A DNA stretch of 64,000 nucleotides from NCBI GenBank assembly GCA_937928575.1, contig CALFWW010000001.1, positions 2,281 to 66,280 of the forward strand. Direction: 5' to 3'. How positions within the stretch are numbered: the first letter of the stretch is position 1; every line of letters begins with the position of its first letter. The notes under the pieces were generated by a model. It was given only the letters and a program-made list of their open reading frames with translations, had not been told where the DNA came from and did no database searches. Positions 1-64,000 of the stretch are shown one piece after another. This DNA is from an uncultured Saprospiraceae bacterium (GTDB lineage Bacteria; Bacteroidota; Bacteroidia; Chitinophagales; Saprospiraceae). Both the position numbers and the translations under genes were made by a program.

Positions 1-57
1 AATCTAAAAGTCTAAATATCCAAAAGTCAATCCCGTGTAATAACGTCCAAAAAAACT

Positions 58-65
58 TACCTTTG
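58..65 (+). promoter_or_regulatory. Candidate Bacteroidota -7 promoter box (TAnnTTTG) upstream of fumC
   Basis: tacctttg matches TAnnTTTG and ends 29 nt upstream of the fumC ATG. Single motif match only. Confidence 0.3.
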
Positions 66-93
66 CGTCATCAAAATTCAAATAGAAAACATT

Positions 94-1488
94 ATGAAAT
101 ACCGCAAGGAAAAAGATAGTATCGGATACGTAAATGTACCAGCTGATAAATATTGGGGCGCACAAACCCAACGCTCAAAAGAAAATTTTAAAATCGGTGG
201 AGAAAAAATGCCACTTGAAATTATACGTGCATATGCCATTCTAAAAAATGCAGCTGCACAAACAAACGCATCATTAGGAGCACTACCAAAAACTAAAGCA
301 AAATTAATAGAAAGAGTTTGCAAAGAAATTTTAGATGGAAAACTGGATGATCAATTTCCACTAGTGGTATGGCAGACTGGATCAGGAACTCAGTCCAACA
401 TGAACGTCAATGAGGTGATCGCTAATAGAGGTCATGTCATTAAAGGCGGAAAATTAACAGACAAGAAAAAAGCGTTGCATCCAAATGATGATGTCAACAA
501 ATCTCAATCTTCTAACGATACATTTCCGACCGCTATGCACATCGCCGCGTACAAAATGTTAGTAGAAACAACTTTGCCAGGATTGACAGTCTTGAAAAAA
601 ACTTTGGCTGCAAAATCCAAGAAGTACATGAAGGTGGTGAAGATTGGTCGTACCCATTTTATGGATGCAACACCAGTGACAGTTGGTCAAGAATTATCTG
701 GATATGTAGCACAATTGGATTATGCGATTAAAGCAATCAAAAATACATTACCACATTTAGCGGATTTAGCATTAGGAGGAACAGCAGTAGGGACTGGTTT
801 GAATACCCCAAAAGGATATGCGCCGAAAGTCGCAAAAGCAATCGCGAAGTTGACCAAACTTCCTTTCAAGACTGCGCCCAACAAATTCGAAGCACTAGCA
901 GCACATGACGCGATTGTAGAAGCACATGGTGCACTCAAAACTGCAGCCGTTTCTTTAATGAAAATCGGTAACGACATCAGAATGTTAGCATCCGGTCCAA
1001 GAACAGGAATCGGAGAATTAATTATCCCTGCCAACGAACCAGGTTCTTCCATCATGCCTGGAAAAGTAAATCCAACACAATCAGAAGCATTGACCATGGC
1101 GATGGCACAAGTTTGTGGAAATGATGTAGCTATCAATATCGGTGGGATGACTGGACAGTTTGAATTGAATGTCTTCAAGCCAATGATGATTTTCAATTTA
1201 TTGAACTCAGCAAGATTGATCGGAGATGCATGTGTTAGTTTTGAAAAAAATTGTGCTCGCGGAATCGAACCTAATAAAAAACGCATCCAACAAAATCTTC
1301 AAAATTCATTGATGCTAGTTACCGCTTTGAATACTAAAATCGGGTACGATAAAGCAGCAACGATTGCGAAAAAGGCATATAATGAAGACAAAACACTTAA
1401 AGAAACTGCAGTTGAATTGGGTTATTTGACCGCAAAAGAATTCGATCAATGGGTAAGGCCTGAAAATATGATCGGATCGTTGAAGTAA
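94..1488 (+). CDS. fumC: Class II fumarate hydratase
   Basis: 464-aa ORF with the fumarate-lyase signature [16 protein letters not shown] and a typical N-terminus ([21 protein letters not shown]). Confidence 0.95.
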
Positions 1489-1515
1489 AGCTGAACCGTA
1501 GAATATTGAACCGCG

Positions 1516-1618
1516 GAATATCGAATTTCGAAGTGGAGGACGCGTTGAAGTTCGCGAATTCATGTTCTCCACTTCGACATTCGATATTCCCTGTCTGCTC
1601 TGACGGCAGTCAGACAGG
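1516..1618. repeat. Intergenic palindromic element: 23-bp inverted repeat followed by a CCTGTCTG/CAGACAGG hairpin
   Basis: gaatatcgaatttcgaagtggag (1516-1538) pairs with ctccacttcgacattcgatattc (1567-1589) with 1 mismatch. It is immediately followed by the hairpin cctgtctg...cagacagg (1590-1618). Related copies lie at 11499-11620, 44404-44453, 22471-22502 and 49596-49625. Confidence 0.8.
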
Positions 1619-1711
1619 CTTATTCGATATTAAATTTGCTCGGAGTGCCGAAGTAGAAAAAGGACCGTAGAATATCCCGAAGGGCGATAGGAGAGTTTAC
1701 GAACTTAGATC

Positions 1712-1761
1712 CACGTCCTCAAGTTCGAAATTCGACATTCCTTGTTCGATATTCGATATTC
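1712..1761. repeat. About 50-bp half-copy of the cgatattcgatattc repeat family
   Basis: cacgtcctcaagttcgaaattcgacattccttgttcgatattcgatattc aligns closely with 11570-11620 and 44404-44453. Confidence 0.75.
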
Positions 1762-1886
1762 AATTTCCCCTGTAAGAGCAATAACGACAAGGATTATCAA
1801 CTTTTTCCAATTTAAATAGAACTATATGTTCCATTTACGTGTAAAAAGTAGTATTTTCGCACCGCTATTTTAGAAAGTTCTTTAAA

Positions 1887-2414
1887 ATGAAAGAGTTTAA
1901 TCATTATTCAATTCCTTTAGTGGGAATTCTTGATGGTGCTCATCAGTTTGAATTCAAAGTTGACAAAAGTTTTTTCGAGAAGTTTGAGAAACCAATTGTT
2001 GAGGATGGATTGTTTCAGGTAAAAGTTGATCTGATTAAACAACCGGATGCTATGTTTTTGACCTTCCATATTGATGGAACGATGAAAGCAGATTGCGATC
2101 GATGTTTGGCAACTATTGATTTACCGATTCAAGGGAAGTATGATTTGATTGCAAAGTATGCAGCAGAAGCTTCCGAAACTGACGAAGTGATTTATATAGT
2201 TTCAGATCAACAAAAACTAGAATTGCAGAAATCCATTTACGATTTCATTGGTCTCTCAATTCCACTTGTAAAAACTTACAATTGTGAGGATGAAGAACCA
2301 CGAGTTTGTGATGATGCAATGCTTGACAAAATTGAAGGAACCGAAGAAGCACCAGAAGAAGAACCAAAGAGCAGTCCAATTTGGGATGCATTAAAAGACT
2401 TTGGTAAAAACTAA
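1887..2414 (+). CDS. YceD/DUF177 family protein (large-subunit ribosome-associated, upstream of rpmF)
   Basis: 175 aa with a CDRCL motif and an acidic C-terminus. It sits in the conserved position directly upstream of rpmF. Confidence 0.8.
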   Translation: MKEFNHYSIPLVGILDGAHQFEFKVDKSFFEKFEKPIVEDGLFQVKVDLIKQPDAMFLTFHIDGTMKADCDRCLATIDLPIQGKYDLIAKYAAEASETDEVIYIVSDQQKLELQKSIYDFIGLSIPLVKTYNCEDEEPRVCDDAMLDKIEGTEEAPEEEPKSSPIWDALKDFGKN

Positions 2415-2474
2415 ATTTGCAATATTTTTTGCAAATTATTTAGAATTAAGAAAACAGTAAAATAAAAATTTAAC

Positions 2475-2669
2475 ATGGCACATCCGAAAAGTAAAATATC
2501 AAAGCAACGTAAAAGAAAAAGACGTACGCACAAAAAATTAGCCTTACCAACGGTTGCGAAGTGCCCAACAACAGGCGAGCCGCATTTATATCACCGTGCT
2601 TATTGGCTAGAAGGTAATATGTATTACAAGGGTAATATTGTTATCAAGGCTGATGAAGATATCGAGTAA
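2475..2669 (+). CDS. rpmF: 50S ribosomal protein L32
   Basis: 64 aa. The N-terminus [19 protein letters not shown] is typical of L32. Confidence 0.95.
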
Positions 2670-2749
2670 GCGCTCATTCACTCAACACACACAGTTTTAT
2701 TATAAGAATAGCTCCCATAGATGTATGCGGGGCTTTTCGTATTTCTGCC

Positions 2750-3240
2750 CTGTTGAACTCTACTTTGAGGGCTAATTTCTTGAAGATTTAATATTTAGAA
2801 TTTATAACATTATATCAACAAGAATTGATATTTACTCTAAACAGCCCTCAAAGTATTTGTAGTCGGGTAAAAAATTTAACCCCCTTTAGAGGACTAATTT
2901 CTTGAAGATTCAAAATTAGGAATACATAACAACGTATAGGCGCCATTAAGTTCTGTCGAGCTCCAACGGAGCGTAAACAATAAAATATGGGCAACGCCCA
3001 TATTAAGGTAATGAGGAAGTAGAAGCTCCAACGGAGCGCAAGCAATTTTAAAACTGAAAAATATTTTGAATTTGAATAAGCTCTTGTTCAACGGGGCTAT
3101 ATCGAATTGCACATAAATTTGAAATGCTCACGCACCTTTGGCGCTAGATTACACGATTTGTTTAATAAATGGGCGTTGCCTATTTTTAGTGTTAACGGCT
3201 CCTTGAAGCTTTATTAAAACTAAACAGCCCTCAAAGTTAA
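2750..3240. repeat. Non-coding array of direct repeats and triloop mini-hairpins
   Basis: An 18-bp perfect direct repeat ctaaacagccctcaaagt occurs at 2837-2854 and 3220-3237, with an inverted partial copy at 2762-2772. A 22-bp repeat gaggRctaatttcttgaagatt occurs at 2767-2788 and 2889-2910. Hairpins: gctcc-aac-ggagc at 2960-2972 and 3025-3037, and aatatgggc-aac-gcccatatt at 2984-3004. Confidence 0.8.
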
Positions 3241-3254
3241 AAGACCAAATAAAA

Positions 3255-3635
3255 ATGAAAAAAATAATCAATACCAAAAATGCACCAGCACCTGTAGGCC
3301 CTTACAACCAATGCGTCCAATTAGGCAAGACATTATATGTATCCGGACAAATAGCCATCAACCCCGCAACTGGTGAATTGGTTACTGGAAATATTGAAGA
3401 TGAAACGCATCAAGTGATGTCCAACATCAAAGCAATATTAACAGCAGCAGGAAGTAGCTTTGAAAATGTTTTAAAATGTTCCGTTTTTGTTTCTGATATG
3501 AATTTGTATTCAAGAATCAATGCAGTCTATGCGGAATACTTCGATGAAGCAACAGCACCTGCACGTGAATTGGTAGAAGTTGCCAACTTGCCTAAGTTCG
3601 TTAATATCGAGATTTCTACGATCGCTACTGTTTGA
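3255..3635 (+). CDS. ridA: RidA/YjgF family reactive-intermediate deaminase
   Basis: 126 aa with a typical N-terminus (NTKNAPAPVGPYNQ...LYVSGQI) and YjgF-family length. Confidence 0.9.
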   Translation: MKKIINTKNAPAPVGPYNQCVQLGKTLYVSGQIAINPATGELVTGNIEDETHQVMSNIKAILTAAGSSFENVLKCSVFVSDMNLYSRINAVYAEYFDEATAPARELVEVANLPKFVNIEISTIATV

Positions 3636-3749
3636 TGAAATGGATTTTTCTAACAGGCTCAAGAGACAAGTTCAACCCTGAAAGGTGAGTTGTTCAAAAT
3701 ACTGAAAATAAAGTGTTAAATTTTTTTGTATTTATTTTTGAAAACGATT

Positions 3750-4100
3750 TACCCCAACGGGGTTGCGCATTGTAAATAGGGGCAACGCCGGCAACGCCCC
3801 AATTAAATAAGTAAAGGGCGTCAAAGCTCTGAAGGAGCGTAGCAGTTTTTGTAACAATTTGTTTGCTACACAATACATTATGCTTGAAAATATATTTATT
3901 CAATTGCTGCTTCGCTCTTTCAGAGCTTCTAAATTACCAATATTAGCTTGGGACGATGTCCCAAGCTAATATGCTTGACCCACTTTGGGGTCATAGGTTA
4001 CAAATTGAAAAAGTATTTAAAGAAAAAAAGTACAAAATAATTAACTCAACAGCAAAACCCTGAAAGGGTGGCATAATGCAAAAATGGGTGCAACCCATTT
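3750..4100. repeat. Non-coding array of triloop mini-hairpins
   Basis: Hairpins read by eye:
- cccc-aac-gggg, 3752-3762
- ggggc..gcccc containing a tandem ggcaacgcc, 3779-3800
- gctct-gaa-ggagc, 3826-3838
- gctct-ttc-agagc, 3914-3926
- tattagcttgggac-gat-gtcccaagctaata (14-bp perfect stem), 3941-3971
- gaccc..gggtc, 3977-3992
- accct-gaa-agggt, 4057-4069
- aaatgggt-gca-acccattt, 4082-4100. Confidence 0.8.
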
Positions 4101-4114
4101 AAAACTAAATCAAT

Positions 4115-5119
4115 ATGAAAAAAGTACTCTCATGTGTCCAACCAACTGGTGATCCCCATTTAGGAAACTATTTCGGAGCCATCAAAAACTGGGTAGCATT
4201 ACAAGAAAAGTATGATTGTAAATACGGTGTTGTGGATTATCATTCCCAAACAATGCCGTATGATCCTGTCAAATTGAGACAACGCACATGGAGTATGGCT
4301 TTTCAATTATTGGCAGCAGGCATTAAGCCAGAAAATCTATTCATCCAATCCTTGATACCAGAGCATACTGAGTTGTCATGGATTTTTTCCAATGTTTGTT
4401 CCTACGGAGAATTAACTCGTCAGACCCAATTCAAAGATAAGACCAACCAATTAGAAGAAAAATCAAGTGATGCATTCACCTCAGCAGGATTGTTTACCTA
4501 TCCCGTACTTCAGGCTGCAGACATCTTAATTTATCATGCGGATTATGTGCCGATAGGAAAAGATCAAGTGCAACACTTGGAATTATCCAGAAACATTGCA
4601 CAACGATTTAACAATCAATTCAACAAAGAATACTTCGTGCATCCGGAACCACTATTCACGGAATTTCCGAAGATTTTATCATTGGCAAATCCGGAGAAAA
4701 AAATGAGTAAGAGTTTAGGAGAAAAACATTATGTCAATCTATTTGGTGATGAAGCACGAATTCGTAAGCAAGTAAAATCTGCAGTCACCGATACGGGTGA
4801 GACAAAAGCGGGGGAGATGTCGGCAGGTGTTGAAAATTTATTTGGACTATTAAGAGCATGTGGAAAAACAGAAGCGCATGATTCCTTGATGCAAGACTTC
4901 AATAGTGGTAGCTTGAAATACAGTGAACTAAAAACAGTGGTTGCAGATGCATTGGTTGAATTAACGCAGCCATTCAAAAATAGATTGGACGAAATTTTAG
5001 CTGACAAAAAAACAGTCAAAGCTAAAATAAAAGCATCTTCTGCTGAGATTAGGAAAACAGCTCAAGAAACAATTAGAGAAGTAAAAGATCTGGTTGGATT
5101 GTTGAACGTAAAATTTTAA
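4115..5119 (+). CDS. trpS: Tryptophan--tRNA ligase
   Basis: 334 aa with a class I aaRS HIGH-type motif (GDPHLGNY) and KMSKS. Confidence 0.95.
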   Translation: MKKVLSCVQPTGDPHLGNYFGAIKNWVALQEKYDCKYGVVDYHSQTMPYDPVKLRQRTWSMAFQLLAAGIKPENLFIQSLIPEHTELSWIFSNVCSYGELTRQTQFKDKTNQLEEKSSDAFTSAGLFTYPVLQAADILIYHADYVPIGKDQVQHLELSRNIAQRFNNQFNKEYFVHPEPLFTEFPKILSLANPEKKMSKSLGEKHYVNLFGDEARIRKQVKSAVTDTGETKAGEMSAGVENLFGLLRACGKTEAHDSLMQDFNSGSLKYSELKTVVADALVELTQPFKNRLDEILADKKTVKAKIKASSAEIRKTAQETIREVKDLVGLLNVKF

Positions 5120-5126
5120 GAGAACG

Positions 5127-5756
5127 ATGAAGATATTTTGTATTGGCAGAAATTATGTTGACCACGCCAAAGAATTAAACAATCCAGTGCCGAAAAAGCC
5201 ATTGGTGTTTATGAAACCCATGAGTGCTGTTTTGATAAATAATAAACCATTGTATTATCCGGCATTCACCAAGGACTTACATTATGAGGCCGAAATTGTT
5301 TTGAAGATCACAAAAAATGGGAAGCACGTTGAAGAGAAATTTGCCCATAAGTATTACAATGAAATTGCTTTTGGAATTGACTTTACAGCAAGAGATGTGC
5401 AGGCAGAATGTAAGAAAAAAGGTCACCCATGGGAAATTGCCAAAGGATTTGATGGCTCAGGAGGATTGAGTGAATTTATTTCTTTGGATCGGGTCGACAG
5501 TAATGCAATTAAATTCCACCTAAAAAAGAACGGGGAAGTAGTCCAAAAAGGCAATACAAAAGATTTGATATTTAGCTTCGACCATTTAATTTCTTATTTA
5601 TCCACCATTTTCAAGATTCAAACAGGGGATATCATATATACAGGTACGCCAGCAGGTGTTGGTCCGGTACAAATCGGTGACACATTAGAAGGCTTCATTG
5701 AAACGAACCTTCCAGAGAAAACTTCCGTAAAAATGATTAAATGTGATATTAAATAA
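5127..5756 (+). CDS. Fumarylacetoacetate hydrolase (FAH) family protein
   Basis: 209 aa with the motifs GRNYVDHAKE and IYTGTPAGVG, typical of the FAH / 2-keto-4-pentenoate hydratase family. Confidence 0.85.
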   Translation: MKIFCIGRNYVDHAKELNNPVPKKPLVFMKPMSAVLINNKPLYYPAFTKDLHYEAEIVLKITKNGKHVEEKFAHKYYNEIAFGIDFTARDVQAECKKKGHPWEIAKGFDGSGGLSEFISLDRVDSNAIKFHLKKNGEVVQKGNTKDLIFSFDHLISYLSTIFKIQTGDIIYTGTPAGVGPVQIGDTLEGFIETNLPEKTSVKMIKCDIK

Positions 5757-5804
5757 TTTCACATTTAAAATGGATACTTGTTGGTTTATATCTATAAGTT
5801 ACTT

Positions 5805-5812
5805 TACTTTTG
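5805..5812 (+). promoter_or_regulatory. Candidate -7 promoter box (TAnnTTTG) upstream of metK
   Basis: tacttttg matches TAnnTTTG, with TTG motifs 22-27 nt upstream. It lies about 67 nt before the metK ATG. Confidence 0.3.
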
Positions 5813-5878
5813 CAGGGTATTTGGAGAATACCTTTAAACTAAATCATTCATTAATAAACTCATAAAAAAATAGCGACC

Positions 5879-7195
5879 ATGCCATATTTATTTACCTCCG
5901 AATCTGTTTCTGAAGGACATCCTGATAAAGTAGCAGATCAAATTTCGGATGCGTTAGTTGATCACTTTTTGGCTTTCGACAAAAGTTCAAAAATTGCTTG
6001 TGAAACTCTTGTTACAACTGGACAGGTAGTATTAGCAGGTGAAGTGAAAACTAAAACTTATTTAGATGTTCAACAGATTGCAAGAGATGTAATCAACAGA
6101 ATTGGATATACTAAATCAGAGTATATGTTTGAAGCAAACTCTTGTGGTGTATTTTCATCTATTCACGAACAGTCTCCTGATATCAACCAAGGTGTTGAAA
6201 GAAAGAAAAAAGAAAATCAAGGAGCAGGTGATCAAGGAATGATGTTCGGTTATGCAACTAATGAAACAGGTAACTATATGCCATTGGCTTTGGACCTTTC
6301 TCACAAAATTTTAGAGATATTAGCTGATATCAGAAAAGCTGGAAAGCAAATGACTTACTTGAGACCAGATTCTAAATCTCAGGTAACGATCGAATATGCA
6401 GACAATGGTAAGCCGATGAGAATTGACTCTATCGTAGTGAGTACACAACATGATGATTTCGCTGCAGATGCTAAGATGCTCGCAAAAATTAAGAAAGACG
6501 TTATTAATATCGTTATCCCTCGCGTTAAGAAACAATGCAAATCTTCTATTCAAAAATTATTCACCAACAAGATTACTTATCACGTAAATCCTACTGGTAA
6601 ATTTGTAATCGGTGGACCACACGGTGATACTGGTTTGACAGGAAGAAAAATTATCGTTGATACGTACGGTGGAAAAGGCGCACACGGTGGTGGTGCATTC
6701 TCAGGAAAAGATCCATCAAAAGTAGATAGATCTGCAGCATATGCAACAAGACATATCGCAAAGAATATGGTTGCGGCTGGAGTTTGTGATGAAATTTTGG
6801 TACAAGTATCTTATGCAATTGGTGTTGCAAAACCAACCAACATTTATGTCAATACCTACGGTACGGCCAAAGTAGATATGAATGATAGCAAGATTGCAGA
6901 CTTGATTTACAAAATCTTTGACATGCGTCCTTATGCAATCGAAACAAGATTGAAGTTGAGAAACCCAATCTATAGCGAAACTGCTGCTTACGGTCACATG
7001 GGTAGAACGCCTAAGAAAAAAACTGTAACGTTTGTTGATGGTTCTGGTAAGAAAAAAGCGATGAAAGTTGAAACGTTTACTTGGGAGAAATTAGACTATG
7101 TAGATAAAGTAAAGAAAGCTTTCAAAATTGGTAAAAATGGAGTTGCCAAGAAAAAAGCAGCTAAAAGAAAGTCAATATCAAGAAAAAAGAAGTAA
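5879..7195 (+). CDS. metK: S-adenosylmethionine synthetase with a polybasic C-terminal tail
   Basis: 438 aa with the motifs [30 protein letters not shown] and [19 protein letters not shown]. The tail is lysine-rich: [15 protein letters not shown]. Confidence 0.95.
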
Positions 7196-7235
7196 TTGCT
7201 TCAACTATTTTGATGTCGCACTATAAAGAAACGAA

Positions 7236-7271
7236 GGGAGTAATTTTTTAATCGAAATTACTCCCTTTTTC
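7236..7271 (+). terminator. Rho-independent terminator after metK
   Basis: gggagtaatt (7236-7245) pairs with aattactccc (7256-7265) and is followed by ttttt. Confidence 0.75.
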
Positions 7272-7483
7272 TTTGAATTTGACAACACTCCATCCATCCA
7301 TTTGTTATACAATTTATAAACTATAATCGCGAACATTTTCTTACAGAATACAGATTATAGATTAAAATTTGTATTGAATTGTTAAGTGCGAAAAGCGTAA
7401 TTTAGCACAAACATTATTATGCTTTTCCAAAGTGTAATATTAGTAAAACATATTTCATTAATTTATCATAATTGGTTTACATA

Positions 7484-10363
7484 ATGGCCCAATCTAAAGC
7501 GTACGATAACTTCCAAAAACGACACATCGGAATCAATGAAGGCGAACTGGATTTGATGTTGAAAGCTATAAAAGCAAAATCACTTGACAAGCTGATCGAT
7601 GAAACAATTCCATCAACCATCCGATTAAAAAAGAAATTAAATCTACCGGAAGGAATTTCTGAAAATGAATTTTTGAGAGAATTGAAACAAACCGCTTCTC
7701 TAAACAAAGTCTTCCGTACTTACATCGGTCAAGGATATTATGGAACAATCACACCCTCTGTAATCCTTCGTAATATTTTTCAAAATCCAGGATGGTATAC
7801 CCAATACACGCCTTATCAAGCGGAGATTGCACAAGGGCGTTTGGAAGCGTTATTGAATTTCCAAACCATGTTGAGCGACCTGACGGGATTGCCAATTGCA
7901 AATGCATCTTTATTGGATGAAGGGACTGCAGCAGCTGAAGCAATGGCGATGTTTTACAGTATCAAAAACAAGCGCAACAAAGGAGACATGCAAAATGAAT
8001 TCTTTGTAGATGACAATGTGTTTCCGCAAACTTTAGAAGTCATCAAAACAAGGGCAATTCCTTTAGATATCAAAGTGATTGTTGGCGATTGGAAAAAATT
8101 TAAACCAAGTGATAATACTTTCGGTGTCTTTTTACAGTATCCTTGTGCCAATGGAGAAGTGGAGGATTATGGAAAATTTGTCAAGAAATTAGCCGCTAAA
8201 GAAATCTATACAACTGTCGGTGCAGATATTTTATCCCTTGCGATTTTGACACCACCGGGAGAGTGGGGAGCAGATGCGGTAGTAGGAAATACGCAACGAT
8301 TAGGTGTGCCAATGGGCTATGGTGGTCCACATGCTGCTTACTTCACTTGTAAAGAGGACTACAAAAGACAAATTCCAGGTCGAATCATTGGCGTCTCTAT
8401 TGATTCTAACAATCGTCCTGCATTAAGAATGGCATTGCAAACACGTGAGCAACATATCCGCCGTGAAAAAGCAACTTCCAATATCTGTACGGCGCAGGCT
8501 TTGTTAGCGATCATGGCAGGCATGTATGCGACCTATCATGGACCTCAAGGTATTCAGGAAATTGCCCAAAAGATATATTCCGCAACTAGTTTGTTAGCAG
8601 ATTCATTGGAAGCATTAGGATATAAGTTAGAAAACAAATATCACTTCGATACAATTGCGGTTAATTTAAAAACAGACCAAAAAGCAAAAATTAAGAAATT
8701 GGCAGTTGCTTCAAAAATAAATTTCTGGTATACAAAAAGTGGTGTACAAATTTCATTAGATGAGACGGTCAACAAGACTGACTTGATGGACATCATTACC
8801 ATCTTTGCAACTGCCAAACGTAAAAAGAAAATTCAACTCAAAAAAGCACCAAGTGGCATCCGATTACCAAAATCATTGAAAAGAACGTCTCCTTATTTGA
8901 CACATGAGACTTTCAATGCTTACCATACAGAATCTAAAATGATGCGGTATATTAAGCGTTTGGAAAATCGCGATTTGTCATTGACACATTCTATGATCCC
9001 ATTGGGTTCTTGCACCATGAAATTGAATGCGGCGACGCAATTGATTCCGGTAAGTTGGAATGAATTTGCCAATCTGCACCCATTTGTTCCTGCAAATCAA
9101 GCTAAAGGATACCATCAAATTTTTGAAGAATTGGAAATGTATTTGTCAGAAATTACTGGTTTCGACGCATGTTCATTACAACCCAATTCAGGTGCACAAG
9201 GAGAGTACACCGGTTTGATGACCATCAGAGCTTACCATGAAGATAGAGGAGATCATCATAGAAATATCGCTTTAATCCCACAATCTGCACACGGAACGAA
9301 TCCCGCAAGTGCAGTGATGGTCGGGATGAAAGTAGTAGTCGTTAAATGCGATGGGGATGGAAATATTGATGTTGCTGATTTGAAAACAAAGGCAAAAGAA
9401 CATAAGGAGAATTTGTCTGCACTCATGGTGACTTATCCATCGACACATGGTGTATTCGAAGTGAAGATAAAAGAGATTTGTAAAATCATACATCAAAATG
9501 GAGGACTCGTCTATATGGATGGTGCCAATATGAATGCGCAAGTTGGGTTGACAAGTCCGGGTGCGATTGATGCGGATGTTTGTCACTTAAATTTACACAA
9601 AACTTTCAGTATTCCTCATGGAGGAGGAGGACCAGGAATGGGACCGATTTGTGTCAATAAAAAACTAGCTCCATATCTTCCAGGTCATATTCACCAAAAG
9701 AATTCGAAGAAAAATATATCAGCCGTCTCAGCTGCAGCTTATGGAAGCGCAAGTATATTGTTAATTTCATACGCATACATCAAGATGCTCGGTCAGGAAG
9801 GCGTAGTTGAATCTACTCGATATGCGATACTAAATGCAAATTATATCATGGCAAGATTGGAAGGGCCTTACCAAGTATTGTACACAGGTGCCAAAGGAAG
9901 ATCTGCTCATGAATTAATTATTGATTTAAGACCTTTCAAAGCAATAGCCAGTGCAGAAGATGTAGCAAAGCGATTAATTGACTATGGATTTCATGCACCA
10001 ACTTTATCATTTCCAGTAGCAGGCACCATCATGATTGAACCTACAGAAAGTGAAAGTTTGGATGAGTTGGATCGTTTCTGCGATGCAATGTTGGCCATCA
10101 GAAATGAAATTGATGAAATTGCCAATGGGGGAGATCCTGAAAACAACGTGTTACATAACGCACCGCACACGATGCAGTTGGTAGCAGCAGATGAATGGAA
10201 TATGCCGTATTCAAGAGAGAAGGCAGCATTTCCACTTCCATATTTGCGACAAGGTTATAAATTTTGGCCACACGTAGGTCGTGTCAATAATGCACATGGA
10301 GATCGTACTTTGATTTGTACTTGTCCTCCTATGGAAATGTATGAAGAAATGGTGGAGGCATAA
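7484..10363 (+). CDS. gcvP: Glycine dehydrogenase (decarboxylating), glycine cleavage P protein
   Basis: About 959 aa, the single-chain P-protein length. Conserved stretches include [24 protein letters not shown] and [19 protein letters not shown] (the PLP-lysine region). The ATG at 7484 is preferred over the TTG at 7472. Confidence 0.95.
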
Positions 10364-10364
10364 T

Positions 10365-10480
10365 AGCTATTTGGACATTTAGCATTTTGGACACTTCACT
10401 TAAAAACAGAAATTTCAGTTTTTCATAAAATTTTTTTTTTAAATGGGAAGTGTCCAAATGGCTAAATATCCAAATGGCTA
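10365..10480. repeat. Long imperfect inverted repeat built from GTCCAAA/TTTGGAC-type short repeats
   Basis: agctatttggacatttagcattttggacacttc (10365-10397) pairs imperfectly with gaagtgtccaaatggctaaatatccaaatggcta (10447-10480). Related sequences lie at 1-32, 25531-25607 and 57232-57258. Confidence 0.7.
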
Positions 10481-10507
10481 AAATCCAAAAAATCTAATTA
10501 AAAAATA

Positions 10508-11479
10508 ATGATAGTAGTCACAGGAGCATTAGGATTTATCGGTAGCTGTTTAGTTGCTGAGTTAGGAGCAAAAGGACACAAACGTATATGTGTTGTTGAT
10601 GATTTCTACAAAGACTACAAAAATGCCAATTTGGATAACAAACCATTTATTATTGGTGATTGGGTGCATCGAGATATTTTTATTCAATGGTTTAAAAATA
10701 ACTATGCTGCAGTTGACATGGTTTACCATTTAGGTGCACGTACGGATACTGCGGAAAAGAGCAAAACAATTTTTAAGGAACTCAACCTTGAATACTCCAA
10801 AGAGATTTGGAAGATCTGTACACAACATCAAATTCCAATGGTGTATGCATCGAGTGCAGCAACTTATGGAGATGGAAAAAATGGGTACAATGATTCGCAT
10901 ACGGTTGTCTCCAAGTTGAAACCATTGAATGCATATGGTGATTCCAAAAATGATTTTGACAAGTGGGTGTTGAAGCAAAAAACAGCACCACCATTTTGGG
11001 CGGGTTTAAAATTCTTCAATGTCTATGGACCCAACGAGTATCATAAAAAAAGAATGGCTTCGGTAGTTTTCCATGCTTACAATCAAATTAAGGCGACGGG
11101 TGAAATGAAGTTGTTCCGTTCGCACAAAAAAGGAATAAAAGATGGTCATCAAAAACGTGATTTTATTTATGTAATGGATGTCGTGAACGTCTGTCACTTC
11201 TTTTTAAAACATCAAAAAACTTCTGGACTCTTCAATTTGGGAACTGGAAAAGCACGTACTTTTTTAGATCTCGTCAATGCCACTTTCAAAGCAATGGGAG
11301 TGAAGCCAAAAATTTCTTATATCGATACACCAAAAGATATTCGCAAAAATTATCAGTATTTCACCGAAGCTAAAATGACAAAGCTGAAAAAAGCAGGTTA
11401 TAAAACGAAGTTTACTTCTTTGGAAGATGGGGTGAAGGAATATGTGAAAAAGTATTTGGTGAAGGGGAAGGTTTATTAG
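10508..11479 (+). CDS. hldD: ADP-L-glycero-D-manno-heptose 6-epimerase-like NAD-dependent epimerase
   Basis: 323 aa with a Rossmann motif VTGALGFIGS, SSAATYGDG and a YGDSK (YxxxK) catalytic motif. The overall layout resembles HldD/RfaD. Confidence 0.75.
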   Translation: MIVVTGALGFIGSCLVAELGAKGHKRICVVDDFYKDYKNANLDNKPFIIGDWVHRDIFIQWFKNNYAAVDMVYHLGARTDTAEKSKTIFKELNLEYSKEIWKICTQHQIPMVYASSAATYGDGKNGYNDSHTVVSKLKPLNAYGDSKNDFDKWVLKQKTAPPFWAGLKFFNVYGPNEYHKKRMASVVFHAYNQIKATGEMKLFRSHKKGIKDGHQKRDFIYVMDVVNVCHFFLKHQKTSGLFNLGTGKARTFLDLVNATFKAMGVKPKISYIDTPKDIRKNYQYFTEAKMTKLKKAGYKTKFTSLEDGVKEYVKKYLVKGKVY

Positions 11480-11498
11480 AAATTCCTTGGTAGGAATT

Positions 11499-11620
11499 GA
11501 ATATCGAATATCGAACAGGGTATTTCGAATTGAGCACGTAAGGAGCACGCGAGTTCATGCGTTTGGTTTCACGTCCTCTACTTCAAAATTCAATATTCTG
11601 CGGTTCGATATTCGATATTC
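11499..11620. repeat. Intergenic palindromic element (cgatattcgatattc family)
   Basis: A perfect 18-bp inverted repeat: gaatatcgaatatcgaac (11499-11516) and gttcgatattcgatattc (11603-11620). The interior is related to 1516-1589 and 1712-1761. Confidence 0.8.
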
Positions 11621-11622
11621 TT

Positions 11623-13305
11623 CTACCCACCCATCTGTGACTTCGCCCATTGAATATAAAACTTCACTTCCGCTTCAAGTGCACGTAATGTTTTAAGTTT
11701 CGCTTTTTCAGCCTCAGCTTTTCTGAATTTATTTTTCTTTTCGCGGATCACTTTAAATTTTGCCTCATAATCTTCTTTTTCTTTTTCGGTCAGTAGCTCC
11801 ATTGCTTCGTACTTTTCTCTTATACGTTGATTTGCAATAGATTTTAGTTGATTGACAGAATCTCGTTCTGCTTTTGGTAATTCTTTTATTTTATAATAAT
11901 CGTATTGCTTTGATAATTCCTTGAACTCTTTACTCCTTGCTTTTATAACTGCATCCGTCATTCCATTTTTTTCATCACGTTCTTTTCTTAATTGGGATAG
12001 TTGTTGATCAAGTTCTGGTGTGGAAATGGAATACTGTGAACGGATAGTCATTTGATGATCTCTCATGCTAATTGGTGCGATAAATTTCGTGCCTTTCTTG
12101 TTATTTAGGTCTATTAGACGAGTTTCATCCAAAGAGATATACAATTTATTTTTGAATTCATCAAGGATATGGGTATAATCAAACCATTTTTCAATGGGAT
12201 AGGAATTCATGATTTCTAGTTTCAAGGTGATATAATCTGGATTTTTGTTTAAAATACCCTGACCGCTACTATATTGTCGAAAAGCATTGAGTGTTAGAAA
12301 CTTTTCAAGAAATTCCTCATTGGATTGTATAGATTTTAAATTTTCAAATACAGCAATTACTTTTTCTCTTAGTGGTTTGTTGTGTTCATTTGGTTTTGTG
12401 AATCGATGCCTATATCTTGTTAAATAACACTTCAGTTGATTGTCTTCAAATCGTTGATCGTGGTATCTACTAACATCGGAATCGAAATCATCTTCTTTGT
12501 TGAGACTGTCTCTTATTTGAATCATTTCCAATTCAAAATATAGATCTTCAAATGCAGATTTACTGTTTTCATTGGCTGCTAAGTTTTGTATTTTTTCCAA
12601 GTATTTTTCTTTTGCGTTTTCTGACAAATACTTTGTTGCTCTTTTGATATACTTTTCTTTATCATCTACAAATCTTTGAAAGGCGTTATCTCTATTTGTA
12701 ATTAGACGATTCATGTCATGTTTAAACTTGTCAAGTAAACTTAGCGCTTGATATTCTTGAAACGGTATATTATTGTGATTATTTAAATGAAAAGACGTGT
12801 CCATATTGTAATAATCAATCAATAAAAATCCAATCTCATCTGCTTCACAATAGCCTTGCAAGTAAACACTAATTTCTTCATCTTCATACCAAACATTTTC
12901 TTTCAACTCGATTCCAGATTCTTTAAATGCTTTACGGATAGTATGCAACGCTTCTTCACTTCTGAGTCTTTCTGGCATCCCCGTACCAAAACTTGATGGT
13001 GCATAGGGAACTCTTGCATTTTCCAAAGGAAAAGGATTATAAAGGGTGTCTTGATTGACCTGAGCCGAAACACTCTGTCCACTAAATAACATCAGACTAG
13101 CAATCCCACCAGTTGATGCCCAATTGATAAAACGTTGAGTGAAAGGGTAGGGACGTGTCTCCGGATAAAGCAATGGATTTTTATCGGTATATGACGGATA
13201 TTTGGCTTGGTAAATCCGTTTTGCTGGTTGCACTTTTAGTGGTTTCTTTTTCATGATTCGTTGTTTTAGGGTTGCAAGTGTTTTTACATTTTCGATCTTG
13301 CCCAT
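11623..13305 (-). CDS. Hypothetical exported protein, paralogue B of the radical SAM operon (unknown family)
   Basis: 560-aa ORF; the alternative start at 13254 gives MKKKPLKV. It has a hydrophobic signal/anchor segment (GGIASLMLFSGQSVSAQ). It is a clear paralogue of 13284-14822 and is K/E-rich. Confidence 0.75.
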   Translation of the reverse strand: MGKIENVKTLATLKQRIMKKKPLKVQPAKRIYQAKYPSYTDKNPLLYPETRPYPFTQRFINWASTGGIASLMLFSGQSVSAQVNQDTLYNPFPLENARVPYAPSSFGTGMPERLRSEEALHTIRKAFKESGIELKENVWYEDEEISVYLQGYCEADEIGFLLIDYYNMDTSFHLNNHNNIPFQEYQALSLLDKFKHDMNRLITNRDNAFQRFVDDKEKYIKRATKYLSENAKEKYLEKIQNLAANENSKSAFEDLYFELEMIQIRDSLNKEDDFDSDVSRYHDQRFEDNQLKCYLTRYRHRFTKPNEHNKPLREKVIAVFENLKSIQSNEEFLEKFLTLNAFRQYSSGQGILNKNPDYITLKLEIMNSYPIEKWFDYTHILDEFKNKLYISLDETRLIDLNNKKGTKFIAPISMRDHQMTIRSQYSISTPELDQQLSQLRKERDEKNGMTDAVIKARSKEFKELSKQYDYYKIKELPKAERDSVNQLKSIANQRIREKYEAMELLTEKEKEDYEAKFKVIREKKNKFRKAEAEKAKLKTLRALEAEVKFYIQWAKSQMGG

Positions 13306-14822
13306 TGGATGTACATTTTGACATCCTCCTTAAGTCTATTGATGGTTGCTTCCTTTATATAGGCTGATTCTGTTTTTCGTTTAGCATGTATGGCATCATA
13401 AGTCGCTTTGAGATTTTGCTTGAATAGAATTTCTTCCTCATCAGACATTAAGTTCATGTCTTTGTATTTTTTCAGAATAACTTGTTCTTCATCAAAGATT
13501 AAAGTTTTAATAGAATCAATTTCTGTTTTTGGAAGATATTGTTTGTCAGTATGTTGACGGAATAATTTTTTAATCTCTTTGTCTTTTTCTTTCCCAGCAG
13601 TATATTTTACCATGCTTTTTGTTTCAAATTCCTTACTTAAAGAATCTCTTTTTTCATTCAATAATTTGTACTCATTTTGTAATGCTATATATTCTTTAGA
13701 ATTAGGTGATAGCCAGATTGCCAACCGATTTTCTCTCATTTCGAGTGGTAAAATAAAATTTGTATTTGTATTGTTTGATTGGTCACTAGACAGGTTGTTT
13801 TCAAGAATGCGATTCGTTTCTTCAAATTGAAGTAGGTATCTTTCTTTAAACTGATCTAATGTGTGCACATGGTTGAGCCAATATTCGATTGAATATGTAT
13901 TCATGATTTCAAGTTTCAATTCATTATAAGCAGGTACTTGATTCATGGGTGCCCAATTGCTATTATAGTTTAAGAAAGTATTCAAAATCATGTATTGCTC
14001 AATGAATTTTTCATCAGCATTGATTGTGTGTAAGTTTTCAAAAATTGCATTGATTTTTTCAGAAAAAGCAGTAGGTTGAATGACACTTGAAAACATTCGA
14101 TAAGTTGATTGAAGGATGGCCAATTTTTCAGTCGAATTTTCAAGTCGATTGTTCACGTGTCTTTTAAGATCATATCTCAAGCCATTTTGTTTTGGGAATG
14201 GCAACACCTGGTCTAATTTATATTGTAAAAAGTAATTTTCAAAAAGGGGTTTGATTTCAGGAAAGCGTTCTAGATATTTAATTTTTTCCGCGAATTTTTT
14301 TCCTGCTGTGGTACGTTGTCTTTTCAATTCTTTGTGGTATGCTGTTTTGTCTTCCAAAAACAAAAGAAATGCTTCACCTCTCTTTTTTTCAAATTGCTTA
14401 ATTTTATTGGTAATATCCGATTGCCAATCCACAATGCTTGAATCGTATTGCTTGCTATGATTATTTTTGGAGTAGAAAAAAGACTTTCCCTTTTTGTTGT
14501 GTTCAATAAGTAAAAAACCAATTTTTTCATTTTTATTATAGCCATCTAAAATCACGTTAACATCTTCAGTCTCATACCAATAATTTCCTGTTAGAATTAT
14601 GCCCGATGCTTTAAATGCATCATGAATAGCGTTCAATACTTCTTCTTTGGTTAAGTAATCTGGAATACCTAATCCACATCTGCTGACAGGCTCACCAATT
14701 TTTTTGATTGTTAGTTGAAATGTATTATACAAGGAGTCTTGTTGCGCTTGCCCAGAAATATCCAATGTTCCTAACAACATAAAGACAAGAACGTTAAAGT
14801 AGTTGCATAACTTCTTTCGCAT
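13284..14822 (-). CDS. Hypothetical exported protein, paralogue A of the radical SAM operon (unknown family)
   Basis: 512 aa with an N-terminal signal-like segment (YFNVLVFMLLGTLDISGQAQ). Its start lies 2 nt after the stop of the radical SAM gene. It is paralogous to 11623-13305. Confidence 0.8.
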   Translation of the reverse strand: MRKKLCNYFNVLVFMLLGTLDISGQAQQDSLYNTFQLTIKKIGEPVSRCGLGIPDYLTKEEVLNAIHDAFKASGIILTGNYWYETEDVNVILDGYNKNEKIGFLLIEHNKKGKSFFYSKNNHSKQYDSSIVDWQSDITNKIKQFEKKRGEAFLLFLEDKTAYHKELKRQRTTAGKKFAEKIKYLERFPEIKPLFENYFLQYKLDQVLPFPKQNGLRYDLKRHVNNRLENSTEKLAILQSTYRMFSSVIQPTAFSEKINAIFENLHTINADEKFIEQYMILNTFLNYNSNWAPMNQVPAYNELKLEIMNTYSIEYWLNHVHTLDQFKERYLLQFEETNRILENNLSSDQSNNTNTNFILPLEMRENRLAIWLSPNSKEYIALQNEYKLLNEKRDSLSKEFETKSMVKYTAGKEKDKEIKKLFRQHTDKQYLPKTEIDSIKTLIFDEEQVILKKYKDMNLMSDEEEILFKQNLKATYDAIHAKRKTESAYIKEATINRLKEDVKMYIQWARSKM

Positions 14823-14824
14823 AA

Positions 14825-15961
14825 TTACAACGTAATTTCAAAATGAGAAATAACCGCATAGTCCTCATTATAATGTTTATGAATGAATGTATTATTCCTT
14901 TTCTTCCATAGTTTGTCAGCCGCCTTATCAACGATTTCTATCAAAATCTTCTCATTATAACAAACAATTGGCGAAGCTTTATCAATTCGTCCAGTACTCA
15001 TGAAATTGATGCAAGAACACCATTTGGAACACCGAGCTTCCAGTTTGCAACCATTACATTCTGGTTTTTCCTTTTCGGATTGTTGGTATAAATGATTTTG
15101 ACAAGCTGCATCAAATCCTTCACGCACATGACCGATCATAAATTCAGGAATCGCTTTTGTTTTAACAAACTGAATACATGGATACAATTCCCCATTTGGA
15201 GCAATAGAAAATTGTTTAGTACCGATTTGGCAACGTTCACTGGCGGCAATGGGTTTGTAAGTTCTGGAGCGAATTCTTTCATCAAAAAAGCTAAGATAGA
15301 AACGCTCATTTTTCAACATTTTATCAACGTACCATTTAGATAGTTTTTGATAAGACTTTTTCAAAATAGCAAAATGTTCCAATTGCCAATCTGCTGAATA
15401 GTCCAATGTTGTCGTGATATATCGAAAACCTAAATTGAATATATAATCCACCGACTCACATAATTGATAAGCAGTGTCAGGAGACAATACACAAGTGACA
15501 TTGGTTGCTGGATTGTGACACAACATCATATCTGCTGCCTTTGCTACTTTGTGTGAAGTTGGTTTTCCACCTGCATCTACACGATGCGTGTCATGTATGT
15601 CCGGATGTCCATCTACACTTAAAGATACAAATACATTGTTATCATAAAGCTGCTTAATTAAGTCTTCACTCAATAAAGTCCCGTTGGTACTCATTCGATA
15701 GGAGACATCGATATTTTCTTTTTTGGAAAATTCACCAATAATATAGAATATCTTTTCTTTTTCAATCAGTGGTTCACCACCAAAAAAGGTAATATGCAGC
15801 CGATTGGTCTCTAATGTTTTTAATTCATTTTCGATGAAAGCAATAGAATCGTCGATGGTTTTATAGGTCATTGCAACAGGCAATTTTTCTCCTGTATAAC
15901 AATAAGTACATCTTAAATTGCAATGATGGGTCAAATGAAAAGTAGCAGAGAGTGAGTGCAT
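14825..15961 (-). CDS. Radical SAM enzyme with C-terminal SPASM domain (peptide/protein maturase type)
   Basis: 378 aa. C14-x3-C18-x2-C21 (HHCNLRCTYCY) and GGEPL are present. The SPASM pattern is exact: CQIGTKQFSIAPNGELYPC (C-x12-G-x4-C) followed by CNGCKLEARCSKWC (C-x2-C-x5-C-x3-C). Confidence 0.9.
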   Translation of the reverse strand: MHSLSATFHLTHHCNLRCTYCYTGEKLPVAMTYKTIDDSIAFIENELKTLETNRLHITFFGGEPLIEKEKIFYIIGEFSKKENIDVSYRMSTNGTLLSEDLIKQLYDNNVFVSLSVDGHPDIHDTHRVDAGGKPTSHKVAKAADMMLCHNPATNVTCVLSPDTAYQLCESVDYIFNLGFRYITTTLDYSADWQLEHFAILKKSYQKLSKWYVDKMLKNERFYLSFFDERIRSRTYKPIAASERCQIGTKQFSIAPNGELYPCIQFVKTKAIPEFMIGHVREGFDAACQNHLYQQSEKEKPECNGCKLEARCSKWCSCINFMSTGRIDKASPIVCYNEKILIEIVDKAADKLWKKRNNTFIHKHYNEDYAVISHFEITL

Positions 15962-16130
15962 ATCTTTAAGTTAAATGTTTAAAGAACTGGTTGCATAAAT
16001 AGGATGCATTTTAGAGAAAAAAAGTTGTATCGCTTCATGGATTCCCTTTTATTTATTGTGTAATCTATTGGAAATTGGTTAAAAAAGAAAATAGCGGACT
16101 AGAACAGAAAACTTTTCCATTAAGAAATAC

Positions 16131-16160
16131 CCAAACAAACAAGTTATCTGTTCTACATTT
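16131..16160. repeat. Locus-specific palindrome-containing repeat, copy e (divergent rSAM / His-rich gene intergenic region)
   Basis: ccaaacaaacaagttatctgttctacattt aligns with copies at 16823, 17654, 18025 and 18082. It is flanked by the inverted pair tagaacaga (16100-16108) and tctgttcta (16147-16155). Confidence 0.6.
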
Positions 16161-16248
16161 ATGTTTCTGTATTCCAAACGTCGATTTGGAAGCTAAAATA
16201 TACTTAAATTTATCTTTTACAATTTTTATCTTTTATAATTTTTTAGAG

Positions 16249-16698
16249 ATGGCAAAGCACATTTTTTATTCTGTTTTATTTTTAGTAATCAGCGTATTAG
16301 CGGTTTCATGTGGTGATGATGATGCAACACCTGATGATGATCATCATTCTGATTTAGCGTATAAAGTACATATTCATTCTCCATCTACTGATGATAAGAA
16401 TGTAGGAGATATGATACACATTCATACTGATTTTGAAAGTGAATCTGGTGAAGCAGTTCATCACATCAAAGTTAGAATATACAATGCTGTGGATAATAGT
16501 ATTGAAATTTACAATCAACCGGATGTAGCGCATGTCCATGAAACTGACGGAATGCTTGAATTCCATGATGATTTTATGTTGACAAATGCAAATGGCGTTG
16601 ATGCCCATACGGATTGGATACTAGAAGCAAAAGTTTGGGGACATGAAGCTGAGGAAGGAGAAGTGATTCAAACAATTCAATTTCATGTACATCCATAA
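16249..16698 (+). CDS. Histidine-rich lipoprotein (putative metal-binding)
   Basis: The ATG at 16249 gives MAKHIFYSVLFLVISVLAVSCGDDD, a signal peptide plus a lipobox Cys. By my count the mature chain of about 130 aa has about 15 His. The motif HxH recurs: VHIHS, IHIHT, AHVHE, FHVHP. Confidence 0.75.
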   Translation: MAKHIFYSVLFLVISVLAVSCGDDDATPDDDHHSDLAYKVHIHSPSTDDKNVGDMIHIHTDFESESGEAVHHIKVRIYNAVDNSIEIYNQPDVAHVHETDGMLEFHDDFMLTNANGVDAHTDWILEAKVWGHEAEEGEVIQTIQFHVHP

Positions 16699-16726
16699 TA
16701 GATAATTGGGAAACTAAAATAAAAAC

Positions 16727-16759
16727 CCCTCAATGACTACTTTCATTGAGGGTTTTTTT
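16727..16759 (+). terminator. Rho-independent terminator after the His-rich lipoprotein gene
   Basis: ccctcaatga (16727-16736) pairs with tcattgaggg (16743-16752) and is followed by ttttttt. Confidence 0.8.
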
Positions 16760-16822
16760 ATTTTGTAGATCGGGAATTATTTCTATTTCCAAAGTAGAAC
16801 AGAAATCATTTCTTTAATGAAA

Positions 16823-16869
16823 ATCCAAATAGTCAGGATGTCTGTTCAGCATTGTCTGTTCTACAAAAA
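16823..16869. repeat. Locus-specific palindrome-containing repeat, copy a (upstream of the CPBP protease gene)
   Basis: Sequence atccaaatagtcaggatgtctgttcagcattgtctgttctacaaaaa. The inverted pair gtagaacaga (16794-16803) and tctgttctac (16855-16864) brackets it. Confidence 0.6.
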
Positions 16870-16878
16870 ACAAAAGAG

Positions 16879-17628
16879 ATGAAAAATCAAAAATTAAAAG
16901 TAGGACTCTTAATTTTTTTAGCAGGTTCAATTGGTGCATTATCTTTGTTGGCTTTTGATTTGACTTCTATAAAATTTATCGCAGACAACCTCCCAGTATC
17001 TGTGACAAAATGGGAATTGAAATTAGTCTCATTAATAAATCCTTTAATGATGGTCACTGTATTCACAGTATTAGGAACTGTTTTGTATGAGAAGGTTGGA
17101 TATCCATTACCTGTTTTTGAAAGTATTGTGGATCGGAATACAGAGGTAAATTTAAAGCAGATTTTAATAAAGGGAATAATTGGAGGAATGATAGCTGGGG
17201 TAGGTATTGTTATATCAACTGTGATTGCTTTTCAATTTTTACCGCAAAAATATTTACTGGTGCTCGATCAATTTCAACTACCGCTCATTACTAAGCTGTT
17301 ATATGGTGGTATTGCAGAAGAAGTGATCATGCGTTTTGGGCTCCAAACTTTTTTAACTTGGATATTATTTAAAGTTTTTAAAAATCTAAATTTATCAGTT
17401 ATTCTAGCGATCCTCATTTCAGCAATTCTTTTTGCTCTAGGACATTTCCCAATTCTGTATTTACTGTTTCCTGAGCCTTCTTCAACTCTTTTAGTTTATA
17501 TCATTGTTGGAAATTCAATTGGAGGAATAGTTTTCGGATATTTATATTGGAAAATAGGATTGAGTGCTGCAATGATTGCGCATATGGTTACACATATTGT
17601 TATGATACTTCTCTCAAGTGCAGTGTAG
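16879..17628 (+). CDS. CPBP family (CAAX/Abi-type) intramembrane glutamic protease
   Basis: Polytopic membrane protein with the motifs EEVIMRFG (EExxxR), FALGH (FxxxH) and a C-terminal HMVTH. The ATG at 16879 is preferred over the TTG at 16852. Confidence 0.8.
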   Translation: MKNQKLKVGLLIFLAGSIGALSLLAFDLTSIKFIADNLPVSVTKWELKLVSLINPLMMVTVFTVLGTVLYEKVGYPLPVFESIVDRNTEVNLKQILIKGIIGGMIAGVGIVISTVIAFQFLPQKYLLVLDQFQLPLITKLLYGGIAEEVIMRFGLQTFLTWILFKVFKNLNLSVILAILISAILFALGHFPILYLLFPEPSSTLLVYIIVGNSIGGIVFGYLYWKIGLSAAMIAHMVTHIVMILLSSAV

Positions 17629-17653
17629 AACATAAATCTTTTCTGTTATGAAA

Positions 17654-17700
17654 ATCTAAACAGACAAGATGTCTGGTACTTAGTTTAAAATTCTGTTAGC
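17654..17700. repeat. Locus-specific palindrome-containing repeat, copy b
   Basis: Sequence atctaaacagacaagatgtctggtacttagtttaaaattctgttagc. It contains aacagac-aagat-gtctg. Confidence 0.6.
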
Positions 17701-17762
17701 GAACAATAGTTCAAATAAAATGGAAAAGATAGATTTAGATGTGTACAAATTGTTTTTGAAAT

Positions 17763-17990
17763 ATGGTGAGGAATGTTTATGGCTCAGTGATTCAAGAATT
17801 ACACGCCCAGAAGGAACTTCACTTCAAACGGATGAAATGTTTTGATATGCTGAATGCAGTTGAAAAGAAACTAGAAATGTTAGCAACTGGAAATTATTCT
17901 AAGAATATAGAAGAAGTTTTAAAAGAAGAAATTGAAAAGTTAAGATCTAACTTAACTATGGATGTTTTTGAATTAATCAGTAAAAAGTAA
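17763..17990 (+). CDS. Small hypothetical helical protein (start and frame uncertain)
   Basis: 75-aa ORF that is K/E-rich and coiled-coil-like. A 41-codon ORF in another frame (17720-17845) overlaps its 5' end, so this may be a frameshifted gene. Confidence 0.35.
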   Translation: MVRNVYGSVIQELHAQKELHFKRMKCFDMLNAVEKKLEMLATGNYSKNIEEVLKEEIEKLRSNLTMDVFELISKK

Positions 17991-18024
17991 AGCAGAAGTC
18001 TTTTCTCTTTTCTGTTTATGGACT

Positions 18025-18080
18025 ATCCAAACAGGCTAGATGTCTGTTCAACATTTAAAATTATTTCTGTTCTACAAAAA
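18025..18080. repeat. Locus-specific palindrome-containing repeat, copy c
   Basis: Sequence atccaaacaggctagatgtctgttcaacatttaaaattatttctgttctacaaaaa. Confidence 0.6.
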
Positions 18081-18081
18081 T

Positions 18082-18135
18082 TTCCAAACAGACAAGATAT
18101 CTGTTCAACACTTCAAGATTGTCTGTTCAACATTT
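18082..18135. repeat. Locus-specific palindrome-containing repeat, copy d (tandem with copy c, upstream of the acyltransferase gene)
   Basis: Sequence ttccaaacagacaagatatctgttcaacacttcaagattgtctgttcaacattt. Its core is aacagac-aagat-atctgtt. Confidence 0.6.
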
Positions 18136-18168
18136 AATTAGTAATTTGAGGCATAACACAGAGACCAT

Positions 18169-19536
18169 ATGCTTTACAAGCCATTGAAATTTATTTTCAG
18201 TACTGCTTTACACCTATTCTTCAAAGAATACAAAGTCATTAATAAAACGGAGATTCCGACCACGGGTCCGTTGATTTTGGTGTCCAATCATCCTAGTTCC
18301 TTTATGGATCCGATTATCTTGGCGAGCCTTGTCCAACAAGAAGTACACTTCATTGCAAAAGGTACTTTGTTTAATTCTGTGGCTAAAGATTGGATCATGC
18401 GCAATATCATGAAAGCCATTCCTATTTATAGAAAAGTGGATAATCCTGGTAAAAAATTGGACAATGATGGCGTCTTTGAACAATGTTTTAAATTCCTGGA
18501 AGAAAAAGGAACCCTAATTATTTTTCCTGAAGGTACCAGTATTATTGATCGAAAGTTGCAAGATATTAAAACAGGAACTGCTCGTATCGCATTAGGTGCG
18601 GAGGCTAGAAACGATTTTGAATTAGGTGTGAAGATTTTGTCAGTAGGAATCAATTACAGTGATGCACCGAGTTTCCAATCTGATGTTTGGATTAATGTCG
18701 AGGAATTGATTCACGTGAAAGATTATCGGATGCAATATCATGAAGATGATAGAAATGCAGTTCGGGAATTGACGGATAAAATTCAGAGTAATCTTGAAAA
18801 AAATCTAATCATCACGGAAGATGAGCAAGAGGATCAATTTATCAAAAATGTAGAAGCAATCTACAAAAACGAATTGATGTCTGAATTGAAATTGGATCCG
18901 CAATTACATTCTTTCAATTTGACCAAAGGAATAGAAGAAGCGATTGATCATTTTGAGGAGTTGGATAAAACTTGGTTGGAAAATTTGAAACAAAAAGTAG
19001 CAGATTATACCCGTCGACTAGAAAATTATGAATTGAAAGATGAATTTTTAGCAAGAAAAAAAGATAATAAAAAAAACAATGTGTTTACAGATACGATATT
19101 TAGAATATTATATATCATTATGGGATTCCCATTTTATGTTTATGGATTGATCACCAATTACATTCCTTATTTTTTACCGAGCAAAATTGCGACTTCACTG
19201 ACTGATTTTGTTGAATACGATGGACCAGTTAAAATGACGGCAGGTATATTTACGTTTGCGACTTATTATGCATTCATCATTTATTTATTTGAAAAATTCA
19301 TTTCGCAGGGAAACTGGTGGTGGACCAATTTATTTACGATTAGTTTACCCATTGCAGGATTTTTCGCCTTACATTATGTCCAGCGATTCAGAAATTTCAA
19401 AACACATTCTAAATTATTATCCTTGTTTTACAAAGAACCAGATATAGTCGGAGAACTAATGTTGGAAAGAAAGACGATTATAAAAGAATTTGATTGGGCA
19501 AAGGAAGAATGGCTGAAATTGTCAGAGGGTGTTTAA
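18169..19536 (+). CDS. Lysophospholipid/glycerol-phosphate acyltransferase (PlsC family) with C-terminal membrane extension
   Basis: 455 aa with an acyltransferase block NHPSSFMD, FPEGT, and about 3 hydrophobic helices near the C-terminus. Confidence 0.75.
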   Translation: MLYKPLKFIFSTALHLFFKEYKVINKTEIPTTGPLILVSNHPSSFMDPIILASLVQQEVHFIAKGTLFNSVAKDWIMRNIMKAIPIYRKVDNPGKKLDNDGVFEQCFKFLEEKGTLIIFPEGTSIIDRKLQDIKTGTARIALGAEARNDFELGVKILSVGINYSDAPSFQSDVWINVEELIHVKDYRMQYHEDDRNAVRELTDKIQSNLEKNLIITEDEQEDQFIKNVEAIYKNELMSELKLDPQLHSFNLTKGIEEAIDHFEELDKTWLENLKQKVADYTRRLENYELKDEFLARKKDNKKNNVFTDTIFRILYIIMGFPFYVYGLITNYIPYFLPSKIATSLTDFVEYDGPVKMTAGIFTFATYYAFIIYLFEKFISQGNWWWTNLFTISLPIAGFFALHYVQRFRNFKTHSKLLSLFYKEPDIVGELMLERKTIIKEFDWAKEEWLKLSEGV

Positions 19537-19554
19537 GGTTGGAGTCGGCTATAC

Positions 19555-20023
19555 CTCGGAGGGGCGATATAATGGAAATAAGGATTTTCGACAGTTAAAA
19601 TTTAGAGTAAATCAATTTTTATCAGAACACTATTAAATTAACCTCTTTTCATTCTGAGTGAAATCCCGAGAGAAAACTCGGGATGGAATCGAAGAATCAA
19701 GAGATGCTAGGATTTTAAATTTCGACCGTGTATTGACTTAAGTGAGTGAGCTGCGGAGAAATCTTAGTACTCTGAACATAGATTTTAGTGTAAAATTGAT
19801 TCGACGAGTAAATAGATTTCTCCACTAGCTCAATATCAATTACTCAAGGCACGGTCGAAATAGTAAAATCCAAGTACGCTTGATTCTTCGACTCCATGCC
19901 AATTGAAAATTGTTTAATCTAGACGAGTACGACGCCTATGCTCAGAATGACAAGCGTTTATTGCAAAATTTAGAATAATTTATAACAATATGAAGCCTAT
20001 TTCCATGACATTGCTCGGAGGGG
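19555..20023. repeat. Composite imperfect palindrome (about 300 bp) flanked by a 10-bp direct repeat; MITE-like or structured-RNA candidate
   Basis: The direct repeat ctcggagggg occurs at 19555-19564 and 20014-20023. Nested inverted pairs:
- tcattctgag (19649-19658) with ctcagaatga (19941-19950)
- ggaatcgaagaatcaag (19685-19701) with cttgattcttcgactcc (19879-19895)
- aatttcgaccgtg with cacggtcgaaat
- ggagaaatct with agatttctcc. Confidence 0.6.
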
Positions 20024-20049
20024 TGGGCGTGCTGAACAAGCAACCCATC

Positions 20050-20772
20050 TCATCTACTCTCAATATTCCCTCTCAACGCAAATATCGTCAAATACCCAAT
20101 ACACATAAAAGTACTCATGACAACGGCAATCCCAAGTGTTTCTGCAAACTCAAATGGATTTAACAAAGTATAGCCGACTTGCATAAACATGGCAAATGGA
20201 TCGGTGATAATATCCCAACTATTCCATCGCTGAAATCTTCCCATATAAATTCCCAATCCAGCCAATTGAATGAAAAGAAAGACCAAAAAATTAGCTTTGA
20301 ATTTGGAAAGATGGGTTCTCAAAAAATCATGAATTTCAAGAAGAGATAAAAAGCCTAATAATATTCCTGTCCAAGCAAAGGAAACAAACATCATGATTTC
20401 AAACCAATAAGGGATTATCGCGCGTCTTTTCAAATGTAGTAGGTCGGTAATTAGATAGTGTGCATTCGGAAAAAATAACAACCAGATTACAATAAATGGT
20501 AGCGCCAATAACCAGGATTTGGAATACTTAAAAAGTTTTGGAATGGCCATCGCAACACAATACGGAATCCATGCTAAAAATAAATTCCAAACCAAAAAGA
20601 TAAAAGTAGGTTCACCACTTTTCCACCATAAATCGCGATTGGTAGCCACTTCAATATATTCAAAGTCGATTAAATGAAGTCTGATATTTAAAAGCACCAA
20701 ACAAAACAAGGAACTGATACCCATCAATACAAATAGCTGAAATTTTTTGGTTGAATTCAATAAGTAGTTCAT
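20050..20772 (-). CDS. Polytopic integral membrane protein (possibly DUF1361-like)
   Basis: 240 aa with about 6-7 hydrophobic helices. It is the last gene of the wHTH / Coq4-like / di-iron operon. Confidence 0.55.
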   Translation of the reverse strand: MNYLLNSTKKFQLFVLMGISSLFCLVLLNIRLHLIDFEYIEVATNRDLWWKSGEPTFIFLVWNLFLAWIPYCVAMAIPKLFKYSKSWLLALPFIVIWLLFFPNAHYLITDLLHLKRRAIIPYWFEIMMFVSFAWTGILLGFLSLLEIHDFLRTHLSKFKANFLVFLFIQLAGLGIYMGRFQRWNSWDIITDPFAMFMQVGYTLLNPFEFAETLGIAVVMSTFMCIGYLTIFALRGNIESR

Positions 20773-20781
20773 GAATTTGGA

Positions 20782-21576
20782 TTATAAAGTTGAGTAGTAA
20801 TTATGTTTTTTTGAAAACAATCTCCCAATCGTTTTCTTAAATTTCAATTTCATTTTCTTGCGGTAACTGGATAACGTATTTCCTCCTGCTTTAAAAACTT
20901 TTCGATGTGCATACCAAACCGTCATGATGGTGATATGAAAAAACAAAGTGTAAAAGAAGTAAGTCAAGTTCTTCATAAACGCGCTTTTGCGATTAAAAAG
21001 TATTTGTAATCTTTCATGTTGAAAAGTGATATGACTCGCTTCATCAATTAAAATATCGGTACAAATTTCTTTGAGCAATGGACAATGCGTTGCATCCTTC
21101 AGTGATTGATAAAAAATCTGAGCAGCGCTTTCCACAACAATCACAGACATCGTCCACAATTCCATACTCGTATTAAAATAACGTACTTTTCGAAAAAGGG
21201 AATCACCCCAATCTTTTTTTATTCTGGGTTGACCGATCATGTCCAGGTAAGTACCCAAATTATTGCCATGCTTTTGTTCCTCTTTAATGAATACTTTCAC
21301 CGCATCGACGTAATGAGGATCCTGAATTTTATCTGCATAAAGTTGACTGGCATGTAACAAATTTTTCCCTTCAGAAGTTTCACCCAACTGCCAAGCTTGT
21401 AAAGAATGCAAGACGGTATCCTGTTCTTGAAGCGTAATTTGTGGTACTTGCAACCAATTGACTCTTTGCTTTTTGATATTCTCTTTAAAATGCTGATACC
21501 AATAAGCACTTGAATGTAATTCGTTTGTTGAGTTAAAACTAAAAGTTGTCTTTTCTTGAAAAATGCGATTGGCCAT
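20782..21576 (-). CDS. Ferritin-like di-iron carboxylate protein (putative oxygenase/hydroxylase)
   Basis: 264 aa with the E...ExxH...E...ExxH pattern: GETSEG, KEEQKHG, VVESAAQ, IDEASHI. It has a hydrophobic C-terminal segment. Confidence 0.65.
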   Translation of the reverse strand: MANRIFQEKTTFSFNSTNELHSSAYWYQHFKENIKKQRVNWLQVPQITLQEQDTVLHSLQAWQLGETSEGKNLLHASQLYADKIQDPHYVDAVKVFIKEEQKHGNNLGTYLDMIGQPRIKKDWGDSLFRKVRYFNTSMELWTMSVIVVESAAQIFYQSLKDATHCPLLKEICTDILIDEASHITFQHERLQILFNRKSAFMKNLTYFFYTLFFHITIMTVWYAHRKVFKAGGNTLSSYRKKMKLKFKKTIGRLFSKKHNYYSTL

Positions 21577-21591
21577 AATGAGTATATTGTG

Positions 21592-22098
21592 TTAAAAAAT
21601 AATCGGTCCTTGAGGACAAGCTTGTTTGTGAATTTGTCTTTGCAATACTTCAACAGGTTCGCCCAGTAAGTATTGAAAATCCCAATTTGAGATATTGTGG
21701 CACTTCTTTCCTTTTTTGAATGCTTCGATATATTCCTTGTAAAATTCTGGAATCAAAATACATCCAGCGATTGCTGCAACAAATGCATAAACGGAACGCT
21801 TTTGATTCCCGATCAGAAAGAATTGCATTTTCACTTCATCTTCAACGGTAGTTTTAAAACCCATCAAAACATGCATCACATCATGATCTTCCATTTTTGG
21901 GATGAGGTCATATTGGTGCTTGGTTAAAAATTCTCCTAGTTTCAATCCCAAACTTCCAACAGGCATTCGTAGTAAATCAAGGCGACTATAAACCCAACCC
22001 CTCGTGTGTCTTTTAAAAATTGCAGCATACACTGGTTTTGTCCAATCCACAAAAGAGATCAGGAGTCGAGCGCGTATTTTATAGATTATTGTCTTCAT
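21592..22098 (-). CDS. Coq4-like family protein
   Basis: 168 aa. HDVMH-x9-E-x-E (HDVMHVLMGFKTTVEDE) fits the Coq4 HDxxH-x(10-13)-E zinc-ligand motif. Confidence 0.55.
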   Translation of the reverse strand: MKTIIYKIRARLLISFVDWTKPVYAAIFKRHTRGWVYSRLDLLRMPVGSLGLKLGEFLTKHQYDLIPKMEDHDVMHVLMGFKTTVEDEVKMQFFLIGNQKRSVYAFVAAIAGCILIPEFYKEYIEAFKKGKKCHNISNWDFQYLLGEPVEVLQRQIHKQACPQGPIIF

Positions 22099-22142
22099 AT
22101 TTAAAAGTACTTTGAATTACAAAGTGATTAGAGCAAAAAAAT

Positions 22143-22442
22143 TTATTTACGTTTCTGCAGTAATTTTTCAAGCGCATCTAAATGTTCTTCAAATGCTTTA
22201 CGTCCAGCAACGGTACAAGCGTAAGTGGTCATCGGTTTTCTTCCTACAAATTGCTTTTTCAATTTAATGTATTTTTTCTCTTCCAAACCTTTGAGGTGAC
22301 TCGCCAAATTCCCATCTGTCAGTCCCAACAATTCTTTCAATCTTTTGAACTCCACCCAGTCATCAACGAGTAGGAGCGACATGATGCCCAACCGAGTTCG
22401 GTTGTCAAAAGTCTTGTTAAGATTTGTTATTATTTCTTTCAT
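22143..22442 (-). CDS. Small winged-helix transcriptional regulator
   Basis: 99 aa. The stretch LGIMSLL...FKRLKELLGLTDGNLASHLKGLEEKKYI..K is typical of ArsR/MarR-like wHTH proteins. Confidence 0.8.
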   Translation of the reverse strand: MKEIITNLNKTFDNRTRLGIMSLLLVDDWVEFKRLKELLGLTDGNLASHLKGLEEKKYIKLKKQFVGRKPMTTYACTVAGRKAFEEHLDALEKLLQKRK

Positions 22443-22470
22443 TTTCTTTTCCGTTCAAATGTAGTCGTTG

Positions 22471-22502
22471 TATCCCTGTCTGCCGCCAGGCAGGCAGGGA
22501 TA
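22471..22502. repeat. REP-like GC-rich hairpin (CCTGTCTGC family)
   Basis: tatccctgtctgcc-gcca-ggcaggcagggata has 14-nt arms with 1 mismatch. It is the same family as 1590-1618 and 49596-49625. Confidence 0.75.
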
Positions 22503-22599
22503 CGAACTCATGTATTCTTTCTATGTGCCACTATGTTTCTAATGTGATCTATGTGTTAAAAACACGTCCTCCGTAAATCAATCTCTGTGTTTAAAAAAC

Positions 22600-23334
22600 C
22601 TACCCCCGCTCATACTTAACCCACATCAACAGCCCATAAACAATATGCATTACCCCAAATCCAATCGCCCAAAAATCCAGTCCATATCCTGGAGCAAATA
22701 ATGCCATTAAACCAAGTATCACTTCCGTTATTCCCAAGTAATAAATATCACGCAAAGTATGTTTCGACCCATTGATTAATGCCAACCCATAAAAAACCAA
22801 TGTAGTGGGTGCAATTAAATAGACTAAGTTAAGTCGATGCAAAGCAACACAAAAAATCGCACCTGCCAATAAAGGAATCGCTAAACTTACTAACAATTTG
22901 ACAACAAGCTTATCCCAGATTTTCTGTCCTTTCTTTTTCGCTTTTCGAGTGGTGAAAAATATCCCACATGCTAATGCAGATACTAGTACCAAACCAAAAT
23001 CTAAAAGGAAAAAAGTACGATAATCCAAACCCCATTTTCCTGAATTCACCACTTCAACATAGAATATTTTGGCAGAATCAAAAGGGACTAAACCTGTGTA
23101 AATGTAGGCGAAAGCAGCTCCGATTAAGGCAATTATACCTGCAGCAACCCCTGATAAACCACTTAATGAGATGAATCTGGATGATCGCTCCATTAAAGTG
23201 CGGATTTCACCCAGGTTTTTAAGATGTTCTTCCTGTTTTTCAATCATTGTTGTCATAATAAAAGTACTTTGTAGTTCAAAGTTAGGGATAAAACGGGAAG
23301 TAAACAAGTTTATTGTGGTTAGAGTATTAGTCAT
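22600..23334 (-). CDS. Hypothetical polytopic membrane protein
   Basis: 244-aa ORF. The likely start at 23256 gives MTTMIEKQEEHLKNLGEIRTLMERSSRFISLSG. It has about 5 hydrophobic helices. Confidence 0.6.
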   Translation of the reverse strand: MTNTLTTINLFTSRFIPNFELQSTFIMTTMIEKQEEHLKNLGEIRTLMERSSRFISLSGLSGVAAGIIALIGAAFAYIYTGLVPFDSAKIFYVEVVNSGKWGLDYRTFFLLDFGLVLVSALACGIFFTTRKAKKKGQKIWDKLVVKLLVSLAIPLLAGAIFCVALHRLNLVYLIAPTTLVFYGLALINGSKHTLRDIYYLGITEVILGLMALFAPGYGLDFWAIGFGVMHIVYGLLMWVKYERG

Positions 23335-23358
23335 AACTAATAGCTAATCACAAACAAC

Positions 23359-23793
23359 CTAATTCATCATATTCATCCCAGCATAATAACTCAGATACCA
23401 CTCTCCATTTTCCTTAACAAAACGGCGTTCCATCCCAAAATTGGAGACTTTGTGTTTGATGTTTTCGATGATGAGTTCTTTATTTGCAACAATGTAATCG
23501 CGTTGATATTCATTGCCAATATTGTTGAAAGGTTTGTGCATGACCCATTGATCACGCGGCCATTCATAAGAACCATCTAACAATGCTTCATCCTTAACCA
23601 TTGCGGGAATACCATTGACAGGATTGGCGAGATGTTGTATTTGGTAAAGACTATCCGTGTGGAATCTTTCAAAAAATTTTCTGAAGTCTTTATTGGTTTC
23701 CTCCAATGAGACAGCCGTAAGACTATTACTAGTTTTTCGATCGCAAGCCCAAAAAGACAAAACGATTAGTGAAAATAGGACGAATTTTTTCAT
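23359..23793 (-). CDS. Hypothetical lipoprotein
   Basis: The start at 23793 gives MKKFVLFSLIVLSFWAC, a signal peptide plus a lipobox Cys. This start avoids overlap with the upstream PPTase gene. Confidence 0.6.
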   Translation of the reverse strand: MKKFVLFSLIVLSFWACDRKTSNSLTAVSLEETNKDFRKFFERFHTDSLYQIQHLANPVNGIPAMVKDEALLDGSYEWPRDQWVMHKPFNNIGNEYQRDYIVANKELIIENIKHKVSNFGMERRFVKENGEWYLSYYAGMNMMN

Positions 23794-23812
23794 AAATAAA
23801 TTTGATAAAAAA

Positions 23813-24472
23813 TTAAACCATGCGTTGATCGGGAATATCCTCAATCGCATAAACTAAAATGTAGTCTTTTATTTTTTCGTAATGGATGACGAATTTTTTA
23901 TTGAAATCATCTTTGACGACACTTCCAAAACCAAAAGCCATGTTCAAATCAAAATTAAATGGTTCGATCAAAATATGTTTTTTGAAATCTAATTCCTTTC
24001 TACCATATGCTTTGTAAAGACATTCCTTTGCTCCCCAATAAACGTGCAAATGTTCCAGTCGAGTATCTCGATTCAGACTTTCCATTTCTTCAGGTCGCAT
24101 AAATTTTTCGGCGATGCGCTCAATTTTCCCAACTAATTTTTGAATATCAATACCGACCAATCTTGGAGCTGCTATCGCAGCAACCACATCATGAGAATGA
24201 CTCATAGAAATATGGAAAAGAGAATTTTCCAAATGTGGTTTTCCATATTCATCTTTCAAGCAGGCACCTCTTTTTTTACGACCAGACATCTTGTGGAGCA
24301 ATTGTCGGACTGCTAAATATTCCACTCTTTTATGTCCTTTAATCTTGGAGAGTTGTTCGATTTCCTCTTCATGAAGGTCCATTCCGAATAAAAAATGATC
24401 CTCTTCTTCTTCTATTCTCCAAAGACCTAATTCGCCTTCTGGAGTTAAATATCTATGTTGAAATATAGGCAT
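23813..24472 (-). CDS. 4'-phosphopantetheinyl transferase (Sfp-type)
   Basis: 219 aa with VGIDIQK, FMRPEE and WGAKECLYKAYG (the W/F-x-x-KE-a-x-x-K motif). Confidence 0.85.
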   Translation of the reverse strand: MPIFQHRYLTPEGELGLWRIEEEEDHFLFGMDLHEEEIEQLSKIKGHKRVEYLAVRQLLHKMSGRKKRGACLKDEYGKPHLENSLFHISMSHSHDVVAAIAAPRLVGIDIQKLVGKIERIAEKFMRPEEMESLNRDTRLEHLHVYWGAKECLYKAYGRKELDFKKHILIEPFNFDLNMAFGFGSVVKDDFNKKFVIHYEKIKDYILVYAIEDIPDQRMV

Positions 24473-24573
24473 GTTCAGTTAAGCTTTTCAGTAAGTAAGT
24501 TTCAAATACAAAAATAAACTTCTAAAATGAAGGATTCTTGAAATAGCCTTTTATTTTTGTTGAAAACACGCAT

Positions 24574-25527
24574 TTGGCAACTCAATTTCAATTAAATAAG
24601 GTCGCTCATCTCAAAGGACATCGTGCTTCTGTATTTGCAGTGGCGATGGGCTTTGGTATACATCACGTAATTTCAGGCTCTGGAGATGGCTGGATTGTCA
24701 ACTGGGATTTAAGAACACCAGAAGAAGGAAAGTTGATTGCCAAGGTAGAGGGTCAAATTTTTTCTCTGTTAGCAATACAAGATAAGCATATGATTGTAGC
24801 AGGAACCTATGCTGGGAATGTTCATTTTATTGATTTGAATAACAAGGAAAATGTCAAAATATTTCCACATCATCCAAAAGGGGTTTTTGCTATTTGTCAA
24901 ATTGGAGAACATATTTTTACAGCCGGTGGAGATGGTATGCTAACAAAATGGGCACTAAACTCGGCCAAAGATGAAGTAGCCGGAGATTCCAATAATTATC
25001 AACCCATAGAGTCGATAAAATTATCACACAATAATTTGAGATCAATACATTATTCGACAGAAAGAAATGAAGTAGTGATTGGTGCTAGTGATACCAATAT
25101 CTATTTCGTGAATCCAGATACCATGAAGTTGACAGGAAGAATCTTAGAGGCGCATGAAAATTCAGTATTCGTTGCCAAATATCTGAACGACAATCGGATT
25201 CTCAGTGGTGGTCGTGACGCGCAACTAAAAGCATGGTCATTAGATACATCCGTCACTTGTAAGTCAACACAATCTGCACATTGGTTTACGATTAATGATA
25301 TTGCGATCCACCAACAAAAACGTATCTTCGTTACAGCAAGTCGGGATAAAACAATGAGAGTTTGGGACCTCGATGATTACACCCTTCTAAAAGTAATTGA
25401 CAAGGAAAAAAATGAAGGGCATGTCAATTCAGTTAATAAATTGTATTGGTCAAATTATAAAGACTATTTAATATCAGCAAGTGATGATCGGAGTTTGGCG
25501 ATTTGGGAAATGGGTATGGACTTTTAG
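24574..25527 (+). CDS. WD40 repeat protein
   Basis: 317 aa with repeated GH...(S/G)xDxxxxxW(D/E) units: SGSGDGWIVNWD, GGRDAQLKAWS, ASRDKTMRVWD, SASDDRSLAIWE. The start codon is TTG. Confidence 0.85.
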   Translation: MATQFQLNKVAHLKGHRASVFAVAMGFGIHHVISGSGDGWIVNWDLRTPEEGKLIAKVEGQIFSLLAIQDKHMIVAGTYAGNVHFIDLNNKENVKIFPHHPKGVFAICQIGEHIFTAGGDGMLTKWALNSAKDEVAGDSNNYQPIESIKLSHNNLRSIHYSTERNEVVIGASDTNIYFVNPDTMKLTGRILEAHENSVFVAKYLNDNRILSGGRDAQLKAWSLDTSVTCKSTQSAHWFTINDIAIHQQKRIFVTASRDKTMRVWDLDDYTLLKVIDKEKNEGHVNSVNKLYWSNYKDYLISASDDRSLAIWEMGMDF

Positions 25528-25530
25528 AAG

Positions 25531-25607
25531 TTTAGATTTTTAGACAAGAGGAAGTTCAAATAAAAACTTAGGTTTTAATTGAACTCATAGGTGTCTAAAA
25601 ATCTAAA
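25531..25607. repeat. Inverted repeat of the TCTAAA/GTCCAAA family
   Basis: tttagatttttagaca (25531-25546) pairs perfectly (16 bp) with tgtctaaaaatctaaa (25592-25607). Confidence 0.75.
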
Positions 25608-25699
25608 TCTCTAAAAGTCCATACCCCAAGAGCATAAAGAAATTACATAAGAACAACATTCGCCATCATCAAAGTGGCTAATAAAATAAAAAACAGACT

Positions 25700-26236
25700 A
25701 TGATATTTTCAGATAAAAAAATACTGGAAGCTATTTCAAAAAAAGAGATAGTGATAGAACCTTTCCGACCACAATGCTTGGGAACCAATTCTTATGATGT
25801 CCATCTTGGAAAACATTTGGCGATTTATACCGATGCAGTATTGGATGCTAAAAAACATAACAAGACCAAGGAAATTGAAATCAAAGAAGAAGGGTTTGTG
25901 ATTGAGCCAGGGATTCTATATCTCGGAGTGACTGAAGAGTATACGGAAACACATACAGCGGTCCCTTTTCTGGAAGGAAAATCCAGTGTGGGGAGATTGG
26001 GGATAGATATCCATGCAACTGCAGGCAAAGGGGATGTTGGATTTTGTAATGCATGGACATTAGAGATTTCTTGTGTTCACCCTGTTAGAATATATGCAGG
26101 AATGCCGATTGGGCAATTGATTTACTTTGCAGTTGAGGGCGAAATTGAGAACTATTACAACAAAAAGAAAAATGCTAAATATACCGATCGGAACACAAAA
26201 CCAGTTGAATCCATGATGTGGAAAAATAAGTTTTGA
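25700..26236 (+). CDS. dcd: dCTP deaminase
   Basis: 178 aa with a typical Dcd N-terminus (ILEAISKKEIVIEPF) and the GKSSVGRLGI motif. Confidence 0.9.
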   Translation: MIFSDKKILEAISKKEIVIEPFRPQCLGTNSYDVHLGKHLAIYTDAVLDAKKHNKTKEIEIKEEGFVIEPGILYLGVTEEYTETHTAVPFLEGKSSVGRLGIDIHATAGKGDVGFCNAWTLEISCVHPVRIYAGMPIGQLIYFAVEGEIENYYNKKKNAKYTDRNTKPVESMMWKNKF

Positions 26237-26297
26237 GGTGAATCCACCCATTTGAATGAAGGTCAACCAAACCTACCAAACCAACCAATCCAACAAA

Positions 26298-29200
26298 ATG
26301 AATTTTAAAAACCTAAACATAATATCCGCAGGAGCAGGTAGTGGAAAAACGTATAGACTGACCGAGGAAATGGTCAAGCTACTAAAAGGAGGCGTACGAC
26401 CAGGTGGTATTTTCGCCACTACGTTTACCAAAAAAGCAGCAGCAGAGTTGCAAGAGCGTGTGCGCGTTAAGTTACTGGAAAGTGGAATGTCGAAGGAAGC
26501 AGATGAATTGTCCAACGCGATGATTGGGACGGTCCATAGTCTGGGAGTGAAGTTATTACGTCGTTTTGCTTTTGAAGCAGGCGTATCTCCGCAAGTAGAT
26601 ATCATTGCCGATGAAGATCAGCAAATTATGTTCAACAACTCATTAGCGACGGTATTAATGCCAGATCGAGTAAAAGAGATGGAGCGATTGGCGGAGAAAT
26701 TTGGGATGAGTAAAGAAGGTCCAACTGCAGTCGACTGGCGAAAAGTAGTGAAAGATATAACAGATGTTGCACGTTCCAATGATTTTGACAAAAAGGAATT
26801 AGAGAAGAGTAGAGTCAATTCCATTGCTTCCTTTAAGAAATATTTAGGTCCAATATCTAAACGTTCTGCAAAATCACTCAACGAGTCTTTCAAAAATTTA
26901 ATTGATGAAACCATTGCTGAGTTAGTTGCTTTTGAAGAGGATACTACAAAGCGAACAGAAACAGTAGTTGTCCTACTAAAAAACTTTGCCTATTCCTTAA
27001 AACTAAAAGGGGATTTGAACTGGCATGAATGGGTGAAAATTTCAAAAGCAAAAGTAGGCGCTAAAAGTCGAGATCGTTTTGAAGGATTACAAGAATTTGC
27101 CGAAAAGGTAGATCAACATCCTGATTTTCATGCAGATATAGAAAACTTCATATCAGGTGTTTTCAAAATATCGATGGATGCAATTGAGGAGTATGATCGT
27201 TTTAAAAAACAACGCGGTCTCATCGATTATATCGACATGGAATTGAGTGTCAGCAAATTATTGAAACAACCTTCTGTCAAAGAAGTGATGGCAGAAGAGT
27301 TGGACCTTTTGATGGTGGATGAGTTTCAGGATACCAGCCCAATTCAACTAGAAATATTTTTACAACTTTCTCGCATTGCCAAGTATTCCGTTTGGGTGGG
27401 GGATCCTAAACAATCCATTTACGGATTTAGAGGAGCAGATCCCAAATTGATGAAAGCAATTATCGAAATGACGGGTGGCGTCAAAAAAGAAAACATTCAG
27501 AAATATTCTTGGCGTTCGAGAGAAGATATTGTGAATTCTGTCAATGCAATATTCGAAAATGCTTTTGAAGATTTACCAAAAGATCAAATCGTTTTAGAAC
27601 CAAAAAGAAAAATCATTGCAGATGATGAAAGTGCAAATCAGGTCAATGAACCAGAAGATATGGGGAGTGCAATTATGCATTGGCATTATATTTCCGATAC
27701 TGGAAAGGCGACCAATAAAGGATGGTTTCAAAATTGTATCGCAGATTCTGTAAAAAAATTAGTGGAACGAAAACCACTCGTATTTGAGAAAAATGGAAAT
27801 GATACACGGGAGCTGGTTCCGGGAGATATTGCGATCCTTTGTCGTTCCAATTTTGATTGCCAAGCAGTAGCAAAAGCATTGCACAATATAGGTCTGAAAG
27901 CAGCGATATCGAGAAGTGGATTGTTGAATACTGCAGAATCAAAATTGATATTAGCTTGTCTCAAATTTATTTTACAAAAATCAGATTCTTTATCCATTGC
28001 TGAAATTATATTGTTGGCAACGCCTGCTTCCATTGAGGAAATTATAGAAGATAGATTAGACTTTTTAAATCGTAAAGAACAAAGTTGGGATGATCCCAAA
28101 TGGGGAGATGACAATGCGATCATCGACCATTTAAATGAAATTCGGGAAGATGTTGTTGAATTATCAAGTGCTGAGATTTTAAATCTGGTATTAGAAGAAA
28201 TGGATCTGCGTCGGATCATTATGGCATGGGGTAGGGTAGACCAGCGAATGGCAAATGTGGATGCATTGCGAAAACTGGCGTTGCAATACGAAGAGGCGTG
28301 TAGTCGGTTGCATTCTGCGGCTTCATTGGGTGGTTTTTTGTTGTGGTTGAATGAATTGGAAATGCAAGACAAAGACATGCAAGGGTCTGGTGAAAATAAA
28401 GATACCGTCAATATTCTGACCTATCATCGAAGTAAAGGTCTGGAGTGGCCAGTCGTCATTTGCAATGCTTTGGAAGGTGCTTTGAGAGAGCGATTATTTG
28501 GAATCAACATTGTCTCCGAATCTGAAGAAATTGATATTGAAAACATTCTGGATAATCGTTGGATTCGGTATTGGATCAATCCATATGCAAAACAAATTGG
28601 GAGTACCAAGTTGCAAGAAAGAATGTCAACCAGTGAAGAAAAAATGGAAACAACAAGAGCGGCATTGGAAGAAGAAGCTCGGCTATTATATGTTGGATTA
28701 ACCAGAGCAAGAGATTACTTGGTATTTCCATCGAGAAGTACGCCAACCAAATGGTTGAATAGAATTTGCAATAAAGGAGATGAAAGTAAAAATGTATTGG
28801 ATGCCAATACCGGAGAATCCAATTGGAACTATAATGGCAAAACTATTTTGAAAGAAACAGAATTGCTCACACATCCACTAGCCTTTACCGTGGCCGAACC
28901 AGCTGCTGAGGATATCTACATTATTGAGCCAAGAGAAGGGAAGATGGGACACGTAGCTTATTATGCAGATCCACTTAATGAAGCGCATTGGCGGGCAGGA
29001 TTTAAAATAAGTCATAAGGTGGAGAACTTCTCTAATCCGATTCAATTTGATGCGGAAGAAAATCAGAGCTTGGCAAAAAAATGTGTAGCTACTTTTTTAG
29101 CAGGAGATGATTTGAATTATCACAATAGTGATCGTTTACAAATGTTGGAAGCAACGATGGATCGTTACAAGCTTAAAGAACATTTTGATATTAATTCCGT

Positions 29201-29576
29201 GATGGATTATGGAACTGCATTTTATAATTGGATTGATACTGATTTAGAAGGATTGGAGATTACAAGGTATTACCCAATTGAGGTTCAATTAGATGATCGG
29301 AAATTTGAAGGCACCATAGATTTCTTTATCAAGACTAAAACGGGTCATGCAATTATCATCAATAAGGATGTGGTTGCGGAGAAAGGAATTTCCAAAGAGC
29401 AAGTCAAATCAATTGGTGGTTTGTTTTACATCTATTCTAAAGCGATTAATGAATTATTTGGACCTGGTAGAATTCGGATGTTTTGTCATCAATTGATGCG
29501 TGGGGAATTGGTAGAAATTGAAATGGCTTTGGATGGTGTTCCTGCTCAGGGAATGCAAGGGATGTTAGATTTATAA
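26298..29576 (+). CDS. UvrD/AddA-like superfamily 1 helicase with C-terminal RecB-nuclease-like region
   Basis: Motifs: GAGSGKTY (Walker A), VDEFQDTS (motif II), VGDPKQSIYGFRGAD, TYHRSKGLEWP, LLYVGLTRARDYL. The C-terminus reads GTIDFF...IIINKD. The ATG at 26298 is preferred over 26256. Confidence 0.85.
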   Translation: MNFKNLNIISAGAGSGKTYRLTEEMVKLLKGGVRPGGIFATTFTKKAAAELQERVRVKLLESGMSKEADELSNAMIGTVHSLGVKLLRRFAFEAGVSPQVDIIADEDQQIMFNNSLATVLMPDRVKEMERLAEKFGMSKEGPTAVDWRKVVKDITDVARSNDFDKKELEKSRVNSIASFKKYLGPISKRSAKSLNESFKNLIDETIAELVAFEEDTTKRTETVVVLLKNFAYSLKLKGDLNWHEWVKISKAKVGAKSRDRFEGLQEFAEKVDQHPDFHADIENFISGVFKISMDAIEEYDRFKKQRGLIDYIDMELSVSKLLKQPSVKEVMAEELDLLMVDEFQDTSPIQLEIFLQLSRIAKYSVWVGDPKQSIYGFRGADPKLMKAIIEMTGGVKKENIQKYSWRSREDIVNSVNAIFENAFEDLPKDQIVLEPKRKIIADDESANQVNEPEDMGSAIMHWHYISDTGKATNKGWFQNCIADSVKKLVERKPLVFEKNGNDTRELVPGDIAILCRSNFDCQAVAKALHNIGLKAAISRSGLLNTAESKLILACLKFILQKSDSLSIAEIILLATPASIEEIIEDRLDFLNRKEQSWDDPKWGDDNAIIDHLNEIREDVVELSSAEILNLVLEEMDLRRIIMAWGRVDQRMANVDALRKLALQYEEACSRLHSAASLGGFLLWLNELEMQDKDMQGSGENKDTVNILTYHRSKGLEWPVVICNALEGALRERLFGINIVSESEEIDIENILDNRWIRYWINPYAKQIGSTKLQERMSTSEEKMETTRAALEEEARLLYVGLTRARDYLVFPSRSTPTKWLNRICNKGDESKNVLDANTGESNWNYNGKTILKETELLTHPLAFTVAEPAAEDIYIIEPREGKMGHVAYYADPLNEAHWRAGFKISHKVENFSNPIQFDAEENQSLAKKCVATFLAGDDLNYHNSDRLQMLEATMDRYKLKEHFDINSVMDYGTAFYNWIDTDLEGLEITRYYPIEVQLDDRKFEGTIDFFIKTKTGHAIIINKDVVAEKGISKEQVKSIGGLFYIYSKAINELFGPGRIRMFCHQLMRGELVEIEMALDGVPAQGMQGMLDL

Positions 29577-29589
29577 TGGATAAAAAAAA

Positions 29590-29613
29590 CCCGAACAGTG
29601 AAAACTGTTCGGG
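29590..29613. terminator. Bidirectional hairpin terminator between convergent genes
   Basis: cccgaacagt-gaaa-actgttcggg is a 10-bp perfect stem, flanked by an A-run upstream and a T-rich stretch downstream. Confidence 0.7.
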
Positions 29614-29639
29614 TGAAAATTTCTTTTTATTCTGTGTGC

Positions 29640-30395
29640 TTAGAATTTCAAGTATCTGTCGATCAAACCTGCAGCCCAATCTTTTCCTCCTAACCCGAAA
29701 GCAAGAGATAAAGCAAGACCAAGTGAACCTAATACGATACCCACTAAAGTTTCGATGATACCACCGCCTATTCCAAGTGTACTTAATACAATTGAAAAAA
29801 CGAAGAACATTACTGCGAAGTTTGCTGCTTTACCGAAAGTTTCAGCATTTGCAACACCTCCAGATTTTAATGCACCTACAACGATACCAGAAACCATTTC
29901 AGCAATATACATTCCAACTACTACCAAGACACATGCGATAATAATTTTAGGGATGTACATGACAACTTGATTGAAAAGATCTGAAACTTGCTCAATACCT
30001 AGTTTGTTAAAAAATAGGTTTAAGACGGTCAACATGATCATCCAATAAACTAAAGTCGATGCTAATCCAGTACTACCTTTCTTGATACCACCTTGCTGTA
30101 AGTACTTATTAATACCTACTTTGTCAGTGATTCCATCAAAATTGATAGTTTTTAATATCTTCTGGACCGCCCATTTTACCATTTTAGCTACAATCCATCC
30201 TACGATAAGGATAATGAGTGCGCTGATTACAGTTGGTGCACCTTCCGCGAAAGTGTTTAACATGCTTCTAACAGCACCCATTGCAGCACCAGCTCCCTCA
30301 GAAGCTGCATTCATTGCGCCCTGAGCAGCGTTACGTTGCATGCTAAAATCTGAAAAATTTGCTTGAAAAAAGTTAACTACATTCATAGCTTCCAT
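29640..30395 (-). CDS. Membrane protein with repeated conserved TM helices (mechanosensitive-channel-associated TM_helix type)
   Basis: 251 aa with about 5 TM segments. IILIVGWIVAKMVKWAVQKILK is similar to the conserved TM-helix repeat. Confidence 0.45.
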   Translation of the reverse strand: MEAMNVVNFFQANFSDFSMQRNAAQGAMNAASEGAGAAMGAVRSMLNTFAEGAPTVISALIILIVGWIVAKMVKWAVQKILKTINFDGITDKVGINKYLQQGGIKKGSTGLASTLVYWMIMLTVLNLFFNKLGIEQVSDLFNQVVMYIPKIIIACVLVVVGMYIAEMVSGIVVGALKSGGVANAETFGKAANFAVMFFVFSIVLSTLGIGGGIIETLVGIVLGSLGLALSLAFGLGGKDWAAGLIDRYLKF

Positions 30396-30527
30396 ACTAG
30401 TTTGTCAATTTTTAATTAAGAAAATGAAAAAATCATCAAAAACACCTATTTTGACGTCATGAATGTCACAAAGTAACAAAATTATTAACAGAAATTTAAC
30501 GCCAATACAAAATTAAATTTTTATAAT

Positions 30528-31292
30528 ATGAAATTTTTATTCAAGGTTTTACCTACTCTTTTGCTAATATTATTAATTGCCTTAATTTATTTCGGAGGAA
30601 AAAGTATAGTCACTTTTGTCAACGAAAATCCAGAGGCTTATGCAGCCACGTTTGTCACAGAAAATGCGCAGAAAGACCGCGATAACGAAACATATTCCGC
30701 TGAGGAAACGTTAAGCGATGTCAATGAAAAAGACTTTAATTCCCAAATAAATAAGAAGGAAAAAATTGAAAAAGATGATTTTATCGAAGGCCTGGGAGAT
30801 GATTCAGAGTTTGATGAAGATTTTGTCGAGGGAGAAACAGACAATCCTGAAGCCACTTTGGATGCTGAATTAGAAGGTAAAAGTAGCAACCAATTAATTG
30901 CTGCGAATGATGAAAAACCAAGAAAAGTCTCGAAGAAAAAAGCAGCACCTTCAACATCAAAAAAAGAAAGTGTAGAAAAAAAGACAAATGAAAAACCATC
31001 TAATGATGATTTAACCGTTAAGGGTGATGTTCCAAAAGCCTATAATAAAATAGGAAGCGAACAATTTATGGTGATTGCAGGTTCTTTCAAAAGCAAAGAC
31101 AATGCGAATATCTTTATAGATGATTTAGAGAAGAAAGGAATAAAGGATATTGAAATTATTGAAATGAAAAGTAAAAATTTGAACCGGGTTTGCATTTCAA
31201 GACACGCTTCCTATGAAAATGCTAAGCAGGTCATAAATCAATTAAAAAAAGTATACAACGTGGATGCCTATGTCCACCGAAAAGCGAACTAA
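30528..31292 (+). CDS. SPOR domain protein (membrane anchored, acidic linker)
   Basis: 254 aa with an N-terminal TM segment and a low-complexity E/D/K linker. The C-terminal stretch FMVIAGSFKSKDNANIFIDDLEKKG...YV is SPOR-like. Confidence 0.7.
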   Translation: MKFLFKVLPTLLLILLIALIYFGGKSIVTFVNENPEAYAATFVTENAQKDRDNETYSAEETLSDVNEKDFNSQINKKEKIEKDDFIEGLGDDSEFDEDFVEGETDNPEATLDAELEGKSSNQLIAANDEKPRKVSKKKAAPSTSKKESVEKKTNEKPSNDDLTVKGDVPKAYNKIGSEQFMVIAGSFKSKDNANIFIDDLEKKGIKDIEIIEMKSKNLNRVCISRHASYENAKQVINQLKKVYNVDAYVHRKAN

Positions 31293-31332
31293 CTTTGACA
31301 ACTAAATTTTTAACACTATAATTAACAACACT

Positions 31333-31989
31333 ATGAGCAAGATTTGGAAGTACTTAATTTATGCACTGGTTGCAGTATTTGCATTTTCCTGGTTCAAAAT
31401 TGTTTTGGACGCTGGAAAAACAACAGAACAGTCATTGACAGAAAAAGCACAATCTTTAAAGGAAAAAGCAGCCGATGCTACCGCGGATTTGATGCCGGGT
31501 GAAGACGAGGAAGACGAAGAAGATGACAAAGATTTTGGAGATGGAGAAGATGACCTGGATGAGGATGAATTGGATGAGGATGAAATTTTGGCTGAAGATT
31601 GGGACGAAGAAACGGAGACGGAAGAAGATGAAGATTTGGCTGGTGTAGAAACAACGGCTAAGGGTGAGATGAAAAATTATGAAAAACCGGAAGCTAAGAA
31701 AGCCTCAGCAAGTACTGCAACTACCGCAAGTGCAGTAACAACAAGCAGCAATGGTAGATTTTTAGTAATTGGCGGTTCTTTTTCTTCAAAAGGAAATGCT
31801 AAAACCTTTGTCAATCAGTTGGAAAAACTTGGATATGAAGATGCGGAAATAGTTGTTTTCGATAAAGCCAAAAAATATCACACAGTGAGTGTCGCTCGTT
31901 TTGATTCTAAAACAGATGCCTCCAAATTAGTGGGTGCACTAAAAGGTAAAGGAATACAGGATGCTTATGTCCATAAAAAAAGGGGTTAA
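31333..31989 (+). CDS. SPOR domain protein (membrane anchored, poly-acidic linker)
   Basis: 218 aa with an N-terminal TM segment and a DEED-rich linker. The C-terminal stretch FLVIGGSFSSKGNAKTFVNQLEKLG...YV is SPOR-like. Confidence 0.7.
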   Translation: MSKIWKYLIYALVAVFAFSWFKIVLDAGKTTEQSLTEKAQSLKEKAADATADLMPGEDEEDEEDDKDFGDGEDDLDEDELDEDEILAEDWDEETETEEDEDLAGVETTAKGEMKNYEKPEAKKASASTATTASAVTTSSNGRFLVIGGSFSSKGNAKTFVNQLEKLGYEDAEIVVFDKAKKYHTVSVARFDSKTDASKLVGALKGKGIQDAYVHKKRG

Positions 31990-32004
31990 ACACCCCTTTT
32001 CTTT
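31974..32004. terminator. Bidirectional hairpin between convergent genes
   Basis: aaaagggg (31978-31985) pairs with cccctttt (31993-32000). It overlaps the stop codon of the SPOR gene. Confidence 0.5.
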
Positions 32005-32007
32005 CTC

Positions 32008-32313
32008 CTATTTTTCAAATTTCGATTGCCAGTCAATCACTCCACCCAACACATTCCGAACATTTTTGAAGCCAGCTTCTACCATCAGTTGCTTGGCCAT
32101 ACCACTTCTTTGTCCAGATCGACAATGGATAATCACTTCTATTTCTTTGTAACCATCTAGATCATCCATTGCACTCATCAACTCTCCAAGGGGAATCAAT
32201 TTTGCACCGAGATTGAATTCGTCATACTCATGTTGTTCTCTGACATCCAGAAATAAATACTCATCATGACTACTCAATTTTTGTTTTAATTCTTCGACTG
32301 TAATATCGTTCAT
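32008..32313 (-). CDS. Rhodanese-like sulfurtransferase domain protein
   Basis: 101 aa with the active-site loop HCRSGQRS. Confidence 0.85.
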   Translation of the reverse strand: MNDITVEELKQKLSSHDEYLFLDVREQHEYDEFNLGAKLIPLGELMSAMDDLDGYKEIEVIIHCRSGQRSGMAKQLMVEAGFKNVRNVLGGVIDWQSKFEK

Positions 32314-32337
32314 CGTTACTTTAATTTTATTTAATAA

Positions 32338-34515
32338 TTATTTGACTACAATAAAGCGTTTGGCAATCGTACCAACTGCCGGATCATTTAATTGTAAGAA
32401 ATACATACCGTTCAACAATTCAGAAGTATCAATGGTTCCAGCTAAAATTCCTTTTTTAATTACACGACCATTCGCATCCAAGATTTGATAATCCAATTCC
32501 GAAGTACTTAAATTTTCAACATTCAAAATATTAGAGGCAGGGTTGGGAAACACAATAATTTCATCGGAAAGACTACTTACTTCAGTGACCGGTGTATTAT
32601 AAGGTGTCACATCACCCAACACTGCTCTTACCATTATCGCTCCATCTACCAATCCACCTGGTCCGACTGGTGTCCAATCCGATGCAGCACTATAGAATCC
32701 ATATTGAGAAGCTCTAAGATTATTTTTGTCCAATCCTACAGGAATTGCATTTTCAGTGTTCGTAACTTGTTGCCATCCGACATAAAAATTACCTTCTGGT
32801 ATAAAGAGTGGAGTAGGATTGCCATCAAAATCTAACAAAGCGTAATTGGTAAACCCTTGTAGTGAATCATAATCTGAATCCACAAAATAAGGGGTTTGAA
32901 AAATCAACTCGTATTCCGGGTCTGTATCTAATTCTCCAACATATACTTGTACATTCAACAATTGCGTTTCTGTCCCATTTTGAATTCTTGGAAAATGAAA
33001 TTGCACCCCTCTTAACGAGTCTGCTACATTAGCATGAAATTGTACAGCGATTCTATCACCTGCATTTGGAGCGACCAATGCGGCTTCAGCAGAGCCATCA
33101 TCGTGCGCAAAATAATTGGCAAAATTTGTCAATCTCCTGACCGTATCATTTCTCATTAGACCATCTGCACCATCTTGTTCGTTTCCGACATTATACGCAT
33201 ACGTAGTTTCGAATGTTAAATCAGCTGCACCAGAAAAACTACTTTCCAAATTATCCTGAAGCACAGAAAAGATACTATTCGGAATTGTTTTGTTAAATTC
33301 AATAGTCTGATTACCAGGAATGTTGAATTCACTTCCATCCAACAATACAAAATCAGCTACTTCAATTCCGGTAGTTAATTCTGTGATGTTTAATTTAGTG
33401 TTTTGTATATCATTTTCATTTGTAAAGTGATTGGCGATATTGACATCATAATTTGCCGTTGTTTCTTCCACCACATTGTTTTCAAAATGTTTCCACGGCA
33501 TTGAAGTATATCTATCCAAAAAAGTAGTTGGAATCATCGTAAAAGCAATGTCATCATAAAACCCATTTAAAGTTTGTGTTGCCGATACAGAAACATAATC
33601 AACATGCCACAATTCAATCGCACCTTGTCTTCTGGAATAATTTTTAAAACGTAATTGGAAACCATTGTGGAAAAAATTAGGTTCCGTCAATTCTCTTGTT
33701 ATTGGAAGAAATCCATCAGGAACAGTTGAAATAACGGTCGGTTGAAAAAGCACGATTTCCTCCCAAGACCCATCCATCAATTTCGCTTCGACTATTAATG
33801 TATCTCCATTTAAAGGTCCGATTCCAAACCCTTTTTCCTGAACATGAAAACCCAAATAAACGGTACTGCCAGCAGAAAAATTACTAAGATCAATAAAGTT
33901 GGTAGTTAACTGATCCGATAATCCAAAACCACCACCATAAGGACTTCCCGTATAATCAATCCCATCAAAAGTCGCAAAACCTACAGATGGTGGATTATTC
34001 GCAAATGTATTGTTGATAAAAACATCGCGGTCCAACCATAATGATGCATCAGGATAAGGTCCATCATAAGAAAAGTCATCAAAAAATGGATTGTTGGCAT
34101 TTAGTGCAAAAGGTGTTCTTGTTTCAAATGGGTAAGTATATAACTCACAATCTCCGTTGTCGTTGCAAATTTCTATACAGATATCATCGATTACTTTGTC
34201 ATTGCCCATATCAGAAGTATAGGTCAAACAAATATTATTCAACAAAACACTTCCAAAGCTAGAAGTCCCGCAATTAACGCAATTGATGCTTCCAAAAAAT
34301 CCATTAATCATAGTCGTGTCTACACAAACGACAGCAACCCCACCTTCTGGAACGAAAGTAGTAGGCATTTGGTCCCCACTTCTGAATGATAGCGGCGTAT
34401 GATTGGCGCTGTAATTTTGTAAAACAGGATTCCCCAAAATGGGAACTTCAATTAACTGTGCTTTCAAGGAAAAACAAAAAAGGCAAATTAAAAGAAAGGT
34501 AGAAATAGGACGCAT
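32338..34515 (-). CDS. Secreted protein with T9SS C-terminal sorting domain (function unknown)
   Basis: 725 aa with a signal peptide (FLLICLFCFSLKAQ). The C-terminus (IVFPNPASNILNVENL...GMYFLQLND...KRFIVVK) is typical of a Por/T9SS CTD. Confidence 0.75.
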   Translation of the reverse strand: MRPISTFLLICLFCFSLKAQLIEVPILGNPVLQNYSANHTPLSFRSGDQMPTTFVPEGGVAVVCVDTTMINGFFGSINCVNCGTSSFGSVLLNNICLTYTSDMGNDKVIDDICIEICNDNGDCELYTYPFETRTPFALNANNPFFDDFSYDGPYPDASLWLDRDVFINNTFANNPPSVGFATFDGIDYTGSPYGGGFGLSDQLTTNFIDLSNFSAGSTVYLGFHVQEKGFGIGPLNGDTLIVEAKLMDGSWEEIVLFQPTVISTVPDGFLPITRELTEPNFFHNGFQLRFKNYSRRQGAIELWHVDYVSVSATQTLNGFYDDIAFTMIPTTFLDRYTSMPWKHFENNVVEETTANYDVNIANHFTNENDIQNTKLNITELTTGIEVADFVLLDGSEFNIPGNQTIEFNKTIPNSIFSVLQDNLESSFSGAADLTFETTYAYNVGNEQDGADGLMRNDTVRRLTNFANYFAHDDGSAEAALVAPNAGDRIAVQFHANVADSLRGVQFHFPRIQNGTETQLLNVQVYVGELDTDPEYELIFQTPYFVDSDYDSLQGFTNYALLDFDGNPTPLFIPEGNFYVGWQQVTNTENAIPVGLDKNNLRASQYGFYSAASDWTPVGPGGLVDGAIMVRAVLGDVTPYNTPVTEVSSLSDEIIVFPNPASNILNVENLSTSELDYQILDANGRVIKKGILAGTIDTSELLNGMYFLQLNDPAVGTIAKRFIVVK

Positions 34516-34611
34516 AAAGCTATTTTTGGAAATTAATGAACGTTTGACATATTGAAAAACGTATGGCTTATTAGAATGTTGCTAATTAACTTTGTCAAGG
34601 AATAGTCAGAT

Positions 34612-35550
34612 TTACCCGTTTTCGAGATCATCTGTGTCATTACTTATCTGACCAGCATCTGATTCATCTCTTGCGCTAGGTTTTTCGACTGGTTTTTCTT
34701 CTATCAAATCAATATCATAATCGTCTCCCGCACAACCAGCAGGTCTTTTTTGAGTCAAATAAAGTTGGACTTCATCCCCTACTTGCATCGTTGCATTTTG
34801 TGAATAGCGAGGCACTTGGCGTAATATATAAGCACTACCACGATTGGTGACGGATGGATCATCGATTACAGAACCGACATTTAAGTTGTAATTATTGATG
34901 ATGAATTCAGCTTCTGTAAATTTCTTGCAACTCAAATCTGGTACAGCAACAGTCGTACTCATTCGTTCAGATAATACGAATTCAACTTCAGTTCCCATTT
35001 CAGCATACACTCCAGCTTCAAGCGTACTGGTTACATTTTTATCTTTGTACCAAACTTCAAGAATGGTATTTTCTGCTAGTTTACTTCTGAATTTTTTACT
35101 TTTTATCTTTGTACTGATCCCTAATCTTTTCAACTTTCTTTGATATTGAAAATAGTCATCATTCCCTCCCGCTAAGTCAGGTAGTAATTTTTCGTCAGGA
35201 TCACTTTTGGAGATGGTCACATATACAGTTCTGTTTTCTTTTACCATTGCGTTGGCTTTCGGATCTTGTTCTAACACAACATTTGCTTTTTTGCCCAACA
35301 AGAAAATACTATCTACAATTGACATAGTAAAACTACGATCTTCTGCCATCTGTCTGGCATCATTATAATCCAACCCAACATAGTCATGCACTTCATATTC
35401 CTCATTATGATTGGTATACCATTTCATCCACATGGACAAAAGGAAAAGACAGATACCAACGAACATTGAGATACCAATAAAATTGCGTATAAAAATTCCA
35501 CTTGTTAAAAAGCAGTAAATTTCTCTACCAACATTTCTAAGCTTTGACAT
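34612..35550 (-). CDS. Membrane-anchored PASTA-domain-like protein
   Basis: 312 aa with one N-terminal TM segment followed by repeated beta-rich modules. It overlaps the upstream ddl-like gene by 14 nt, an arrangement I recall as PASTA protein next to ddl in Bacteroidota. Confidence 0.5.
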   Translation of the reverse strand: MSKLRNVGREIYCFLTSGIFIRNFIGISMFVGICLFLLSMWMKWYTNHNEEYEVHDYVGLDYNDARQMAEDRSFTMSIVDSIFLLGKKANVVLEQDPKANAMVKENRTVYVTISKSDPDEKLLPDLAGGNDDYFQYQRKLKRLGISTKIKSKKFRSKLAENTILEVWYKDKNVTSTLEAGVYAEMGTEVEFVLSERMSTTVAVPDLSCKKFTEAEFIINNYNLNVGSVIDDPSVTNRGSAYILRQVPRYSQNATMQVGDEVQLYLTQKRPAGCAGDDYDIDLIEEKPVEKPSARDESDAGQISNDTDDLENG

Positions 35551-38236
35551 TCGACTTTAGTTTTTGTCTTGTAAATCCAAACTCCAAAATTTTATCAATA
35601 AATTCATAAGGTTTGTACCCGTTAATGGCACATTGGTGAAAAATACAAGTTGCCGGTGTCATTCCTGGTAATGAATTTATTTCTATGATAATGGTTTCAG
35701 CTCTATTGTTTTCGAAGATTCTAACAAAAGCATCAATTCTCGCATATCCTCTGATATTCAGCACTTTAGCAGCTTTTTGAAGTTCTTCTTTTACCTGAGT
35801 CGCAATATAAGTATATTCATCCGTATTCTTGGAATACCTGGCCGGAGTTATATTTTGACCTTCGCCGGCTAGGAACTTTTCTTCAAGACTCAAAATCTCA
35901 CCACTTGCCAACGCTTCCGAAGGTTCAAACATTTCAAAGCTAATATTTTCTCCATCATAATGTGTCAATAATCCTCCTGTAACTTCCATAAATCGATCCG
36001 CATTATTAGCTCCGATTAAGGCTTCAATCAGGACTTGATTTTTTTGTGGAAATTCTTCTTTCGGTTTTAGCTGAAGCTGTTTTTGTAGTACTGGATCAAT
36101 TGTTACATGATCTCGAAATATTGCTTGTAAAAAAGCAGTAAATTCTTGTCGGTCATCAATTTTCTTAACAGCAGAACTACATCCGTCATCAACAGGTTTG
36201 GCAATAAACGGATATGGGAATGACTTTTCAATTGCTTCAATTTGTTGCTTCGAATTGGCAAGAAAATCATTTTTGGAAACCAGTTGTTGGTCAGTAACAA
36301 CGAAGCCGTTCTTTTTTAGGATTTGTAGTGTTTGATATTTATCAATCGTGATAGAAGAACTTTCGAAGTTTGACCCATTATAAGCAATACCTAATGCTTC
36401 TAGTTTTCGCTGAACCGTACCATCTTCACCCGGTCGACCATGTAGTGCAATAAATGCTCCTTCCACCATTTCTGCTAATTCGGGATAGGAGATTTTCTTG
36501 GGTTCAAAAATAACATCAGAAGAAGCATATTTGTCAGTAATACTTTTACATAACAATTTGATTTCATCGATGATCGAGTGCTTCTTGAAATGCAGAATTT
36601 TATCACGAATATCATCTGCATTATCTTTTAGTAATAAATTTATTGGGATTTGATATAATTCATGTTGCTCCTTATTCCCCGTCAAGAAAATGGGAATGGG
36701 TTCATACTTATCTGAGCTGGCTAGTTTTTCAAAAATATTTCTACCACTTTCAACGGAGATATGTCGCTCAAAAGAGTAACCACCCAAAATGACGGCAATC
36801 TTTTTCTTTTGACTCATTTCATCCTTCAATCCATTGATTAGCTCATCCAATTGAAACAACAATTTTTCAAAACCCGTTTTATCAGGATTGGTTTCAATAC
36901 GTTCTTGGATAGAAGTACGGATAATATATGTTAGAAATTGAGAAGGATTTAATCCAATTTCAGCAGCTTGATGAAAAAAGAAGGAAGAGGGGAGCATTCC
37001 GGATGTCGTGTTCGGATCATTTAAAAATATTTCTTTTTCTTTTGTAATAAAGCCATCAATTCTTGCATAGGTGTTGAATCCTAAAAAGTCAAACAGCTTT
37101 TCACATTCTTGACGAATCGCATTGATGCTTTTATTGGGTACATCAATAGGTGTAATTTTTCTGGAAAGTCCTGGAAGATATTTGGATCGATAATCAAACA
37201 CTTCATTTCCTTTGACAATTTCTGTTGGAGGCAATGAAATGGATTTTCCGTTTTCATCCTTTACGACGATACAAGAAAATTCTTTACCATGAATAAAAGA
37301 TTCGATGATAACAATTTGCTCACTTAAATGACTTTCCAGTTGAACCGATGCTTTACTCGTATTGAAATGAGTATCCAGATATTCTAGTAATCTTTCAGGA
37401 TGATAAATCGTTTTACCATTCACGTCCATCGGAAAACCTAAGCCATCTCTGATATCTGTTTGAGCTCTGATTGTCTCAACCTTTTCAGAAATGGAGTAGC
37501 GACTCCATTTTTCAAAACTAATTTCATCAATAAAGAAAGCCGCATTTATTTTATCTAAAAAAGTTGCTAGCCCTTTGTCGTCATTGATAATCGATACACC
37601 AATTGACGAACCTTGATTGGCAGGCCGAATAACCATTGGGAAACCGATTTTCTTTTTAGCTTCTTCAAACAATGTAGAAGTATCAATCCTGTCCCATTTT
37701 CTTCGTGGAATAACGATCACTTCAGGGGAAGGAAACCCTGCCGAACTCAAGATGTTCTTTTGAAAAGCCTTGTCCATTCCAATCGCACATCCGCGCACAC
37801 CACTACCCGTGTATGGAATGTTGAGTGATTCCAATAATCCTTGCAGTTGACCATCTTCACCGTAGACACCATGCAATGCTAAAAAGGCCACATCAATCAA
37901 TGAACTTAGTTCTGACAATTCAATTTTTCGACCGACTTTTGAGATTACTTGATTCAATGCTTCATCGGATAATTCACCCAGACTTTCCAGGTAGATTTGA
38001 AATTCATTTGGAGAAGCAGGTAGGTGCTGTATGGGTGGATAAAAATCTCGGATGGTCCCTTTGTAAACATATTGCCAATCCAGCAAAATGAAATTGCGAT
38101 GACTATCGATAAAAATCGGAACAGGTTCAAATAAAGACTTATTTAGATTGTCATAAACCGTACGCCCACCAGCGAAAGATATTTCTCGCTCTCTGGAAGG
38201 GCCACCGAAAAGAATTCCAATTTTTAACATCAACAA
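35537..38236 (-). CDS. ddl: Tandem (double-module) D-alanine--D-alanine ligase-like ATP-grasp protein
   Basis: 899 aa with two complete Ddl-like units. Module 1: KIGILFGGPSREREIS, LHGVYGEDGQLQGLLESLNIPYTGSG, RPANQGSSIGV, ARIDGF...NDPNTTSG. Module 2: KIAVILGGYSFERHIS, LHGRPGEDGTVQRKLEALGIAYNGS, KPVDDGCSSAV, ARIDAF...EINSLPGMT. Confidence 0.85.
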   Translation of the reverse strand: MLMLKIGILFGGPSREREISFAGGRTVYDNLNKSLFEPVPIFIDSHRNFILLDWQYVYKGTIRDFYPPIQHLPASPNEFQIYLESLGELSDEALNQVISKVGRKIELSELSSLIDVAFLALHGVYGEDGQLQGLLESLNIPYTGSGVRGCAIGMDKAFQKNILSSAGFPSPEVIVIPRRKWDRIDTSTLFEEAKKKIGFPMVIRPANQGSSIGVSIINDDKGLATFLDKINAAFFIDEISFEKWSRYSISEKVETIRAQTDIRDGLGFPMDVNGKTIYHPERLLEYLDTHFNTSKASVQLESHLSEQIVIIESFIHGKEFSCIVVKDENGKSISLPPTEIVKGNEVFDYRSKYLPGLSRKITPIDVPNKSINAIRQECEKLFDFLGFNTYARIDGFITKEKEIFLNDPNTTSGMLPSSFFFHQAAEIGLNPSQFLTYIIRTSIQERIETNPDKTGFEKLLFQLDELINGLKDEMSQKKKIAVILGGYSFERHISVESGRNIFEKLASSDKYEPIPIFLTGNKEQHELYQIPINLLLKDNADDIRDKILHFKKHSIIDEIKLLCKSITDKYASSDVIFEPKKISYPELAEMVEGAFIALHGRPGEDGTVQRKLEALGIAYNGSNFESSSITIDKYQTLQILKKNGFVVTDQQLVSKNDFLANSKQQIEAIEKSFPYPFIAKPVDDGCSSAVKKIDDRQEFTAFLQAIFRDHVTIDPVLQKQLQLKPKEEFPQKNQVLIEALIGANNADRFMEVTGGLLTHYDGENISFEMFEPSEALASGEILSLEEKFLAGEGQNITPARYSKNTDEYTYIATQVKEELQKAAKVLNIRGYARIDAFVRIFENNRAETIIIEINSLPGMTPATCIFHQCAINGYKPYEFIDKILEFGFTRQKLKSNVKA

Positions 38237-38322
38237 CGGTTTTTTTTAATTGAGTAATTTCTGAAAATTGATAACGAACATTAGCCTGTAATTATTCGTT
38301 AACTTTGACGCAAAGTTATAAA

Positions 38323-39615
38323 ATGAATAAAGAAATTCTTCGATTGGCGATTCCTAATATTATAAGTAATATCTCTGTGCCGCTTTTAAGCACGGTAGAT
38401 ACTGCGTTGATGGGGAGAATGTCGGAAGTTCATTTAGGAGCGATCGGATTGGGTACGATGCTTTTCAACTTTTTATACTGGAATTTTGGCTTTTTGAGAA
38501 TGAGCAGTACAGGGTTGACCGCACAAGCTTACGGACGAAAAGATGAGGAAGCGATCATTCACAATTTATTGCGTGCATTAATCGTAGCAGGTATTTTAGG
38601 CATCTTGATGTTGGTTTTTCAAAAACAAATTGGAGCGCTCGGCATGCAATTGTTGAATGCGACGGGAGAACAACACCAATTGGTGGCTCAATATTTCTAT
38701 ATCAGAATTTGGGCAGCGCCAGCTACGATAGGATTGTATGCGATCATGGGTTGGTATTTTGGGATGCAAAACTCAATTTTCCCATTGATTTTAACCGTGT
38801 TTATCAATATTGTAAATATAGTGTTGAGTTTTTATTTCGTTCGACAGATGGGATGGGAAATAAGTGGGGTAGCTTATGGGACAGTGATCGCGCAATATAG
38901 TGGGTTTGTTTTGGCATTCGTTTTATTTTTGTTGAAATATCGATCTTATTTATCCCATCGAAAATTAGCTACTTTATTAGCTGCGAAACCGCTCCTACAT
39001 TTCTTGAATATCAACAAAGATATATTTATCAGGACTTTATGTTTGACGATTGTGTTTGCATTTTTTTATAGCCGATCTGCGATGGGTGGTGCGATGATGT
39101 TGGCAGTCAATGTCATCTTATTACAATTTCTGAATTGGATGTCATATGGAGTAGATGGATTTGCGTATGCAGCAGAGAGTCTGGTTGGTAAATACAAAGG
39201 CGCAGAAAACACACAAGCTGTTTACAAAGCGATTCGATACAGTTTTGGATGGGGAATGGTCTTGGCTACTTTGTTTACGTTGAGTTATTGGATTTTTGGA
39301 GAAGCCATCATGGGTATTTTTACCGACCAGCAAGAAGTGATTGCTGCTGCACGACCTTATTTCTTTTGGATATTGATTTTGCCACTTGTAGGATTTGCTT
39401 GTTATGTTTGGGATGGAATTTACATTGGATTGACTGCTTCTAAGGCGATGCGGGATAGTATGTTGTTGGCGTTATTTTTATTTGGAGTGACTTATTATTT
39501 TATAACACCGTATTTCCCGATTCATGGATTGTGGTTTGCTTTGTTGGTGTTTTTGGGAGTTAGGGGATTGTTTCAATATTGGTTGTTTTCGAGAAGAGGG
39601 ATGGAATTAGCATAA
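38323..39615 (+). CDS. MATE family efflux transporter (DinF-like)
   Basis: About 430 aa with 12 predicted TM segments. The N-terminus EILRLAIPNIISNISVPLLSTVDTALMG is typical of MATE. The ATG at 38323 is preferred. Confidence 0.9.
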   Translation: MNKEILRLAIPNIISNISVPLLSTVDTALMGRMSEVHLGAIGLGTMLFNFLYWNFGFLRMSSTGLTAQAYGRKDEEAIIHNLLRALIVAGILGILMLVFQKQIGALGMQLLNATGEQHQLVAQYFYIRIWAAPATIGLYAIMGWYFGMQNSIFPLILTVFINIVNIVLSFYFVRQMGWEISGVAYGTVIAQYSGFVLAFVLFLLKYRSYLSHRKLATLLAAKPLLHFLNINKDIFIRTLCLTIVFAFFYSRSAMGGAMMLAVNVILLQFLNWMSYGVDGFAYAAESLVGKYKGAENTQAVYKAIRYSFGWGMVLATLFTLSYWIFGEAIMGIFTDQQEVIAAARPYFFWILILPLVGFACYVWDGIYIGLTASKAMRDSMLLALFLFGVTYYFITPYFPIHGLWFALLVFLGVRGLFQYWLFSRRGMELA

Positions 39616-39660
39616 CTCGTATTTTGTACCGCTCCGAGCGCCTTGCACGTTCACCGTCTC

Positions 39661-41589
39661 TTACCCACTAAACCGCCAAGTAATTCCCACCCGAAAATTG
39701 TGTTCATACAATGGTTGCCAATGAGCGCCATAATAGATTCGATCGGTCACATAACTCGTAATATTATCCAGCCTAAAAAATCCACGAAAACGAGTCACTT
39801 TAAAAGATAAAGCGAAATCAACAATTGGATATAATTGCTGATTGAAGTCGTCCTGCAAATGAAATTGACCTATCACTGCAGAATAATTGGGGACATAAAA
39901 ATCACTCGCCATTCTCAAATCCAATCCAGTTCTTAGCAGCAAGACTTTTTTCTTAAACACCAATCCTTCAAAATAGAAACTATTCATCGTGTAAAAATTC
40001 GGAACTCGGATGACATCTTCTGAGGAGTTTTGGAGAACTACCGTATTATCTAGATGCCACTTGCCAAAGGTGAAATTTTTCTTGAATAATAACTGCACTA
40101 GACTGACAGCGCCATCATATTGTTGGACCGTCGCTAAGGTGTCAAAGTAAATGGGGTTGTTGATTAAATGATAACTTCCATCCACTTTCACATTGACAAA
40201 CGGAATGGTGTACGAGGCAGCTAATTTTGTCTCAATAGGTTTGGTAAAATCATTGTCCCACATTTGTACTTGTGAAATATATGTCCTGTTTTGAACCAAA
40301 GCAGGCGCATATCGTTGTTGTTTTAATGATACCGCAAGTTTTCCTGCATTACCTAAATTCAGACCAAGCACTCCATTTACTTTATAATCTCCGGCATTAT
40401 CCCAAAAGCAAAAGTGTCCATCGGCTTGGATTAAAAATTTATTGTTAGGAACAAAAGAGAATTTGCCCATCAACATCAGATTGTTGACATTGCGACGGTC
40501 TTCTGGTTCGTGAACGAGGAAGTAGATACGATGTTTGATTCCTACTTCGAAATTATCTCGATTCTGAATGATTCCGGAACCATCTTTTGATTTGAACGTG
40601 GCGAGACCAAAATAATTAGACAAATTATTAGCACCAATATATTGTCGCAATCCACGACTATCTACTAACTGTTGTCGGTAGTAAGTAGAATCATCAGTGA
40701 CCATTTCATCATCAAATTTGTAATCTAAAGTCTGCCATTGAACGGTATGATTCAATCTGAAATTTCTTTTTGCTGCGACACCCAAGGAGTCATTTGTTTT
40801 TCTCAATTTTAGATGTTGGGTAAAAGTGATGGACTCATCTGCGTGACGTGTGTTGGCGGTCTCTAGTTGAGTCGGGATGCTAATACGTTGTTGATAGAGG
40901 TCTAAATTAAAAAAAGTATCAGCAACAATTCCTCCGTTATCTTGTTGTTGGATAACATTATTAATGTAGGTCAAAAATCCATCGTAGCGCGAACGATGCA
41001 ACCAAATACCCATGGCTAAGGAAGTATTTCTTGCTTTGGCTCTGTCGTAAGAACCAATATTGTTGATTCGACTATAATTCAAAGAAAAGTTAATACCATC
41101 AGAAAATTGACGACTGAAATTTCCTTTAAAATAAGAGTCTTCTTGATTGGCTCCTTGTGAATAGAAAGCTTCCGAATAAGGAGTCTCTACTACGTAATAT
41201 TTTAGTTTTCTGGCCTTGTACAAATCGAATTGATGCAACCCGATATCAAAACCTTCTCTGTCATAAGCATCATAATAAATAGGGTGGTGCGCTGAACCTA
41301 AGTTCCCCAATGAGAAATAATCAACATCTTGTTGACGTATTGGATCATACTGCGAAAAACGAGTATCTAATAAAGTATCATTGAAAGGAAATTGGTCATA
41401 GGGATTGTCTGCATAGAAATAAAAAATATGAGAAGTGTCCATTATCTCATGTGTCAATTCATTGCTTAATCGATCAGGAATGGTATCAGATCGTCGCCCT
41501 GAATTCGAACGAAAATCATCCGGTTGTTGACTAAATAGAAAAGTGATGGAAAGGAAGAGTAAAGAAAATGAGAGGAGAAATCGGATCAT
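39661..41589 (-). CDS. Outer-membrane beta-barrel protein (putative porin family)
   Basis: 642 aa with a signal peptide, alternating aromatic/polar beta-strand-like composition throughout, and an aromatic-rich C-terminal strand. Confidence 0.45.
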   Translation of the reverse strand: MIRFLLSFSLLFLSITFLFSQQPDDFRSNSGRRSDTIPDRLSNELTHEIMDTSHIFYFYADNPYDQFPFNDTLLDTRFSQYDPIRQQDVDYFSLGNLGSAHHPIYYDAYDREGFDIGLHQFDLYKARKLKYYVVETPYSEAFYSQGANQEDSYFKGNFSRQFSDGINFSLNYSRINNIGSYDRAKARNTSLAMGIWLHRSRYDGFLTYINNVIQQQDNGGIVADTFFNLDLYQQRISIPTQLETANTRHADESITFTQHLKLRKTNDSLGVAAKRNFRLNHTVQWQTLDYKFDDEMVTDDSTYYRQQLVDSRGLRQYIGANNLSNYFGLATFKSKDGSGIIQNRDNFEVGIKHRIYFLVHEPEDRRNVNNLMLMGKFSFVPNNKFLIQADGHFCFWDNAGDYKVNGVLGLNLGNAGKLAVSLKQQRYAPALVQNRTYISQVQMWDNDFTKPIETKLAASYTIPFVNVKVDGSYHLINNPIYFDTLATVQQYDGAVSLVQLLFKKNFTFGKWHLDNTVVLQNSSEDVIRVPNFYTMNSFYFEGLVFKKKVLLLRTGLDLRMASDFYVPNYSAVIGQFHLQDDFNQQLYPIVDFALSFKVTRFRGFFRLDNITSYVTDRIYYGAHWQPLYEHNFRVGITWRFSG

Positions 41590-41677
41590 GTATGATGGTT
41601 ATGGACTTGCTGTTTTATGATTTTGTTGTTAAGTAGTGGTGAAGCACATCCCAACTACTTAACAACAAAAATATAAA

Positions 41678-43111
41678 TTATTCAACAATAATTTTTCTCG
41701 CAATATTCAATTGCTCACCACGAATTCTTAAAACATACATACCAGATGCGATATTTTTATTCAGACCAAAAGTGAAGGTATTTTCACCTTGTACCAAATT
41801 CGTAGTAATCAATGACTGCACCAATTGCCCGCTCAAATTTACTACTTCAACCGTCGCATCAGAAGTCTTATCGATCGCAAGTGTTAAATTCAATTCGTGG
41901 GTAGTCGGTTGTGGAAATATTTCCAAATTGGTAACGTATTCATTGAGATCATTAGTACCTACTGGAGCAAAACATTCTTTGATATTTGCTTTTGGATCAC
42001 AACCTGAATCGATGGATTCGAAAATAAATAATCCTTCTTGCATATCTGATACCAATAAATTTCCAGAAGGTAAAAATGGATAAACTCCCCATGCACCTTC
42101 ATAGTTATTGTCATGCGTGCGAGAAGAAGTTTGGTAATACATAATACGCGCTGGATTTTCAGGATCAGAAATATCCCATGCCTGAACACCGTCATAATAG
42201 TAAGAAGAATATAAAATATCACAAGCAACGATTTGATTGTGCGCAATACTAAATGGTGAATCACTGCCAGCATCAAACAATGCATTTACTTCTAAGTCAG
42301 TCGGGTCCGTAATGTCTACAGACTTGATTGCAGTACCCCAAGTTTCATCAGCAAAAAAGTAATGTGTACACGCATCATTGGTCCAGCCAGAGTGATTGTA
42401 ACCTGATTCAGGATAACTGGTCAATGAACCTAAGCCGATTGGATTCAAAGGATCTGTAAAATCAACAATTGCTAATCCATCATTACCACAATTCAAAAAT
42501 GCTTTTCCATCTCTTACATAGGCATCATGGACATGTCCAAATTGAACACCAGCTAAATTATTATATTCTGCTAAATAAACCGGGTTTAATGGATCATTGA
42601 TATCGATCAGTCTCAATGCGGAATATCCTGGACTTCCACCTTGCATTGCCAAACCATATAGGATACCCCGATCTTCATCAATAAAAATATTATGTGAGGT
42701 CGAAAAGCTTTCATTGGAATCATAAGTTACGTCAATGCTATTTGGTAAATCTGACATATCGATAATCTGAAGCGTACTGTTTCCTTCACCTGCTGCAGAA
42801 AACAAATAGCCATTATAGTCATGAAAATCGCGATGTACAATGTGGTCACCAGCGGAAGCACCTTCCACAAAAAAGTCTTCAACAGGATTGGTAGGATCGG
42901 TTACATTGATAAAATGCGTTCCCGAAGTCGAGCCAATGATGGCGTATTCTTGCCCATTGATTGCATACCCCCAAACTTCATTGTACGTATTGTCATACTG
43001 CGCCGTTCCTATCAAACCAGGATCACTCCAAGCGCCTAAAAGATTTCCTTCCGTCTGAGCAAACATTTGAAATGAAGCAGCGATAAATAAAAGTAGTATC
43101 AATTTTTTCAT
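41678..43111 (-). CDS. Secreted beta-propeller-like (LVIVD / choice-of-anchor B-like) protein with T9SS C-terminal sorting domain
   Basis: 477 aa with a signal peptide (LLFIAASFQMFAQ). Motifs of the type INVTDPTNP / IDINDPLNP / VDFTDPLNP / VDITDPTD / WDISDPENP recur. The C-terminus is LEIFPQPTTHELNL...GMYVLRI...KIIVE. Confidence 0.6.
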   Translation of the reverse strand: MKKLILLLFIAASFQMFAQTEGNLLGAWSDPGLIGTAQYDNTYNEVWGYAINGQEYAIIGSTSGTHFINVTDPTNPVEDFFVEGASAGDHIVHRDFHDYNGYLFSAAGEGNSTLQIIDMSDLPNSIDVTYDSNESFSTSHNIFIDEDRGILYGLAMQGGSPGYSALRLIDINDPLNPVYLAEYNNLAGVQFGHVHDAYVRDGKAFLNCGNDGLAIVDFTDPLNPIGLGSLTSYPESGYNHSGWTNDACTHYFFADETWGTAIKSVDITDPTDLEVNALFDAGSDSPFSIAHNQIVACDILYSSYYYDGVQAWDISDPENPARIMYYQTSSRTHDNNYEGAWGVYPFLPSGNLLVSDMQEGLFIFESIDSGCDPKANIKECFAPVGTNDLNEYVTNLEIFPQPTTHELNLTLAIDKTSDATVEVVNLSGQLVQSLITTNLVQGENTFTFGLNKNIASGMYVLRIRGEQLNIARKIIVE

Positions 43112-43460
43112 AAATATATTTTGTTGATTTTGGTCAAATTAGGTTTTCACAAGATAGGGATTTTTAAAGGGATTAATTGGCAGATGAGATACAGATTTGT
43201 GATATACAAATTTCATTCTACAATTAAACATATGTAAACGAGTTAAAATTTGATTTCGTTGAACTTTAATTGGAATGGTCGGGTTTTGATATAAAGACCC
43301 CATTTTTGCACTTTTTCGGATAGCTACTGATTTCAAAATATTTTTGTTGGATTTAATCCGCCGTGGATTTCAGAATTACGTGAATACAACGTGACGCTTG
43401 CCCGAACTGTCGTTACACCAAAAACAATCAAATAATCATCTTCCTGATAAACAACTTTGT

Positions 43461-44195
43461 ATGAAATTAGACGCACTAACATTAATTGGTAATTTAAAAA
43501 AAGCAAACACCTGCTCCTTGAATCTGGTTTATACAGAAATGTATGAAATGGCTTTGCAATGGAATGATGCAGATGGCGCCAATTATTTGGTAGTGACTTC
43601 TCAATCTTTGATTCGTTTATTTATGCAATGTAAAATTAACTTGATGGATGTTGTTGCAGCTCCTGATTCTAAGTTCTATCAATTTGAAAATGGAGCTTAT
43701 GACCACATTACTTCTGAGAGCAAAAAGAGAATCCCCAATCTCCTAGAAAGCAGTGTGCAATTTAATAACATTGAACCTACATCAAATGTCAAATTGTTGG
43801 ATTTTATTAGTGGTGATTTACGTCTCCGTATTTTGAAGCGATTGGTCATTCAATACAAAACGGGTTTGTTGCCTTGTGCCAATGTGTTGACCAAACCTTT
43901 TGTGCCCGTCCATAAATTGAAAAAAGCAGAGATTTACAAAGCACTACATGTGAGTGAGGAAATTAAAAAGCTCAACAACTTATTGCGATTGGGTATCACT
44001 AAAGTTGGTTTCGATATCGAATCTTTGCTAATCGAAATCCTAATCGACAATGAAATCAAACAAGAAACTTACGCAGAGTTGATTGTGTCTATTCTTGGAT
44101 TGATTATCCCGATGTTGTCTCCACAAAAAGAAATATTTTACCCCGCTGTTGAGAAATCTGCTGCACGATGGGACTTGCCTTTTTCTGCTAATTGA
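43461..44195 (+). CDS. Hypothetical protein (no recognisable family)
   Basis: About 244 aa from the ATG at 43461 (MKLDALTLIG...). It has no signal peptide and no motif that I recognise. Confidence 0.5.
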   Translation: MKLDALTLIGNLKKANTCSLNLVYTEMYEMALQWNDADGANYLVVTSQSLIRLFMQCKINLMDVVAAPDSKFYQFENGAYDHITSESKKRIPNLLESSVQFNNIEPTSNVKLLDFISGDLRLRILKRLVIQYKTGLLPCANVLTKPFVPVHKLKKAEIYKALHVSEEIKKLNNLLRLGITKVGFDIESLLIEILIDNEIKQETYAELIVSILGLIIPMLSPQKEIFYPAVEKSAARWDLPFSAN

Positions 44196-44226
44196 TGATT
44201 TTGTTTGACTTTGTTTATCGTTATTT

Positions 44227-44318
44227 CGTAGTATCCATCCTCTAATTCGCTTTGCGAATAGGCCCTTGCCTTTTTTAAAAGGAAAGGGACGTCCGAAGGT
44301 ACAGGGATGGATACGACG
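44227..44318. repeat. Nested multi-hairpin element (closing stem enclosing three mini-hairpins)
   Basis: cgtagtatccatcc (44227-44240) pairs with ggatggatacgacg (44305-44318) with 1 mismatch. The stem encloses attcgc-ttt-gcgaat (44245-44259), cccttgcc...ggaaaggg (44263-44288) and gtcc-gaa-gg(t)ac (44291-44302). Confidence 0.6.
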
Positions 44319-44351
44319 CACCTCATTTTCCAATTAACTTTAAAACAAAAA

Positions 44352-44381
44352 AGCATCTCACAATTCTGCGAGATGCTTTTC
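44352..44381. terminator. Hairpin terminator between convergent genes
   Basis: agcatctc (44352-44359) pairs with gagatgct (44370-44377). It is flanked by aaaaaa upstream and tttt downstream. Confidence 0.65.
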
Positions 44382-44403
44382 TATATTCGTTAACACACGA
44401 ACT

Positions 44404-44453
44404 CACGTATTCCACTTCGAAATTCAGTATTCCCTGTTCGATATTCAATATTC
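44404..44453. repeat. About 50-bp copy of the cgatattcgatattc repeat family
   Basis: cacgtattccacttcgaaattcagtattccctgttcgatattcaatattc aligns with 1712-1761 and 11570-11620. Confidence 0.75.
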
Positions 44454-44456
44454 TTT

Positions 44457-45266
44457 TTAACCCTCCATTCCCAAAACAGCAGGATTCATCCCCATAGAAG
44501 AAAATCCACCATCATGAAATAAATTCTGCATCGTCACCGAACGAGTCAAGTCACTAAACATCGTAACACAGTAATCCGCACACGCGTCTGCTGAAGCATT
44601 ACCAAGTGGAGACATTTTATCTGCGTAGTCAAAAAATTCTTGGAACCCCTTAACTCCACTTCCGGCAGTTGTCCAGGTAGGTGATTGAGAGATGGTATTG
44701 ACACGCACTTTTTTCTTGGTTCCAAAATGATAGCCAAAACTTCTTGCAAATGATTCTAACAATGCTTTTGATTCTGCCATTTCACTGTAGTCCGGGAAAG
44801 TACGTTGAGCAGCTATATAAGTCAATGCGAGGATCGAGCCCCAATCATTTACAGCATCCAATTTCATAGCTGTTTGCATCACTTTGTGAAATGAAATTGC
44901 GGAGATGTCAAAAGTCTTCTGCATCCAATCATGTTTCAAATCCGTATAATCTTTCTTCTTTCGAACATTGATCGACATACCGATAGAGTGGAGGATGAAG
45001 TCAATTTTTCCACCCAAAATTTCCATGGATTGGGTCATCAAATTTTCAAGATCTTCGATACTGGTTGCATCAGCAGGAATGACTTGTGCATTTAGTTTTT
45101 CTCCAATTTTTTGAATCTCTCCAAAACGCAATGCAACAGGAGCATTCGTCAAGGTAATTTGTGCACCTTCCTCAACACATCTTTCTGCCACTTTGGTAGC
45201 GATTGATTTGTCGTCGAGTGCGCCAAAAATAATTCCTCTTTTCCCTTTTAATAGATTGTTTGCCAT
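44457..45266 (-). CDS. fabI: Enoyl-[acyl-carrier-protein] reductase (NADH)
   Basis: 269 aa with a FabI-type N-terminus (LKGKRGIIFGALDDKSIA) and a Y-x6-K region (YSEMAESKALLE). Confidence 0.9.
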   Translation of the reverse strand: MANNLLKGKRGIIFGALDDKSIATKVAERCVEEGAQITLTNAPVALRFGEIQKIGEKLNAQVIPADATSIEDLENLMTQSMEILGGKIDFILHSIGMSINVRKKKDYTDLKHDWMQKTFDISAISFHKVMQTAMKLDAVNDWGSILALTYIAAQRTFPDYSEMAESKALLESFARSFGYHFGTKKKVRVNTISQSPTWTTAGSGVKGFQEFFDYADKMSPLGNASADACADYCVTMFSDLTRSVTMQNLFHDGGFSSMGMNPAVLGMEG

Positions 45267-45395
45267 AGTATGTTTTTTTTGTGCGAATTAAAAATTGAAA
45301 AATTTAAATTATAAATTGGGTAGTGATCTGTACTCGAATGTAAAATACTAACTGGTCAATTTTAATTTTTTAATTTCTAATTTTCAATTCCAAAT

Positions 45396-45734
45396 TTATA
45401 TTTCTTCTGCAATTGATTTTCCCTTCTGTTTTTTGCCGCTCGTCCATTGCCACTTTTCATGCAATCTGATTTTTCTACTATCCAAAACTTCAGGAGTGGA
45501 CTGACATTTACCAGTCATAATTTGGTGTTCTTTATTGACATGCTGATAAGTGAAATCCAGTGTGCCATCCCGATTTACAATTCCGGTGATGGTTCCGAAA
45601 AGTACCTGACCACCTTTATAAGTCGCCCACAACACATTCCCTTCTTGCCAATAATGAAAAAGTGTTTCTATAGAACTTTCACCGCTTTCGACATTGGACA
45701 CGACCCGAAATCGTCTGTTGTTGTAGTTGATCAT
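45396..45734 (-). CDS. Small conserved hypothetical protein
   Basis: 112 aa. Its start overlaps the recN stop by 4 nt (ATGA), suggesting translational coupling. Confidence 0.6.
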   Translation of the reverse strand: MINYNNRRFRVVSNVESGESSIETLFHYWQEGNVLWATYKGGQVLFGTITGIVNRDGTLDFTYQHVNKEHQIMTGKCQSTPEVLDSRKIRLHEKWQWTSGKKQKGKSIAEEI

Positions 45735-47386
45735 ATTTTCAACAATGCTTTTGCATTTTCAATAGCGGAGTCAGGAGGAGGACTACCACTCAACATCGTT
45801 GCGATGGCACGGATTCGTTCATCTTCATTCAATTCCTTTAGTTTGGTGTAAGTGCGGTCATCTTTTGTTACTTTATAAATGAAGTAATGTAAACTCGCTG
45901 TTACCGCAATTTGGGGTGAGTGTGTAATGACTACAATTTGATGATGCTTCGATAATTTTCTTAAAATGGCACCCATCTTAATAGCGACATCACCTGATAC
46001 TCCGATGTCAATTTCATCAAAAATTAAAGTCGGTAACGGAATCGCACTTGCTACCAATGATTTGGTACATAAAGTCAAACGAGATAATTCACCACCCGAA
46101 GCGACATCCTTAATTGGTAAAAATTTCGAACCTTTATTAGGAGAAAAGGTGATTTCCACATTATCTATCCCACTTGAAGACAATTCTTCCAATGGTGAAA
46201 CTTCCACTTGTACTTGTGCATGTTTCATGGATAATTGCTGTAACATTTTGTTGACGTTACCTGCAAATGTTGGTGCGACCTCTTTTCTTTTTTTCGATAA
46301 TTTAGCTGCCAACTTATTTAAAGTCGATTCTGACTTGATAATTTGTTTTTCCAAACTTTCGATCTCCGCACTCAAATCACCAATCGCATTGAGTTGTTCT
46401 GTGAGCTTGTTTTGAACTTCTAGCAACTCCCCATCGGTTTTGACATGATGTTTGTTTTGCAATTTATAGATGAAGTCCAAACGTTCTTGAATCTCCAATA
46501 GTCGTTGCGGATCATGTTCTGTATCTTCTCCAATACTATTGAACTCTTCAGCAATATCTTCCAATTCAATAATAATGCTGTCAAATCTTTCGGTCGATCC
46601 TTCCAGTTTTTTATATGCTTTTTTGACATCTGCCAATGAATGCGCAATGGATCGCAATTGTGGAATCAATGCATTTTCATCTTCGACCAACAAGTTGTAC
46701 GCGGCAGCTGTTTTGGATTTGATACCATCCGCATTCCGTAGTTGATTCAAACTACCTTCCATACTCGCTTGTTCTCCTGCCACTAATCCAAGTGTGTTGA
46801 ATTCTTCTAATTGAAAATGCAAGAAATCTGATTCTTTGGAAGAATTGGTGTTTCGTTCGATCAGTGAAACCAATTGTTTTTTATCGGCTTGATATTGTTT
46901 GTAAGTTTTTTGATACTTTGCCAATAAATCATCATTGTCAGCAATCGCATCAATCATTCTCAATTGAAAAGAGATGTTGTGAATATCCAAATTGTCAAAT
47001 TGCTGATGCAAGTCAATCAAACTACTACTTAATTTTTGTAGCACTTTAAGATTCACAGGGGTGTCATTGACAAAAGAACGGGATTTTCCAGAAGGAGTAA
47101 TTTCACGACGCACGACTACTTCATCGTCATAGTCCAGTTCGTACGCATCAAAGAAAGGTTGGATGTTGTATTTTTTTACTTGAAAAATTCCTTCAATGAT
47201 GCACTTATGTTCTGCATTGTAAAATACTTTGGTGTCCGCCCGATTTCCCATAATCAATCCAAGTGCTCCGAGCAAGATAGATTTTCCTGCTCCCGTTTCA
47301 CCGGTAATGACAGTAAGGTTATCTGAAAAGGAAATTTCCAGATCTTCAATGATGGCGTAGTTTTTAATGAGCAGGCGTTGTATCAT
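45731..47386 (-). CDS. recN: DNA repair protein RecN
   Basis: 551 aa with Walker A GETGAGKSI, a long coiled-coil middle, and a C-terminal ASGGELSR signature plus a Walker B region (LIFDEID). Confidence 0.95.
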   Translation of the reverse strand: MIQRLLIKNYAIIEDLEISFSDNLTVITGETGAGKSILLGALGLIMGNRADTKVFYNAEHKCIIEGIFQVKKYNIQPFFDAYELDYDDEVVVRREITPSGKSRSFVNDTPVNLKVLQKLSSSLIDLHQQFDNLDIHNISFQLRMIDAIADNDDLLAKYQKTYKQYQADKKQLVSLIERNTNSSKESDFLHFQLEEFNTLGLVAGEQASMEGSLNQLRNADGIKSKTAAAYNLLVEDENALIPQLRSIAHSLADVKKAYKKLEGSTERFDSIIIELEDIAEEFNSIGEDTEHDPQRLLEIQERLDFIYKLQNKHHVKTDGELLEVQNKLTEQLNAIGDLSAEIESLEKQIIKSESTLNKLAAKLSKKRKEVAPTFAGNVNKMLQQLSMKHAQVQVEVSPLEELSSSGIDNVEITFSPNKGSKFLPIKDVASGGELSRLTLCTKSLVASAIPLPTLIFDEIDIGVSGDVAIKMGAILRKLSKHHQIVVITHSPQIAVTASLHYFIYKVTKDDRTYTKLKELNEDERIRAIATMLSGSPPPDSAIENAKALLKI

Positions 47387-47464
47387 AGTAATTAGCTGGC
47401 CGTGATTCGGCGTTTTTCAGACTGCTAATTTACGAGTTACAAATTAATTAACTTGTGCTTTTTA

Positions 47465-49336
47465 CTAATTTCTCATTAATGAAATGATCAGATTTTTTTC
47501 AGTCATATAGGCAGTTTGTTGACCTTTTAGCGCAATCGCTTTATTTATGTCCACTAAAGCTGCTTCATAAGTACCCAATGCTCTTTTGGTAATTGCTCTT
47601 TCATACAACATTTCAGCGTTGTTGGGCCGCAATTTTAAGTAAGCATTATAATCTTGGAGGGCTTTGTCAAATTGTTGAGATTGGTTGAAAAGTAAGGATC
47701 GATTCATATATCCGTTTTCATAAGTAGGATCGATTTCAATCCCTTTATTAAAATCCGATAGTGCTTGTTTCAAATTGCCTTGTGATGCATATGCAGCCCC
47801 ACGATTGATCCATGCTTCAGTCAAAGTAGGATCTAATTGTGTTGCTTGATTGTAATCATTGATACACTCCTGCGTCTTGCCGATATCGAAATAAAGCTTT
47901 CCCCGACTATTGTACAACGTTGCTTTGGATGGATTAATTTGAATCGCTTTGTTATAATCTAACAATGCTTTATCGTATTTTTTGATGTCTCTGTAATAAA
48001 AAGCGCGATTGCTCCAAGGAGTAGTGGTTTTTTTTTCTGTTTTCAAAACATTGGACCAAAGGGTTTCCCCGTTTTTCCAAGTCTTATTTTGTTGCCAGGT
48101 CATTCCCATAAATAACAATAAATACGCACCGACTCCAATACTCATAAATGTTTGTAAATTTGGTTTCCATTTGAGTAGTTGATCAAAAGCATAGCCCACC
48201 ATAAAAAATAATCCAAAGTAAGCAATGTAGGTAAATCGATCCGCCAAATATCCTTGTCCTGCACTCAAAACTTGCAATAAAAACATGATATTGAAAATGA
48301 AAAATACCAATCCAAATACGACGTGTTTCATTTGTTTTTTATAAGCATAAAAGATACCTCCTAGGATTGCAAATACCCCAATTGGAGCAGCATAGAAAGC
48401 ACCGGATATCGCTTTCGGATATGGATACAAACAAGACATTTTATAAGGAAAAACGAATTTGGCCAAATAAATAATAAACGAATAAGCACCAACTAATAAG
48501 CGCTCAAAAAAAGTGTAATTCGTAATATCATCTAATGAACTATTTTCTGCCAAAAAGAAAATTCCCATCAATCCGAAAAGTAAAGAAAGGCCAAAGAAAG
48601 GCACTTTTTCCATCACCAATTTAAAACTGAATGGTCTTTTGAAATAATAATCTAATGCCAACATCGACAATGGTAAAGACACTGCTTGAATTTTGGAAAA
48701 CAAAGCAATTACAAATAGACCGATCGTATAGATGAAGTACTTTTTCGCTTTTCCTTTGCTTACGATATATTTGATGTAGGTATAAATTGCACTGAAATAA
48801 AACACACCCAATAAAACATCTTTTCGTTCTGTGACCCATGCCACAGATTCTACCCGCATGGGATGAATTCCAAATAACAATGCTCCTACAATGGCTGCAG
48901 GAGTGCTTATTTTCATCATCAATAAAATTCTAAAAACAAGTAGGGTGGTGATCAAATGTAGTATCAAATTATTAACATGAAATGGGGTAGCATCCAATCC
49001 AAAAAAGTGCTTCTCTATAGCGAAAGTAAAAATCGGAAGTGGGTTGTAATTACCGATAACGGTTCCGGTTGAAGGGTGGAAAATTCGCTTCACATTCTCC
49101 ATAGTAAATCCATCCAAATTTACATTCTCCATGATATTGACATCGTCATCCCAGTTGACAAAATCATTTTGCAACGACGGAATAAAAGCGATAAACGTGA
49201 CAACCAAGACAAAGGCCAATCCCATCAATTGCTGTTTATTTTTCCAAAAAGAAATCTTTTTTAAAACTTTCTTTTTAACTGTTCCCTTTTTCCGTTGCTT
49301 TTTCTTGACTTGAGGAGTAATTACTGACGTCGCCAT
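47465..49336 (-). CDS. Polytopic membrane protein with C-terminal TPR repeats (glycosyltransferase-39/DUF1736-like architecture)
   Basis: 623 aa with about 10 TM helices followed by about 5 TPR units (YYRDIKKYDKALLDYNKAIQINP and similar). Confidence 0.75.
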   Translation of the reverse strand: MATSVITPQVKKKQRKKGTVKKKVLKKISFWKNKQQLMGLAFVLVVTFIAFIPSLQNDFVNWDDDVNIMENVNLDGFTMENVKRIFHPSTGTVIGNYNPLPIFTFAIEKHFFGLDATPFHVNNLILHLITTLLVFRILLMMKISTPAAIVGALLFGIHPMRVESVAWVTERKDVLLGVFYFSAIYTYIKYIVSKGKAKKYFIYTIGLFVIALFSKIQAVSLPLSMLALDYYFKRPFSFKLVMEKVPFFGLSLLFGLMGIFFLAENSSLDDITNYTFFERLLVGAYSFIIYLAKFVFPYKMSCLYPYPKAISGAFYAAPIGVFAILGGIFYAYKKQMKHVVFGLVFFIFNIMFLLQVLSAGQGYLADRFTYIAYFGLFFMVGYAFDQLLKWKPNLQTFMSIGVGAYLLLFMGMTWQQNKTWKNGETLWSNVLKTEKKTTTPWSNRAFYYRDIKKYDKALLDYNKAIQINPSKATLYNSRGKLYFDIGKTQECINDYNQATQLDPTLTEAWINRGAAYASQGNLKQALSDFNKGIEIDPTYENGYMNRSLLFNQSQQFDKALQDYNAYLKLRPNNAEMLYERAITKRALGTYEAALVDINKAIALKGQQTAYMTEKNLIISLMRN

Positions 49337-49595
49337 GATGCATTAATCGATTGATTATTAGGAGGATGTATTATCATAATTATTAATGCAAAAACTGCTC
49401 CTAATTAGTGAGTTATAAAGATTTTGAAGATAATTTTGTGACACGTTTTTCATCGATCCCGACCCAAAATTTGATTAAACGTCCTTCAAAAAGCTACGGT
49501 TTATACAAATTGTATTCTAAAATGGCGGTTTTATATGGAAGAAAAATTTTCAAAGGTCAAGGCGAAAAACACAGGCATACCTTTTGGTACGGCGA

Positions 49596-49625
49596 GCCTG
49601 CCTGACTGCGCCAAGCAGACAGGGC
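49596..49625. repeat. REP-like GC-rich hairpin (CCTGTCTGC family, inverted orientation)
   Basis: The reverse complement of gcctgcctgactgcgccaagcagacagggc resembles 1590-1618. Confidence 0.65.
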
Positions 49626-49739
49626 TTTTTAACGTAGAGATTTGGAAATTTTACTCATCGATACCCGCTATTTTGGAGTTCAATTTGTATTACACACATC
49701 TGCTGTTTGTAAGATTTTGACTAGTCTTCCATGTCATTT

Positions 49740-49781
49740 AAAAAAAAGAAATCCCGAATTTCCAATGTGGAAATTCGGGAT
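49740..49781 (-). terminator. Rho-independent terminator of the giant adhesin gene
   Basis: atcccgaatttcc (49751-49763) pairs with ggaaattcgggat (49769-49781). On the minus strand the hairpin is followed by a T-run (A-run 49740-49750 on the plus strand). Confidence 0.8.
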
Positions 49782-49810
49782 GACTTATAACATTTACTCA
49801 ATATTTAATC

Positions 49811-52800
49811 TTACTCTTCTATGATAAAGCTCGTAGAAGCTTTTTCTTCTACAACATAAATATTGTAAATACCTGATCGAAGTCCTGAAATATCTAATTG
49901 GATTAAATTTTCAATATTCGGTTCTACTGCTACGTTCGTTTTTCTAACAATTCGTCCGATCATGTCAGTAATTTCAATCTGGACTTTTGATTGATTAGAA
50001 GCAAGAAGTACGTTGATCATGCTTTGAGTATTTCCAATCGGATTAGGATAAGCAGTTAGTTTGATTTCCTTATCACAATCAGCTCTTTGCGTGAGTACTG
50101 TTGAGTATTCAAAAGTACCATCGATGTTTATCAACTTCAATCGATAGTAAGTTTGCTCGGAGATTGTCAAATCTATGAATTGATACTGTTGAGTGGTAGT
50201 AGAATTTACTCGTCCTTCCACTGTACCAATTGTTTCAAAATCTACTCTGTTGATACTGCTCTGTATTTCGTAATGGCTAAAGTTTTCTTCACTTTCCGAA
50301 ATCCAATCCAACACAACTTCGCAATTTTCCTTCAAAGTGGAAGTAAATGAAGTTAATGCGGTAGGTAGGGCTATTAAGACTTTATAATCTTCAACTTCAC
50401 CATTGGTTCTTCCGCCTCCAAAATCTCCGATCGCGAAAGGATCATCATCTGCTCTTAGTCGAATATTGACACATTCTTCACCAGTTGTATTTGGAGTAGT
50501 AATATCGACAGAAGTAATTACCGGGCTAAATGTCGCCTGAGATCCTGAGTAGAAATCATCGTAAACACCATCATCATTCCAATCAATCCACAATCCATAG
50601 AATACTAAATCTGCAGACGTTGAATTAACGGTGATGTCTACACTGTAAGTGGTGTTTGGTGTTCCATTAATTGGGAATTCTCCAGCACCATTTCCAATAA
50701 CAAGTGCATCGTCACTCAAGTCACCAATGGCTCCTGGATCGAATAATTGGGTGGATTCGAATGAAGTACTTGTCCCCAACCAAACATTCGTTGTTCCATC
50801 TAACGTACCATTGTTGTCCGTGTCCGTAAGTGCTCTGTGATAAGCAACAGGATATGCTAATGGTGCATCTCCATAATCTCTTTTGACATCTAAGATCGTA
50901 ATCATTAAAGTCGCTTCATCACATGCTTGAGGCGTCCCATCATCGCATTTCGTATAAGGCACATTCACGTTTCCTACGAATCCTGGCGCCGGTGCAAACT
51001 CATAAGTACCATCTGGATTCATAGTCATTGTTCCGGCATTTGCTACGAAGACCCCCATGTCATTGAAACCTCCAACGGTAGTAGGGGTACCCGGTGTAGC
51101 TGGTGAATCACCTGCTCCATCTCCATCTGTGTCTACTAAAAATTCAGTGACCATTTCAGTATTCATTTCACCGTCATTATCATTTGCCAATACATCACCT
51201 GGAATCATGACACCAACGTCTGTTATACTGGCGTCGTCATTTGCGAATGTATTGTTGTCCGTTGCTTTCACGACATCAATTACTAATTGTGTGTCGTCAC
51301 AGATTGCTGGTAAGCCTGCATCGCAAATCGTATATGGTTGTGTCACCATACCTGTAAATCCTGGTGTTGGAATGAATTCATAAGTTCCATCAGGATTTAA
51401 TGTCAATGTACCAGCGTTTGAAACTGGGTTGCCATTTTCATCAACACCTGATACGGTCATAGCCGTTAATGGTGTGGTCACAGATGGGCTGATTGCATCT
51501 GGATCTAAATCATTTGACAATACATTTCCGGTTCCTGTTTCTCCTTCCGATACGGTGTTGGCATCTGGATTCGCGATAACCATTGGTTGCTCAGGATCAG
51601 TTGCTGGGAATACTTCAATGTATAATGTTGTCGTTTCGCATAAAGCTGGTACACCATCATCACAAACTTCATAATTAAATTCAGTTTCTCCAACAAATCC
51701 TGGTGCTGGTGTAAATACATAAGTTCCATCTGGATTCAATACGACTGTTCCTTCAGATGCTGGCATGCCACCATCCGCACCAACGGGTGTAAAAGTCAAA
51801 TTATTACCTTCCGCATCTGGGTCGTTTGTTGCGACACTACTTGTTACAGGAGTATCAAGTGGCGTGTTATTAAAATCTTCTTCAGCAGTAATCGTATTGA
51901 CTGATAAGGTAGTCAAATATAAAGTAGCTTCTTCACAAGCTGGTGGTGTTTGATCATCGCAAACTTCGTAAACTACAACCTCTGTTCCTACAAAACCAGG
52001 AGCAGCCATATAATCATAACTTCCATCTGGATTGATGGTCAAAGTACCACCACTTGGTAAAGTTGCTGATGTTGACGGGGTAATCGGGTTTCCTGCAGCA
52101 TCTGTTGCTCCCGTAACCATTTGCGGATCGCCCTCTGGATCATTATCGTTAGCTAGTACATTCCCTGCCTGCGGTTCATCTGCTGGTCCGCTGTTTGCAT
52201 CATCATTTCCGTAAGTCGCATTGCCATTATCTGGTTCAATCGTGATGGTCAAAGTTGCATCATCAGAAAGTCCATTAGGATCTTCAATTGTATAATCTAT
52301 TGCTACTTCTCCTTTAAACGTTGGTTCAGGATCAAAGTCATAAGTTCCATCTGCCTGCATCTTCATGGTTCCTGCAATGACTATGTTGCCTTCGCAATCT
52401 GTTCCGTAAATCGGTACCGTAAGCCCTAAAGGCAAAGGTTCATCAACAATTCCATCGCCATCTGTATCTGCCAGAACAGAAGTTACCATTATTGGATCTC
52501 CATCAGGATCAGTATCATTTGGATCCATTACAGTACCCATAACAGCTACATCTATTTCTGTCGTGTTCGTATCATCATTTGCTACTGGAGGATCGTTTTG
52601 TGTTGGGTTGTTTGCTGGAATCACATCGATATCCAAAGTTGCAGTATCTGTATGACCATTTGAATCTACTACGACGTAATCTACTGGTACATTTCCAGTA
52701 TAGCCCGATTCAGGATCAAAAGTATAAGTACCATCAGGCATCATTGCAATCGTGCCTGCTAACATTCCATTTACATCATAGATTGGTGTTGGTGTTCCAT

Positions 52801-55552
52801 CTAAAGGAATTGTAACTGGGTTACCCATAGCATCCAAACCTGTTGCACTTTGTACAGTTTGAGTATCACCTTGGTCGTCAGTATCATTGGTTAGGATGTT
52901 CCCATCAACAGGGGTATCCATTGGCGTTTGATTAATATCATTTTCTGCTGTTGTGGTACATTCATCTGCAATGATGGTTTCCAAACATGCCATCGCAACA
53001 TAATTTTCATTGCTGTCAAAAATATTTCCGTCTGCATCTTGAAATCCCATAACTGGGGTATCAAATTGAATTGTAGGAGGTACATTGTCATCTGCAGAAG
53101 TTGCTGGAAACATTAACACATCTGTTGCAGCTGAAATCGCTCCAAAGCCTCCTCCAAAATCGATCTCCGGCGTGGTGTTAAATCCTATTGCAATATCTGT
53201 TGTATATAATCTTACTCTTAAAAATTGTCCTGCACATCCTGTTGTTACCTGTCCACATGGAATGGTATAGTATGATTCTTCAACACCTTCATCACCTTGA
53301 CTGGCACCATCCAATAACTCTGCTGTTGCGCACATATTTGTCATATCAGTTCCAACTAAAAATAATGAAGCATCAGCGGCTGCGCCTCCTAGTTTGAATC
53401 CTATTTCTGTAACATATTCCGGTACAACTATCCAAAAATCTGATTGGATCAACTCCATATCAGGATTACTTCCAGTAGCGCAAGCTGTATTAGGATTTAA
53501 TTCAATTGCCATATTACTTACTTTCGCTCCGCTGGCAGGTAAGTCGGATACGATTCCTTCAAGCGGAGTTCCTATTGCGGAAGGTGCCATTGGGTAACCA
53601 TAGGCATCTGTATCACAGAATAACTGATTAATGAATCCCTGATTGGCTGCGGTAACAGTAGGCAATGGGTTTACGGTAGCTATACAATCCGTCCAATATT
53701 GTAAGTAAACGGAGTCTGAAGAAATCGGTACTTGATAAGTAATCGATTCTGCTGGACAGGTATAGCTTGGATTGAAAGGCACTAATGGCGCACTTGGACC
53801 TGCCATGGAGATTGGACATCCGTCTTGACCACATCCAAACATAAAGCCACGGTTGGCAGCAGCTTCAGTATTGTCAACCAACAAACAATTTGGTGTTGCT
53901 GTAAATGGCGCTGTAGTTCCATCCATTGGGGTGCCGGCAGTACCAATATTTCCAACAGAAACTGCGCAAGACCCGGAACCGTAAGTTATCACGACACCAT
54001 CGTCACAAGGTTCTAATGGGTCAGTTGGTTCATAACCCGCATCTGGGATTAATAAACCTGACGCAGGATCTATCGTTCCTCCATTTGGTCCAAAACACTC
54101 TGTTATATTATCGAATCCACCACCATCACAATCTTCAGTTGCTAAAGGGCTTGATGGATCCTCAGCAAGGATTGCACAAAGGTCCATCCCACCAGCGATA
54201 ACCAGATTACAATCCAATGGTGGATCATCATTTGAAGCTAATGGATCTGTCCCGCCTGAGCATTCTAAATCATTTGGAATGCCACCAAGATCACAATCTA
54301 AATCACCTAAAGCAGCATTGCTTGCAATATCGGCACACAAATCTAAAGTAGAATCAAGTATATAATCACAGCAAGCATCACTGTTTGGGATGATGGTAAC
54401 ATCACATGCAAGGGACACTAAATTTCCAGCCATATCAAATACGTCTCCTCCCAATGAAAACCCAGTTTCCAATGGTCCTAAAGTTACGGATGGTGGAACA
54501 TTATCGTTGGCTGACGCAGCTGGAATGATGGCGATACCTGTTGCTGAAGCTATCGGTTCGAATCCAAAACCAACATCAATCATTGGAGCTACATTAAATG
54601 ATTGAGCCATATCTGTTACATAAATTCTTACTCGTATAGTTTTTAAACTACATTCAGGATTTGCAATTGTATTTCCAGTTCCTACTGGATAATAACCTTC
54701 AGCAACTCCTATTAGGTCATCGCAAGCTCCTGTTAAACAAAAAGCTTCTGCTACCGTGCACATACTCGTTAAATCTGAACCTACCATAAAACGGGCAGCA
54801 TCGGCCGCTCCTCCTCCAATTTGAAAACCAATATCAGTTACATAATCAGGAAGTGCCAACCAAAAATCAGCTTGGATCAGCTCCATTTCTCCTGCAATAT
54901 TTGTCTCTCCACTTGCTGCTAATAAAGCATTAAGTGGAGTTGCACTGCCAGGTAATGCAGCGATCCCAGTCAAAGGTGTTCCATTTCCTCCATTTCCAGG
55001 AATTGGTAATCCATAGGTAGCGTCTTCTTCACAGAAAAGCTGATTTATGAATCCTTGGCGGCTTGCACTTAGTGTCGGAAAATCTGCGAATCCAGCACTT
55101 GCTCCTATTGTAGAAAGTCCATTATTCCAATAAGAAACAAAGGTTTCATTTACTGCAGGAACTATTCTATAAGTTGCCAAATCGGCTGGGCATGAAAAAG
55201 TAGGTATGACGGGAGGTGTAATATCAGTTGCAGCGACAACACCGCAAGATGGGGCATTATCACAACCTGAAAGAAAGCCCTTATTGGTTAAGGCATCAGC
55301 ATTTGTCATGGGCAAACAGATTGCATTATTGAAGTTTCCTGTTCCTTCAGAATATGCAGGATCACATGCCCCATTTTGTCCATGAGCTTGAAATGTTATT
55401 GCTAGGAAAAAGAACGCGAATAAAGCAGTCTGCAATGAGCATTTTTTTAACCTCAATGAGGTGGTATTACTCAATGCTTGTTTCGATTTTGGAATCACCG
55501 AGAATCGTTGATCAAAATCTGCATTTGTCATTTGTGGATTAATTTTTAACAT
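49811..55552 (-). CDS. Giant secreted adhesin-like protein with cadherin/Ig-like tandem repeats, a GEVED-type motif and a T9SS C-terminal sorting domain
   Basis: 1913 aa with a signal-like N-terminus. It carries two copies of an N-terminal module of roughly 450-490 aa. There are at least 6 repeats of the type (A/G)NDD..T....V.GNVL.ND.DPEGD...Y.VCDD..P..C..ATL. NGEVEDYKV is present. The C-terminus is LTAYPNPIGN...GIYNIYVV...FIIEE. Confidence 0.85.
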   Translation of the reverse strand: MLKINPQMTNADFDQRFSVIPKSKQALSNTTSLRLKKCSLQTALFAFFFLAITFQAHGQNGACDPAYSEGTGNFNNAICLPMTNADALTNKGFLSGCDNAPSCGVVAATDITPPVIPTFSCPADLATYRIVPAVNETFVSYWNNGLSTIGASAGFADFPTLSASRQGFINQLFCEEDATYGLPIPGNGGNGTPLTGIAALPGSATPLNALLAASGETNIAGEMELIQADFWLALPDYVTDIGFQIGGGAADAARFMVGSDLTSMCTVAEAFCLTGACDDLIGVAEGYYPVGTGNTIANPECSLKTIRVRIYVTDMAQSFNVAPMIDVGFGFEPIASATGIAIIPAASANDNVPPSVTLGPLETGFSLGGDVFDMAGNLVSLACDVTIIPNSDACCDYILDSTLDLCADIASNAALGDLDCDLGGIPNDLECSGGTDPLASNDDPPLDCNLVIAGGMDLCAILAEDPSSPLATEDCDGGGFDNITECFGPNGGTIDPASGLLIPDAGYEPTDPLEPCDDGVVITYGSGSCAVSVGNIGTAGTPMDGTTAPFTATPNCLLVDNTEAAANRGFMFGCGQDGCPISMAGPSAPLVPFNPSYTCPAESITYQVPISSDSVYLQYWTDCIATVNPLPTVTAANQGFINQLFCDTDAYGYPMAPSAIGTPLEGIVSDLPASGAKVSNMAIELNPNTACATGSNPDMELIQSDFWIVVPEYVTEIGFKLGGAAADASLFLVGTDMTNMCATAELLDGASQGDEGVEESYYTIPCGQVTTGCAGQFLRVRLYTTDIAIGFNTTPEIDFGGGFGAISAATDVLMFPATSADDNVPPTIQFDTPVMGFQDADGNIFDSNENYVAMACLETIIADECTTTAENDINQTPMDTPVDGNILTNDTDDQGDTQTVQSATGLDAMGNPVTIPLDGTPTPIYDVNGMLAGTIAMMPDGTYTFDPESGYTGNVPVDYVVVDSNGHTDTATLDIDVIPANNPTQNDPPVANDDTNTTEIDVAVMGTVMDPNDTDPDGDPIMVTSVLADTDGDGIVDEPLPLGLTVPIYGTDCEGNIVIAGTMKMQADGTYDFDPEPTFKGEVAIDYTIEDPNGLSDDATLTITIEPDNGNATYGNDDANSGPADEPQAGNVLANDNDPEGDPQMVTGATDAAGNPITPSTSATLPSGGTLTINPDGSYDYMAAPGFVGTEVVVYEVCDDQTPPACEEATLYLTTLSVNTITAEEDFNNTPLDTPVTSSVATNDPDAEGNNLTFTPVGADGGMPASEGTVVLNPDGTYVFTPAPGFVGETEFNYEVCDDGVPALCETTTLYIEVFPATDPEQPMVIANPDANTVSEGETGTGNVLSNDLDPDAISPSVTTPLTAMTVSGVDENGNPVSNAGTLTLNPDGTYEFIPTPGFTGMVTQPYTICDAGLPAICDDTQLVIDVVKATDNNTFANDDASITDVGVMIPGDVLANDNDGEMNTEMVTEFLVDTDGDGAGDSPATPGTPTTVGGFNDMGVFVANAGTMTMNPDGTYEFAPAPGFVGNVNVPYTKCDDGTPQACDEATLMITILDVKRDYGDAPLAYPVAYHRALTDTDNNGTLDGTTNVWLGTSTSFESTQLFDPGAIGDLSDDALVIGNGAGEFPINGTPNTTYSVDITVNSTSADLVFYGLWIDWNDDGVYDDFYSGSQATFSPVITSVDITTPNTTGEECVNIRLRADDDPFAIGDFGGGRTNGEVEDYKVLIALPTALTSFTSTLKENCEVVLDWISESEENFSHYEIQSSINRVDFETIGTVEGRVNSTTTQQYQFIDLTISEQTYYRLKLINIDGTFEYSTVLTQRADCDKEIKLTAYPNPIGNTQSMINVLLASNQSKVQIEITDMIGRIVRKTNVAVEPNIENLIQLDISGLRSGIYNIYVVEEKASTSFIIEE

Positions 55553-55838
55553 AAGTATTTGATTTGCGAGTTCTATATATTATTTGTTTGAAGTGAGTTA
55601 TAATGAAAAAGCCAGATTATAGCTTGGGTGAAAACTTACTTGTAATCAATCTCTAAAAGAGTTTTAAAGAAAGGCGTTATTCTAGCAATGAGGTTGAAAA
55701 TTCAACCTTTGAAAACGTATCAAATATCAATCCAATTTTTAATATGTATCTAGCAGATAGGTAGGATTTTATATATATAGACCTTGTTGGTAAAAATCTG
55801 CTTACGGAACACAGATAGGATGAGCGGCGAAAAAGAAA

Positions 55839-56510
55839 TCAAACAACCGATAAACAACAATTCACCAATCCAACCTCATCAGGCGATTCACTAACCAAAC
55901 ACGAAACACCCAATTCCTCTAAAGTAGATTGAGTCGTCTTGCCAATAGCAATAACGTGTTGATCTGGTTGTAATTGATATTTTGAAAAATAAGCTTGAGC
56001 ATTCATCGGACTCGTGAAAACCAGGATATCGAAATGAGGTAGATTAAAATCGCTGCGAATTTCATTTTGGTAAACAATCAATTCACGAGCATCAATTTCC
56101 CCTTCTAGTATTTTTTGAACGGATTGGCGAGAATTTTTTGCGCGGACAAAACAGACTGTTTTATTATCTATACAATCTAAGAAAGCTTTCGCAGTTATGG
56201 TGGGTTCTCCGGTTCCGATGAAATAAGGAATTGCGTCATATTTTTTGATAGCAGCAGCAGTGACCCGACCGAAAGCAGCACACTTAAATGGAAATGGAGT
56301 AAGAAGTCCATTTATAAAATACTGCTCAAAGAAAAATTGAACTCCTTTTTGACTATAAAAAAAGAGCCAGTCTGCTCTTGGAACCGATTTGAAAGGGATT
56401 GGTGCAAATGATAATAATGTTTCACCATGCACTTCAAAATTGGCAGCATTTAGTTCTTTTAAAAAAATGCTGTCTTCTTGTAATTTTCTTGTTATAAATA
56501 CTTCCTTCAA
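55839..56510 (-). CDS. hemD: Uroporphyrinogen-III synthase
   Basis: 223 aa. Its size, the FTSPMNAQAYF motif and its position in the hemC cluster support HemD. This family is weakly conserved. Confidence 0.6.
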   Translation of the reverse strand: MKEVFITRKLQEDSIFLKELNAANFEVHGETLLSFAPIPFKSVPRADWLFFYSQKGVQFFFEQYFINGLLTPFPFKCAAFGRVTAAAIKKYDAIPYFIGTGEPTITAKAFLDCIDNKTVCFVRAKNSRQSVQKILEGEIDARELIVYQNEIRSDFNLPHFDILVFTSPMNAQAYFSKYQLQPDQHVIAIGKTTQSTLEELGVSCLVSESPDEVGLVNCCLSVV

Positions 56511-56511
56511 T

Positions 56512-57075
56512 TTAATCGAGTTCTAGCGCGTTGGCTTGTAGCAACTTGAAAAAACAAAGTGCCGTTGCTTTTACATCTTCTTTGGCGTTGCCAGCATTTT
56601 CATATTTGGACTTAAAAATCACTCGGAATAGTTCTGCTTGCGAAGGCCATTTGTATCGACCATATTTTCCTGGCAATTTGCAATAATGGGTACTTTCTAC
56701 CATTAGACTGTACCAATCGGATAAAGCTAGTTTGTTTGGCATGTTAGCTCGATGCATTTCAGCACCAACTACTTTTCCATCTAATCCAAAATTATGGACA
56801 ATGACATGCTTGGCCTGATCGATGGCTTCTGCAAATTTTTGCATGACTTCTTTTACAGGCACTCCATTTTCCATAGCCGTTTTTTGTTCTTCCTCATCTT
56901 CAAGTACAAATCCGTTTGGTTTGATAACAACGTGTTCATCAATGGTTAATTCCCCTTTTTCATTGTACATTAGATAAGCGAACTTGACCAATCGAGGCCA
57001 GTTAAATACATTGTCCGCTTCTGCTTTCCAGTCTTTTGGTTTTCCTGCTACATCGCAGTCGAAGAATAGATACAT
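56512..57075 (-). CDS. DnaQ-like (DEDD) exonuclease-fold protein with substituted catalytic residues
   Basis: 187 aa. The layout matches small Bacteroidota DnaQ-like exonucleases (NWPRLVKFAY, VHNFGLDGKVV, YKWPSQAELF, DVKATALCFFKL). However it has FFDCDVAG in place of DTETTG and AGNAKEDV in place of AHxAxxD. Confidence 0.55.
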   Translation of the reverse strand: MYLFFDCDVAGKPKDWKAEADNVFNWPRLVKFAYLMYNEKGELTIDEHVVIKPNGFVLEDEEEQKTAMENGVPVKEVMQKFAEAIDQAKHVIVHNFGLDGKVVGAEMHRANMPNKLALSDWYSLMVESTHYCKLPGKYGRYKWPSQAELFRVIFKSKYENAGNAKEDVKATALCFFKLLQANALELD

Positions 57076-57291
57076 TTTAAAAAAGTTTTTCTCAATTAAT
57101 ATCGTTGCTTATAAGTTTTGTTTAAAAGGGTTGCTGCTTCTCCATTGGATTTTGATCCATTTGGATTTTTGATGTTTCACTTTCGAATGATGATTTACTT
57201 TTGATTTGCAACTTGCCATTAAAATCATCATCCTAACGAGAAGTGTCCAAAAGTCCAAAATTTCCCTCCTGCTTCCTAGCGTAAGCCATCC

Positions 57292-58203
57292 CTAAGACAA
57301 ATCTTCCACAATCAACTCTGCCAAATTAGAAAAAGTACTACTTGATCTTCTCGCTATTTTCAAAGGACTATCCGCATCTTTCGCATAATTAGCCCAAACA
57401 TGATAATTGTTGCCATGATCTTTTTTGCAATAAACGCCCAAAGGAATATGACAACCGCCCCCAATTAATTTCATCACTTTTCTTTCTACGTTGGTTGCTT
57501 GACTGACTTCTGCATGATGAAGATGCTTTAAAATTCTTCTTATTTCAACAGCGCTTTTACATGCTTGATAGGCCAATACTCCTTGAGCAGGTGCTGGAAC
57601 AAATTCGCGTGGATCCAATTGCACCACTTCAAATTCGGAAAGGTCTAATTCCAAACGGCTTACACCTGCAGCGGCTAAAACGATTGCATCAAATCCATCT
57701 TCTTTCAATTTTCGAATTCTGGTAGGCACATTGCCTCTAATATCTTTGAGGGTTAGATCGTTTCTAAAATGAGAGAGTTGTGCTTTTCTTCTCGCCGAAC
57801 TCGTTCCTACGATTGCATTTTCGGGTAACTTTAAGGTACCGTTTTCATCCACCTTATCTTTATTGATCAACAACCAATCGGCAGGATTTGCACGATTTGA
57901 AACTGCGGATATGACGAGTCCTTCTGGTGATTCTGTTGGTAAGTCTTTCATAGAATGGACGGCAAAATCAATGTCTCCTCTCAATAATGCATCTTCTAAT
58001 TCTTTGGTAAAAAATCCTTTTCCTTCAATTTTATCAAAACTTAAATTTTGGATTTTGTCACCTTTCGTTTTGATGATTTGCAAATTGGCTTCAATCCCGA
58101 TTTTTTCCAATTCAGCTTTTGCAAAATTGGCCTGCCAAAGTGCTAATCTGCTACCTCGGGTCCCTATGGTAAGGGTTTTTGTAATGGTGTTTTTTTCTGA
58201 CAA
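57292..58203 (-). CDS. hemC: Hydroxymethylbilane synthase (porphobilinogen deaminase)
   Basis: 303 aa with IGTRGSRLALWQA, IRGNVPTRIRKL and a C-terminal GGCHIPLG containing the cofactor Cys. Confidence 0.95.
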   Translation of the reverse strand: MSEKNTITKTLTIGTRGSRLALWQANFAKAELEKIGIEANLQIIKTKGDKIQNLSFDKIEGKGFFTKELEDALLRGDIDFAVHSMKDLPTESPEGLVISAVSNRANPADWLLINKDKVDENGTLKLPENAIVGTSSARRKAQLSHFRNDLTLKDIRGNVPTRIRKLKEDGFDAIVLAAAGVSRLELDLSEFEVVQLDPREFVPAPAQGVLAYQACKSAVEIRRILKHLHHAEVSQATNVERKVMKLIGGGCHIPLGVYCKKDHGNNYHVWANYAKDADSPLKIARRSSSTFSNLAELIVEDLS

Positions 58204-58531
58204 ATTAACTTTTGGTCAAAGATAATTACGGGTCTGTCTATTTTCGTCAGAATTTGACAAAAATTTCTAAATGTTTGTGCTACAATTCTAAAGAAATTAA
58301 GAAACCAGCCAATAAATGATTGCTTTTAATGAATATCGGTGCAACAAACCTCCTTTTAAATTGCACCATAATAAATGAATGATTGACGCAGATGAACTTT
58401 TTTGTATAATAATTTGTTCTCAGACATCATTTTGACATACTGAAACGATATATATAGTAGTTAACTATTAGTACCTCGATAGTCAGCCCAAACCGAAATT
58501 GAAAAACAGCCGTAATAAGTACTTTTGCCCT

Positions 58532-59593
58532 ATGATAATAACAGCCAAAGAACTCAGTAAGATTTTATATGGAAGTGTGGAAGGAGATCCAAATGTAATA
58601 GTGGATCGGCCGAGTAAAATTGAAGAAGGAGGAAAAGGGACCATATCATTTCTAGCCAATCCAAAATACGAATCATACGCTTATACAACTACTGCTTCCA
58701 TCATCTTGGTAAGCAAGGATTTCAAACCTGCCAAACCAATCAGTGCGACTTTGATTAGAGTGGAGGATGTTTATTCTTGCGTAGCTTTATTGTTGGATAA
58801 ATTTGGCAATAAGGTAGAAGTAAGTCAGGAAGGAATTTCTGACCAAGCTTTCGTTCATCCTGATGCTCAGATCGGCAATAATGTCTCTATAGGTTTATTC
58901 TCAATTATCGAAAATGGAGCGTCTGTTGGAAGCAATTGTACCATCTATCCGCAAGTATATATTGGTAGAAATGTCACAATGGGAAAAAATGTAACGCTTC
59001 ATCCAGGTGTAAAAATATATCATGATTGTGTCATTGGAGACAACTGTATTTTACATTCCAATGTAGTAATCGGAAGTGATGGATTTGGTTTTGCACCTAC
59101 AGAAGATGGAAGTTTTAAAAAAATCCCACAACTAGGAAATGTTGTTTTGGAAAAAGAAGTGGAAGTCGGTGCAAATACTGTTATTGATAGAGCTACAATT
59201 GGAACAACCATTATCAAAGAAGGAGTGAAGTTGGATAACTTGATCCAAATCGCACATAATGTTGAAGTCGGTCAAAATACCGTAATCGCTGCCCAGACTG
59301 GAATTGCAGGAAGCACAAAAGTGGGAGAGAATTGTATGATTGGTGGACAAGTCGGTATTGTAGGTCACATTACGGTTGCTAATGGCACCAAAGTCCAGGC
59401 ACAAAGTGGAATCGCTTCAAAAGTAAAAACAGAAAATACTTCTTTATTCGGATCACCAGCAATCCCATATTCCAATTATTTGAGATCGTATACGGGTTTC
59501 AAACAACTTCCGGATTTGATCAAAAAAATAAATGACCTCGAAAAACAAGTTAAATCCCTCTCAGAAAGCTCTGATCTGAATAAAACCGACTGA
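58532..59593 (+). CDS. lpxD: UDP-3-O-acylglucosamine N-acyltransferase
   Basis: About 353 aa with an LpxD N-terminal domain (SFLANPKY), left-handed beta-helix hexapeptide repeats and a C-terminal helix. The ATG at 58532 is preferred over the TTG at 58499. Confidence 0.9.
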
Positions 59594-59682
59594 TATTCCT
59601 GCTTGATGCTTTCCTAAAATGTGTATCTTTGGACGAATTAATACCAACACTAAATGGTATACCGAAAGCACAAACCGATCGG

Positions 59683-61077
59683 ATGAAACAACATACTATT
59701 AAAAAGAAAGTCTCCGTAAAAGGAATAGGTCTACACACAGGGAAGAAGGTTAAGATGACTTTCAAACCTGCTCCCACTAATCACGGATTTAAGTTCCAAA
59801 GAATTGATCTAAAAGAATCACCTATTATTAGCGCAGATGTTAATAAAGTTGTTTCCACTAATCGAGGTACCACTATCAAAAATGGGGAAGCACAAGTCAG
59901 CACGGTAGAGCATACTTTGTCTGCTTTGGTTGGATTGGCAATTGACAATGTGTTGATTGAAATCGATGGACCTGAAGCACCGATCATGGACGGTTCCGCT
60001 ATCCAAATTCTAGAAAAATTGGAATCTGCAGGAATCGAAGAACAGGATGCTGAAAGAGAATATTATGAAGTGGAAGAACCCATTACCTATAAAGACGAGG
60101 TGACTGGAACTGAGTTGACGGCTTATCCAGCAGATCATTACGAAGTAACAACGATGATTGATTTTAATTCTCCGGTTTTAGGTCACCAGTATGCATCCTT
60201 GGAAAATATTGCAGATTATAAAAAAGATATTGCGCCATGTAGAACTTTTGTTTTTTTACACGAGCTGGAGCAGCTGCTCAACATGAATCTGATCAAAGGA
60301 GGAGATTTGGATAATGCGATTGTGATTGTAGACCGCAAAATGAGTCAATCCGATTTGGATGAATTGGCTAAAAAGTTAGAGAAGCCATCTATTAAAGTGG
60401 AAGATACAGGTATTTTAAATACGATTAAACTTCGTTTTGAAAATGAACCTGCTCGACATAAGTTGTTGGATGTTGTTGGTGATTTAGCACTCATTGGAAA
60501 ACCAATCAAGGGAAAAATTGTCGCTAAAAAACCAGGGCACACTTCTAACATTGAATTTGCAAGAATACTCAGAAAGTTATATCAAGAACAAAGAAAACTT
60601 AAAGGAAAACCGAAGTATGATCCAACGGTACCGCCAATTAAAAACGTTGTAGAGTTAGCGAAGATGTTACCGCATCGGTACCCATTTTTACTTGTTGACA
60701 AAATTATTGAATTGAAAGAAAGCCATGTAGTTGGTGTTAAAAATGTTACTTTCAACGAAGAGTTTTTTCAAGGTCACTTTCCAAATAATCCAGTAATGCC
60801 AGGTGTCCTACAAATTGAAGCAATGGCACAAACGGGTGGAATTTTAGCACTTACTCAGGTGGAAGATCCTGAAAATTGGGATACTTATTTTATCAGAATT
60901 GACAATGCTAAATTTAAGCACAAAGTAATTCCTGGTGATACAATGATCATCAAAATGGAATTGCTGACACCAATTAGAAGAGGTATTTGTCATATGCAAG
61001 GAACTGCATACGTTGGCAACAAAATCGTTTCTGAAGCAGAACTAATAGCTCAAATATTTAACAGAACCAAGCAATGA
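59683..61077 (+). CDS. lpxC/fabZ: Bifunctional UDP-3-O-acyl-GlcNAc deacetylase / 3-hydroxyacyl-ACP dehydratase
   Basis: LpxC N-terminus (GIGLHTGKKV..., HTLSAL). FabZ C-terminus (LPHRYPFLLVDKI, FFQGHFPNNPVMPGVLQIEAMAQ). This fusion is typical of Bacteroidota. The ATG at 59683 is preferred. Confidence 0.95.
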   Translation: MKQHTIKKKVSVKGIGLHTGKKVKMTFKPAPTNHGFKFQRIDLKESPIISADVNKVVSTNRGTTIKNGEAQVSTVEHTLSALVGLAIDNVLIEIDGPEAPIMDGSAIQILEKLESAGIEEQDAEREYYEVEEPITYKDEVTGTELTAYPADHYEVTTMIDFNSPVLGHQYASLENIADYKKDIAPCRTFVFLHELEQLLNMNLIKGGDLDNAIVIVDRKMSQSDLDELAKKLEKPSIKVEDTGILNTIKLRFENEPARHKLLDVVGDLALIGKPIKGKIVAKKPGHTSNIEFARILRKLYQEQRKLKGKPKYDPTVPPIKNVVELAKMLPHRYPFLLVDKIIELKESHVVGVKNVTFNEEFFQGHFPNNPVMPGVLQIEAMAQTGGILALTQVEDPENWDTYFIRIDNAKFKHKVIPGDTMIIKMELLTPIRRGICHMQGTAYVGNKIVSEAELIAQIFNRTKQ

Positions 61078-61895
61078 TAATCAATAACACTTCTTTTCAA
61101 AATATTCATCCCAACGCAAAAATTGGTAACAATGTAAAAATCGGTTCCTTCGTGACGATCGAAGAAGATGTAGTCATTGGTGACAATTGTGAAATTCATC
61201 CCAATGTGGTTATTCAAAATGGAGTGCGGATGGGAATTGGTTGTAATGTTTTTCCAGGTGCCATTGTTGGTTCTATTCCTCAAGACCTGAAATATAATGG
61301 AGAGTACACATTGTTGGAAATTGGAAATAATGTAACGATTAGAGAATACTGTACGATCAATAAAGGGACGAAAGCAAATTTTACGACTAAGATTGGTGAC
61401 AATACTTTAATCATGGCTTATGTACACGTAGCACATGATTGTGTGATTGGCAACAATTGTATTTTAGCAAATTGTGTCAACTTAGCAGGGCATATAGAAA
61501 TAGGAGATAAAGCTATTTTGGGAGGTCTTTCTGCAGTTCATCAATTTGTAAGAATTGGAGATAATGTGATGGTCGGTGGTGGCTCACTCGTCCGAAAAGA
61601 TGTCCCTCCGTATATCAAAGCAGCAAGAGAACCTTTAAGTTATGCGGGTGTCAATACGACCGGTCTGAAACGTAGAGGTTTCGATGCAGACACCATTCAT
61701 ACAATTCAGGATATTTATCGAATTCTTTATATTCGCGGCTACAATACGTCTCAAGCAATTGAGAAAATAAAAGATTCAATCCAGGAAATTCCTGAAAAAA
61801 ATAACATCCTCAATTTTATTGAAAAAGCAGACAGAGGTATCATCAAAGGATTCCGCCAACTTAATGCTCGCTCCAGTGGAAATAAAACTGCATAA
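61074..61895 (+). CDS. lpxA: Acyl-ACP--UDP-N-acetylglucosamine O-acyltransferase
   Basis: 273 aa with hexapeptide repeats and MAYVHVAHDCVIGN. It overlaps lpxC/fabZ by 4 nt. Confidence 0.95.
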   Translation: MIINNTSFQNIHPNAKIGNNVKIGSFVTIEEDVVIGDNCEIHPNVVIQNGVRMGIGCNVFPGAIVGSIPQDLKYNGEYTLLEIGNNVTIREYCTINKGTKANFTTKIGDNTLIMAYVHVAHDCVIGNNCILANCVNLAGHIEIGDKAILGGLSAVHQFVRIGDNVMVGGGSLVRKDVPPYIKAAREPLSYAGVNTTGLKRRGFDADTIHTIQDIYRILYIRGYNTSQAIEKIKDSIQEIPEKNNILNFIEKADRGIIKGFRQLNARSSGNKTA

Positions 61896-62493
61896 GGTTT
61901 CCAAGAAGTATCGCTTCGAATGGATCTTAAAAAATATCTCCACCACCTTCTCTGCTGGAAACCAATACGCCATACTCGGTCCTAATGGATCTGGCAAATC
62001 TACTTTCCTTAAAATGCTATCTGGTCATCTTTCTCCTTCCAAAGGTGAAATAGCCTATTCGATCAATGAAAATAAGTTAGAATTAGATCAAGTCTACAAA
62101 GAGGTCAGTATTGCTGCGCCGTACGTGGAGTTGATTGAAGAATTCACTTTAATAGAAGCATTGTCCTTCCATCAAAAATTTAAACCATTCATCAATAATG
62201 CTTCAGTCGATGAGATGATTACTTTACTGGATTTGGGAAAGTCGAAAAACAAGGAAATCAAATACTTCTCTTCAGGGATGAAGCAACGCGTAAAGTTAGT
62301 GTTAGCAATTTGCTCTCAGTCCAGCCTTTTACTGCTCGATGAACCGACTACGAACTTGGATCAAAAAGGGATTGATTGGTATTTAGCGTTGATTCAAGCA
62401 AATTTAAAAAATCGAATTACAGTTGTTGCTTCTAATGCTAAAGTGGATTATGGGTTTTGTGAAGTACAGATGGACATTATGGATTTTAAGTAA
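61864..62493 (+). CDS. ABC transporter ATP-binding protein (stand-alone ATPase)
   Basis: Walker A GPNGSGKST, signature FSSGMKQR and Walker B LLLLDEP. The start is uncertain (ATG at 61864, or earlier overlapping lpxA). Confidence 0.85.
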   Translation: MLAPVEIKLHKVSKKYRFEWILKNISTTFSAGNQYAILGPNGSGKSTFLKMLSGHLSPSKGEIAYSINENKLELDQVYKEVSIAAPYVELIEEFTLIEALSFHQKFKPFINNASVDEMITLLDLGKSKNKEIKYFSSGMKQRVKLVLAICSQSSLLLLDEPTTNLDQKGIDWYLALIQANLKNRITVVASNAKVDYGFCEVQMDIMDFK

Positions 62494-62662
62494 GGTTTTT
62501 TGAGACTTTTTTTTGTTACTAAGGCACTGATGCAATGTTATTTGAAAGCTTTTCTCTAATCAATAACGTTTAAGTATACCTCCCATATATATATTGTTAA
62601 AATAAATATTATTTTTACTTAACAACTATCTCATCCCACAACAAATTAAAGTTCGAATAAAC

Positions 62663-63799
62663 ATGGAAGCGAAAATCCGGGAAATAGCAGCTGCTAAAGC
62701 TGAGGAATTCAAAAAAAGGAAAAGAGCGATCTCAGTAAAATCACTTTTGAAAAAATTTGGTTATCAACGAAGAACGGATGAAGCAACTCAAATGATAACA
62801 AAAGTTCTTCAAGAATATAATATTTACTTGTCTCCCCCAATCGTAAAGATGGGTAATCAGTTTAATGCAGAAAGAGATGAAAAAATAACTTTTATCGTTG
62901 GTAAGAAAATGGGGCCAGGCGTTGTTCGACAAACTAATTACGTAACTAAGAGAAAAGATAGCAAACCAACTGTGAGGACAGTTCTTGTTGAGAAGCCTAA
63001 AGTTGAAAAAGCAAAAGTTGAGAAACCGAAAGATTCTTTAGTTTCCAGACTGATTCAAAAATCACCAACAAATCGTGTTACCCGAATTATTAGAATAGGA
63101 GCAGATGGTGTAAGAAGAAGTGTATCTGAACCAACAAAACATTTACAGCGCACATCTAAGGTGGCGAAACCTTTGAAAAGAAAAGCAACAAAAGTTACTT
63201 CTCAAAAAAAATCCGTTAAAAATCCGCCTACGAAAAAGCCTGTTGTTAAGAAACAAACAGTAGCTAAGACTACATCCAAACCCAAAGCGCGAATTACAAA
63301 ACGAGTTACCAAACAATATCCTTGGATTACTAAAATATTAAAAGCAGAACTGAGAAATGAACGTGAAGTTGAATCTAGATTTATTATACCAATTTTAGAA
63401 AACTTAGGATACACCCAACGTGATCGTTATGAAGAAATGCCAATTATTATCCAAGTAGGGTCCAAGAGAAATAGGGTAAAGGCAGATTTTGTCTTGTATG
63501 CAAAAAATGAAAGAAAACTGAAAGACGTTGAATTACTAGTCGTCGAAGGAAAAAATCCAACAAAGCGTAGCCTTTCGGAAGCAGTAGAGCAAGTTCGTAG
63601 TTATTCGCAAGCCTTATACTGCCATTTTGGAATGGTAACCAATGGTAATGAAATTAAAGTCCTTCAATTCTTTAATCATATTGGGAAGAAACCCAAAGTT
63701 GTTTTCAAATGCAATAGGGACGAGCTGAAAACGAATTTTTCAAAGTTGGAGAAATTGATTTCAAAAAAATCGCTGGTGAACTTTTATACAAAATTATAA
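62663..63799 (+). CDS. PD-(D/E)xK nuclease-fold protein (HsdR N-terminal-like domain) with N-terminal domain and long lysine-rich linker
   Basis: 378 aa. The C-terminal roughly 150 aa reads EREVESRFIIPILENLGY...VKADFVLY...LLVVEGKNP...QVRSYS...FGMVTNGNEIKV, which gives D...E-x-K. Residues about 95-215 are K/P/T-rich and include VEKPKVEKAKVEKPK. Confidence 0.6.
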   Translation: MEAKIREIAAAKAEEFKKRKRAISVKSLLKKFGYQRRTDEATQMITKVLQEYNIYLSPPIVKMGNQFNAERDEKITFIVGKKMGPGVVRQTNYVTKRKDSKPTVRTVLVEKPKVEKAKVEKPKDSLVSRLIQKSPTNRVTRIIRIGADGVRRSVSEPTKHLQRTSKVAKPLKRKATKVTSQKKSVKNPPTKKPVVKKQTVAKTTSKPKARITKRVTKQYPWITKILKAELRNEREVESRFIIPILENLGYTQRDRYEEMPIIIQVGSKRNRVKADFVLYAKNERKLKDVELLVVEGKNPTKRSLSEAVEQVRSYSQALYCHFGMVTNGNEIKVLQFFNHIGKKPKVVFKCNRDELKTNFSKLEKLISKKSLVNFYTKL

Positions 63800-63809
63800 G
63801 AAACTCGCC

Positions 63810-64000
63810 CTACACTGGATCCACATCCAAATTCACCCTCACACCACTCATTCCTTTTTCCTTATTCATCCGATGAATACATGACCAAATAAAATCTTTT
63901 ATTTTCGGAAGTTGTTTGTTATTTCTAGTTATCTTGATTTGGAAGTTGGTCAAGTATTGATTGCGAATACGGGGAATGCCTGGTATCGCAGGACCATCAA
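63810..64000 (-). CDS. priA: Primosomal protein N' (PriA), C-terminal fragment running off the window
   Basis: My hand translation of the minus strand gives ...DGPAIPGIPRIRNQYLTNFQIKITRNNKQLPKIKDFIWSCIHRMNKEKGMSGVRVNLDVDPV*. The R-x-R-x-Y..Q.L.K pattern and the terminal DVDP resemble PriA C-termini. It is not in the supplied ORF track because it is open-ended. Confidence 0.45.
   Translation of the reverse strand, partial: DGPAIPGIPRIRNQYLTNFQIKITRNNKQLPKIKDFIWSCIHRMNKEKGMSGVRVNLDVDPV

Follow-up and report, generated by a model that had tools for sequence, protein, structure and literature searches.

A radical SAM/SPASM enzyme and an exported partner with an extended signal peptide form a conserved two-gene cassette

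The gene for a radical SAM/SPASM enzyme and the gene for one exported partner protein form a conserved two-gene unit. Searching from the enzyme side, we found a partner-family gene directly adjoining the orthologous enzyme in 47 of 48 non-redundant loci, with gaps mostly of -20 to +20 nt and flanking genes that were all different. The window (the whole 64,000-nucleotide stretch that was analyzed) contains one such locus, in which three tightly packed minus-strand genes encode the enzyme and two partner-family members, B512 and A543. All three ORFs of the original prediction proved real and were found on the minus strand where they had been called. The features of the locus are as follows.

14825..15961, minus strand: radical SAM/SPASM enzyme, 378 aa, without an N-terminal RRE domain (Pfam, NCBIfam, and structure matches)
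15899..15922, minus strand: CX3CX2C motif of the radical SAM [4Fe-4S] cluster, C14, C18, and C21 (read from the sequence)
14960..15232, minus strand: SPASM auxiliary-cluster region, C244, C262, C302, C305, C311, C315, C317, and C334 (alignment A4, Pfam)
13284..14822, minus strand: paralogue B512, leaderless partner-family member, 512 aa (BLASTP, family HMM)
14652..14726, minus strand: B512 residues 33-57, NTF…R-C49-G-L-G-I-P-D-Y-L, diverged version of the conserved loop (alignments)
11623..13254, minus strand: paralogue A543, canonical enzyme partner, 543 aa (family HMM, orthologue N-termini, AlphaFold2)
13138..13254, minus strand: A543 residues 1-39, basic Tyr/Pro-rich tail (MKKKPLKVQPAKRIYQAKYPSYTDKNPLLYPETRPYPFT), extended n-region of the signal peptide (conservation, charge)
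13063..13137, minus strand: A543 residues 40-64, hydrophobic h-region and probable signal-peptidase site, …LMLFSGQSVSA/Q, the slash marking the cut (hydrophobicity scan)
12964..13038, minus strand: A543 residues 73-97, N-P-F…G/R-L/V-P-Y…S-F89-G-T91-G-M-P-E-R-L, candidate modification site (conservation)
11626..11688, minus strand: A543 residues 523-543, end of the long C-terminal helix, L-x-x-L-E-x-x-V-K-x-Y-I-Q-W-A-K-S-Q (conservation, model)

The enzyme stop lies 2 nt from the ATG of B512, as predicted. The third ORF had been given as 560 aa; this longest version (ATG at 13305) does overlap the B512 ORF by 22 nt, but the orthologues support a 543-aa protein separated from B512 by a 29-nt gap. 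The true start is almost certainly the ATG at 13254 because all orthologues open with M-[KQ]-K-K-x-L-x-V. The cassette was confirmed to lack sulfatase, ATP-grasp, peptidase, and exporter genes. No conserved small ORF was found within 600 nt of the cassette in the 48 loci, which disfavors an alternative small-peptide substrate nearby.

The enzyme and its cassette

The motifs reported for the enzyme, namely C14-x3-C18-x2-C21, GGEPL (residues 61-65), and the SPASM pattern (C244-x12-G257-x4-C262, then C302-x2-C305-x5-C311-x3-C315), were all confirmed, and C317 and C334 are further cysteines of this protein. Profile searches bore out the assignment, with 60 bits for Pfam Radical_SAM (cut-off 29.5) and 28.1 bits for Pfam SPASM over residues 244-306 (cut-off 21.5). 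C14, C18, and C21 were invariant among 26 enzyme orthologues, and all eight cysteines of the SPASM region were invariant in alignment A4. The enzyme had 530 homologues at E < 1e-20. The families that it resembles (PapB, the CXXX-repeat family, QhpD, SCIFF/CteB, DynA, and anSME) are all peptide or protein maturases.

The cassette was found in about six phyla (Bacteroidota, Planctomycetota, Verrucomicrobiota, Lentisphaerota, Sumerlaeota, and Myxococcota), with Saprospiraceae, Kordia, and Victivallaceae among its hosts. The adjacency is conserved, and the pairing extends beyond Bacteroidota. The two roughly 500-aa paralogues had been taken as the only fixed partners, a view that did not hold; only one protein, 250-550 aa long, is fixed as the partner, and most genomes have a single copy of it, with tandem arrays of two to three copies at loci L001, L024-L028, L038, L054, and L056. 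At one locus, L035, no partner was found within 5 kb of the enzyme. The Myxococcota cassettes, whose enzyme is ∼30% identical, have partners that keep the tail (L-x-V-K-P-V…R-P-E-F-P-T-R), the hydrophobic segment, and the alpha/beta domain and have lost the C-terminal motif. In one Planctomycetia MAG (L044), the enzyme and partner form a single ORF without a stop codon between them; because this is a single MAG, the fusion could be an assembly error. The proposal of an undescribed maturase/partner system is supported by the adjacency across several phyla and by the partner family having no sequence match in Pfam, NCBIfam, or PDB, as had been suspected for the two paralogues.

The partner, its tail, and the coupled loop

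A543 and B512 are paralogues, as predicted (33% BLASTP identity over 513 columns, E = 7e-74), and every shared motif quoted earlier was present in their alignment. The partner-family HMM matched A543 with 440 bits over its full length and B512 with 248.6 bits; because the latter match enters only at profile position 52, B512 is tail-less. The two are not equivalent, contrary to the original prediction. A543 is canonical, with tail and F-G-T-G, whereas leaderless B512 starts with an ordinary signal peptide over residues 1-24 and reads C-G-L-G where canonical members have [F/Y]-G-T-G, its Cys occupying family position 89.

The description of a compact N-terminal domain followed by helices agrees with the AlphaFold2 model of A543 (pLDDT 89.6, pTM 0.80). 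Partner-family models were confident (pLDDT 88-90) and show variable helices added to a restriction-endonuclease-like alpha/beta core. Foldseek consistently matched the core to this fold (PD-(D/E)xK; Vsr/DUF559/I-Bth0305I-type). Matches in BFVD to Vsr, homing endonucleases, and DUF559 had E = 2e-4 to 1e-3 with probabilities of at least 0.98; the PDB search of the core gave no match at E = 0.001, the best being 3r3p (E = 0.087), and TM-scores were low. The strand expected to carry (D/E)-x-K instead has I-G-[Y/F]-V, its Gly invariant; this placement was made from sequence and not from coordinates. The partner is also exported, unlike its fold relatives. Nuclease activity is unlikely. The C-terminal motif of A543 (residues 523-543) is kept in tail-bearing and tail-less members and lies within a confident helix (pLDDT 95-98); it is therefore structural and unlinked to the enzyme.

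The canonical partner begins with a basic, Tyr/Pro-rich tail (…P-[KR]-Y-P-S…P-Y-P-F) placed before a Sec or lipoprotein signal sequence. Among 97 tail-bearing members, Y19 and P20 were present in all 97, followed by P27 (93), P37 (92), V8 (91), and P10 (88). The tail has a median net charge of +5 and is followed by a hydrophobic segment, which has a lipobox-like Cys at its end in 39 of 99 tail-bearing homologues; we therefore assign the tail to the signal peptide. Cysteine at the end of the segment was enriched 12-fold relative to the mature part, and many other tail-bearing members have A-x-A-type sites. Removal of the tail by signal peptidase is probable from these sequence features. Essentially every enzyme-adjacent partner carried the tail, B512 being the only clear exception; three distant Sumerlaeota copies at L056 have a diverged P-R-F-P tail that the pattern missed. 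A search from the partner side comprised only six loci, four tail-less and two tail-bearing. The enzyme adjoined both tail-bearing members and was absent from the contigs of the four tail-less ones, two of those contigs being shorter than 2 kb.

Conservation within the mature protein is highest over residues 73-97 of A543; one tryptic peptide of A543 is VPYAPSSFGTGMPER. In a comparison of 123 members, positions 89, 91, and 92 were the sole mature-domain columns that lost conservation specifically without the tail. They were 99 to 100% conserved in tail-bearing members and relaxed in tail-less members (p = 1.6e-14, 5e-8, and 1.5e-6, respectively), whereas fold-core columns stayed conserved in both groups. 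At position 89, 99% of the tail-bearing members have F/Y, whereas 15 of 26 tail-less members have Cys. The Cys89 change is scattered on a neighbor-joining tree and needs ∼13 separate events. Tail-less members occur away from the enzyme, and in them the otherwise invariant [F/Y]-G-T-G loop has been replaced repeatedly, usually with Cys. The most distant variants, from Myxococcota and Sumerlaeota, did not clearly retain the loop.

Comparison with known maturases

The best sequence matches to the enzyme were the PapB-family ranthipeptide maturases (NF047865, also the best NCBIfam match; 199.6 bits over residues 5-328, below the cut-off of 340) and the CteB/SCIFF thioether maturases (180.6 bits). 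CteB (5wgg) is also the nearest solved structure, the match beginning at CteB residue 98. In all three, a full SPASM domain with two auxiliary clusters comes after the radical SAM core, but CteB has an N-terminal RRE that the enzyme lacks. PapB and CteB form Cys thioethers in short Cys-rich peptides, whereas the partner here is exported, measures 250-550 aa, and lacks a conserved Cys, 45 of 97 partners being Cys-free when mature. Because about half of the partners have none, the modification chemistry cannot depend on Cys, and thioether chemistry was excluded.

The second-closest solved structure is anSME (4k36), which the enzyme matches in size (about 370-380 aa), in having a SPASM domain, and in lacking an RRE. 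anSME works on whole proteins, modifying a full-length signal-peptide protein in the cytoplasm before export, a logic resembling that proposed here. Its partner, however, is a sulfatase; the present partner is not and lacks C/S-x-P-x-R, the corresponding stretch being G-x-P-x-R. Another difference from anSME is the strict genetic linkage of the enzyme to one partner with a dedicated leader-like tail. QhpD, another radical SAM/SPASM protein (126 bits), cross-links QhpC, the periplasm-bound gamma subunit of quinohemoprotein amine dehydrogenase, which has an unusual N-terminal leader. QhpD makes Cys-to-Asp/Glu thioethers in this small substrate, and a dedicated protease and exporter are needed; none of these traits is present here. 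The QhpD/QhpC system is the subject of PMC7876137.

In bufferins and other MNIO-modified precursors, some of them long proteins, Sec or lipoprotein signal peptides replace classical leaders and modification must precede export; preliminary evidence is reported that the signal peptide contributes to recognition by the enzyme complex (PMC12452194). Bufferin systems differ in using an MNIO/DUF692 enzyme with a DUF2063 partner and Cys targets, and a conserved 40-residue n-region extension is not described for them. The triceptide synthases YhhB, ChlB, and HtkB join an aromatic ring to the C-beta two residues on in an aromatic-X-X motif (PMC11499958), which the invariant [F/Y]89-G90-T91 of the partner matches formally. 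An aromatic-to-C-beta cross-link on this triplet is one option that would fit formally. The enzyme resembles the triceptide families in the N-terminal radical SAM core only (YhhB, 84.7 bits versus 445; ChlB, 85.9 bits over residues 12-167), and known triceptide substrates are short peptides, in contrast to the 250-550-aa partner.

Proposed maturation route and alternatives

The reading that we favor, with modest confidence, is a two-gene protein-maturation cassette in which the enzyme modifies the partner pre-protein before export. The target of the cytoplasmic enzyme would be the freshly synthesized precursor of its neighbor, here A543. The basic n-region extension of ∼40 residues would work like a RiPP leader, docking the precursor on the RRE-less enzyme and holding back export until modification is complete. 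From the conservation pattern, we infer that modification most likely falls on the [F/Y]89-G-T91-G loop, ∼25 residues into the mature protein. Export would then follow, the signal peptide and tail would be cut off, and the mature protein would fold into its alpha/beta core and helices. Sequence comparison establishes the pairing, the tail, its signal-peptide nature, and the link between tail and loop; the roles of the partner as substrate, of the tail as recognition element, and of the loop as target are inferred from it.

Less probably, the partner may serve not as a substrate but as an escort, regulator, or membrane tether, its cytoplasmic tail keeping the enzyme at the inner membrane face. 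The enzyme would then act on another target, for example an unlinked protein, a small molecule, or a lipid, with a possible role for the outer domain in sensing or receiving the product. The L044 fusion runs enzyme, tail, hydrophobic segment, domain. This order is compatible with a cytoplasmic tail and implies that the enzyme, too, lies on the cytoplasmic side of the hydrophobic segment. If the partner were the substrate, such a fused enzyme could turn over only once; enzyme-anchor fusions are more usual, and a tethering role fits at least equally well. Tail conservation resembles that of a docking motif, and the partner, with no conserved Cys, shows no readable modification chemistry. Cleavage after the hydrophobic segment, however, as suggested by lipobox-like cysteines in ∼40% of tail-bearing members and A-x-A-type sites in many others, would separate the tail from the exported domain, leaving no lasting tether. 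Nor does tethering explain the change in the [F/Y]GTG loop upon tail loss, and the related enzymes all modify peptides or proteins.

The tail, cross-linked or otherwise changed by the enzyme, could itself be the target, given its strong conservation; that a modified signal-peptide fragment released by signal peptidase is the bioactive or signaling product and the large protein a mere carrier appears improbable. No other part of the precursor has residues as invariant as those of the tail, which also contains three aromatic-Pro motifs, tracks the enzyme most reliably, even in the distant Myxococcota cassettes, and in the P0246 model has a pLDDT of ∼80 over residues 1-30, unusually high for a free tail. 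There is precedent in Enterococcus, where pheromones derive from lipoprotein signal peptides. In RiPPs, however, it is usually the leader that is conserved and the core that varies, and the tail behaves as a leader; the mature domain is too well conserved and too confidently folded for a mere carrier, and its coupled change at positions 89-92 would be left unexplained.

Still more doubtful is the original view that B512 and A543 are equivalent substrates. B512 does lie between the enzyme and A543, immediately after the enzyme stop, and tandem partner copies are common elsewhere, but those arrays have a tail on every copy (diverged in L056), and other tail-less members of the Cys89 type have no enzyme on their contigs. 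Lacking the tail and carrying Cys at position 89, B512 is probably not a substrate. Finally, that the enzyme is a divergent anSME serving sulfatases encoded elsewhere, its neighbor being incidental, is already effectively refuted: despite the anSME-like layout and structural match and the many sulfatase-rich host lineages (e.g., Pirellulales, Lentimonas, and Saprospiraceae), it falls outside that group (105.8 bits on TIGR03942, cut-off 349; 90.3 on NF010321, cut-off 441), no cassette examined had a sulfatase gene, and adjacency to one non-sulfatase family amid differing flanks is not incidental.

For the favored route, in which the enzyme would mature its exported neighbor, the pairing and the conserved signal-peptide extension of ∼40 residues point to an undescribed protein-modification system.

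The operon and its SPASM enzyme

Three minus-strand open reading frames are present in the window as originally described, with one correction to a gene start, and their coordinates are as follows.

Genes of the operon (window coordinates and strand)
14825-15961 (-): 378-aa radical SAM/SPASM protein, the enzyme
13284-14822 (-): 512-aa paralogue, B512
11623-13254 (-): 543-aa paralogue, A543, the canonical partner

The stop codon of the enzyme gene does lie 2 nt from the ATG of B512. For the third open reading frame, the proposed 560-aa reading from 13305 is possible, but the true start is almost certainly the ATG at 13254 because the orthologues of A543 all begin M-[KQ]-K-K-x-L-x-V; this start yields a protein of 543 aa and a gap of 29 nt. 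B512 and A543 are paralogous (33% identity, E = 7e-74) and could not be placed in known families, as the original prediction had it, with no Pfam or NCBIfam model matching either protein even at E = 1. Promoter and terminator scans gave signal no better than that in shuffled sequence, and an Rfam search of the whole window was negative for riboswitches and other known RNAs. Two plus-strand genes lie divergently upstream of the cassette (the enzyme gene plus the adjoining partner gene), and one further gene of the window was recorded.

Other genes of the window
16249-16698 (+): His/Asp-rich putative lipoprotein (…LAVSCGDDD…HHSD…HIH…HVH…), with no Pfam match
16852-17628 (+): CPBP/Rce1-like intramembrane protease; the related locus L001 likewise has a CPBP protease, ~2.3 kb downstream of its cassette, and more distant loci have none there
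49814-55579 (-): 1922-aa protein with Big_9 and cadherin-like repeats, a GEVED domain, and a type IX secretion C-terminal sorting domain, in the most GC-rich part of the window (0.41-0.42 versus ~0.36) and unrelated to the cassette

The enzyme belongs to the radical SAM superfamily, with the motif C14-x3-C18-x2-C21 and a PF04055 score of 60 bits (cut-off 29.5), and to its SPASM subfamily (PF13186, 28.1 bits against 21.5). All of the cysteine motifs originally listed were found and are invariant in 26 orthologues, including the eight cysteines of the SPASM region. The top NCBIfam match was the PapB ranthipeptide maturase (NF047865) at 199.6 bits, which is under the cut-off of 340, followed by the CXXX-repeat, QhpD, SCIFF, DynA, and other peptide maturases; the triceptide synthases YhhB (84.7 bits versus 445) and AmcB (70.7 versus 425) aligned with the N-terminal core only. 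Scores of 105.8 bits versus 349 for TIGR03942 and 90.3 versus 441 for NF010321 put the enzyme outside the anaerobic sulfatase-maturase (anSME) family. The closest solved structure was CteB (5wgg), aligned from past its RRE, with anSME second. The enzyme has no N-terminal PqqD-like RRE, as its cluster motif begins at residue 14 and the CteB alignment begins at CteB residue 98. Judged by the NCBIfam scores and by a CteB match that starts beyond the RRE, the enzyme is a full SPASM maturase that lacks an RRE, has an anSME-like layout, and belongs to no named family. Near its C-terminus the enzyme has a motif specific to its own family, F-x-H-K-H-Y-N, which is a speculative contact point for the partner's tail. 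Assignment to a defense system was rejected; PADLOC returned generic viperin-core matches for the enzyme and none for the partners.

A two-gene cassette across genomes

Homologues of the enzyme numbered 530 at E < 1e-20. Those at 81%, 63%, 52%, 47%, and 45% identity were each directly adjoined by an unannotated protein of 312-544 aa that is homologous to the window paralogues, and the other neighbors differed among these five loci. With each GTDB species represented by one genome, an enzyme-based scan provided 78 loci. When HMMs for both families were used, the adjacency of enzyme and partner proved to be conserved in 47 of 48 non-redundant loci with an orthologous enzyme, the gaps being mostly -20 to +20 nt. 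The suggestion that both paralogues are fixed partners did not hold: the conserved unit is the enzyme plus one partner, and most genomes have a single copy. Two partner copies occur in tandem in several Saprospiraceae, and three occur in a Candidatus Sumerlaeota MAG, where they follow one enzyme (L056:6237-8998). The sole orthologous enzyme lacking a partner within 5 kb lies in L035:2273-8424 (Saprospiraceae MAG JADLDL010000296.1), where an unrelated 304-aa protein follows it. Our literature search found nothing specific on the enzyme-partner pairing.

Among the Bacteroidota, the cassette was found in Saprospiraceae and Lewinellaceae (73-84% identity, the clade of the window itself), Haliscomenobacter, and Kordia, the last with the partner upstream of the enzyme. 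Further hosts were Planctomycetota (including Novipirellula sp. SH528), Verrucomicrobiota (including Haloferula rosea), Victivallaceae, Sumerlaeota, and a Myxococcales MAG; distant Myxococcota enzymes (~30% identity) were followed by a recognizable, shortened partner in 18 of 27 loci. Two loci carry doubtful taxon labels, likely from mis-binning or mislabelling of MAGs: the locus labelled Halioglobus sp. (L022) encodes an enzyme 60% identical to the Saprospiraceae type of the window with a partner of the long Saprospiraceae type, and that labelled Akkermansia muciniphila (L047) encodes a partner of the short kind that is characteristic of Planctomycetota and Verrucomicrobiota. In L044:4146-7028 (Planctomycetia MAG CAZWCX010000021.1), enzyme and partner share a single frame with no stop between them, in the order enzyme, ~40 linker residues, N-terminal tail of the partner, hydrophobic segment, and domain; this single case, from one MAG, reflects either a genuine fusion or faulty assembly. 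A classical RiPP system with a hidden small precursor gene was rejected, since no small open reading frame (15-100 aa) within 600 nt of the cassette was conserved beyond one genus in 48 loci, and the window contains no credible small precursor near the cassette.

The partner family, its tail, and its loop

An exhaustive profile search of 1.84 billion proteins recovered 207 cluster representatives of the partner at E ≤ 1e-3. The family surfaced by this full HMM search, whereas a word-indexed protein search with B512 returned only the protein of the window and one homologue. No Pfam model covers the family among the 70 members scanned, no PDB sequence matched it, and no source names it. Alignment of 128 full-length members defined five conserved elements, and the sizes range from 250 to 550 aa because the helical middle varies in length.

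Conserved elements of the partner and coordinates of position 89
Element 1: basic, Tyr/Pro-rich N-terminal tail (A543 residues 1-39), with L6, V8, P10, P17, Y19, P20, S21, D24, P27, P31, P35, Y36, P37, and F38
Element 2: hydrophobic segment
Element 3: the stretch N-P-F…G-L-P…[F/Y/C]89-G-T-G-x-P-x-R-L
Element 4: small alpha/beta domain, completed later by the strand F-[IV]-A-x-I-S
Element 5: C-terminal helix ending L-E-x-x-V-R-x-Y-I-x-W-A-[KR]-S-Q
12988-12990 (-): position 89 in A543
14676-14678 (-): position 89 in B512

AlphaFold2 modelled A543 with a pLDDT of 89.6 and a pTM of 0.80, and a 250-aa family member with a pLDDT of 88.1. Foldseek comparison of the full 543-aa model with the PDB gave coiled-coil noise only. 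The short partner model resembled Vsr, DUF559, and homing endonucleases in BFVD (E = 2e-4 to 1e-3), a consistent but weak match, and its best PDB match was 3r3p at E = 0.087, a weak restriction-endonuclease-like resemblance. The catalytic (D/E)-x-K motif of the PD-(D/E)xK fold seems to be absent from the partner, and nuclease activity is not expected because the strand on which the motif would be looked for reads I-G-[Y/F]-V.

Tail-bearing members have a median of 43 residues ahead of the hydrophobic stretch and a median net charge of +5. That stretch ends in a lipobox-like cysteine in 39 of 99 of them (…L-T-G-C, …A-S-C, and similar), a 12-fold enrichment of cysteine relative to the mature part, and others have sites of the A-x-A type, such as …SVSA|Q in A543. 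The tail-bearing partners thus show the three parts expected of a signal peptide for Sec or lipoprotein export: a positively charged n-region, an h-region, and an A-x-A or lipobox site. On the basis of the n-region charge, the h-region, and the cleavage-site patterns, the partner domain is predicted to be exported, and the tail would be a conserved, cytoplasmic extension of the n-region that is removed upon cleavage. Members without a tail, B512 among them, carry short signal peptides of the ordinary kind. For the family member P0246, the AlphaFold2 pLDDT was ~80 over residues 1-30, the Pro-rich tail (model mf6163a8bc0cc), versus 65-77 in the A543 model; this is high for a segment supposed to be free, and the tail may be packed against the domain in the model.

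Presence of the tail is coupled to the enzyme. Partners that adjoin the enzyme carry the tail, with B512 as the one clear exception; the three distant Sumerlaeota copies in L056 escaped the tail pattern with a diverged tail (…P-R-F-P…), and in them Tyr replaces the otherwise invariant Trp of the C-terminal motif (Y-I-E-Y-L-Q-R-Q-G-I). A metagenome scan starting from the partner yielded a single locus. Among the few loci taken from the partner side, the two tail-bearing members (L001 and L090) had the enzyme upstream, and the four tail-less members (L088, L089, L091, and L092) had no enzyme on the contig, two of these contigs being very short. All mature-domain columns were then scanned for conservation lost specifically in tail-less members, and the top three were adjacent. 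At position 89, 99% of the members with a tail have Phe or Tyr, and 15 of the 26 without one have Cys (p = 1.6e-14). Thr at position 91 falls from 99% to 58%, and Gly at position 92 falls from 100% to 69%, whereas the fold-core columns are conserved in both groups alike. A rough neighbor-joining tree built with the coupled columns omitted scattered the Cys89 forms among tail-bearing relatives, with ~13 separate changes, which indicates that they are not a single clade. Several Cys89 tail-less proteins, including mature B512, have no second cysteine, so an internal disulfide does not account for the replacement.

A role of the partner as tether or regulator, and not as substrate, is favored by the L044 fusion, but signal-peptide cleavage and the coupled loop speak against it. 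Similarly, the extreme conservation of the tail would suit a reading in which the enzyme's modified product is the tail, but its leader-like behavior and the conserved mature domain argue against this. Finally, a sulfatase-maturase function of the enzyme is effectively ruled out; no sulfatase gene occurs in any cassette examined, and the partner reads G92-x-P94-x-R96 in comparison to the sulfatase-like C/S-x-P/A-x-R motif, with Gly at the target Cys/Ser position.

Proposed modification and its significance

The genomic comparison establishes a conserved, tightly spaced enzyme-partner pair, apparently fused in one case, with a predicted cytoplasmic, leader-like extension of the signal peptide and a link between enzyme, tail, and loop. 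We infer that the enzyme would bind the tail, in place of the missing RRE-leader interaction, and would modify the unfolded precursor ahead of export, most probably at the [F/Y]89-G-T91-G loop, after which the partner would exit by the Sec or lipoprotein pathway. B512 is probably not a substrate because it has no tail and reads C-G-L-G at the loop.

With regard to the chemistry, no mature-partner column exceeds 3% Cys among tail-bearing members, and the tail is free of cysteine in 87 of 97. Despite the resemblance to PapB and CteB, thioether chemistry is excluded because the mature part of 45 of the 97 lacks cysteine altogether. Triceptide synthases form aromatic-to-C-beta crosslinks on an aromatic-X-X motif (PMC11499958), and the invariant F/Y-G-T is a formal fit to that motif; such a crosslink is only a candidate because the enzyme is outside the triceptide-synthase families. 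Three other crosslinks or sites were rejected. The C-terminal Y-I-x-W-A-K motif was considered as the site of a Trp-Lys crosslink of the darobactin or streptide kind, but it falls in a confidently modelled long helix, is equally conserved in tail-less members, has Tyr for Trp in Sumerlaeota, and is missing from the Myxococcota cassettes. A PqqA-like Glu-x3-Tyr crosslink (E32…Y36 of the tail) is at odds with the lack of conservation at position 32, and a mycofactocin-like C-terminal Tyr with the variable C-terminal residue of the partner.

Radical SAM/SPASM enzymes have been studied mostly as makers of small modified peptides. Few are known to modify whole proteins, as anSME does with sulfatases and QhpD with QhpC. 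In both of these systems the SPASM enzyme modifies the protein prior to export, and they are the closest to the cassette in logic. The bufferins are also close, as the Sec or lipoprotein signal peptides of their precursors appear to take part in recognition (PMC12452194). The cassette differs from all three in its partner family, the lack of cysteine, and a dedicated 40-residue extension of the n-region. Our tentative proposal, which we regard as possible but not probable, is a new class of protein modification by radical SAM enzymes in which the leader lies within a Sec or lipoprotein n-region and a Cys-independent change, one candidate being an aromatic-to-C-beta cyclophane on F/Y-G-T, is made in a folded, exported protein of an unannotated family, across approximately six phyla, with enzyme-losing lineages repeatedly gaining Cys at that site.

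The cassette would add a widespread whole-protein case in which the substrate is an exported protein or lipoprotein of 250-550 aa from an unannotated family. Equally unusual would be the lack of a cysteine to cross-link and a recognition element seemingly merged with the signal peptide, which prompts the question of what keeps modification ahead of Sec export. The sequence comparison points to the peptide VPYAPSSFGTGMPER as a candidate site, to residues 1-39 as a candidate leader, and to B512 as a built-in negative control, and the recurrent replacement of Phe or Tyr by Cys upon loss of the enzyme hints at what the modification does.

Follow-up and report, generated by a model that had tools for sequence, protein, structure and literature searches.

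A probably mobile hairpin repeat family in a variable chromosome stretch of marine Saprospiraceae

The five palindrome-containing repeats in a 64-kb stretch of DNA from an uncultured Saprospiraceae bacterium (hereafter the window) resemble copies of a small and probably mobile hairpin repeat of marine Saprospiraceae, lying in a variable stretch of the chromosome. On balance, we favor a reading in which they belong to a low-copy repeat family like REP/REPIN elements, clustered upstream of a PlsC-like acyltransferase gene, with a CPBP protease gene and a small ORF now inside the cluster.

Results

Searches of the window confirmed the five palindromic copies, all at the positions where the sequence-only reading had placed them and together spanning 16100-18137 of the 64 kb. 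A direct-repeat search returned one five-copy family (16119-16159, 16813-16853, 17644-17684, 18015-18055 and 18072-18112). The palindrome pattern AACAGNCNAGATRTCTGTT, with up to three mismatches allowed, matched six times, always inside 16134-18105; shuffled sequences gave 0.27 matches, and six were reached in 0 of 100 shuffles. The half-site TCTGTTCWACA (≤1 mismatch) occurred 11 times versus 3.4 expected, with nine of these matches in 16147-18132. The claim that two copies are bracketed by inverted pairs was also borne out, as the 15-nt arms at 16100-16114 and 16141-16155 are 93% complementary and the pair 16793-16803/16855-16865 was recovered. An nhmmer profile built from 12 repeat copies and scanned against the 64-kb window detected the five copies at E = 2e-8 to 2e-5 and no further match with E < 0.08. 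The site near 25691, previously described as a lone half-site, consists of AAACAGAC alone and was not significant, in agreement with the statement that the motif does not otherwise recur in the 64 kb.

Each copy carries a second, left-hand hairpin, GTAG + AACAGAAA-TCN-TTTCTGTT, which the sequence-only reading had overlooked, so the true unit is a dimer of ~57-75 nt. The elementary piece is a ~26-nt hairpin made of a 4-nt tag (GTAG or GTTG), a 7-8-nt arm (AACAGAC or AACAGAAA), a loop of 3-6 nt, the complementary arm GTCTGTT, and T/G. The core is a short imperfect palindrome with a 7-5-7 layout (AACAGAC-AAGAT-GTCTGTT), and the left hairpin has an 8-3-8 layout that is perfect in the related locus L007 (9236-9254). 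Alignment of 13 copies gave a conserved, oriented core, AAACAGAC-AAGAT-GTCTGTTCAAC. Conservation is as strong in its loop (NRGAT) and asymmetric flanks as in its arms, a pattern that fits copies related by descent better than it fits a symmetric operator. Among 21 complete hairpins from the window and the relatives' loci, the tag was GTAG in eight, GTTG in seven and something else in six, so that only ~70% (15/21) carry GTAG or GTTG. Units A and B are ~57-nt dimers of two hairpins in inverted orientation, and L017, on a contig of a congeneric MAG, is a tandem dimer. When inverted dimers were folded as single-stranded DNA, unit A formed an outer stem of 15 bp (z = -4.5) and unit B one of 10 bp (z = -2.9), and the L016 pair gave z = -3.6. 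The aligned stems held no compensatory changes, and there is therefore no direct sign of selection on the hairpin itself. An Rfam search gave only sub-threshold, terminator-like matches, on the terminator of the His-rich gene. Since every hairpin, when read tag-first, is followed by TTT(T/G), some copies may be weak terminators or insulators.

Units A to E, the CPBP gene, the small ORF, the terminator before unit B, the promoter-like box of PlsC and the PlsC-like gene all lie on the + strand. Unit A (16100-16157; nhmmer E = 2e-5), an inverted dimer, comprises cTAG with a left hairpin at 16103-16121, a spacer, the core at 16134-16152 (AACAAAC-AAGTT-ATCTGTT) and CTAC, and sits in the divergent rSAM/His-rich lipoprotein region, upstream of a conserved box, CGTCGATTTGG (16179-16189). 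The His-rich lipoprotein gene ends in a canonical intrinsic terminator (16713-16766; 24-nt arms, then a T run), so the CPBP gene does not simply share a transcript with its upstream neighbor. Unit B (16794-16865; E = 2e-7) has GTAG with a left hairpin, a core at 16828-16846 (AATAGTC-AGGAT-GTCTGTT), an extra half-site at 16841-16851 and the outer sequence TCTGTTCTAC at 16855-16865. The start codon of the CPBP (Rce1-like) intramembrane protease gene (16879-17628; Pfam PF02517, E = 1e-12) follows 13 nt past its end. Unit C (17625-17700; E = 7e-6), which together with unit B brackets the protease gene, consists of GTAG with a left hairpin at 17629-17647, a core at 17659-17677 (AACAGAC-AAGAT-GTCTGGT) and a right end that has degenerated; the last three letters of its GTAG tag double as the CPBP stop codon, TAG (17626-17628). 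Units B and C are 84% identical over 51 nt. A small ORF of 75 aa that belongs to no family (17763-17990) lies between units C and D, and the degenerate left arm of unit D (17991-18076; E = 2e-8) begins directly after its stop codon. The core of unit D, at 18030-18048 (AACAGGC-TAGAT-GTCTGTT), is followed by CAAC, and its outer half-site is TCTGTTCTACA at 18066-18076. In tandem with it stands unit E (18082-18132; E = 2e-7), with a core at 18087-18105 (AACAGAC-AAGAT-ATCTGTT), again followed by CAAC, and a second half-site at 18120-18132. The PlsC-like acyltransferase gene (18169-19536; Pfam PF01553, E = 6e-20) comes next, with a promoter-like box, TAGTAATTTGAGGCATAACAC (18139-18159), 10 nt upstream of its start codon. 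This box, identical in L007 and nearly identical in L037, provides a fixed landmark for the position of the repeats. The Bacteroidetes -7 box TAnnTTTG was no guide, being found with few genes of the window, and for that reason no promoters were called inside the repeats.

Orthologous loci were retrieved by means of the PlsC-like gene, the conserved anchor of this region. The cluster upstream of it holds 5, 3, 3, 1 and 0 units in five species: five in the window, three in L036/L037, one intact core and two degenerate units in L007, one degenerate and inverted copy in L005, and none in L038. The core of unit E is also found upstream of PlsC in L007 and L036/L037, and a degenerate counterpart of unit D is present in L007. 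The distance from the core to the conserved TAGTAATTTG box upstream of PlsC is 29 nt in the window, 27 nt in L007 and 7 nt in L037; within the window, cores lie 28 to 89 nt from start codons. By synteny, no CPBP gene was found at the same locus in L007, L005 or L036. Its nearest non-self homologue is only 46% identical, whereas some relatives of PlsC are 86-90% identical. The small ORF was not found at the L007 locus, save for a possible 3' remnant.

Copies also occur outside this locus. A strict 22-nt pattern scanned against genome contigs gave 16 matches, not including the window's own locus. Three were on different contigs of one congeneric Saprospiraceae MAG, with a second copy nearby in each case, and the remaining 13 were singletons in unrelated phyla, about the chance level. 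The genes beside the MAG copies are unrelated to one another (DUF1835, beta-lactamase-fold, fatty-acid hydroxylase, a giant T9SS protein and genes of unknown function). Copies start 0-10 nt past stop codons, in three cases the tag itself contains the stop codon, and one copy is placed between convergent genes. The ~20 copies in the window and the relatives' loci are all strictly extragenic, overlapping a stop codon at most. The 24-nt core of unit E is identical to that of L017 in the other species, with diverged flanks; such identity points to recent copying or to recognition by a protein. No further copies were seen in ~85 kb of this species (the window, L042 and L046) or in ~27 kb of extra sequence around the MAG matches; a looser regular expression for the hairpin yielded noise alone and was set aside. 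A scan of JGI metagenomes gave eight matches, all within unrelated, mostly coding sequence; a scan of viral sequences gave none, and blastn of the units against plasmid and phage records returned no match. Alignment of single units to metagenome contigs, which needs matches of ~40 nt, revealed one more marine contig with a D-like copy and different flanks, and none for unit B or E. The window sequence itself was present in DNA runs of a marine metagenome and in no RNA runs.

We compared two occupied sites of the MAG with their orthologous spacers, and both are empty in this species. Between the hydroxylase and DUF1835 genes, the MAG carries an element that is absent from this species (L042-L044) and from a third species (L045), with alignable flanks. 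Between genes encoding 698-aa and 222-aa proteins, it carries an inverted dimer that is absent from this species (L046/L047), with conserved flanks. Because a clean insertion does not account for all of the difference between occupied and empty sites, we infer mobility rather than regard it as demonstrated. The sequence-only reading had offered, as a fallback, a locus-restricted repeat left by cassette-like gene accretion. Its turnover component is closer to the truth, since the genes between the copies differ among species; the restriction to one locus did not hold, as the repeat is also found elsewhere within the lineage.

Discussion

The properties described above suggest that the units are members of a small family of extragenic palindromic repeats, of the REP/REPIN (BIME-like) kind and specific to one lineage of marine Saprospiraceae. 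Like those elements, the units have an imperfect palindrome of ~20-30 nt, in most cases led by a 4-nt tag (GTAG or GTTG) at the 5' end, are strictly extragenic and often lie just past stop codons. They likewise form inverted dimers that fold as a longer hairpin, tandem dimers and multi-unit clusters (three to five units upstream of PlsC), and their sequence is uniform while occupancy varies between related genomes. Classical REPs number tens to hundreds per genome, whereas the apparent copy number here is low; ~85 kb of this species contained one cluster, and the strict pattern matched three loci in a congener. The stems are also A/T-rich, unlike those of REPs, and about half of the tags are GTTG instead of the canonical GTAG (PMC3733652). 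REPs have been defined as palindromes of 20-40 bp tagged GTAG or CGTC, and GTAG-tagged REP/REPIN/BIME elements are mobilized by RAYT/TnpA(REP) proteins (PMC3733652, PMC6006769). In Bacteroidetes, TnpA(REP) proteins of subclasses 2.4 and 2.6 are found alongside atypical REP-like structures (PMC6006769). A 2013 survey of this phylum found only CGTC-type repeats and reported no GTAG-type REPs (PMC3733652). To these, the present repeats add a tagged hairpin family, which comes from uncultured marine Saprospiraceae.

A trans-acting protein may recognize the tag and hairpin, and would copy, or have recently copied, the family to new sites. By analogy with these systems, a Y1 HUH transposase of the RAYT/TnpA(REP) type, active on single-stranded DNA, would be the likeliest candidate. 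The window ORFs scanned and the gene tables of the relatives' loci contained no RAYT, no other transposase or recombinase, and no Y1_Tnp match, and the absence of a cognate RAYT gene from these sequences is a further difference from known REP systems. The five copies would represent a local cluster upstream of the PlsC-like gene, which in relatives appears as two to three abutting units without genes between them. In this species, units would have become separated by the CPBP gene and the small ORF, and neighboring genes would have been deleted in relatives; recombination among the direct repeats plausibly aids such turnover. The repeats mark a small hotspot where genes are gained and lost. 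Should a matching Y1 transposase turn up, the family would offer a compact system for low-copy REP/REPIN dynamics in Bacteroidota; otherwise, it is of local interest only. These repeats give no grounds for annotating the rSAM, His-rich lipoprotein, CPBP and PlsC-like genes as one regulon.

Such a regulon had been the main proposal of the sequence-only reading, which took the copies for operator sites of one regulator. A dimeric transcription factor would bind the 7-5-7 palindrome, or a response regulator would bind TCTGTTCWACA direct repeats spaced 22-23 nt apart, and the His-rich lipoprotein, CPBP, small-ORF and PlsC-like genes would be co-regulated with a few operons elsewhere. Four successive upstream spacers do hold the five copies in the same orientation relative to the genes, as co-regulated promoters would, and a regulon typically has few sites, confined to intergenic DNA. 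Three species retain the core upstream of PlsC, and its identity across species suggests that some protein probably reads it. We nonetheless consider operators unlikely, because the spacing to the promoter-like box of PlsC is not fixed, both occupied MAG sites are empty in this species, copies in the relative lie behind stop codons and between convergent genes, the L005 copy is inverted, and the loop and asymmetric flanks are conserved. Site conservation in related genomes, proposed as a check, likewise speaks against operators; in L005 and L007, the corresponding place ahead of the orthologous His-rich gene has no copy of unit A or only a degenerate one, whereas the CGTCGATTT box there is conserved. 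No candidate regulator is adjacent. The only plausible one encoded in the window is an HTH_34 protein (22143-22442), 4 kb away, and the nhmmer profile found no site upstream of its gene. Scattering of the motif irrespective of gene context had itself been named as grounds for giving up the regulon, and copies are so scattered in the relative's genome, at low copy number there. LytTR-regulated bacteriocin-type loci, in which repeated promoter/operator modules precede neighboring small operons, offer the closest regulatory parallel: their operons include a CPBP/Abi-type membrane protease gene, each follows a conserved module of 50-80 nt, and the modules hold direct repeats about two helical turns apart, comparable to the D and E half-sites, which are 22-23 nt apart. 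They differ from the present locus in that the window has no LytTR regulator or histidine kinase, the spacing to promoter-like boxes varies, copies stand at gene 3' ends in the relative, and orthologous spacers lack sites. LytTR-type direct repeats were dropped as the main reading because unit B has a spacing of 14 nt and only the palindrome persists in the relatives. Likeness to parS, the DnaA box and the LexA box was also considered and dropped, as none fits the palindrome.

Two further explanations were considered. The hairpins could be similar intrinsic terminators or RNA-stabilizing stem-loops that spread by local duplication, with no mechanism of mobility. The position of tag-first hairpins after stop codons and ahead of TTT(T/G) accords with this, and both the D/E tandem and the similarity of units B and C suggest local duplication. 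Duplication within the locus cannot, however, explain identical cores on different contigs and in different species. Moreover, the short, A/T-rich stems have folding energies of -3 to -8 kcal/mol as DNA, several fold no better than shuffled sequences, most of the window's cores face away from the gene upstream of them, and the genome has much stronger canonical terminators, such as that at 16713-16766. We regard this explanation as highly improbable. Also very unlikely, in our judgment, is that the units are recombination sites of a gene-cassette system, like integron attC sites or hairpin-ended IS200/IS605-derived elements, at which a recombinase encoded elsewhere would insert or excise single genes such as the CPBP gene. 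Here, as in attC/CALIN arrays, imperfect palindromes separate co-oriented short ORFs that nearly fill the space between sites, the CPBP gene starting just after unit B and stopping inside unit C. That gene is unique to this species with a distant nearest homologue, and gene content between units varies among relatives. attC sites have conserved AAC and GTT triplets, and the outer 7-bp inverted repeats GTAGAAC/GTTCTAC contain both, but they do not conform to the attC R-box pattern (RYYYAAC/GTTRRRY). Each arm here is its own small hairpin, whereas an attC site forms a single long bulged hairpin. Units abut without a gene between them in relatives (L007 and L037), other pairs also have no ORF between them, units occur at isolated sites as well, and in the window and L019 the units are oriented differently with respect to the gene that they bracket. 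Unlike integron cassettes, the His-rich gene comes with a terminator of its own and a promoter-like box that is conserved, and no integrase was found in any context scanned (window ORFs and gene tables of the relatives' loci). Two copies of like orientation flank one DUF1835 gene of the MAG, as they would a cassette; however, the gene occupies the same locus without any element in two other species, and its brackets thus reflect gain of elements rather than capture of the gene. A more specific variant, which we consider hardly probable, would make the hairpin units the ends or recombination sites of a Bacteroidota gene-capture system with a single-strand-specific recombinase, and the cluster upstream of PlsC its chromosomal landing pad. 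The CPBP gene and the small ORF would then be inserts of a system that works like integron cassettes or passenger elements derived from IS200/IS605 and is unrelated in sequence to both.

Repeat copies and genes in the window

The copies located by the sequence-only reading were confirmed (units A to E at 16100..16157, 16794..16865, 17625..17700, 17991..18076, and 18082..18132). A repeat finder assigned them to one five-copy family and also returned the inverted pairs that had been described as bracketing two of them. An nhmmer profile built on 12 copies recovered the five window copies (E = 2e-8 to 2e-5 against the 64-kb window) and none besides, in agreement with the earlier remark that, a lone half-site near 25691 aside, the motif was not seen elsewhere in the 64 kb. 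With up to three mismatches, the palindrome pattern gave six matches, all in 16134-18105, compared with 0.27 in shuffled sequence. The half-site TCTGTTCWACA was matched 11 times (3.4 expected), and 9 of the 11 matches fell inside the 2-kb repeat stretch.

This stretch comprises a minus-strand rSAM/SPASM gene, a His-rich lipoprotein gene that carries its own strong terminator, the CPBP protease gene (16879-17628), a 75-aa ORF after it, and the PlsC-like acyltransferase gene (18169..19536). The ORF that follows the CPBP gene (17720-17990) is 75 aa on other conspecific contigs versus 63 aa on one (L001 9595-9786), and its region in the window holds two overlapping frames of 41 and 75 aa; these differences fit a frameshift or strain variation.

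Anatomy of the repeat unit

The core palindrome described previously was retained with its 3' flank (AAACAGAC-AAGAT-GTCTGTT-CAAC), but the extent assigned to the unit was too short: every copy is larger and has a second hairpin left of the core, GTAG-AACAGAAA-TCN-TTTCTGTT, which is perfect in the relative L007. On the opposite strand, the core reads GT(A/T)G-AACAGAC-ATCTT-GTCTGTT-TGG. Since this is again a hairpin preceded by a 4-nt tag, the unit is, judged from its sequence, a pair of tagged hairpins inverted relative to each other. The simplest form, ~57 nt, is seen in unit A and in unit 2 of the relative contig L037. Folding as a long hairpin gave z = -4.5 for unit A, -2.9 for unit B, and -3.6 for a pair in a relative. 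Among 21 complete hairpins, the tag was GTAG in 8, GTTG in 7, and another sequence in 6. No compensatory changes were seen in the stems, and the loop (NRGAT) and asymmetric flanks are conserved to the same degree as the arms.

Copies in other genomes and at orthologous sites

A strict 22-nt pattern, applied to one genome per species, matched three contigs of one congeneric Saprospiraceae metagenome-assembled genome (MAG); the window's own locus was not among the matches, and the others were isolated single matches in unrelated phyla, about as many as chance would give. Each MAG match has a partner copy close by. One pair is an inverted dimer separating two genes without annotation, another is a tandem dimer whose start lies within the stop codon of a gene for a giant T9SS protein, and the third pair flanks a DUF1835 gene, with one of its copies between convergent genes. 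The adjoining genes have no common theme. The 24-nt core of unit E is identical to that of a MAG copy, and a D-like copy whose flanks differ was seen on one more metagenome contig. Nothing related turned up in scans of JGI metagenomes, viral contigs, plasmids, and phages or in an Rfam search. Copy number appears low, with one cluster in ~85 kb of the window's species and no further copies in ~27 kb of additional MAG sequence. The ends of several metagenome contigs fall inside or next to unit clusters (L036 1-155, L037 1-64, and L017 6330-6615), which suggests that the repeats break assemblies, and copies may therefore be under-represented in MAGs.

Orthologous regions of two MAG sites were obtained via protein clusters at 90% identity; these contigs were taken to be the window's own species because they were sampled together with its conspecific contigs. 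At both sites, the flanking coding ends align and the element is present in the MAG only. In the MAG, the hydroxylase-DUF1835 spacer contains the element and measures 70 nt, versus 34 and 28 nt without it in the other two species, and the spacer between the 698-aa and 222-aa genes holds an inverted dimer in the MAG versus unrelated sequence in the window's species. Separately, a cysE-like and cysK-like pair (SATase_N/Hexapep, PALP) lies between the DUF1835 and beta-lactamase-fold genes in the window's species (L042 8434-10066); the pair is missing from the MAG, where a hairpin element is at that junction (L040 16320-16450).

Nature of the repeats

We compared the hairpins with REP/REPIN elements (PMC3733652; PMC6006769). 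Like these, they are strictly extragenic, form inverted dimers, tandem dimers, and clusters, are placed behind stop codons, and keep a uniform sequence across species while the occupied sites change. This behavior is REP/REPIN-like and unlike that of an operator set. The likeness is incomplete in three ways, as the apparent copy number is low, half of the tags are GTTG, and no RAYT gene was seen; we therefore lean only modestly toward a REP-like family. Such hairpins would be moved by a mobilizing protein, which we infer.

The earlier proposal that the copies are operators of one regulator was not borne out and appears unlikely, given that sites change between species and lie behind stop codons. 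A promoter-like box (TAGTAATTTGAGGCATAACAC) is conserved before PlsC, with the nearest core 29, 27, and 7 nt away in three species. Site conservation in related genomes had been suggested as a check; the PlsC cluster varies, and both compared MAG sites are empty in the window's species. The sole regulator in the scanned parts of the window is an HTH_34 protein 4 kb off, with no repeat site upstream of its gene. We regard cassette recombination sites as very improbable. Copies do bracket the DUF1835 gene in the MAG; as this gene occupies the same place without an element in other species, the bracketing arose by element gain, not gene capture. The scanned parts of the window hold no gene for a recombinase, transposase, or LytTR regulator. 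A plain terminator family is likewise very improbable.

The PlsC locus across relatives

Loci were compared by anchoring on the PlsC-like protein. The host is an uncultured marine Saprospiraceae-like bacterium, and all five units recur on its conspecific contigs. L007, whose PlsC is 88% identical, retains the rSAM operon and has neither the CPBP gene nor the small ORF; its His-rich lipoprotein gene is cut down to a 3' remnant of the last ~90 nt (9051-9142), with the promoter-like box CGTCGATTT retained despite the decay. Three abutting units are present, the core being intact in the last one only. In L036/L037 (90%), PlsC is again preceded by three abutting units, a cluster inside which the contigs end. 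L005 (90%) keeps the His-rich gene and has lost the rSAM/SPASM gene except for 44 aa at its 5' end (8211-8345); a metallophosphoesterase gene occupies the place of the CPBP gene, and a single degenerate copy is inverted. No copy was found in L038 (86%), and more distant relatives (64-70%) have neither synteny nor motif.

Among 5.8 billion proteins, no homologue of the CPBP protease exceeds 46% identity, whereas its neighbours, PlsC included, have relatives at 86-90%; the protease was probably acquired recently or is evolving very fast. The simplest history is thus an older unit cluster upstream of PlsC, within which the CPBP gene and small ORF later came to lie in this lineage.

The other flank of PlsC is variable too, since its DUF1361 side differs among species. 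A ~470-bp non-coding stretch (19555-20023) between the two genes is specific to the window's species; the spacer in L007 and L036 is merely 62-68 nt with one hairpin, and L005 has an Acyl_transf_3 gene in its place. Before PlsC, L038 carries several copies of a different short repeat (TTCAAACTTAAAT-like; 40-125), and in L007 a TTCAAACTTAAAT-like repeat (9384-9410) fills the gap that separates the intact core from the promoter-like box.
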